Positions 1-30,791 of a stretch of DNA of 30,791 nt are shown here, one piece after another. Each line of letters opens with the position of its first letter. The stretch's first letter is position 1. A program made the position numbers and the translations under genes. Origin of the DNA: Nitrospinales bacterium. Its GTDB lineage: Bacteria > Nitrospinota > Nitrospinia > Nitrospinales > JAJDAT01. Where the stretch lies: NCBI GenBank assembly GCA_046757665.1, contig JBHHYO010000027.1, positions 1 to 30,791 on the forward strand. Reading direction: 5' to 3'. The notes beneath the pieces are model-generated. The model was not told the DNA's origin. It worked only from the letters and a program-made list of their open reading frames with translations, and ran no database searches.

Positions 1-76
1 TTACTCAAAAACAACTTTATAAAAAATACTCTAAATTACGCAATTAAGTACTAGCTGAGTTCGGGGAAACGCGATT

Positions 77-1267
77 TTGAAAAACTCAAAAAAACCGGAT
101 TGGCCGGAAACCGAAGACCTGAGCGCAAAACAAGCGATTCAATACGCCCGGGAATTGTCGGGTCTGTACCGCTCCGAAAAAGACAAGCGTCTGCAGTTGG
201 AGACGGCCAACAAGGAACTGAAACGGCTGAATGCCGAGCTTCACAAGCTACGCGGCCAACTGGAGATGGAAAACGCCTACCTGCGCGAAGAGATGTGCCA
301 TGAATTATCTTTCGGCAACATCATCGGCAAGAGTCCGGCTTTCCAAAAGGTGCTGAACGAAATCGAACTGGTGGCGCGCACCGACTCCAGCGTTCTGCTG
401 GAAGGAGAGACGGGCACCGGCAAGGAGCTGATCGCCCGGGCGATCCACGAACAAAGCCAGCGCAACAAGCGGCCCCTGGTCAAAGTCAACTGCGGCGCCA
501 TTCCCCGGGACCTGTTCGAGAGCGAATTTTTCGGGCACTTGAAAGGAGCCTTCACCGGCGCCATCAAGGACCGGGTCGGGCGGTTCCAGCTGGCCCACAA
601 GGGGACCTTGTTCCTCGATGAAGTCAGCGAAATCCCCCTGGAACTGCAAACCAATCTGCTACGGGTTCTTCAGGAAGGGCAATTCGAACCCGTCGGCGAC
701 GACCACACCCGGCAGGTGGATGTACGCATCATTTCGGCGACCAATCGGAACTTGAGCGAAGAGGTCAACCGGGGCCGTTTCCGGAACGATTTGTATTACC
801 GGCTGAACGTGATTCCCATTTACATTCCTCCCCTGCGCGAACGGCCGGAGGATATTGAAACTCTGGCGACGCACTTTCTTGCCGAGAGTTGCCGCAGGCT
901 CAACGTCAAGCAGGTGAAACTGACAAAAAAGAACGTGGACGAGTTGCAGGCTTACGACTGGCCGGGCAATGTCCGGGAAATGCAGAATGTGATTGAGCGG
1001 GCGGTCATCATCAGCAAACGGGGGCCGCTGAAATTCGATTTGACAAGCCACATCGGTATCCCCACCGAACCGAAGAGCCTGAAAAACAACAACCAGATTC
1101 TTTCCGAGGAAGAACGCAAACGTCTTGAGCGGTCAAACATTCTTGCCGCCCTGGAAGAAACCAACTGGAAAATATACGGTCCCGGCGGCGCGGCGGAAAT
1201 GCTGGGCGCCGAGCCCGCCACCCTGGCCTACCGGATGAAAAAGATGGGCCTGAAAAAACCCCGCTGA
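77..1267 (+). CDS. Sigma54-dependent transcriptional activator (FhlA/NtrC-like AAA+ with Fis-type HTH), N-terminal coiled coil only
   Basis: Walker A GETGTGKE, GAFTGA loop, Walker B LFLDEV, FRNDLYYRLNV, WPGNVREMQN, C-terminal AAEMLG...TLAYRM HTH. TTG start. Confidence 0.95.
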   Translation: MKNSKKPDWPETEDLSAKQAIQYARELSGLYRSEKDKRLQLETANKELKRLNAELHKLRGQLEMENAYLREEMCHELSFGNIIGKSPAFQKVLNEIELVARTDSSVLLEGETGTGKELIARAIHEQSQRNKRPLVKVNCGAIPRDLFESEFFGHLKGAFTGAIKDRVGRFQLAHKGTLFLDEVSEIPLELQTNLLRVLQEGQFEPVGDDHTRQVDVRIISATNRNLSEEVNRGRFRNDLYYRLNVIPIYIPPLRERPEDIETLATHFLAESCRRLNVKQVKLTKKNVDELQAYDWPGNVREMQNVIERAVIISKRGPLKFDLTSHIGIPTEPKSLKNNNQILSEEERKRLERSNILAALEETNWKIYGPGGAAEMLGAEPATLAYRMKKMGLKKPR

Positions 1268-1308
1268 ACCCGCCAGTACCGCCAACGCCCGCGATACAAA
1301 CGCAACTC

Positions 1309-1428
1309 CTTCGCCGCCCCGGTGTCATCGCAAGCCGCCACCGGCGGCGCGGCGATCCAGCCGGGCCACGCCCGGTGGGAATGGGTCCTTTCTGGATTGC
1401 TTCGTCGGCGGAGCCGCCTCGCAGTGAC
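1309..1428. repeat. REP-like composite palindrome between convergent genes
   Basis: GTCATCGCAAG..GCGATCCAG (1324-1360) pairs imperfectly with CTGGATTGC..CTCGCAGTGAC (1392-1428). Each arm has an inner GC hairpin. The left arm recurs at 16365-16418. Confidence 0.8.
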
Positions 1429-1461
1429 GGTCAAACAAGTACACGTATGCGAAAGCCACGG

Positions 1462-2259
1462 TCAGGCCGCGGATTTTCCGGCCTTTTTGGCTTCCCGCCG
1501 CCGGCGGATTTCGCTCAACACCGCCTCGCGGTTTTTGGGGTCCTCAAAAAAGTAGGAAACAAATATCCCGAATTCGTAAAGTCCGTATAACGGCAAACCC
1601 AGCAAAAGCTGGGTGATGACGTCGGGAGGGGTCAGGATGGCGCTGATGACAAAACAACCCAGAAAAGCCCACTTGCGATACATTCTCATTTTGACCGTGC
1701 TGGCCAGTCCCAGCTTGGTCACGAGCACCATCAGCAGGGGCGCCTGAAAGGCAAAGGCAAAGGCGAGAATCAATTTCACCACGAACGAATAATAAAGACC
1801 GATGGTGACCTGCATTTTCCAGTAGGTCACGCCGAAAAGCAGTAAAAACTTCAAGCCCAGCGGCAAAACCAGAAAATAACAGAACACCCCGCCAAACACA
1901 AAAAAGACCGTCCCCGACAGCACGAACAATATCGTAATTTTCTTTTCCCTGACTTTGAGGCCGGGAGAAATAAAAGCCCACAGGTGGTACAAAATCACCG
2001 GCATGGAGATAAACAGCGACCCCATGACGGAAACTTTCAAGGTCGTAAAAAAAGGCTCGGTCGGAGAAATGAAAGTGAGTTCCTCCTTGAACTCCGCCGG
2101 CAAGGGAGTTTGCAACCAGTCCAGCAAATACACCTGAAAATAAAAACACACTCCCGTAAACACGCCGACAACGGCGGCTACAATCGCGAACCGGTCACGC
2201 AACTCGCGCAAGTGGGAACTGATGGGAATTTTTTCCGTGAACTTTACCGGTTTAATCAT
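1462..2259 (-). CDS. tatC: Twin-arginine translocase subunit TatC
   Basis: HLRELRDR, ISPTEPF, LWAFISPGL, AILTPPD, LYGLYE motifs; six hydrophobic segments. Confidence 0.97.
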   Translation of the reverse strand: MIKPVKFTEKIPISSHLRELRDRFAIVAAVVGVFTGVCFYFQVYLLDWLQTPLPAEFKEELTFISPTEPFFTTLKVSVMGSLFISMPVILYHLWAFISPGLKVREKKITILFVLSGTVFFVFGGVFCYFLVLPLGLKFLLLFGVTYWKMQVTIGLYYSFVVKLILAFAFAFQAPLLMVLVTKLGLASTVKMRMYRKWAFLGCFVISAILTPPDVITQLLLGLPLYGLYEFGIFVSYFFEDPKNREAVLSEIRRRREAKKAGKSAA

Positions 2260-2375
2260 GGTGTTTCCGACAGTAGAAATCGCCTTCGATGTTTAAAAAA
2301 GTTTTTCGGGCCGCATCCGCAACCCGCCGACGGCGCGGCGCGGCGGACGAAGCGCTGTGTTTTGAAAAGATTCTG

Positions 2376-2384
2376 ATTATAACA
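2376..2384 (-). promoter_or_regulatory. Putative extended -10 promoter for tatC
   Basis: Minus strand reads TGTTATAAT about 115 bp upstream of the tatC ATG; no clear -35. Confidence 0.4.
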
Positions 2385-2580
2385 AGGATGCGCGAAGAAA
2401 TTTGAATAATAATTGATTACTCCCGCAAAATAATGGATAATGATCTTCCAAAACAGCCCGAACGCGCCATACGATAGCCTGACAACCGGCATCGGCGATT
2501 TTGCGGAGGTGATTTTCCCGAAAATTGCCCGTACTTCGGGCAGAGTCTGATCCGTTAAACACTTTTTCGGAATATCCCGA

Positions 2581-2760
2581 ATGAACTTGCAAGGGGAAAA
2601 AGTTGCCAGCATTAAAGTCATCAACATCTCCGAGGAATCCGCCGACGCCATCGAAAAAATGGTGAATGCAACAGTCGGTTTTCTGCACAAGCAGAACACC
2701 AAGATACTGGATATTCAAATCACGGACGACAACATTTTTTTCATCCTCGGCGAGAAATAA
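2581..2760 (+). CDS. Small hypothetical protein, 59 aa (below the ORF-track cutoff)
   Basis: ATG..TAA encodes MNLQGEKVASIKVINISEESADAIEKMVNATVGFLHKQNTKILDIQITDDNIFFILGEK; protein-like amphipathic pattern; same strand as the downstream tRNA and DUF507 genes. Confidence 0.7.
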   Translation: MNLQGEKVASIKVINISEESADAIEKMVNATVGFLHKQNTKILDIQITDDNIFFILGEK

Positions 2761-2795
2761 AAAGACGCCTTGCTCCGAAACCTTGAACGCGCAAC

Positions 2796-2868
2796 GCGGG
2801 AGTAGCTCAGTTGGTAGAGTGTCAGCTTCCCAAGCTGAATGTCGCGGGTTCGAGCCCCGTCTCCCGCT
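2796..2868 (+). tRNA. tRNA-Gly (CCC), CCA not encoded
   Basis: Acceptor GCGGGAG/CTCCCGC, D arm GCTC-AGTTGGTA-GAGT, anticodon arm TCAGC-TTCCCAA-GCTGA, T loop GGTTCGAG, discriminator T. Confidence 0.97.
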
Positions 2869-2933
2869 TTTTATGATTGTCGGCGGCCGGCTTTTTGCCG
2901 GAAACCCGCCCCATCATTACCGGAAATGAAAAC

Positions 2934-3215
2934 ATGAAGCTCCAAAAAAACTTTATCGAACTCATGGCGCGAAAAATCGTCGAGTCCCTGATCAAAAACG
3001 ATTTGATTATCTGGGAAGACACACCGGAAAAATTGACCGCCATCGTCGCCAAGGTCATCACCGACGACCTTATGGTGGAAGACCGGCTGAACGAAGAAGT
3101 CAAAATGTTGCTTGAATCCAGGACCAAGGACTATGAACGCAGTATGATGGATTACGGCCGCGTTTTCCAGATGGTCAAATCCAAACTGGTCCGCGAACGG
3201 GGATTGATCCTCTAA
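2934..3215 (+). CDS. DUF507 family protein
   Basis: MKLQKNFIELMARKIVESL...EDRLNEEVKMLLE...FQMVKSKLVRERGLIL resembles DUF507. ATG at 2934 preferred over the TTG at 2877. Confidence 0.8.
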   Translation: MKLQKNFIELMARKIVESLIKNDLIIWEDTPEKLTAIVAKVITDDLMVEDRLNEEVKMLLESRTKDYERSMMDYGRVFQMVKSKLVRERGLIL

Positions 3216-3232
3216 CCTTTAACCGGTATTCC

Positions 3233-3520
3233 ATGAAACTGAACAGGGAAAAAATCAATCACATCAGCAGTCTCATCGTGCAGGATTTTGAACGGCGCGA
3301 CGAGCTGGACTACAAGGTCAGCCTCAACGAACTGCGACTGCACATCGTCGAGGTCATGACCGAGCAATTGCAGATCGAAGACAATGCCGACACCGAAACC
3401 CGCAAAATCCTCGCCTCCTACACCGCAAAACCCCTGCGCGAAGGGACCCCCGAATGGGATATCCTGTATCAAAAGCATTTCGACGAATACATGAACAAGC
3501 ATGGGGTCAGCCGTCCCTAA
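3233..3520 (+). CDS. DUF507 family protein (second paralog)
   Basis: MKLNREKINHIS...RKILASY...EGTPEWDILYQKHFDEYMNKHG; tandem with the previous gene. Confidence 0.8.
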   Translation: MKLNREKINHISSLIVQDFERRDELDYKVSLNELRLHIVEVMTEQLQIEDNADTETRKILASYTAKPLREGTPEWDILYQKHFDEYMNKHGVSRP

Positions 3521-4707
3521 AATTTCTCCCCGGCTATCCGCACAATATCGGCGTAAACTTTTTTGAGAGGCAGTTTGCGTTTTTTGGCGATCCGTTTGCA
3601 CTCCTCATACTCCGGCGCGAACTGCACAATGGCGCCGTTTAACCTGCCGACTTTAATCTGTACCCGCCCGTAGGGGGTTTTAACGGAAACCCGCTCGCGC
3701 TCCAGCACAATGCGGTCCACCTCGTAAAACCGGACGCCGAACGTGGATGTCTCGGACAACAGCATTTTCACCGCAAGGTCTCTTTTAGCCTCCGGCACCA
3801 GGGCCGAGAGCTTCACGGCGGGACGGTTTTTTTTCATGGCAATGTGCGTGAGAAAAACGTCGGCGGCGCCGGCGTCGAACAACATCTCCATGATATGCTC
3901 GTAAAACTCCGGGTTCATGTCGTCGATGTTGGTTTCGATCATGGTCATGGGCCGGCGCGCCACCGGTTTCCCCTCCATCTCACCGACGATAATCCTTAAC
4001 ATGTTGGGCCGCCCGTCCAGGACATGGTCTCCGGCGCCATGGCCCGACCCGGCGATTGTCATCAGCGGCAGGGGCACAAATTCCTGCGCCACCGACCCGA
4101 TGAGGGCCGCGCCGGTGGGGGTGGTCAGCTCCGCCTCCGTACCGTCGGAATAACAGGGAATGCCCTCCAGCAGTTTCAACGTGGCGGGGGCGGGAACGGG
4201 CAAATAGCCGTGCTCGCACAAAACCGTCCCCTCGCCCGTATTCAACGGCGAGGCAAAAATCGCTTCAACATTCAGAAGCTCCAGCCCCAGGAGCCCGCCG
4301 ACAATATCGACAATGGAATCGACGGCGCCCACTTCATGGAAATGCACCTTGTCCAGGCCGACGTCGTGGATTTCGGCTTCCGCCCGGCCGATCTTGGTGA
4401 AAATCTCGACCGCCCGGATTTTGACGCCGTCCGGCAAGCCGGAGCGTTCCAGCATTTTTTTGATTTGGGAATATCCATGATGCTTCTTTCCCGTCTTGCC
4501 GACGCGGACATCCACCTTGGCGCCGCGAATCGACCCGCGCTTGACCTTCGAGGTTTTGATCGTATAGCCGTCCAGGTCCAGTTGGCGAAGGCCTTTTTTG
4601 ATGGCGCGCATGTCCACGCCGAGGTCCGCCAGCGCGCCAAGAATCATGTCGCCGCTTATCCCCGAACGACAATCAAAATAAGCCACTCTCATTTTTTCAT
4701 CGCTCAA
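3517..4707 (-). CDS. larC: Nickel pincer cofactor biosynthesis protein LarC (nickel insertase)
   Basis: YFDCRSGISGDMILGAL, VHFHEVGAVDSIVDI, LPVPAPAT, ELTTPTGAAL, ETNIDDM, MKKNRP, ETSTFGVR, PEYEEC. Start is either TTG 4707 or ATG 4692. Confidence 0.95.
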   Translation of the reverse strand: MSDEKMRVAYFDCRSGISGDMILGALADLGVDMRAIKKGLRQLDLDGYTIKTSKVKRGSIRGAKVDVRVGKTGKKHHGYSQIKKMLERSGLPDGVKIRAVEIFTKIGRAEAEIHDVGLDKVHFHEVGAVDSIVDIVGGLLGLELLNVEAIFASPLNTGEGTVLCEHGYLPVPAPATLKLLEGIPCYSDGTEAELTTPTGAALIGSVAQEFVPLPLMTIAGSGHGAGDHVLDGRPNMLRIIVGEMEGKPVARRPMTMIETNIDDMNPEFYEHIMEMLFDAGAADVFLTHIAMKKNRPAVKLSALVPEAKRDLAVKMLLSETSTFGVRFYEVDRIVLERERVSVKTPYGRVQIKVGRLNGAIVQFAPEYEECKRIAKKRKLPLKKVYADIVRIAGEKF

Positions 4708-5027
4708 GGTTTCGTGGAATTTTTCTGCAGGGGCCGCCTGAACCGGGACAGGAACTTGTTCAGCATCCCCTTCCGCTTCACCTTTTCCCCATGTTGCGCC
4801 ACCATCTCCTCTTGTGACGAGTTCCGTCCCTGATGCTGGTCGATGAACAGTTGCAGGAGAATGTGGCAGGAATGACAGCCGCCGCCGGCCTGGCAGGCTT
4901 GCGTCACGGATTCAATCGTCTTGAGATCATTTTCCTCGATGCAGGCGCGGATGACGGCTTCGGTCACGCTGAAACATTTGCAGATGACATCGTCATCCGC
5001 GGGCAGGGATGGGTTGTTTTCCGTCAT
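4704..5027 (-). CDS. BFD-like [2Fe-2S]-binding protein (NifU middle-domain-like)
   Basis: ICKCFSV...AGGGCHSC Cys pattern. ATG 5027 chosen because the longer ORF overlaps tRNA-Met. Confidence 0.88.
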   Translation of the reverse strand: MTENNPSLPADDDVICKCFSVTEAVIRACIEENDLKTIESVTQACQAGGGCHSCHILLQLFIDQHQGRNSSQEEMVAQHGEKVKRKGMLNKFLSRFRRPLQKNSTKP

Positions 5028-5063
5028 GGAGAAAATCGCGGCCAGGGCCGCCGCGGGGGAAAA

Positions 5064-5140
5064 TGGTGGCGGTGCAGGGAATTGAACCCCGGACACTACG
5101 GATATGAGCCGTATGCTCTAACCATCTGAGCTACACCGCC
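5064..5140 (-). tRNA. tRNA-Met (CAT), probably elongator, CCA encoded
   Basis: Minus strand GGCGGTGTAGCTCAGATGGTTAGAGCATACGGCTCATATCCGTAGTGTCCGGGGTTCAATTCCCTGCACCGCCACCA. G1-C72 is paired and the anticodon stem lacks the three-GC run, so it is not the initiator. Confidence 0.93.
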
Positions 5141-5148
5141 GGGCATTT

Positions 5149-5176
5149 AAAAAAAAAGCGAGGTACGCCGCCTCGC
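5149..5176 (-). terminator. Intrinsic terminator-like hairpin in the tRNA-Met leader
   Basis: Minus strand GCGAGG-cggcgta-CCTCGC followed by T9. Confidence 0.6.
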
Positions 5177-5202
5177 CGACAAATCGGTTGATGTTTGAAA
5201 AA

Positions 5203-5232
5203 AGTTTACCTTACTTGCTTTCGGCCTGTCAA
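5203..5232 (-). promoter_or_regulatory. Sigma70-type promoter upstream of tRNA-Met
   Basis: TTGACA (5232-5227), 18-nt spacer, TAAACT (5208-5203). Confidence 0.7.
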
Positions 5233-5281
5233 TAAGGAAAACCCGCGCCCGCCCTTGGCGCCCGGCTCCCGCAATGTCCGG

Positions 5282-6661
5282 TCACGCCTGGTCTTTCCAG
5301 CGGCGCACGTCCTTCATGTATTTTTCCCGGTCCATCGCCTTGTCGGAGGGAAATATCTCCATGAGGGGCTGGGGAAATTTGTTCTCCTGCGGAAAACACT
5401 CGAAGGCGCCGTTCTCCACGCGATACACGTTGTGAAAGGTGCGGTACTGGGCGGCGGCGCCGACAAAGTCCCAATTCGTTTCGCCGCGGATCAGGCGGTA
5501 AAACTCCGCGCAACCGATGCCTTCGTATAAATTGATCTTCCCGGTGCGCCCTTTCACCACCTCCGGCGGACGGGAAAAGTCGATACTCCATATTTCGGAG
5601 CCTTCGCGGCCAAAGACCTCCAACTGGTAATTCACCTTCCAGTGCGCGAAAACTTTTCCGGCGTCGGCGCGCATGAGCCGGTCGAGCAATTCTTCCCGGA
5701 TGAACCGGGTCACCTCGCGCCATTCCTCCTCTTGCCCGGCCTTGTCCTCCGTCGGGTACTGGATGGCGGGCACCGGCGCGACGGGCTTGAACTCGATCAG
5801 ATGACTGTCGTCTTCCCGCATCCGCACGAAACCGGAACTTTGCGGCAACACCCTGGCGCCGGTTTTCGATATCTCCGCAACGTCGCCGGGAAAAAACGTA
5901 CTGCTTTTGATCCGCGGGCAAAAATCCGCCAGGTCGCGCAGAAACTGTTGCTGGGTCGTCGGAAAGGAGTATTGATTGAGAAAACCGAATCGATCGACGT
6001 AACGGAAACCCGCCGAGCCCGGAACGACAAACCCCGGCTCCAGGGCCTCCAGCACCTTGAAGAACGAAACGTATTCCTCAAACGGCAGTTTCAGCGCCTG
6101 ATGAAACGTGAAATTCCCCTCCAACAGCGGCAAAAACCGGGAATGCGTAAACTCCACCCGGCCATACAATTTATGGATGTACTGGATGACCCGCGGATTG
6201 ACGACGGTGTCCACCTGGTTCCAGACGGTGACCTCGCCGTCGTGAACCAGCAAACCGTGTTCCGGATATTCCTCCCGATTGAACGACGGCGTCGGCGTCA
6301 GGGTCACGCCCTTGAACCGGAACGGCTCGAAGTCTTCCGACAACTTGACCGGAGCGTAGCCCAGCGCTTCCAGCACCTCCAGCAACACATCGTCGTTGGG
6401 GGCGATGGTGACGGCATCGGCGGTCAGGACGCCGGACTTCCGCAGGTAGGTAAGGGTTCGCACGTCAAAATGGTCCTGATGGCGGTGCGACAAATACAGG
6501 ATATTGACCGGCGGGATTTTATCTTTTTGCAAATCGACGCTGGGGCACAGGACGTTGATCCCTTCCCAATGCGGATCGAAAAAAACGGGGTCGGTGAGAA
6601 TGGTCATTCCCCCTGCCTGGATCAGCAGGCAAGCGTGGGAGATCAATGTGGTCTGTATCAT
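5282..6661 (-). CDS. MBL-fold metallo-hydrolase with C-terminal extension
   Basis: SHACLLI, ILTDPVF, SHRHQDHFD (HxHxDH). ATG 6661 (MIQTTLISHAC) preferred over 6760. Confidence 0.88.
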   Translation of the reverse strand: MIQTTLISHACLLIQAGGMTILTDPVFFDPHWEGINVLCPSVDLQKDKIPPVNILYLSHRHQDHFDVRTLTYLRKSGVLTADAVTIAPNDDVLLEVLEALGYAPVKLSEDFEPFRFKGVTLTPTPSFNREEYPEHGLLVHDGEVTVWNQVDTVVNPRVIQYIHKLYGRVEFTHSRFLPLLEGNFTFHQALKLPFEEYVSFFKVLEALEPGFVVPGSAGFRYVDRFGFLNQYSFPTTQQQFLRDLADFCPRIKSSTFFPGDVAEISKTGARVLPQSSGFVRMREDDSHLIEFKPVAPVPAIQYPTEDKAGQEEEWREVTRFIREELLDRLMRADAGKVFAHWKVNYQLEVFGREGSEIWSIDFSRPPEVVKGRTGKINLYEGIGCAEFYRLIRGETNWDFVGAAAQYRTFHNVYRVENGAFECFPQENKFPQPLMEIFPSDKAMDREKYMKDVRRWKDQA

Positions 6662-6812
6662 CGGGCCTTGTCCGGAAACGGGTCGCGGGATGCTGGGATG
6701 ATAACCAAGCCCGCAAAAAATCACAAGGGAGAATACGGTTGACAGAGTTTTGCGCTCCATGTTTCCATAGTCGCAAAGCTATATACCCCCTTCACTTTAC
6801 GGGAAGACACAC

Positions 6813-7352
6813 ATGCAAGAGACATTGACTTTTGAGGAAGGCAAAACCTGTCCTATAAAAATTCGCGGCGCGGGCGGCGGGCTGTCGTTCTCACCGGGCG
6901 GCGGGATGTTGCTAGTCGCCGCCATCCCCAATCCCAGCGACCGGCAAGTCGCCGCCTGGCAGGGCAAATGGCGGGCCAAGCTGATCCAGGAATCGGAGTT
7001 TCCCTGCATCCCGATGTTTGCCATCGGCGACGACGAAGACTGGATTCTGGAAGCGCCCTGCAATCCCGCCCAGCAGGAAAAGGAATCGCCGGGCTTCTGC
7101 GAGGCGCTGTTCGCCCGCGACGACTACGAAATGCTCGCCGTTCTGGTGGATTCGGAAACCGGCATCATCCGCAAGATCAAACCCGTGATCCTGGACGACA
7201 TGTTCATCGAAAGGCTGGTGCTGTCGTGGAACCCCTACCGGCACGGCGGCGACGATTACACCAAGGGGTTTACCGATCAGGAATTCGCCCAGCGCGTCGC
7301 CCGGATTTTCGGACACAAACCCTCCAGCGAACTCTGGCGCACGTCTTGGTGA
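6813..7352 (+). CDS. Hypothetical protein
   Basis: 179-aa ORF with GC3-rich codon usage typical of this window, divergent from the MBL gene; no motif recognised. Confidence 0.75.
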   Translation: MQETLTFEEGKTCPIKIRGAGGGLSFSPGGGMLLVAAIPNPSDRQVAAWQGKWRAKLIQESEFPCIPMFAIGDDEDWILEAPCNPAQQEKESPGFCEALFARDDYEMLAVLVDSETGIIRKIKPVILDDMFIERLVLSWNPYRHGGDDYTKGFTDQEFAQRVARIFGHKPSSELWRTSW

Positions 7353-7374
7353 GCAAAGCTTAATAAAAACCAGA

Positions 7375-7431
7375 AGGTCATACTCTGACGATCTTGCAAC
7401 ATGTGGTCAAGTGGAGAGTTGACCTCTCTCC
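7375..7431. repeat. Degenerate inverted repeat/hairpin upstream of the HNH gene
   Basis: AGGTCAtACTCT (7375-7386) versus AGAGTTGACCT (7415-7425); alternative hairpin GGAGAG-N7-CTCTCC (7413-7431). Confidence 0.4.
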
Positions 7432-7449
7432 ATAATTTGGGAACATCTT

Positions 7450-8181
7450 ATGGCTAAGACAAAAGAGGTACAGATTTGTTACCTGTGTGGGTTGCCTTTA
7501 AAAGGAGAAATTAATAGAGACCACGTTCCCCCAAAGCAATTATATGGGACAGAAATAAGAAAGGTTCACAGTCCCAATTTACTTACACTCCCTGTCCACA
7601 TGGAGTGTAACCAGGCTTATCAGTATGATGAAGACTATTTTGTTAATACCCTTGTTCCTTTGGCGAAGAATTCTCCTGCCGGAAATGCTGTTTTGAAGGA
7701 TAATTTCAAAAAATATCACGAAGGCCAACAAAAAGGATTGATAACCAAAATTTTTAACGAATTTGAGCGATATCCCAGCGGAATTATTTTACCGAAGGGG
7801 AAAGTTGTCAAGCGGATTGAAGGAGACCGCGTGCATCGAATTGCATGGAAAATAATAAGAGGGTTATTTTTCCATCATGAAGGAAAATTTCTACCAGAGG
7901 ATAAACCCACCCGTCTTGAAATTGTATCCCCGGATGAGGTTCCATCCAAAAGTTTTTTGGTTTGCCTAGTTGACAAACCAGCTTTGGGTCGATACCCAGC
8001 AGTTTTCGATTATAGATACCATCAATTTAAAGAAGTAAAAAACATGTATTACTGGGCTTTACTTTTATGGGATCAAATTATCTTGCTGATGGCATTTCAT
8101 GATCTTGATTGTGATTGTAACGAGTGCCAACCGACTAAAAGTTTAAATGGCTCTATGTCAAATGGAGGGGCAAGAAATTAA
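7450..8181 (+). CDS. HNH-like zinc-finger endonuclease, AT-rich
   Basis: CYLCG...DHVPPK...NLLTLPVHMECN; sampled lines are about 37% GC versus about 55% in the flanks. Confidence 0.75.
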   Translation: MAKTKEVQICYLCGLPLKGEINRDHVPPKQLYGTEIRKVHSPNLLTLPVHMECNQAYQYDEDYFVNTLVPLAKNSPAGNAVLKDNFKKYHEGQQKGLITKIFNEFERYPSGIILPKGKVVKRIEGDRVHRIAWKIIRGLFFHHEGKFLPEDKPTRLEIVSPDEVPSKSFLVCLVDKPALGRYPAVFDYRYHQFKEVKNMYYWALLLWDQIILLMAFHDLDCDCNECQPTKSLNGSMSNGGARN

Positions 8182-8203
8182 TGAAAAGAATGAGGAGAGG
8201 GGC

Positions 8204-9412
8204 TCACGCCCGGTACTCTTCGTCCTCGTCGAGGGGTTCCTCTTCCTCGTCTTCGTCGGGGACTTCCTCGACGGCCTGCGGGGCTTCCTCCTCTTCCTCC
8301 GGCTCTTCTTCCGCTTCTCTTTCGAATACCGGGTACTCGAGGTTGGCGAGGGTCTCCGAGGTTCGAAGGGCGTTTTCCGCCACGTCGCCGTAGGCGTTGC
8401 CCTCGATGAACAGTTTGACGAGGTTCCGCATGAACTCCGAGGAAGCAAGGGCCACAATGCCCTCGTCGCCAACGCCGCAATTTTCGATCATCAAAACGGT
8501 CAGGTTGGCGAAAACGGATGATTCGGCGATCGTCACGACGCCCTGGTCCAGGATTTCGTTGCGGTCGAGGGACAGCAGGGTCAGCTTGCTCAAATAGGGC
8601 GATTCGGCGAGGCGGCGCACTCCGTCGGCGGTGATATTGTTCAGTTCGAGGTAAAGGTTTTCGATGCCGTCGAGGTCCGCGCATTCGGCGATGGCCGCGG
8701 CCTCCAGGTCGCCGATGTTGCGGTCGCTGAGGTCGAGGGTCTTGCGGTCCTCGGACACCCGGCTACGGATCATGTTGTTGACGAGGAACAGCCGTAGCGC
8801 CTCCTTGCCGGTGTCCGTAAGGCGGTTCTTGCCGATATCCAGGGTTTGCAGGTTGGCGAATCCCTTGGCTTGGGAAAACGCCAATGCGCCTTCATCCGTT
8901 ATGGCGTTGTTGCGCAGGTCAAGAATTTTCAGGTTGGGGAGCGAAGTGGACCCGGCAAGGTATTTGAGTCCCTCGTCGCCGATTTTATTGTCCGCCAGAA
9001 CCAGGGTGGTGAGTCCATCCAGCCGCGGCGATTCGGCAAGATACTTCGCGCCTTGGGGGCCGATGTCGTTCCAGGCCAGCCGCAGTTGGCTCAAGCGCGG
9101 CAGTTTTTCGGATTCGGCGAGGTAGCGGACGCCGTCGTCGCCGATCTTGTTCTTGTACAGTTTCAGGGATTCCAGGTTGGAAAGATGGTCCGAGTCGGCC
9201 AGGAACCGGATGCCCTCCGGCCCCAGCTTGTTGCTACTGAGCATGAGTCGCCGCACCTGCCGGATGGATTTGGACTTCGCCAGTTCGCGGACTCCGGCAT
9301 CCCCCAGCTTGGTGAAAAAGAAATCCAGGGCGTGATAATCGCGGCTCAGCTTGAATCCGTTACGGATAAGCCCTTCGATATTGTAAAATTTTTTTTGCAC
9401 GGATCGATTCAT
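8204..9412 (-). CDS. Leucine-rich repeat protein (RI/GALA-like) with acidic tail
   Basis: About 11-12 repeats of 27 aa, LxxLxxLxLxxNxIGDxGxxxLAxSxx, in two blocks; C-terminal Glu/Asp-rich tail. Confidence 0.92.
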   Translation of the reverse strand: MNRSVQKKFYNIEGLIRNGFKLSRDYHALDFFFTKLGDAGVRELAKSKSIRQVRRLMLSSNKLGPEGIRFLADSDHLSNLESLKLYKNKIGDDGVRYLAESEKLPRLSQLRLAWNDIGPQGAKYLAESPRLDGLTTLVLADNKIGDEGLKYLAGSTSLPNLKILDLRNNAITDEGALAFSQAKGFANLQTLDIGKNRLTDTGKEALRLFLVNNMIRSRVSEDRKTLDLSDRNIGDLEAAAIAECADLDGIENLYLELNNITADGVRRLAESPYLSKLTLLSLDRNEILDQGVVTIAESSVFANLTVLMIENCGVGDEGIVALASSEFMRNLVKLFIEGNAYGDVAENALRTSETLANLEYPVFEREAEEEPEEEEEAPQAVEEVPDEDEEEEPLDEDEEYRA

Positions 9413-9448
9413 CTCGACACAACGACTCCCATTGTCAGTTCCATTTAA

Positions 9449-10219
9449 TTATCCACCAGCCATGGCAACGGTTGCATCAAAAAAGCGTTTCAGGCTGGGA
9501 AAATATTCGCGGGCGAACAGGATGTCGTTGTGCCCTACCCCGTCCAGCAGTTTCAGCGTTTTGATTTTTGATCCGGCTTGCCTGTAGTTCAGTTCCGCTT
9601 CGTGGGGGTAAATCAAGTTGTCTTCTTTGCCGTGCATGATCAACAAAGGACAGGTAACAGCGGCGATTTTCCTGCTGTTGTTGAACAGGGCATCCTCTTC
9701 CGGGGTGATGGCGTGGATTTTCAATCCGCGGCGCTCGACCAGGGGGATGGGGTCGGCGTAGCCGCTTTCGATGACGCAGGCGCCGATTTCCTCGCGCCCG
9801 GCGCACAGCTCGATGGCGGACGCGCTTCCCAGGGAGCGCCCCATCACGCACACTTCGGCGAGCAATTTCCCATTGTCCTGAAGATGACGGTAAATCAATT
9901 CCGCGTCCCGCATAACTTTTCTCAAGGTGGGAGTTCCATCGCTTTTCCCATAGCCCCGGTAATCGCAAACGGTCAGTTCGGCGCCCAGGCCGGCCATGGG
10001 TTTTTCCAGCGCGTCGTAATCGGAGACGATTTCGCCGTTGCCGTGAAAATAAAGCAGGGAGAACCCGGCGGACGGGTTCGGATAGCGCCGTAGATGCACC
10101 CGGACGCCCGCTTCCACCTCAACATAAATCTCGTCTTTTCCCGGCGGTGGCGGCAGGAGGTCCGGCCTGGGAAAAAACAAATTGCCGTTAAATTCCGGCA
10201 AATCAAAAACCGAGGACAT
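9449..10219 (-). CDS. Alpha/beta hydrolase (ABHD13/BEM46-like)
   Basis: LYFHGNGE, DYRGYGKS, nucleophile GRSLG, HGKED, GHND. Confidence 0.93.
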   Translation of the reverse strand: MSSVFDLPEFNGNLFFPRPDLLPPPPGKDEIYVEVEAGVRVHLRRYPNPSAGFSLLYFHGNGEIVSDYDALEKPMAGLGAELTVCDYRGYGKSDGTPTLRKVMRDAELIYRHLQDNGKLLAEVCVMGRSLGSASAIELCAGREEIGACVIESGYADPIPLVERRGLKIHAITPEEDALFNNSRKIAAVTCPLLIMHGKEDNLIYPHEAELNYRQAGSKIKTLKLLDGVGHNDILFAREYFPSLKRFFDATVAMAGG

Positions 10220-10436
10220 AGTTAATCCTTTTTATTAGATATTTATCCTTAATATGCTAATTTTAAAAGTATTTATTAAATAGTAATTTCCCGGGGTCGA
10301 AATCCGAAATTGATTGATATTTATGGCGAATCATGTAAAAATGTTGCATCTTTATAATTCGGCAGAGCGCGATTGAGCACACCGCCCGCCCGGCCCCATC
10401 AACCTTTAGGACACCCGTTAAAAAAAGGAGAGGTTA

Positions 10437-12692
10437 ATGTTACTCGATATTGCGCCGATTGAAAAATTATTTCAATCCATGGAACAGACGTTCGACAATG
10501 CGCGTAAGAATCTTGGCCGCGGCCTGACGGTCGTGGAGAAGATTCTTTTTTCACATATGGAGCCGGTGGATTACGCCAAACTGGTTCGCGGAGAATCCAA
10601 TATCTATTGCAAGCCGGACCGGGTCGCCATGCAGGACGCCACGGCGCAGATGGCTATTTTGCAGTTCATGTCCGCCGGCCTGCCCAAGGTGGCGGCGCCG
10701 ACGACGGTGCATTGCGACCACCTCATTCAGGCGCAAACCGGAGCGGACGCGGACCTGAAAGCCGCCATCGACCTCAACAAGGAGGTCTATGACTTTCTCC
10801 GTTCGGCGGCGATGAAGTACGGGATGGGGTTTTGGAAACCGGGAGCCGGAATCATTCATCAAGTGGTTCTGGAAAACTACGCGGTTCCGGGGACGATGAT
10901 GATCGGCACGGACTCGCACACGCCCAACGCCGGCGGACTGGGCATGATCGCCATAGGCGTGGGCGGGGCCGACGCCGTCGATGTCATGACCGGCCAGCCC
11001 TTCATGACCAAGATGCCCAAACTGACGGGCATCAAGTTGACGGGCCAACTTTCCGGCTGGACCGCCGCGAAGGACGTGATCCTGAAAGTGGCGACCCTGC
11101 TGACCGCCAAGGGCGGCACGGGGAAAATCGTCGAGTATTTCGGCGACGGCGCCAAAACCCTCAGCGCCACCAGCAAGGGCACCATCACCAATATGGGAGC
11201 CGAGCTGGGCGCCACCACCTCGCTGTTCGGCTACGACGAATCCATGGACGAGTACCTGCGCAAAACGGACCGCGCCGCGGTCGCCGACCTGTGCAAGCAG
11301 TTCGCGCAACACCTGGTCTCGGACCCGGAAACGGCCGCCAACCCGGAAAACTATTACGACGAGATTCACGAGATCGACCTCTCAACCCTCGAGCCGCATA
11401 TCGTCGGGCCGCACACGCCCGACCTCGGACGCACCGTGTCCCAAATGAAAGCGGACGCGGAAAAAAACAGCTACCCGCTGGAACTCAAGGCGGCGCTGAT
11501 CGGCTCCTGCACCAACTCCAGTTACGAGGATTTGACCCGCTCCGTCAGCCTGGTCCGCCAGGCGAAAAAGGCCAGCTTGAAGGTCAAAACCAAACTGATG
11601 GTAACGCCGGGATCGGAAAGAATTTATGAGACCATCAAGCGCGACGGCATCTTGCAGGATTTCGTGGACGTCGGCGCGGTGGTTCTGGCCAACGCCTGCG
11701 GACCCTGTATCGGCCAATGGAAACGCGACGACATCAAAAAAGGCGACCGCAACAGCATCATCAGTTCCTATAACCGCAACTTCGCCAAGCGCAACGACGG
11801 CAACCCGGAGACGCTCAGCTTCATCGGCAGTCCGGAAACGGTGGTGGCCATGGCCTTCGGCGGGTCGCTGGGTTTCAATTTCCTGTCGGACACGATCAAA
11901 ACCGAAAACGGCAACGATTTTAAATTCGAACCGCCTCAAGGACAGGTCTTTCCCAGCAACGGCTACGCCAGCAAGGACAGCGGCTACGAAACGCCGACTT
12001 TCTCCGGCGAAGTGGTGATCGACCCCAACAGCGAACGCCTGGCTTTCCTGGAGCCCTTCCCCAAACAGGACCCGACCACCGATTACCGCGACATGCCGAT
12101 TCTGCTGAAAGCCCAGGGCAAATGCACGACGGATCACATTTCCCAGGCCGGCCCCTGGTTGAAATACCGCGGCCACCTGGACAACATCAGCAACAATCTG
12201 TTCCTGGGGGCGCAACACCAGTTTTCCGATGAAGCGGGCAAAGGCGCGAACCTGTTGACCGGCGAAAAAAACGTGGAACTCAACAAGATCGCCCGCGACT
12301 ACAAAAATCAGGGTTGCGGCTGGGTGGCTTTCGGAGACGAAAACATCGGCGAGGGATCGAGCCGGGAACACGCCGCCATGGAACCCCGGCACATGGGATG
12401 CCGCGCCTTCATCTCAAAATCCTATGCGCGCATTTTCGAGGCCAACCTGAAAAAACAGGGCGTCCTTCCCCTTACCCTGGTCAACAAGGACGACTACGAC
12501 AAAATCCGCGAAACGGACCGCATCACCTTGCTGGACCTGGACAAACTGACGCCCGGCGCCAACGTCACCATGAAAGTGACGCACGAAGACGGCGCCAGCG
12601 AAACAATGCTCCTGGCCCATACCCTGAACGAAAAGGAAATCGGCTGGTTCAAGGCCGGCTCGGCGCTGAACTATGTCGGCGGCGGGAAATAA
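10437..12692 (+). CDS. Aconitate hydratase, mitochondrial/Bacteroidetes type
   Basis: DRVAMQDATAQMA, HCDH, GTDSHT, IGSCTN, NACGPCIG, KCTTDHIS, GSSREHA; AGGAG RBS upstream. Confidence 0.97.
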   Translation: MLLDIAPIEKLFQSMEQTFDNARKNLGRGLTVVEKILFSHMEPVDYAKLVRGESNIYCKPDRVAMQDATAQMAILQFMSAGLPKVAAPTTVHCDHLIQAQTGADADLKAAIDLNKEVYDFLRSAAMKYGMGFWKPGAGIIHQVVLENYAVPGTMMIGTDSHTPNAGGLGMIAIGVGGADAVDVMTGQPFMTKMPKLTGIKLTGQLSGWTAAKDVILKVATLLTAKGGTGKIVEYFGDGAKTLSATSKGTITNMGAELGATTSLFGYDESMDEYLRKTDRAAVADLCKQFAQHLVSDPETAANPENYYDEIHEIDLSTLEPHIVGPHTPDLGRTVSQMKADAEKNSYPLELKAALIGSCTNSSYEDLTRSVSLVRQAKKASLKVKTKLMVTPGSERIYETIKRDGILQDFVDVGAVVLANACGPCIGQWKRDDIKKGDRNSIISSYNRNFAKRNDGNPETLSFIGSPETVVAMAFGGSLGFNFLSDTIKTENGNDFKFEPPQGQVFPSNGYASKDSGYETPTFSGEVVIDPNSERLAFLEPFPKQDPTTDYRDMPILLKAQGKCTTDHISQAGPWLKYRGHLDNISNNLFLGAQHQFSDEAGKGANLLTGEKNVELNKIARDYKNQGCGWVAFGDENIGEGSSREHAAMEPRHMGCRAFISKSYARIFEANLKKQGVLPLTLVNKDDYDKIRETDRITLLDLDKLTPGANVTMKVTHEDGASETMLLAHTLNEKEIGWFKAGSALNYVGGGK

Positions 12693-12732
12693 GATCAGCG
12701 TTCGTGACAAAAATAAGCGCAAGAAAATGACT

Positions 12733-12770
12733 GCCCTTCGACAGAGCCTGTCCCAAGCCTGTCGAAGGGC
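12733..12770. repeat. REP-like hairpin downstream of aconitase
   Basis: Perfect 12-bp inverted repeat GCCCTTCGACAG / CTGTCGAAGGGC with a 14-nt loop. Confidence 0.75.
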
Positions 12771-12932
12771 TTAAGCAACCTGCCAATTACCGGTTAACAG
12801 GCCGGTCGCGTATCCGCAACTTTCCGGCCAAAACCGGACAACCCTCCCCCTTTTGGTTCTTCAACCACCCAAGTCAAAAGAACTTGCGCCGGCGCATACC
12901 TGCACGGTGCGCTATATATGGGGGACAAAAAA

Positions 12933-13042
12933 CCGGAGACGGGAGGCGGGAGGCCGGAGACTGGAAAAAAAACCTGCAATTCCTTTGTTCCTCGCCGCCG
13001 GGAATTTGGGTTTTCTCTGTGTCTCTGTGCCTCCGTGGTGAA
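12933..13042. repeat. Short tandem repeats (7-mer x5 and 8-mer x3)
   Basis: CCGGAGA CGGGAGG CGGGAGG CCGGAGA CTGGAAA (12933-12967) and CTCTGTGT CTCTGTGC CTCCGTGG (13015-13038). Confidence 0.7.
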
Positions 13043-13180
13043 TTTCGGCATTGTAAATTTTAATCTTCAAAACGCGGGGTTCGGCATGGGAAAATATGAA
13101 ACAAAAATATCTTTTAATACCATTAAGTTAAGTATAAATATTTAAACCTTTTTCCAGCATGGTTTTTCCGCGAAATCCGG

Positions 13181-13325
13181 TCATTTTTTACCTGACGGAA
13201 GCGCTGGAGAACCGGTTGCATAACAAGGGGTTGGTGGTTTTACAGGCTGACGTTTCGACTATTTCGTTCCTCGTTTTTAAAAAAATTTTTTTCTGCAAAA
13301 ACCGGCCGGGTCAGGTATGAAATGA
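13181..13325. mobile_element. Possible degenerate MITE (145 bp)
   Basis: TCATTTTTTACCTGAC (13181-13196) versus reverse complement of 13310-13325, TCATTTCATACCTGAC: 14/16. No target duplication seen. Confidence 0.4.
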
Positions 13326-13380
13326 AAACAACTCGTTTTGAAACAGGCAAGCGCCCTGTCAATCGGTCAGGGAAGGGAAA

Positions 13381-14397
13381 TTATTTGCCCAGGGGCAGGT
13401 TGGGATGGGCGTCGAGGGTGAAACAGTCGTCGGCATGGGCCTTGTTTTGCCGATAGTGGTGGTATCCGGCGCAGGCGATCATGGCGGCGTTGTCGGTGCA
13501 GAACACGGGTTTGGGGAAATAAACCCGGATGCCGTTTTCTTGCGCGGCGGTTTCCACCTGCCGGCGCAGGCGGCCATTGGCGGCGACACCGCCGGCCACC
13601 ACGGCGCGCCTGACGGTCTCTTGCTTGCAGGCGGCGACGAGTTTTGCCACCAGGACGTCAACGACGGCTTCCTGAAAGCAGGCGGCGATATCGGCATCGG
13701 ACAGGCCGGACGCTCCGCCCTCGCGGCGGGTCTGCAATACCCGGCGGACGGAGGTTTTTAATCCGCTGAAACTGAAGTCGAGGGAGCCGTTTTCCAGAAA
13801 GGCGCGGGGAAATTTGTGGGCGCCGGGGTTGCCCGAGCGCGCGGCTTTTTCGATCAGGGGGCCGCCGGGGTAGCCCAGGTTCAACATTTTCGCCACTTTG
13901 TCGAACGATTCTCCGGCGGCGTCGTCGCGCGTCCTGCCGAGCGTTTTGTAACTGCCGAAATCGTCGACGCGGTACAGGTCGGTATGGCCGCCGGAAACGG
14001 CAAGGGCCAGGTAAGGAAAGGCCACCGTCTCTTGCAGGAAAATGGACAGCAGGTGCCCTTCCAGATGGTTGATGCCGATGATGGGTTTTTTCAGGCTGAA
14101 GGCGATGGCCTTGGCGGCGTTGAGTCCGACGAGAAGCGAAACCACCAGGCCCGGCCCGGCGGTAACGGCGATGAGGTCGATATCCGGCAAACGCACCCGG
14201 GCTTCCGTCAAGGCCTGCTGAACGACGACGTGGATGCGTTCGACATGGGAGCGTCCCGCCAGTTCGGGCACGACGCCGCCGTATTTGGCGTGGATGGCAT
14301 CCTGGCTGGCGATGACGTTGGCAAGAAGATCGCCGCCGTTCCGTAAAACGGCGGCGGCGGTTTCATCGCAGGAGGTTTCGATTCCCAAGACCAGCAT
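13381..14397 (-). CDS. tsaD: tRNA N6-threonylcarbamoyladenosine transferase TsaD
   Basis: LGIETSCDETAAA, GGVVPELA, NHLEGH, VSGGHT, DDAAGESFDK, FSFSGLKT, CTDNAAMIA. Confidence 0.98.
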   Translation of the reverse strand: MLVLGIETSCDETAAAVLRNGGDLLANVIASQDAIHAKYGGVVPELAGRSHVERIHVVVQQALTEARVRLPDIDLIAVTAGPGLVVSLLVGLNAAKAIAFSLKKPIIGINHLEGHLLSIFLQETVAFPYLALAVSGGHTDLYRVDDFGSYKTLGRTRDDAAGESFDKVAKMLNLGYPGGPLIEKAARSGNPGAHKFPRAFLENGSLDFSFSGLKTSVRRVLQTRREGGASGLSDADIAACFQEAVVDVLVAKLVAACKQETVRRAVVAGGVAANGRLRRQVETAAQENGIRVYFPKPVFCTDNAAMIACAGYHHYRQNKAHADDCFTLDAHPNLPLGK

Positions 14398-14532
14398 AGA
14401 AGAACGGGGACCCCGGTCCCATAAAAACGGGCAACGCCCGCGGAAAGAAAGGAGAGCTTGAACAGACAGAAGGGAGTTCAGCCGTACAGGCCCGAAGTCT
14501 CTCGTCGTGAAACTGGGAAAAGGTGTTTGCGG

Positions 14533-15939
14533 TCAGCGTATATTTTTGCTCATGACTTCCCACCCGGTGAGCAGAGCCACGGCCTCCCGCAACTGCGCGT
14601 CTTCCCGCAGTTCTTTTTCCAGTTCGGCGGCCTGCTCTTCTTCGGTTTCTTCTTCCGGGTCTTCGTTATTCGGCGTTTTGCCCTTCAGGTGTTTTTTCAG
14701 GTCTTTTTCGCGGAGGAACTTGCGGATTTTTTCTTTTTCCTTATTTTCCTTGATTTCCTCCTCTTTTTTAGACTCGGCCAGGCGCAGGGGCTGTTCCACC
14801 ACGATATCGGGCTTGATGCCGTTTTCCTGGATCACCTTGCCGCTGGGCGTGTAATAGCGGGCGGTGGTCAGGCGCAGGGCGGACCCGTCGCTGAGCGGCA
14901 TGATGGTTTGCACCGATCCCTTGCCGAAGGTTTGGGTGCCGAGGACAACGGCTCGTCCCAGGTCCTGGAGGGCGCCGGCGACGATCTCGGACGCGCTGGC
15001 GCTACCGCCGTTGACCAGGATGATCATCGGATAATCGACTTTCATATATCCCAGTTTGGGATGGGTGGTGAACCGCGTGTTCTGGTCTTCATTCCGGCCG
15101 CTGGTGTAGACGATCAGATTTTCGTTTCCCAGAAAACGATCCGTCACTTCCACCGCCTGGTTGAGCAAGCCGCCGGGATTGTTGCGCAGGTCGAGAATGA
15201 GTTTTGAAATTCCCTGTTGCTTCAACTTTCTCAAAGCCGCGTCCAGATCGTTGCTGGTGGTTTTTGCGAAACTGCGGATTTTGATGTAGCCGACATTTTT
15301 ATTGTACACCTTATGCTTGACGCCCTTGACCTTGATGATCGCCCGGACGATGGTAAACACTTTCGGATCGGAAAAGCTTTCCCGGAAAACCATTATGTTT
15401 ACGGGATCGCCCGGCTTGCCCCGGAGCTTGTCGACGGCATCGGGCAGGCTCATGTCCAGGGTCGAGTCGTCCTCGATCTGGATGATTCTGTCGCCCGGCT
15501 TGATTCCTGCTTTATAGGCGGGAGTGTCTTCGATGGGGCTGACGACGGTCAACATGCCGTCACGGATGCTGATTTCGATGCCCAGGCCGCCGAATTTTCC
15601 GGAGGTTTCCACTCGCATTTCCTTGTAGGAATCCGGCGTCAAATACGTGGTATGCGGGTCCAGGGTTTTGAGCATTCCGCGGATGGCTCCATTGATTAAT
15701 TCGTCGGGATCGACCTCCTTGACGTAGTTTTCCTCCAAGAGGGAGATGATCTCCGAGAACACTTTCAGTTTCTGGTAAGTGTCCGCTTTTTTGCCCAGAT
15801 GATCGAGGCCGGAATCTCTGGCGAACGCTACGGGGCTTGCCACGATTAAGACCAAAAAGGCCAGGCAAACCCGGAGGACAAGGCCCCGGTAAAGGACCGT
15901 CGGATGAAATATTTTTTGGATCGTATTGTGAATACTCAA
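14533..15939 (-). CDS. ctpA: S41 carboxyl-terminal processing protease
   Basis: LDPHTTY, PDZ GGLGIEI, DLRNNPGGLL, SASASEIVAGALQD, FGKGSVQ, TTARYYTPSG. TTG 15939 has AGGAGA 7 nt upstream, so it is preferred over 15969. Confidence 0.93.
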   Translation of the reverse strand: MSIHNTIQKIFHPTVLYRGLVLRVCLAFLVLIVASPVAFARDSGLDHLGKKADTYQKLKVFSEIISLLEENYVKEVDPDELINGAIRGMLKTLDPHTTYLTPDSYKEMRVETSGKFGGLGIEISIRDGMLTVVSPIEDTPAYKAGIKPGDRIIQIEDDSTLDMSLPDAVDKLRGKPGDPVNIMVFRESFSDPKVFTIVRAIIKVKGVKHKVYNKNVGYIKIRSFAKTTSNDLDAALRKLKQQGISKLILDLRNNPGGLLNQAVEVTDRFLGNENLIVYTSGRNEDQNTRFTTHPKLGYMKVDYPMIILVNGGSASASEIVAGALQDLGRAVVLGTQTFGKGSVQTIMPLSDGSALRLTTARYYTPSGKVIQENGIKPDIVVEQPLRLAESKKEEEIKENKEKEKIRKFLREKDLKKHLKGKTPNNEDPEEETEEEQAAELEKELREDAQLREAVALLTGWEVMSKNIR

Positions 15940-15989
15940 TGCCGTATCTCCTAGAAAAGTCTCAAACAAGATTATTATATCTTATAAAT

Positions 15990-16272
15990 CACTACTGTCC
16001 GGGGAAATTCTTGATCTCGTTGTTATAGTGTTTTCAAAGAAATCAACTTCTTTATTTTTCAATAAGTTAGCTTTTTGCGATCCATGCTGTCCGGGGAAAC
16101 CCTGATCTCAATTCCTGAAAAGCTTTTCTGGAATCATTTGAGAATCCCTTTTCATTGTGGAAAGGGCGTTTATAGCCGTTTAAAGGGTTCCTTTATGCTG
16201 TCCGGTTAAAAAAAGAGCCTAACTAAGCCTCATATTTTCAATGAAGCTTTTAATTTTCCCCGGACACTACTG
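15990..16272. mobile_element. MITE, 283 bp, with 18-bp TIRs and 9-bp target site duplication (IS4-like)
   Basis: Left CACTACTGTCCGGGGAAA versus right reverse complement CAGTAGTGTCCGGGGAAA (16/18). CTTATAAAT is directly repeated at 15981-15989 and 16273-16281. No ORF inside. Confidence 0.88.
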
Positions 16273-16364
16273 CTTATAAATATCGATTGAAAACACCCAA
16301 AGACAAGAAATGCACTGTCAAATTACCGGGAATTTCATAAAGAACTTTTGCATAACCTGAGATT

Positions 16365-16418
16365 CTTCGCCGCCCTGGTGTCCTCGCAAGCCGCGGCCAG
16401 CGGCGTGGCGATCCAGCC
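16365..16418. repeat. Second copy (left arm) of the REP-like repeat at 1309-1362
   Basis: 48/54 identity to 1309-1362; the GCCGC/GCGGC stem is conserved while the loop varies. Confidence 0.85.
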
Positions 16419-16424
16419 TTCCGG

Positions 16425-17606
16425 CTAATTTTTCGCCAACCGAAACCAAGTGGCGGGATCAATGGCTTTGCCGTTATGGCGCAGTTCAAAATAAAGCGCC
16501 GCGCCGATGATCGACCCGGAGTCTCCGGATTTTCCCAGGATTTGGCCCCGGCGCACGTTTTTCCCGACTTTGGTGAAAATCCGGCCCATATGACCGTAGA
16601 CGGAATGATAATTTTCTCCATGGCCGATGATGACAAGGTTTCCATAGCCGGCCAGGGAACCAATATATAAAACTTTTCCGGAATAAACCACCCGCACCGG
16701 GGTGCCTTTGTTCGTCCGGATATTTATTCCATTATGAACAATGTACACATCGTATTGCTTGTCTTTTTTTCGGCCAAAGCGGTTGAGGATTTTTCCATCG
16801 ACCGGCAGGTCGAGCCGCCCCTTGTGGTCGGCGAAATTCAGGTTTTCCCCGTGTTTCCGTTTTTTTTCCAGCCGCAGGATCAGATCCTTCAACGCGCTGG
16901 AACGCTGGGTATATTCCTTCTGGGCCTTGACGAACAGGACTTTGTCTTTTTTAAGCCGGCGCAGAAATTTTATTTTCGCCAAGCGCCGGGGTTTAATTTC
17001 ACTTTTTTTCTTTGCGGCATCCTTTTGCAGACGCAGGAGTTCGGATCGCACGTCCAAAAGGGTTTCTTTTTCTTTATTCAGGTTTTCAAGTTTGTCCGCG
17101 TATTGCCGGAAGAGGGCCGTATCGTACTCGGTCACCACTTCCATATATTTCATGCGCCGAACCATGTCGGTCACGCTGTCCGCCGAGAACAAAACCTTGA
17201 CGGGATACAGACCGCCGTCTTTGTAGATGATTCGCAACCATTTGGCCAGGACGGATTTTTGCCTGGACAGGGAATTTTGAGCCTTGGTTATGTTCCGGGT
17301 CAATTTTATAACTTTCCTTTTATTGATTTCAATGTTCCATTTATAAATTTCCAGTTCCCGTTCTTTCAATTTCACCTGGGTTTCCATGCGGTTCAGGGTT
17401 CGCAGTAACGATACTTCTCTTTTGCCGGCGGAGGAGATTCTCCGGTTTTGTTTTTCAATGCGCTCCTTTAACCGCTGGAGTTCGCGTTTTTCATCCTCGA
17501 GCAAAATGGTGATTTCCTCAATGGATTTTTCCCTGGCCGCCGCGGGGTCATGAAAGCCTGAAAGCCCGAGGAGAACCCATATCGCGAGGAGGAGGGCGTG
17601 TTTCAT
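16425..17606 (-). CDS. envC: EnvC-like murein hydrolase activator (coiled coil plus M23/LytM domain)
   Basis: Signal peptide, long coiled coil, HNGINI, GYGNLVIIGH, degenerate ALYFELR; ATGA overlap with ftsX. Confidence 0.88.
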   Translation of the reverse strand: MKHALLLAIWVLLGLSGFHDPAAAREKSIEEITILLEDEKRELQRLKERIEKQNRRISSAGKREVSLLRTLNRMETQVKLKERELEIYKWNIEINKRKVIKLTRNITKAQNSLSRQKSVLAKWLRIIYKDGGLYPVKVLFSADSVTDMVRRMKYMEVVTEYDTALFRQYADKLENLNKEKETLLDVRSELLRLQKDAAKKKSEIKPRRLAKIKFLRRLKKDKVLFVKAQKEYTQRSSALKDLILRLEKKRKHGENLNFADHKGRLDLPVDGKILNRFGRKKDKQYDVYIVHNGINIRTNKGTPVRVVYSGKVLYIGSLAGYGNLVIIGHGENYHSVYGHMGRIFTKVGKNVRRGQILGKSGDSGSIIGAALYFELRHNGKAIDPATWFRLAKN

Positions 17607-18520
17607 TTTTTCACCTCGGAAATCACAAACTGGTTGACGGCCAGCAGGCTTCCCAGCCAGCCGATGAACATGCTTGTAAAAATCATGAGGACAACCAGGG
17701 GAAAGGAAATAAACTGGACGCTCAACCCTTTCAGAAGGGAATGGATCGTTTCCTCAAACTGGAATTTCATGTACAGGTGAATGCACTTGACCATGATGAC
17801 GGCCATCAAGGCGCCCAGGAGACCCTGGATTGCCCCTTCTATCAGAAAGGGCACTTTGATGAAACTCGGCCGGGCGCCAATAAGGTACATCAACTCAATT
17901 TCATCTTTTCGGGAATAAATGGATAATTTGATGGTATTGGAAACAATCAGCACTAACCCCAGGCTCAACAGTCCGCCGACGGCGAAAAGAAACAAGCGCA
18001 TGAAAACCATAAATGTTTCAAATCTGGAGATCCACTTTTCGCCGTACTCCAGCGATTCGACGCCGCTTTGCTTCTCAAGTACCGCGGCGAACCGGCGGAT
18101 GGACTCCAGGCGATCGGAGGAATTTTTGAACTGCAGGTTGAACGAGGCCGGAAGCGGATTAAATTCCAGGCTCTGTAAAATTTCGGCCTTGCCGGAAAAG
18201 GTCTTTTTAAATTTGTCCCAAGCCATTTTCCGGGACACAAAGGTACTGGACTCTATATCCGGGTTTTCGGCAATCAGGTTTTCGAGGCGCGTTCGATCCG
18301 CCTTGGAGAGATTATCCTGCAAATAAATAACAAGTTGCACCTGGCGGTTCCAGGTCGTCAACAAGACGTTGAGGTTGACAAGAACCAGAAGAAACAATCC
18401 CAATATGGAAAACGCCGCGGTAATCGTGGCAACCGAGACCAGGCTGGTTTCCCGGTTGGAACGGATATTTGAGGAGGTGCTCCGGACGGCTCTAAGAAAA
18501 AATTGCAATGTTTGATTCAC
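17603..18520 (-). CDS. ftsX: Cell division permease FtsX
   Basis: NPLPASF, YGEKWI, SNTIKLSIYSRKDEIELMYLIGA, PFLIEG; GTGA overlap with ftsE. Confidence 0.95.
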   Translation of the reverse strand: MNQTLQFFLRAVRSTSSNIRSNRETSLVSVATITAAFSILGLFLLVLVNLNVLLTTWNRQVQLVIYLQDNLSKADRTRLENLIAENPDIESSTFVSRKMAWDKFKKTFSGKAEILQSLEFNPLPASFNLQFKNSSDRLESIRRFAAVLEKQSGVESLEYGEKWISRFETFMVFMRLFLFAVGGLLSLGLVLIVSNTIKLSIYSRKDEIELMYLIGARPSFIKVPFLIEGAIQGLLGALMAVIMVKCIHLYMKFQFEETIHSLLKGLSVQFISFPLVVLMIFTSMFIGWLGSLLAVNQFVISEVKK

Positions 18521-19173
18521 GATGTCACCACTCTTCCTCGGTTGAGGCCGACGACCCGATGGTTCCCGGCGTCCAGCATTTCCCGGCTGTGGGTGGCAAA
18601 AATAACCGTCGTACCTTGTTGGTTGGCCTTTTCAAACATTCGGAGGATTTCAATGGCAATAGTGGGGTCCAGGTTTCCGGTCGGTTCGTCAGCCAGGAGA
18701 ATCGCCGGCGAATTGACCATCGCCCTGGCAATGGCAACGCGCTGTTGCTCGCCGCCGGAAAGCTCCAGTGGATAGGAGTCTTTCTTGTGGGTCAATCCCA
18801 CTTTTTTAAGCGCTTCCCATGTTTTGTAGCGAATGGAATCCGGTGGAGTTTCCAGGATTTCCTGGGCGAAAGCGACATTTTCAAAAACGGTTTTGTGGGA
18901 AAGCAATTTGTAATCCTGAAACACGACGCCGATTTTCCGCCTCAGGGCATAGAGGTTTTTTTCCTTGATTTTGAGGATATTAATACCGTGAACAATGATC
19001 TGCCCCCGGTCGAATTTTTCCCATAGATACAGGATTTTCAACAGGGTGGACTTGCCGGCGCCGCTGGGCCCGGTCAGAAAAACAAACTCCCCCGCCTTGA
19101 TATCCATGGAGACATCAACTAAAGCCGGGGAATTTCCTCCATACGTTTTGTAAACGTCGTAAATTTTAATCAT
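18517..19173 (-). CDS. ftsE: Cell division ATP-binding protein FtsE
   Basis: GPSGAGKST, VFQDYKLL, LSGGEQQRVAIARA, ADEPTGNLD, ATH. Confidence 0.96.
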   Translation of the reverse strand: MIKIYDVYKTYGGNSPALVDVSMDIKAGEFVFLTGPSGAGKSTLLKILYLWEKFDRGQIIVHGINILKIKEKNLYALRRKIGVVFQDYKLLSHKTVFENVAFAQEILETPPDSIRYKTWEALKKVGLTHKKDSYPLELSGGEQQRVAIARAMVNSPAILLADEPTGNLDPTIAIEILRMFEKANQQGTTVIFATHSREMLDAGNHRVVGLNRGRVVTS

Positions 19174-19530
19174 GCCGCCGTCGGGTTATTAGAGGCGATC
19201 AGGAAACGTGATGGGAAGCGCAAATCTTTGTCCGGTCATTTGGTTTGGGTGGGAATGACAACGGAAACCAAACCTTCTTTTGCAAAATCGGAGAGACGGA
19301 AAACATCTCAATTAGTTTGCTCAAGGTGTTTATTATAACCTATAATTTATCCTGGTAAAAACGAAAGATCGGTTTTCAAACGAACGGTTGGACCTTGCAT
19401 CACTTCCCCGGCAAATGTTTTTTCCGCTCTGTGAAAGGGCCATCGTCCAACAACCAAAACTTGAAGTTTTCTTCCGGAAAAAACGGGGCAAGCGGCTCAT
19501 GAAAGACCAAAGCCCCGCGGGTAAATCCAC

Positions 19531-20214
19531 ATGGTCCATCATACACGCAAAGAACTGCTCGATAAAATAGCCGACGCCGAAGATAATGCCAGCTTGACCG
19601 GGCTGGATTTATCCGGTCTCGATTTATCGGAAATTGATTTCCACGAGGCGAATCTCACCATTTCCAACTTGAGCCGCGCCAATCTGCGGGGAGCAAGCTT
19701 GGCGGGCGCCAACCTGAGCGGGACCAACCTTACGGAATCCGATCTCCGGGGAGCAGACCTCAGAAAAGCAAATTTGATGGGCGCCAACCTGAACAAAGCG
19801 ATTCTGGGCGGCGCTTATTTTACTTTTAAGCGTTGGCCTTTCCTTTTGAGAACCAAGGTCGAGGATGCGGATTTCAGCGGCGTGGATTTTTCGGAAGCCG
19901 ACCTGACGGGTTTGGATTTTTCCGGGGCGGACCTCAGCCTGGGTATTTTCAAAAATGCCAAAATGGCCGGGGCCAATATCAACACGGCCATTACCAAGGG
20001 AGCCGATTTTTCGGAAACCGATCTTTCTAAAATCGAGTCACCCAAAAAATCCGCTGTTCGGACGAAAAAGACAAAAAAAAGCCACAAACCTAAAACCAAA
20101 AAATCGGGCAAGACCGCAACAAAATCCACGGTCAATAAAACCGGGGAAAAAACCGCCAAGATGAAAACCGCAGGGAAGAAAAAAAAACTCAAAAGTAAAA
20201 CCAAACCCGGTTAA
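19531..20214 (+). CDS. Pentapeptide-repeat protein with Lys-rich C-terminal tail
   Basis: A(D/N)Lxx repeats (ANLRG ASLAG ANLSG TNLTE SDLRG ADLRK...) followed by about 55 aa rich in K/T/S. Confidence 0.9.
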   Translation: MVHHTRKELLDKIADAEDNASLTGLDLSGLDLSEIDFHEANLTISNLSRANLRGASLAGANLSGTNLTESDLRGADLRKANLMGANLNKAILGGAYFTFKRWPFLLRTKVEDADFSGVDFSEADLTGLDFSGADLSLGIFKNAKMAGANINTAITKGADFSETDLSKIESPKKSAVRTKKTKKSHKPKTKKSGKTATKSTVNKTGEKTAKMKTAGKKKKLKSKTKPG

Positions 20215-20236
20215 AACCTTATGCTAAACTATCGTT

Positions 20237-20944
20237 ATGAACCAGATGCTCAAAGTCTTTGCCATACTGTTATTTGCCACGTTTTTGTTTCAAAGCTCCA
20301 TCAATTACATGGCAAATAACATTGGTGATTTCGAAAATGTCGCTCTTCCGCCCAAGAAGGTGGAAAAGTACCGAACCACCCATCCCATCATGAAAATCGA
20401 CGCCAAGGACCGCGACGCATGGACGCTGGTGGCCCTCACAACGGGCGAAACCCATCGGGTCGCCAACCTGGAAAGGCACAAGGAGAAATTGAACGAGTTC
20501 AAATGGGATCTTGGATTTTCCCGCACCAAAATCGTCAGCAACAGCGGCCTCACCAATCCACAAGGCACTGTCGGCATCATCAATCTCGGCCCGGTCGATT
20601 TCGATTCGGTGACGGAAGCTCCGGAAAGCGGCTATGTTCAAGATGCCAAAGCCTGGGGCAATGTAACCAACAAAGCCATCAGCGATTGGTATAACTATCG
20701 GACGCGAACTCACAACATTGAGTCGAAAAAAAACGTCTATGTAGTGCGGACCTCGGATCACCGCTACGTCAAGATGAAAATTATCAATTACTACTGCAAA
20801 CGTGCAGAATCCGATTGCGCCTCGATCATGTGTACGCGCCAGGATGCCGCTTGTTTAACCATCGAATATGTTTCGCAGCCTGACGGCAGTCGGTTTTTTC
20901 CGTCTCCGAAAAACATGCTCGCGGAAAAAGCGTCGCTTCATTGA
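20237..20944 (+). CDS. HmuY-family heme-binding protein
   Basis: WDLGFSRTKIVSNSG, WYNYRTRTHNI, VYVVRTSD-RYVKMKIINYY match HmuY-like motifs; N-terminal hydrophobic helix. Confidence 0.8.
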   Translation: MNQMLKVFAILLFATFLFQSSINYMANNIGDFENVALPPKKVEKYRTTHPIMKIDAKDRDAWTLVALTTGETHRVANLERHKEKLNEFKWDLGFSRTKIVSNSGLTNPQGTVGIINLGPVDFDSVTEAPESGYVQDAKAWGNVTNKAISDWYNYRTRTHNIESKKNVYVVRTSDHRYVKMKIINYYCKRAESDCASIMCTRQDAACLTIEYVSQPDGSRFFPSPKNMLAEKASLH

Positions 20945-21690
20945 AGTATTTCTTTCAGTTCGTCGTTTTGATGCTCATTCTCTCCGCCTGCGGAGATCGG
21001 CTGGCGGACATGGTTTTGATTCCGGCGGGTGAGTTTCGGCTGGGGATGGTTTCGACGAAGAACCTTCCGCAATTTTTGCCCGACTCCGCCGCCAACGGCA
21101 ATGCCCAGCCTCTGCAAAGCTATTCCGTCGAGGCCTTTTATATTGATGCCCACGAAGTGACGTATCAACAGTTCATGCAATTCAAACCGCAAGCCAGATA
21201 TCAGGGCGGCAGGCCTTCGGAGCCAATGCGCGGCGTCAACTGGTACGAGGCGGATGCCTATTGCCTGTGGGCGGGCAAGCGTTTGCCAACAGAGTTTGAA
21301 TGGGAAAAAGCGGCGCGGGGACATGATGAACGTTTGTTTACCTGGGGAAATGAGTTTCACGAAAATAACGCGAATTTTGGGAAAACCGTCCGGCCGGTCG
21401 GCAGTTTCGAAAAAGATAAAAGCCCGTTCGCCGTGTACGACATGAACGGCAATGTCTCTGAATGGACCGCCAGTTCTTACGCACCCTACCCTGGCTCACA
21501 ATACGCGGATAAAAATTTCGGCAAAAACTTGAAAGTTATCCGTGGTGGTTCGTTTTACAAAAGGCGGCACGGATTCATGAAGGAATTTGTCATGTTGCCG
21601 CACCGTAACTCTGCCCCGCCCGCCATGCGCCTGGCGGATACCGGGTTCCGTTGCGCCAGGTCCGCGCCAAAATCCGCCGAAGCGCAATAA
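20941..21690 (+). CDS. FGE-sulfatase-fold (SUMF1/EgtB/PvdO) lipoprotein
   Basis: Lipobox LSAC, IPAGEF, FYIDAHEVT, RLPTEFEWEKAARG, DMNGNVSEW, RGGSF, TGFRCA; TTGA overlap with the HmuY gene. Confidence 0.92.
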   Translation: MKYFFQFVVLMLILSACGDRLADMVLIPAGEFRLGMVSTKNLPQFLPDSAANGNAQPLQSYSVEAFYIDAHEVTYQQFMQFKPQARYQGGRPSEPMRGVNWYEADAYCLWAGKRLPTEFEWEKAARGHDERLFTWGNEFHENNANFGKTVRPVGSFEKDKSPFAVYDMNGNVSEWTASSYAPYPGSQYADKNFGKNLKVIRGGSFYKRRHGFMKEFVMLPHRNSAPPAMRLADTGFRCARSAPKSAEAQ

Positions 21691-21779
21691 GCGGAATCTT
21701 CAAAAACAGCAAAACAAGAATTTGGGGATTGCGGCAAAAGTCTGTTGCACAAGCTTTGGATTTCTCCTATAATAAGGCA

Positions 21780-21792
21780 ATTCAACAAGTTA
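21780..21792 (+). promoter_or_regulatory. IHF-like site
   Basis: ATTCAACAAGTTA, one mismatch to WATCAANNNNTTR, about 90 bp upstream of the sigma54 element. Confidence 0.45.
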
Positions 21793-21882
21793 CAATCCGG
21801 GTTTATCGTGACGAAGAAGCCGGGAACCGCAAACAATATTTAGGCCATCACCGACCCTAAAAAAGTGATACCTAAAATTGTT

Positions 21883-21898
21883 TGGTACAATGATTGCT
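21883..21898 (+). promoter_or_regulatory. Sigma54 (-24/-12) promoter
   Basis: TGGTACAATGATTGCT matches TGGYAC-N5-TTGCW with exact GG-N10-GC spacing; intergenic and oriented toward 22025. Confidence 0.75.
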
Positions 21899-22024
21899 TA
21901 TTTCAAAGGCAAACGAGAAACCGTTGCAAATTTGACGTTTGAGCCACAAGATCGCAAACAAGCCGATATCAAATAAATTGAAAAATTTATCCGACAAGCT
22001 ATTCAATTTGCCGTTAAACTAAAA

Positions 22025-22492
22025 ATGATCGCAAAATTTATCAAAAAAACGCCAACATCTGTCAGGGGCTTGTTTGCGGCGTTAATTGTACCGTTTTTGC
22101 TGTTCCCCTTTTATCATTTCCACCCTTACAGCGCACACGGCCACCCGGGGCAGTTGCAGTTGCATGTGCACCAGGGGCACTTTCATTCAGAAGTTATGGA
22201 AGGCTTGGCCCATTTAGCCCGATTCCATCCATCGAATCCGAATCTGGATGAGCCGTTTCATCAATCCCATTCCTTGCCCGAACACGACTCGGATGATTCG
22301 GAGTTTTATACTCACTCCACCAACGCACCTCCCATCAAATTCGATTTTGCTTCCAAGCAACTTGTCAATTTCATCTTTTTTAAAATTCCTCAACCCCCGA
22401 TTTTTTACTCTTCCATGTTTGAGGTTTCAGTCCCTGAGGCGTTAAACCTCTTCGGCTCTCGTTCGCAACGAGCTCCTCCTCTTCTGATTTAA
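22025..22492 (+). CDS. His-rich membrane-anchored/exported protein with C-terminal RAPP motif (CzcI/DUF2946-like leader)
   Basis: Basic N-terminus plus hydrophobic helix, 14 His including four HxH, no Cys, ends SQRAPPLLI; directly upstream of czcC. Confidence 0.8.
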   Translation: MIAKFIKKTPTSVRGLFAALIVPFLLFPFYHFHPYSAHGHPGQLQLHVHQGHFHSEVMEGLAHLARFHPSNPNLDEPFHQSHSLPEHDSDDSEFYTHSTNAPPIKFDFASKQLVNFIFFKIPQPPIFYSSMFEVSVPEALNLFGSRSQRAPPLLI

Positions 22493-22561
22493 TTTTCCAG
22501 ATTCACAATCGCCGGCGGCCCTGGTTCCAGGTTTTTAAACCCTTTACAAGTAATCCGCCCG

Positions 22562-22632
22562 TCCAATCATTACCGAATTGTAATGTTCCGACAATGCTTC
22601 GGTAAGGATGGCGAACGCATATTGTAATCATA
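22562..22632 (+). promoter_or_regulatory. Metal-response regulator promoter block, copy 1 (CopR/CusR/CzcR-box-like)
   Basis: Palindrome CATTAC-N6-GTAATG (22568-22585), 11-bp-phased half sites at 22580/22591/22602, -10-like TGTAAT at 22623; 64/71 identical to 28792-28862. Confidence 0.75.
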
Positions 22633-22726
22633 GGACAACTTTAATTTTATGCGCTTTTTTTACCAGTGTGCACATCGGCCGCTTACGGCAAAAACAGAAT
22701 ACGTATATTTATTGAAGGTTATTATC

Positions 22727-24079
22727 ATGAAGAGAATCATTAGACTTATCACGACATTCAGCTTGATTTTCTCGGCCTTGACACCAATTCCTGGTTTTGT
22801 GGAGGCCGCTCAAAATCCCATAGTTGAAATCCCAAAAGACTCCGCCGGACAAATTACTTTGCGCAATATGGAATCCACCGAACCCATCACCCTGCGCGAA
22901 GCTGTTGCCCTGGCATTGGTCAAAAATCCGGAGTTGCAGGCGTTTGACCAGGAAATCCGCGCACGAGAGGCAAACATCATCCAAGCCGGCCTCCTGCCCA
23001 ACCCAACGCTTGACGCGACGAATGAAAATTTTGCCGGGCAGAGGGCATTCAGCGGTTTCCGGCAGTCGCAAACCACCATAGCCTTGAGCCAGGTCATCCT
23101 GCTCGGCGGCAAAAGAGCCAAGCGAGTCCGCGTCGCTTCGTTTTCAAAAGACCTGGCGCAATGGGATTACGAAACCAAGCGCATGGATGTCCTTACCCAG
23201 GTAGCCCAAGCGTTCGCCGACGTCCTGGGCGCCCAACAGCAACTTCAGCTCATGCAGGATTTGGTGCGTCTCGCGGGACGGGTTCACCAAGCTGTTTCCG
23301 AACGGGTAAAGGCGGGAAAGGTTTCGCCCATTGAAAAAACCAGGGCTCAAGTCGCCCTTTCATCCACTCGCATCGAGCGGCAACGCGCCCAGCGGGAATT
23401 GAAGGCGGCCCGCAAAAGGCTGGCGTCCACCTGGGGGAGCACTACTCCTCGATTTAAATCGGCACGAGGGAATCTCTCGTCCATCTCGCCAATCCCTTCC
23501 CTGGAGTCCCTGAATCATCGCGTATCAAACAACCCGGATATGGCTCGCTGGGCCACGGAAATCGCCCAGCGAGAGGCGGTTGTCGACAATGAAAAAGCCA
23601 AGGCCATCCCGAACATCACCCTGACGGGCGGTTACCAGCGTATGGGGCAAACAAGCGACAACGGCCTTATCGTCGGATTTTCCATCCCACTGATGATCTT
23701 CAACCGCAATCAGGGGGCTATCCAGGAAGCCTCTTCCAGAGTGTCCAAGGCCGAAACAAACCGCAGAGCCACCAAGGTTCGGGTGACCACGGCGTTGGCA
23801 CAAGCTTATCAGGCGCTTGCTTTTGCCCATTCCCAGGCGGTCACCTTAAGGGATGAAGTCCTCCCTGGAGCCAAAAGCGCCTTTGACGCCATTAACGAGG
23901 GCTATTTCTTCGGGAAATTTCCCTTCCTCAACGTATTGGACAGCCAACGCACCTTTTTCCAGGCCAAGGCTCAATATGTTCGCGCGCTGACCGACTACCA
24001 TAAAGCGGTCGCGGGCGTGGAGCGACTAATCGGCGGCCCGTTGAACGGACAACGAAGATTTCAATCGACGTCGAATTAG
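22727..24079 (+). CDS. czcC: CzcC/TolC-family outer membrane efflux protein
   Basis: Signal peptide from ATG 22727 (GAAGG RBS), LREAVALALVKNPEL, AGLLPNP, FNRNQG, GKFPFLNVLDSQR, VERLIG. Confidence 0.92.
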   Translation: MKRIIRLITTFSLIFSALTPIPGFVEAAQNPIVEIPKDSAGQITLRNMESTEPITLREAVALALVKNPELQAFDQEIRAREANIIQAGLLPNPTLDATNENFAGQRAFSGFRQSQTTIALSQVILLGGKRAKRVRVASFSKDLAQWDYETKRMDVLTQVAQAFADVLGAQQQLQLMQDLVRLAGRVHQAVSERVKAGKVSPIEKTRAQVALSSTRIERQRAQRELKAARKRLASTWGSTTPRFKSARGNLSSISPIPSLESLNHRVSNNPDMARWATEIAQREAVVDNEKAKAIPNITLTGGYQRMGQTSDNGLIVGFSIPLMIFNRNQGAIQEASSRVSKAETNRRATKVRVTTALAQAYQALAFAHSQAVTLRDEVLPGAKSAFDAINEGYFFGKFPFLNVLDSQRTFFQAKAQYVRALTDYHKAVAGVERLIGGPLNGQRRFQSTSN

Positions 24080-24087
24080 GAGAAACC

Positions 24088-25611
24088 ATGCCCATCAAAA
24101 AATCGATCATGATAATTTCCCCAATCCTGCTGGCCGGAGGATTTGTCTTCGCATTGGTTGCGTCAAACAATCCGGCGCTACCTCCGAAAAGTGCCCCTGT
24201 TGAAGTCGATCGCAGGGATCATAAGGAACACGATGAGAACGAGGACCAACATGAACATGATGAAGAGGGAGGGCATGACGGCCGTGCTGAAAAAATCGTC
24301 CGCCTCAGCCGCGAGGAGATGATCGAGTTTGGAATTGAGGTTAAAACTGCGGGGCCTGGAAAATTAGATACCTATGTGAGTCTCCCCGGAGAAATCAAAG
24401 TCAATGCGGACCGGTTCGCGCATATTGTCCCCCGGGTGTCCGGAGTTGTTCTTGAAGTTCGAAAAAACCTTGGAAACCACGTCAAAGCCGGCGAAATCAT
24501 GGCGATTTTGGAAAGCGCCGAGCTAGGCAGGGCCAAAACCGAATACTTCCAAGGCAGACAACAACTCGATATCGCCGAAACCGACCAGAGACGCGCACAA
24601 ACCATCCATGACAATACTCTCCGGTTACTGAAACTTCTCAAGGAGTTTCCCGACCCGGAAGTGGTGCTCAAGAAAACCGTGGGTCTGGATATGGGCAAAA
24701 ACCGAAGCCGCCTTATTTCTACTTACACCCGCTTCCTGCTGACGAGAGAAACTTACAAACGCGAGAAAAAGCTGTATGAAAAAAAGATTTCCAGCCAGGC
24801 GGAATTTCTGATTGCGAAAAGCGAGTACAAAAGCGCCCAAGCGGGGTATCTGGCGGCCTATGACGAGGTTTCATTCAACATCAAAAGAAGTCTGCTCGAA
24901 AAAAATCGAGCCATAAAAGTAGCCGACACCGCTATGCAGGCGGCGGAACGCAACCTCCGTGTCCTGGGAGTCACCAACGAAGAACTGGCGAAATTAAAAG
25001 ATGAAGACTCCTCCGAGTCCTCGGTCACACTCGTTGAGATGCGCGCACCCATTGAGGGTACGGTGATTGAAAAACATATCACGCTGGGAGAGGTGCTCCA
25101 GCAGGATGCCAAGGCCTTCGTCATCGCCGACCTGAGTTCCGTATGGGTTGACCTGAAGGTTTATCAAAAGGACTTGCCCTTGATCCGCGAAGGCTTGAAC
25201 GTAATGATTTCCGCCGGTTCCGGAGTGCCTGACGCCAAGGGAAAGATTTTCTATGTGAGATCGCTTGTCGGCGAGAAAACCCGCACTGCCCTGGCTCGTG
25301 TCATTCTTCAAAATCCGGACAGGCTTTGGCGCCCGGGACTGTTTGTTAACGGAAAAGTTGCGATTGGAAACATTTCAGTTCCTCTGTTGATCCCCAGGAG
25401 CGCGCTCCAAACTATAGATGGGCAAACTGTAGTCTTCGTCAAAACAGATGAGGGTTTTCGGCCCGAACCCGTAACGATTGGAAGAACCAGCAAAGATTAC
25501 ACCGAAATAATTTCGGGAATTTCCCTGGGACAACAATATGTAGCGCGAGGCGGATTCACTTTGAAAGCCGAGCTGGCCAAGGGTGGCTTCGAGTCCGGCC
25601 ATAGTCATTAA
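24088..25611 (+). CDS. czcB: CzcB-family periplasmic adaptor (MFP), His/acid-rich N-terminus, extended hairpin
   Basis: PRVSGVV, RAPIEGTVIE, IADLSSVWV, TRTALAR, WRPGLFV, C-terminal GHSH. Confidence 0.93.
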   Translation: MPIKKSIMIISPILLAGGFVFALVASNNPALPPKSAPVEVDRRDHKEHDENEDQHEHDEEGGHDGRAEKIVRLSREEMIEFGIEVKTAGPGKLDTYVSLPGEIKVNADRFAHIVPRVSGVVLEVRKNLGNHVKAGEIMAILESAELGRAKTEYFQGRQQLDIAETDQRRAQTIHDNTLRLLKLLKEFPDPEVVLKKTVGLDMGKNRSRLISTYTRFLLTRETYKREKKLYEKKISSQAEFLIAKSEYKSAQAGYLAAYDEVSFNIKRSLLEKNRAIKVADTAMQAAERNLRVLGVTNEELAKLKDEDSSESSVTLVEMRAPIEGTVIEKHITLGEVLQQDAKAFVIADLSSVWVDLKVYQKDLPLIREGLNVMISAGSGVPDAKGKIFYVRSLVGEKTRTALARVILQNPDRLWRPGLFVNGKVAIGNISVPLLIPRSALQTIDGQTVVFVKTDEGFRPEPVTIGRTSKDYTEIISGISLGQQYVARGGFTLKAELAKGGFESGHSH

Positions 25612-25628
25612 AAAGGAAAAAATCTAAC

Positions 25629-28600
25629 GTGGTCGAAAAATCCATTCGGTTTTCCCTGAAAAGCGGTCTGTTAATGGTTGTCCTGGCCGTGCTGGTCATG
25701 GCCGCAGGCTATTACAGTTATAAACAACTTCCCGTGGACGCCTTCCCGGACGTCTCCCCTTCCCTGGTGCAAATATTCACCGAAACCGAGGGACTGTCGC
25801 CGGAAGATATTGAAAAATACATAACCTATCCCATTGAAGCGGCCATGAACGGCCTGCCAAACCTCCGGCTGATACGTTCCGTTTCCAATTTCGGGTTGTC
25901 CGTGGTCAATATTTATTTCGAGGACGGCACCGACATCTATTTTGCCCGGCAGGTGGTCGGCCAGCGCCTGCAAGAGGCACGGCGGGATATTCCCCAAGGG
26001 TTTGGCGAACCCGTCATGGGCCCTATCTCCACCGGCATGGGCTTGGTTTTATTTTATTATCTGGAGGATGAAACCGGACAACGCTCACTGGAAGAACTGC
26101 GAACGATCCAGGACTGGATAGTCAAGTTCAACCTGCAGACCGTGCCCGGAGTTACAGAAATACTCGGCATAGGCGGCTATGAAAAACAATTTCACGTCGT
26201 CATCGACCCCGACGCCCTGTTGCGTTACCAGGTCACCCTCAGGGAAGTCATCGGCAAGATTCGCGCCAACAATCTGAACGTGGGCGCCCAATTTATCGAA
26301 AAAGGCGCCGAGGAATATATCGTCCGCTCCGTCGGTCTCGCTTCAAACATCCAGGATATTGAAAATATCGTCATCAAATCCGAGGACGGTACGCCGGTTT
26401 TCCTCAAACAATTGGCCCAAGTCCAAGTGGGGGGCGCGGTCCGCCGGGGCGTGCAAACGCGAAACGGCATCGAAGAAGTCGTCGCCGGCATGGTCATTAA
26501 ATTGTTCGGCACAAATTCCTCCACGGTGATCGGACAAACGGAGGCAAGGCTTAAAGAGATCAACCGCATTTTGCCCGAAGGAATCAAGCTGGTCCCTTAT
26601 TACGAGCAAAAAACCCTCATCGCGGCGTGCGTAGCCACCGTAACGGATGCTTTAGTTCAGGGAATCGTACTGGTCATTTTAATTCTGACGGCTTTCATGG
26701 GCGGCGTCCGGCCCAGCGTGGTGGTGGCGCTGGCGATCCCCTTTTCGGTTCTATTCGCCACGTTATGGATGAAGTATCTGGGCATTTCCGCCAACCTCAT
26801 GTCCCTGGGGGGCCTGGCCATTGCCATCGGCATGATGGTGGATGGCGCCATAGTCATTGTCGAAAACGTCGACCGCATGTTGCGCGAAGCCGATCCGGCA
26901 GAGCCGCGCATCCACGTGGTCACCCGCGCCTGTGTGGAAGTGGGACGCCCCATCCTCTTTGCCATAACCATTATCATCATCGTGTTTCTGCCTTTATTCA
27001 CCTTGCAGGGAGTCGAGGGCAAAACCTTCCGTCCCCTGGCCTATACCGTAGCCCTCGCCATGCTGGGTTCGTTGATCTTTGCCCTGTTTCTGGCGCCGGT
27101 GTTGTCCCACATGCTCATGCGAAAAACCGGGAACCCCAAGACCACAAGCGACTCCGGAGAAGGAAAAGTTTTGCGTTTGTTGTTAAAAGCTTATCGACCA
27201 TTGGTAACTTTTTTTGTTGCGCAACGCAAAATGGCCATCGGCCTGGTCATGGTTTTGCTGTTGGTCGGCCTTGTCATCTTCCCCCGGTTGGGGGCAGAGT
27301 TCACCCCCACTCTTCAGGAAGGCACCATGGTCGTTCGGTTAACCATGGCGCCATCCATTTCTCTAAAAGAAAGCACACGGATTACCAAGCTGATAGGACG
27401 CCGGTTGACCAAAATCCCGGAAGTGACCGGGACCGTCACCCGCATCGGACGCGGCGAGGTGGGCGCCCATACCGACCCGATCAACAACGCTGAAATGTAC
27501 ATCCTGCTGAAACCGAAAAGCGAATGGCGGTTCGCCAAACAAGAGGACCTTCAGGAAGCCATTCGTCAAGACCTGGGAGAAATCAAGGGCGTCCTCACCA
27601 ACTTTACCCAGCCGATTGCAATGACCGTAGACGAACTGCTGGAAGGCGTGCGCGCGGAACTGGCCATCAAACTGTTCGGGGACGACCTGGACATTTTGAA
27701 ACAAAAAGCCGACGAAATCGCCTCGGTCGTTAAACAAGTGAAAGGGGCGGCGGATGTTCAGCCAGACCAGATCAGCGGCACGCCGCAACTGCTCATTCGG
27801 GTCGACCGCCAGGCCGTCGCCCGCTACGGAATAAATGTCGCCGACGTCCAGGAGGTGATCCGTGCCGCCGTCGGCGGAGAAGTCGCCGGCCAGCTTCTGG
27901 AGGGAATCCGGCGTTTCGATATCCTGGTACGCTTTACTCCCGAAGCCAGAATGACGCGCGAAGCCATCGGCCAAATTCTGATTCCGGCTCCCGGCGGCAT
28001 CAACGTACCGCTCATTCAGCTCACCCAAATTAAAGAAATCGTCGGCCCCCGCCAGATCACCCGCGAAAACAATCAGCGGTTCATCACCGTGCAATGCAAT
28101 GTCACGGGCCGCGACATCGTTTCTTTTGTCGAGGAAGCCCAGCGGGCCATTGAAGCCAAGGTGAAACTGCCTTCCGGCTATCTCGTCACCTGGGGCGGAC
28201 AGTTCCGGCTTCAACAGGAAGCGAACAAACGACTGGCGCTGGTGGTACCCATTACCCTGCTGATTATTTTCATCTTGTTATATTCGAGCTTTGATTCATT
28301 CAAAAATTCGCTGTTAATTCTGTTCAACATCCCGCTGGCCCTGGTCGGCGGCGTAGTCGGGCTTTGGCTGACCCAGCAAAACCTGTCCGTACCGGCATCG
28401 GTAGGGTTCATTGCCCTTTTTGGCATCGCTCTGGAAAACGGCATGGTTCTGGTAACCTACCTCAACCAGCTTGTCAAAGAAGGCATACCTATAGACGAAG
28501 CGTCGGTCAAGGGAGCCTGCCTGAGAGTGCGTCCCGTACTGATGACTGCCCTGACAACCGCGTTGGGCCTGGCTCCCCTGCTGTTTTCACATGGAACGGG

Positions 28601-28763
28601 AAGTGAAGTACAACGTCCATTGGCCACCGTGGTCGTCGGCGGCTTGATCACTTCCACCGTGCTGACCCTTCTGGTTGTTCCAGCGTTCTACAAATGGTTT
28701 GCCGCCCAGCCCGAACCGATCGAAGCAAATCACGAAGCGCCACCTCTGGCAACAAAAGCCTAG
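25629..28763 (+). CDS. czcA: CusA/CzcA-family heavy-metal efflux RND transporter
   Basis: LPVDAFPDVS, NLMSLGG, VDGAIVIVEN, GVEGKTFRPLA, GFIALFGIA, RVRPVLMT, GSEVQRPLATVVVGGL; GTG start. Confidence 0.96.
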   Translation: MVEKSIRFSLKSGLLMVVLAVLVMAAGYYSYKQLPVDAFPDVSPSLVQIFTETEGLSPEDIEKYITYPIEAAMNGLPNLRLIRSVSNFGLSVVNIYFEDGTDIYFARQVVGQRLQEARRDIPQGFGEPVMGPISTGMGLVLFYYLEDETGQRSLEELRTIQDWIVKFNLQTVPGVTEILGIGGYEKQFHVVIDPDALLRYQVTLREVIGKIRANNLNVGAQFIEKGAEEYIVRSVGLASNIQDIENIVIKSEDGTPVFLKQLAQVQVGGAVRRGVQTRNGIEEVVAGMVIKLFGTNSSTVIGQTEARLKEINRILPEGIKLVPYYEQKTLIAACVATVTDALVQGIVLVILILTAFMGGVRPSVVVALAIPFSVLFATLWMKYLGISANLMSLGGLAIAIGMMVDGAIVIVENVDRMLREADPAEPRIHVVTRACVEVGRPILFAITIIIIVFLPLFTLQGVEGKTFRPLAYTVALAMLGSLIFALFLAPVLSHMLMRKTGNPKTTSDSGEGKVLRLLLKAYRPLVTFFVAQRKMAIGLVMVLLLVGLVIFPRLGAEFTPTLQEGTMVVRLTMAPSISLKESTRITKLIGRRLTKIPEVTGTVTRIGRGEVGAHTDPINNAEMYILLKPKSEWRFAKQEDLQEAIRQDLGEIKGVLTNFTQPIAMTVDELLEGVRAELAIKLFGDDLDILKQKADEIASVVKQVKGAADVQPDQISGTPQLLIRVDRQAVARYGINVADVQEVIRAAVGGEVAGQLLEGIRRFDILVRFTPEARMTREAIGQILIPAPGGINVPLIQLTQIKEIVGPRQITRENNQRFITVQCNVTGRDIVSFVEEAQRAIEAKVKLPSGYLVTWGGQFRLQQEANKRLALVVPITLLIIFILLYSSFDSFKNSLLILFNIPLALVGGVVGLWLTQQNLSVPASVGFIALFGIALENGMVLVTYLNQLVKEGIPIDEASVKGACLRVRPVLMTALTTALGLAPLLFSHGTGSEVQRPLATVVVGGLITSTVLTLLVVPAFYKWFAAQPEPIEANHEAPPLATKA

Positions 28764-28791
28764 ATCACTCCCATTACGGACAATTCGCTTA

Positions 28792-28862
28792 TCCAAGCAT
28801 TACCGAATTGTAATGTTCCGGCAATGCTCAGGTAAGGATGGCGAACGTATATTATAATTATA
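28792..28862 (+). promoter_or_regulatory. Metal-response regulator promoter block, copy 2
   Basis: Same CATTACCGAATTGTAATG palindrome (28798-28815), perfect TATAAT at 28853-28858; 64/71 identical to copy 1. Confidence 0.75.
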
Positions 28863-28919
28863 TAAGGCTGGCCTCTACCCGAAGCTTGCGGCGCTGAGTG
28901 AAAATTTCGGCCGGCAGAG

Positions 28920-28982
28920 GGCATGGAGCGGCTGATCGGCGGCCCGTTGAACATGGCATCGTCCATACTGGAGAAATTCTAA
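28920..28982 (+). pseudogene. 3' remnant of a deleted czcC paralog
   Basis: 28920-28952 is 30/33 identical to czcC 24014-24046. It encodes GMERLIGGPLN...* versus GVERLIGGPLN...*; its TAA overlaps the next ATG. Confidence 0.85.
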
Positions 28983-30784
28983 TGACTCGCAAACAATCCA
29001 TCATTGCAATTTCCGTTGCCGCGGCAATCGCTCCACTGTTGCTTTTTTTATATACAAACAACTCATCTGACAACGGCAACTTCACGAAAGACGCCTCGCA
29101 ACCCGTTGCCCAAGCGAATCCTGCCAAAGGATCGCACGGAGGGAGATTGTTTGCAAAGGATGATATTCAAGTCGAAATCACCATCTACGAAAAAGGCGTC
29201 CCACCTCAGTTTCGAGCCTATATCTCGAGCCTCCGAGGTGGGCCGGTCGAGCTTGCGGGGGTGAAACTGACCGTGGAACTTCACCGGCTCGACAGAGTGG
29301 ACATCATTCATTTCCGCCCGGCGGGAGAATATCTTCTCGGAGACAAGACGGTTGAAGAACCGCACTCGTTTGACGCCAAGGTGCTCATGGAATGGAAAGG
29401 GCAAACCTATCACTGGCAGTTTTCCTCAATAGAGGCCCGGGCGGAGATTCCCGAAGATGCCGCAAAAAATGCCGGCATCGTCATCAAAACCGCAGGACCC
29501 GTAACTCTTAAAAATACCCTCACCCTGCCTGGAGAAGTCAGGCTCAATGAAGAGAAAATCGTAAATATTACCCCAATGCTCGATGGGGTAGTGAGAGAGG
29601 TGCACGCCAACCTGGGTGATCAAGTTAAGGCAGGGCAAACCCTGGCTGTCCTGGACAGCCGAGAGCTGGCAGATGCCAAAAGTCTCTACCTGGCGGCCAA
29701 AAAAGACTATGAAACGGCAAAGTTCAGTTTGAACAGAAAAAAAACCGTCTATGAGAACATCCGGAAATTGATCAAAATCCTGAAAACGGGAAAAAACCAG
29801 GACAACCTCGAGCAAAAGATCAAGGGCCTGATACTTGGTGACAGCAGAGCCCAGCTCATTCCCGCCTACATGAAATTAAAACGCTCCAAAGCCACCTACC
29901 TCCGGGAAAAAAGGCTGTTTGAGAAAAAAATATCTCCGGAATCCGATTACCTTCAAGCGCTGGAAGAGTACAAAAGCGCAAAGGCGGTTTATACAGCCAT
30001 GATCGACATGCTTTCGTACCAAAGTCGGTTTATCTTCAGTGAAAAGCAGAAAACCGCGGAAATCGCCGAGTTTAAGGTCGATACTGCCACCCAAAAGCTC
30101 CTGGCGCTCGGCTTATCACCTTCCGAAATTCAGGATTTGGCAAACTATGAGAAAGTGTCGAACCTTTTCACCAAGAAGTCGAACTTTGAACAAGAGACTG
30201 AAGAAAAATTTACCCAATACACGTTAAAAACACCCATCGACGGCACAGTAATTGAGAAATACATTACGATGGGTGAAGTCGTAAAGAAAAACCAAAAAGT
30301 TTATTTGATAGCAGACCTCTCCAACGTCTGGATCAATATTACGATCCCCGCAAAAGACTTGAAATCCGTAAAACCCGGACAGGCGGTCACCGTAAAATCC
30401 GAACAATTGGGTCTGGAATCGCAAGGCAAGCTCACATACATGGGGTCTATCGTAAACAACACCACCCGTTCCATAAGCGGTCGGGCGGTCATTCCCAACC
30501 CTCAGGGAAACTGGCGTCCCGGTTTGTTCGTTTCCGTTGAACTGGTTGAAGAGGAGCGAACCGTGCCTGTGGCGGTTCCTGTAAAAGCAATTCAATCCAT
30601 GCGCGGTTGGTCTGTTGTATTCGTAAAGTATGGCGACTTGTTTGAAGCCCGCCCCCTGCAATTGGGCGACAGTGATGGGCGCTGGGTGGAAGTCCTGCAC
30701 GGACTTTCGCCGGGCCAGGAATATGTGGCCGAAAACAGTTTTACCGTAAAGGCCGAGATCGGCAAAGCCAGCGCCAGCCATTAA
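28982..30784 (+). CDS. czcB: Second CzcB-family adaptor with extra N-terminal domain
   Basis: ATG 28982 with GGAGA RBS, TM anchor, GSHGGRLF...GVPPQFRAY...EEPHSFD domain, SRELADAKS, KTPIDGTVIE, IADLSNVW, WRPGLFV. Confidence 0.92.
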   Translation: MTRKQSIIAISVAAAIAPLLLFLYTNNSSDNGNFTKDASQPVAQANPAKGSHGGRLFAKDDIQVEITIYEKGVPPQFRAYISSLRGGPVELAGVKLTVELHRLDRVDIIHFRPAGEYLLGDKTVEEPHSFDAKVLMEWKGQTYHWQFSSIEARAEIPEDAAKNAGIVIKTAGPVTLKNTLTLPGEVRLNEEKIVNITPMLDGVVREVHANLGDQVKAGQTLAVLDSRELADAKSLYLAAKKDYETAKFSLNRKKTVYENIRKLIKILKTGKNQDNLEQKIKGLILGDSRAQLIPAYMKLKRSKATYLREKRLFEKKISPESDYLQALEEYKSAKAVYTAMIDMLSYQSRFIFSEKQKTAEIAEFKVDTATQKLLALGLSPSEIQDLANYEKVSNLFTKKSNFEQETEEKFTQYTLKTPIDGTVIEKYITMGEVVKKNQKVYLIADLSNVWINITIPAKDLKSVKPGQAVTVKSEQLGLESQGKLTYMGSIVNNTTRSISGRAVIPNPQGNWRPGLFVSVELVEEERTVPVAVPVKAIQSMRGWSVVFVKYGDLFEARPLQLGDSDGRWVEVLHGLSPGQEYVAENSFTVKAEIGKASASH

Positions 30785-30791
30785 TTGAAGT

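Follow-up and report, generated by a model that had tools for sequence, protein, structure and literature searches.

A conserved histidine-rich open reading frame upstream of czcCBA in Nitrospinota as a candidate metal-sensing arrest leader

The locus described here raises the question of why a heavy-metal efflux operon should be preceded by a small histidine-rich protein that ends in an arrest-type proline motif. The window, i.e., the whole stretch of 30,791 nt of a Nitrospinales genome that was analysed, contains an open reading frame (ORF) of 155 aa (22025–22492; ATG at 22025, TAA at 22490–22492), which an earlier note had interpreted as a cysteine-free, histidine-based analogue of the copper-responsive leader CruR. 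The features mapped below in the ORF, the intergenic region and the operon lie on the + strand. We regard an arrest leader that senses metal in the manner of CutF or CruR as the best reading of this ORF and as a reasonably probable one. Its product most likely acts in cis as a regulatory nascent chain rather than chiefly as a finished protein.

Anatomy and conservation of the candidate leader

The translation bore out the earlier description of the protein, namely a putative N-terminal export or transmembrane helix, 14 histidines, no cysteine and four HxH motifs. Residues 1–30 (22025–22114) comprise a basic stretch and a hydrophobic anchor or signal, with three K/R and no D/E ahead of a 17-residue hydrophobic window (Kyte-Doolittle 2.05), and residues 11–29 form a helix in the AlphaFold2 model (pLDDT > 90). 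The following conserved histidine-rich module (residues 31–90; 22115–22294) reads HFHP, HxH, HxH, HFHS, E, AH and then D..HQSHS, and its HxH motifs are HFH at 31–33, HGH at 38–40, HVH at 47–49 and HFH at 52–54. The model stays at pLDDT 85–96 as far as residue 70 and has short strands where the HxH motifs lie. Residues 91–148 (22295–22468) constitute a spacer that is poorly conserved in sequence and conserved in length. Its pLDDT block means were 48–62, no secondary structure was modelled from residue 97 onward, and the C-terminal 60–70 residues are predicted to be unstructured. The protein then ends in R-A-P-P (residues 149–152 of 155; 22469–22480; codons CGA GCT CCT CCT), a RAPP-type arrest motif followed by L-L-I and the stop codon; its position three codons ahead of the stop was confirmed from the codons. 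Searches of the protein against Pfam and NCBIfam matched no family, and a Foldseek search of the model against the PDB gave no fold match (best E 3.3).

Homologues of this unnamed protein were present in 73 of the 120 Nitrospinota genomes, including 40 of the 57 high-quality genomes and 24 of 30 genera. The family set consisted of 37 cluster representatives plus the protein of the window (38 sequences, none matched by Pfam), and 78 loci were analysed. A metagenome scan with a four-sequence alignment gave one locus, L085. The median length of the family is 155 aa. All members begin with a basic and then hydrophobic stretch, for which the 17-residue Kyte-Doolittle maximum had a median of 2.23 and a minimum of 1.56, preceded by a median of three K/R and no D/E; their topology is predicted from hydropathy and the model. 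Conservation of the HxH motifs in homologues upstream of czcC, proposed earlier as a check, was evident: among the 78 sequences, H31, H33, H49 and H54 were kept in 100%, H47 in 99%, H38 in 96% and H40 in 91%. The distance from the first HxH to the arginine of the terminal motif was likewise conserved, with a mode of 118 residues and a range of 116–119 in 61 of 77 loci. Freedom from cysteine applies to the protein of the window and not to the family as a whole, of which only 46 of 78 members lack this residue.

The strongest conservation was found at the C-terminus. In the family alignment, most columns corresponding to residues 106–146 carried ca. 0.6–1.5 bits of information, compared with 4.2–4.3 bits at R, P and P, and in the 78 rows the arginine was kept in 97% and each proline in 99%. 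R-[S/A/G]-P-P ended the protein in 76 of 78 loci (RSPP in 60, RAPP in 11, RGPP in 5), so the expected conservation of the motif upstream of czcC was borne out. It was separated from the stop codon by four residues in 56 of 77 loci, by three in 11 and by one to six in 74. Since all four proline codons and four arginine codons were used at the motif across the family, selection acts on the peptide. Of the 7986 ORFs in the genome with 100 aa or more (spurious ORFs counted), only 3 ended in R-[S/A/G]-P-P plus one to six residues: the ORF at 22025–22492, a second signal-bearing small ORF and one obviously out-of-frame ORF. Given this rarity and the retention of the motif in 76 of 78 loci, the RAPP ending exceeds chance. 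RSPP, RAPP and RGPP are among the tetrapeptides most avoided by bacterial proteomes (PMC12992588). The arginine cannot be replaced in RAPP-type arrest; in ApdA, alanine-to-glycine is fully and alanine-to-serine partially permissive, and RSPP supports intermediate arrest only, as described in the same source (PMC12992588). For an unnamed gene carried by most of the Nitrospinota genomes examined, the analysis suggests a likely role.

The efflux operon and the region in front of it

The genes downstream encode a czcC-like outer-membrane factor (22727–24079; PF02321, E 4e-54), a czcB-like periplasmic adaptor with a His/Asp/Glu-rich N-terminal stretch (24088–25611; PF16576, E 5e-44; TIGR00999) and a heavy-metal RND pump of the CzcA/CusA family (25629–28763; TIGR00914, 1102 bits), for which ZneA was the closest solved structure (704 bits vs. 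649 bits for CusA). The likely start of czcC is the ATG at 22727, which yields a signal peptide and coincides with the beginning of the homologue alignments; this leaves an intergenic region of 234 nt. The ORF is upstream of czcCBA on the same strand, and the earlier "directly upstream" has to be qualified by this gap. Among the 78 loci, the first downstream match was czcC-like in 68 and czcB-like in one, and the median intergenic length was 120 nt; 5 of the 10 loci without a czcC-like first match end less than 450 nt from the ORF. Four paralogous loci precede a DUF6488-led context, with HupE/UreJ genes in L061, L062 and L072 (the Pfam search covered L062). As HupE/UreJ is an importer-type family, these paralogues are difficult to fit to one regulatory sign.

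A sigma-70-like promoter candidate lies upstream of the ORF (21745–21773; TGCACA, 16 nt, TATAAT; 10 of 12 consensus matches). A second candidate, between the ORF and czcC, had been missed in the earlier note. This 93-nt element (22540–22632) matches 28770–28862 at 83% and has five genomic copies, each ca. 90–160 nt upstream of a start codon, one of which heads an operon for a PepSY protein, a membrane protein and a response regulator. It contains the palindrome CATTAC-N6-GTAATG (22568–22585). A promoter fits better than an RNA element in view of the palindrome, of how far the copies lie from start codons and of the association with a response-regulator operon, and the element is probably a response-regulator-dependent promoter. 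Two other interpretations were set aside: for a structured RNA, the two predicted hairpins are not maintained through compensation among the five copies, and for a sigma-54 promoter, the GG-to-GC spacing is, by our own reading, two bases too long. An Rfam search of the whole window (E up to 1) returned two tRNAs and chance-level matches, with no riboswitch near the ORF. The 93-nt element was absent from the equivalent region of the other 77 loci, and the palindrome, sought there ahead of the ORF and between the ORF and the next gene, gave loose matches only (e.g., in L024). Because of this probable promoter, the leader may not be the sole or main control of czcC, and czcCBA transcripts without the leader would arise.

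In the minimum-free-energy fold, the end of the ORF pairs with the czcC initiation region in an 18-bp helix. The 5′ arm (22479–22497) consists of the last two nucleotides of the second proline codon, the L-L-I codons, the stop codon and five nucleotides beyond, and the 3′ arm (22714–22734) covers the Shine-Dalgarno sequence GAAGG (22714–22718) and the AUG (22727–22729). The arm duplex reached −17.0 kcal/mol compared with −5.6 ± 2.0 kcal/mol for other windows of the ORF, a value attained by 5 of 2000 arm shuffles and by 5 of 6154 windows across the 30.8 kb. With 150 nt and 60 nt of extra context, 17.8 expected pairs were kept. Across loci, native arm-to-initiation-region duplexes averaged −9.14 kcal/mol vs. 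−7.60 kcal/mol for cross-locus pairings, and 0 of 5000 permutations reached the native mean, a result that overstates significance because related loci are not independent. In wide context, the arm ranked in the top 10% of partners for the initiation region at 31 of 63 loci, and at 20 of 63 the single best partner fell no more than 10 nt from the arm; by our reading, the loci favouring the arm span ca. 10 genera and differ in arm sequence. In 32 of 63 loci the initiation region had no preference for the arm. The duplex of L085, the nearest available relative, was −8.8 kcal/mol and no better than 39% of controls, those of the four same-family loci (L014, L020, L021 and L025) ranked at 0.46–0.86, and an RNAalifold consensus of 10 loci from a single genus lacked the helix. 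The strong helix is specific to the window, and weaker versions recur in a third to half of the loci.

Proposed mechanism and alternative explanations

From these features we infer the topology of the leader, its stalling, the binding and identity of the metal, the regulatory sign and the read-out. The basic-hydrophobic segment would target the nascent chain to the membrane in an N-in, C-out orientation. The HxH module (residues 31–90) would emerge on the periplasmic side while the 58-residue spacer still fills the translocon and ribosome tunnel; the fixed ruler of 116–119 residues predicts that, as the ribosome arrives at the motif, the sensor has only just left the translocon. At R-A-P-P the ribosome would pause while Pro-tRNA occupies the A site, as in ApdA, ApdP, CruR and CutF. 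Without metal, translocation would pull the chain out, and the ribosome would run through the last three codons and leave. When a divalent metal binds the histidines, presumably of the Zn, Co, Cd or Ni type given the ligands and the type of pump, the pull would be lost and the stall would last. A ribosome stalled in this way would cover approximately 22463–22491, hold the 18-bp helix open and allow czcC to be translated; it may also shield a G-poor tract from Rho.

This last point could alternatively be the principal read-out. As in CruR, a ribosome paused at RxPP would keep Rho from loading onto the G-poor, C/U-rich tract that surrounds the stop codon (22452–22522), a possible loading site by composition and the pyrimidine strand of the helix, and its release would lead to termination before czcC. 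In 65 loci, G accounted for 7% of the first 20 nt past the stop; the C/G ratio of the first 50 nt had a median of 2.0, exceeding 1.5 in 43 loci and falling below 1 in 4. The genome has a rho gene (720 bits), no intrinsic terminator was found on the + strand between the ORF and czcC, and about half of the loci have a weak arm-to-start helix or none. The intergenic regions, with their median of 120 nt, also come close in length to the 162 bp of CruR, another long region in front of a regulated transporter gene (PMC9426467). However, the helix in the window is strong, and composition cannot separate this read-out from unmasking of the start since the same pyrimidine-rich tract pairs with the purine-rich start region. 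We consider termination as the main read-out unlikely, at perhaps one chance in four in rough terms, and the two could operate together.

A slightly less likely explanation dispenses with translational regulation. The product could be an ordinary accessory of efflux, an anchored or periplasmic histidine-rich metal binder that acts after release as a chaperone, buffer or sensor partner, with R-x-P-P and the hydrophobic tail serving as a degradation or docking signal at the protein level. RND metal operons often include small periplasmic metal binders, and CusF and CzcI have been discussed as such accessories of efflux systems. The best-conserved part of the protein, residues 1–70 with pLDDT 85–96, is what a post-release function would also require; a length of 155 aa exceeds that of many leader peptides; and czcCBA probably has a promoter of its own downstream of the ORF. 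Nevertheless, an accessory role leaves unexplained why 58 residues before the motif are free in sequence and fixed in length, why the protein ends in a tetrapeptide that proteomes avoid because it impedes translation, why this motif lies one to six residues (mostly four) from the stop in 74 of 77 loci, and why the mRNA just past it pairs with the czcC start region in the window. The two roles are not mutually exclusive; if the protein were a plain accessory, the result would be an ordinary one.

Plain translational coupling, in which a finishing ribosome transiently opens the czcC start, the di-proline slows it slightly and metal control is wholly transcriptional through a two-component system acting on 22540–22632, is improbable. 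In its favour, the stop codon lies within the helix, so that a terminating ribosome would melt it as well; five genomic copies of a candidate response-regulator promoter exist; and RSPP is a weaker stalling form (PMC12992588). It leaves unexplained, however, the invariant arginine two residues before the prolines (97%), the invariant histidine module and the fixed spacer length, and the promoter element is peculiar to this genome.

Relationship to known metal-sensing and arrest leaders

The arrest peptides ApdA, ApdP and the RQH RAPP-like peptides, with which SecM is grouped as a close known system, share with the protein of the window a C-terminal R-A/G-P-P core, a non-conserved spacer and the position as an upstream ORF (uORF) ahead of the gene that is, or here would be, regulated, and their N-terminal localisation signal has a predicted counterpart in it (PMC7897499, PMC10951233, PMC10987492, PMC12992588). 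As described there, they monitor Sec/YidC activity, precede secA, secDF or yidC and have no conserved ligand module, whereas the genes downstream of the present ORF are czcC, czcB and czcA, so that it is not a Sec/YidC-monitoring substrate. The 2025 survey of arrest peptides mined RAPP and RGPP uORFs only and placed RSPP among the motifs in uORFs that cluster with RAPP ones; the word "efflux" does not occur in its main text, and its supplements may list family members (PMC12992588).

CzcI of Cupriavidus metallidurans pMOL30 resembles the ORF as a small signal-bearing frame with a histidine-rich stretch directly upstream of czcC, and by our reading of its sequence it carries R-A-P-D eight residues before its end. 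It differs in having 115 aa and CxxCH, compared with 155 aa and no cysteine. Comparison with CzcI by hhalign gave a probability of 7.7% over 11 signal-peptide columns only, i.e., no detectable similarity, and tblastn of the protein of the window against 72,556 plasmids gave no match at E up to 1. CzcI is described as lacking the proline motif (PMC9973294).

CruR (Bp2923), a DUF2946 protein of Bordetella pertussis whose RAPP is required for downstream expression, matches the overall architecture: a signal or anchor is followed by a metal-ligand motif, a spacer, RxPP and a short tail, and the operon on the same strand serves metal homeostasis (PMC9426467). Its CxxC-to-RAPP spacing is about as fixed as the HxH-to-R distance of the family and differs in length, with 45 residues vs. 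ca. 66–70 here from the last histidine motif (PMC9426467). The CruR-like, histidine-based reading of the earlier note is partly supported: its sequence-based checks on the motif, the HxH motifs and their distance were borne out, and the promoter mentioned above complicates it. Fixed spacing between ligand and proline motif appears analogous to that of DUF2946 proteins and is not proof of homology. DUF2946 (PF11162) matched none of 38 family members at E up to 1 and left the protein of the window unmatched at E up to 0.1; DUF2946 (E up to 1) and DUF6769 had no match in the whole genome. A lead to DUF6769 from the ESM Atlas (score 0.96, 35% of members) was not confirmed by that whole-genome search. 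CruR furthermore uses CxxC to sense copper and regulates a TonB-dependent importer, whereas the present protein has histidines and precedes an exporter; copper relieves the arrest of CruR and leads to Rho termination, a sign opposite to what an exporter needs (PMC9426467).

CutF of Rhodobacter capsulatus, which the earlier note missed, is a closer precedent than CruR. It is a copper-sensing nascent exported protein whose stall melts a stem-loop over the ribosome-binding site of the next gene (PMC9973294), and metal prolongs the stall and turns the downstream detoxification gene on (PMC9973294; 10.1101/2025.02.05.636593). CutF carries CxxxC, belongs to DUF2946 and has a proline run as its motif, in contrast to the cysteine-free protein of the window, which has no DUF2946 match, and the R-[S/A/G]-P-P of its family. 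Downstream of CutF-like proteins, OEP/RND genes are the most frequent neighbours, and the histidine-only clusters SSN 14 and 17 adjoin HupE/UreJ genes (PMC9973294), the context of the four paralogues of the present family. Control of an exporter instead of an importer, and a histidine-based analogue as such, both proposed in the earlier note, are anticipated in that survey (PMC9973294). It covered proteins of < 150 aa only, compared with a family median of 155 aa; its main text contains no "Nitrospin", its supplements may list family members, and the present family may overlap with clusters 14 and 17 (PMC9973294). CutF-like proteins before RND pumps have thus already been described, and the family of the window is not a new category.

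A more tentative proposal, to which we would give somewhat less than even chances, is that the family is an independently evolved, phylum-wide transmembrane sensor of divalent metals, with a histidine-only module, a deliberately weak RSPP with RAPP and RGPP variants, and both exporter and importer-type operons under its control. To our knowledge, metal sensing by nascent chains has so far been shown for copper only, in CruR and CutF with their cysteine ligands. A conserved histidine-only leader before a Zn/Co/Cd-type RND pump would, if confirmed, extend the principle beyond copper and add RSPP as a natural arrest core, in a compact module that acts in cis and is built from anchor, ligand motif, ruler and stall site. 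An independently evolved sensor of this kind would mean that the CutF/CruR logic arose a second time with no descent from DUF2946, and would be a natural system for studying how a ligand bound beyond the membrane modulates stalling at the peptidyl-transferase centre.

The candidate leader ORF and its operon

The His-rich ORF preceding czcC-czcB-czcA is moderately likely to be a metal-sensing arrest leader of the CutF/CruR kind. It runs on the forward strand from 22025 (ATG) to 22490–22492 (TAA), and its translation (155 aa) begins with basic residues and a hydrophobic stretch, carries HFH, HGH, HVH and HFH within residues 31–54, contains 14 His and no Cys, and ends with R-A-P-P (CGA GCT CCT CCT, 22469–22480), L-L-I and the stop. 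Translation and searches of Pfam and NCBIfam confirmed all the sequence details of this ORF that the earlier note had listed. On the same strand follow the outer-membrane factor gene czcC (ATG at 22727; PF02321), a CzcB-type adaptor gene (24088–25611; PF16576, TIGR00999) and, third after the leader ORF, a CusA/CzcA-family RND pump gene (TIGR00914, 1102 bits). The closest solved relative of the pump is ZneA (704 bits), with CusA second (649 bits). An ORF lister placed the czcC start at 22649, whereas the signal peptide, the Shine-Dalgarno sequence GAAGG and the onset of the homolog alignment all indicated 22727, giving a 234-nt intergenic region. A sigma-70-like promoter candidate lies at 21745–21773 (forward strand, consensus match). 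Near the N-terminus of the adaptor (residues about 40–65) His, Asp and Glu are abundant, which fits a divalent-cation system. The long leader also contains a 28-codon mini-ORF (21890–21976) that begins M-I-A-Y-F, the main ORF beginning M-I-A-K-F, and a 15-nt repeat (21977–21991 and 22028–22042, 87%) connects the two regions; together these may be the remnant of a partial duplication.

Across the genome (2.97 Mb; 7986 ORFs of at least 100 aa, spurious ones included), R-[S/A/G]-P-P followed by one to six terminal residues occurs in only three ORFs, among them the leader ORF. The second, on another contig (L084, 3253–3555, forward strand), encodes 100 aa with a basic-hydrophobic, signal-like N-terminus, C-x-x-C-H and RGPP three residues before the stop. 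Its architecture is that of CruR and CutF, without a DUF2946 match, and hhalign against the His-rich family gave a probability of 3.8%. A 306-aa ORF without a Pfam match follows 69 nt downstream of it. The third is rich in Arg, Pro and Ser and looks like an out-of-frame artefact.

Distribution and conservation of the candidate leader family

No model of Pfam or NCBIfam matched the leader protein. Searching 5.8 billion clustered proteins brought up three relatives, one labelled Nitrospinales, and exhaustive phmmer gave 37 cluster representatives at E ≤ 0.001; the 38 aligned members had no convincing match to any Pfam family, DUF2946 included. When 120 genomes of the phylum were searched with a profile, 73 proved to carry the gene, including 40 of the 57 high-quality genomes and representing 24 of the 30 genera, and all 78 matching places made up the loci set.

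The earlier note's claim depended on conservation of the R-x-P-P motif, the HxH motifs and the distance between them in homologs upstream of czcC, and each was borne out. The motif is RSPP in 60 of the 78 loci, RAPP in 11, RGPP in five and LSPP in one (L083, where Arg is lost), the remaining copy being truncated. That copy (L017) ends early, and unrelated sequence on the opposite strand comes after it. Codon usage at the motif varies across loci, with all four Pro codons and four Arg codons represented, which places the constraint on the peptide rather than the RNA. H31, H33, H49 and H54 are invariant, and H47, H38, H40 and S55 nearly so. From the first HxH to Arg there are 118 residues in 37/77 loci and 116–119 in 61/77; four residues follow the prolines in 56/77 and three in 11/77. 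Residues 106–146 mostly show about 0.6–1.5 bits per column, compared with 4.2–4.3 bits at R149, P151 and P152. An AlphaFold2 model from the family alignment was confident for residues 1–70 (pLDDT 85–96), with a helix at 11–29, short strands at the HxH motifs and a helix at 56–64. Residues 81–150 fell below about 60, no secondary structure appeared beyond residue 97, and the model resembled none of the solved folds. The ESM Atlas's own model of the protein was likewise poor (pLDDT 0.49). Overall, the family plan comprises a conserved anchor and ligand module, a fixed-length ruler of free sequence, and R-x-P-P, kept in 76/78 loci, just before the stop. All computational tests of the metal-sensing arrest leader proposed in the earlier note came out in its favour, and that interpretation, with the mechanism a hypothesis, is partly supported.

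In three loci (L019, L046, L061) 9–11 residues follow the prolines instead of about four. The most distant branch (L079–L083, E 1e-8 to 1e-13 to the profile) keeps RSPP, apart from the LSPP of L083, and the four-residue tail. Cys residues adjoin its His motifs, so the family is not uniformly Cys-free.

The first downstream match is a czcC-like gene in 68/78 loci, at a median intergenic distance of 120 nt (range 79–547; 65 loci with a settable start). Among the other ten, five end within 450 nt past the ORF, one (L002) has a czcB-like gene next, and four (L049, L061, L062, L072) form a paralogous RSPP subgroup followed by a small secreted protein and, in L061, L062 and L072, by a membrane protein. 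For L062, Pfam identified these as DUF6488 (2160–2516) and HupE_UreJ_2 (2556–3275, E 2e-55); the downstream genes of L049, L061 and L072 were judged by eye. In two genomes, the coordinates place a HupE-type unit immediately before the czc-linked copy. Importer-type and exporter-type operons therefore seem to use the same kind of leader.

Possible read-outs between the leader ORF and czcC

In the minimum-free-energy fold of 22455–22740, an 18-bp helix joins 22479–22497 to 22714–22734. Its 5′ arm starts within the second Pro codon and runs through the L-L-I codons and the stop to five bases beyond, and its 3′ arm holds the czcC Shine-Dalgarno sequence and AUG. The duplex scored −17.0 kcal/mol against −5.6 ± 2.0 for other ORF windows, was equalled or bettered by 5/2000 arm shuffles and 5/6154 windows over 30.8 kb, and was robust to added context (17.8 expected pairs). 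With the first Pro codon in its P site, a ribosome shields about 15 nt of downstream mRNA. A ribosome stalled there would cover the mRNA to about 22490 and hold the helix open.

Cross-locus evidence for such start masking was mixed. Native arm–start duplexes were on average 1.5 kcal/mol better than cross-locus pairs, the native mean being reached by 0/5000 permutations, with the caveat that related loci are not independent in these statistics. The duplex ranked in the best 5% in only 8/65 loci. In wide context the arm was in the top 10% of start-region partners in 31/63 loci and the single best partner (within 10 nt) in 20/63, the remaining loci showing nothing. The helix was absent in the closest relative available (L085) and in four sister-genus loci, and RNAalifold did not recover it from 10 loci of one genus. 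Helix-positive loci span about 10 genera with differing sequences, often pairing tail codons with AUG-AAA, a recurrence that favours recurrent selection.

A CruR-type read-out through Rho is equally possible. In most loci a 70-nt stretch surrounding the stop is poor in G and rich in C/U (7% G over the first 20 nt past the stop; C/G above 1.5 in 43/65), the genome encodes rho, and no intrinsic terminator was found between the leader ORF and czcC. Start masking and Rho termination may coexist.

The intergenic region of the window, roughly double the family median in length, contains a 93-nt element (22540–22632), not found in the equivalent region of other family loci, that recurs at 28770–28862 (83% identity) and at three other genomic places (L033, L034, L035). 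The palindrome CATTAC-N6-GTAATG, exact or slightly varied, is present in every one of the five, with a conserved A/T-rich box after it, and each copy lies roughly 90–160 nt upstream of a start codon; one stands at the head of an operon encoding a PepSY protein, a membrane protein and a response-regulator receiver protein. The element is most simply read as a response-regulator-dependent promoter, and the five copies look like that of a small two-component regulon. With the element in place, a separate promoter downstream of the leader probably serves czcCBA, and the helix would govern only transcripts begun upstream of the leader ORF. Downstream of czcA, the second copy is followed by two overlapping short stretches (28877–28952; 78%, 85%), one resembling an early part of czcC and the other its 3′ end; a second czcB-like gene (28982–30784) comes next. 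This region looks like a duplicated operon with czcC largely deleted.

Comparison with known leaders

CzcI was ruled out as the identity of the leader ORF, since the similarity of pMOL30 CzcI to the family is confined to signal-peptide-like columns (hhalign probability 7.7%). A tblastn search of the leader protein against 72,556 plasmids found nothing. CzcI of Cupriavidus metallidurans pMOL30 (L086, 15177–15524) itself combines a signal peptide and a His-rich stretch with C-x-x-C-H and, eight residues from the C-terminus, R-A-P-D. The RAP-x variants given for ApcA-like uORFs include RAPD (PMC10987492), and CzcI may be an arrest candidate even though it has been classed among CutF-like proteins as lacking the proline motif (PMC9973294).

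Metal-sensing arrest leaders are a known kind of system. In CruR, with a 162-bp intergenic region, RAPP is required for downstream expression, and copper relieves arrest, after which Rho terminates (PMC9426467); in CutF, stalling melts a stem-loop over the cutO ribosome-binding site (PMC9973294; preprint 10.1101/2025.02.05.636593). The CutF survey describes 5334 CutF-like proteins, all below 150 aa by its filter, with OEP/RND genes as the commonest downstream neighbours and two histidine-only clusters adjoining HupE/UreJ genes (PMC9973294). RAPP and RGPP are described as the strongest arrest cores, A-to-S (RSPP) as partially permissive in ApdA, and RSPP as strongly under-represented in proteomes (PMC12992588). 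That survey reports RAPP and RGPP small ORFs before metal-homeostasis genes; in its main text 'efflux' does not appear and RSPP uORFs are not mined. RSPP is also among the motifs of uORFs clustering with RAPP ones, with the warning that a RAPP-like tetrapeptide in an ordinary protein usually causes no stalling (PMC10987492). A literature search turned up neither the leader family nor a His-only RxPP leader ahead of czcCBA; the supplementary files of PMC9973294 and PMC12992588 lay outside it and may contain members.

In all features open to in-silico checking, the leader family appears to agree with CutF or CruR; its membership of DUF2946 was rejected, with neither a model match nor the Cys motif. 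What would be new is the ligand module built on histidine alone, RSPP as the prevailing natural core, the longer ruler, the different phylum, the lack of DUF2946 homology, and the same apparent sensor design before both czcCBA and HupE/UreJ operons.
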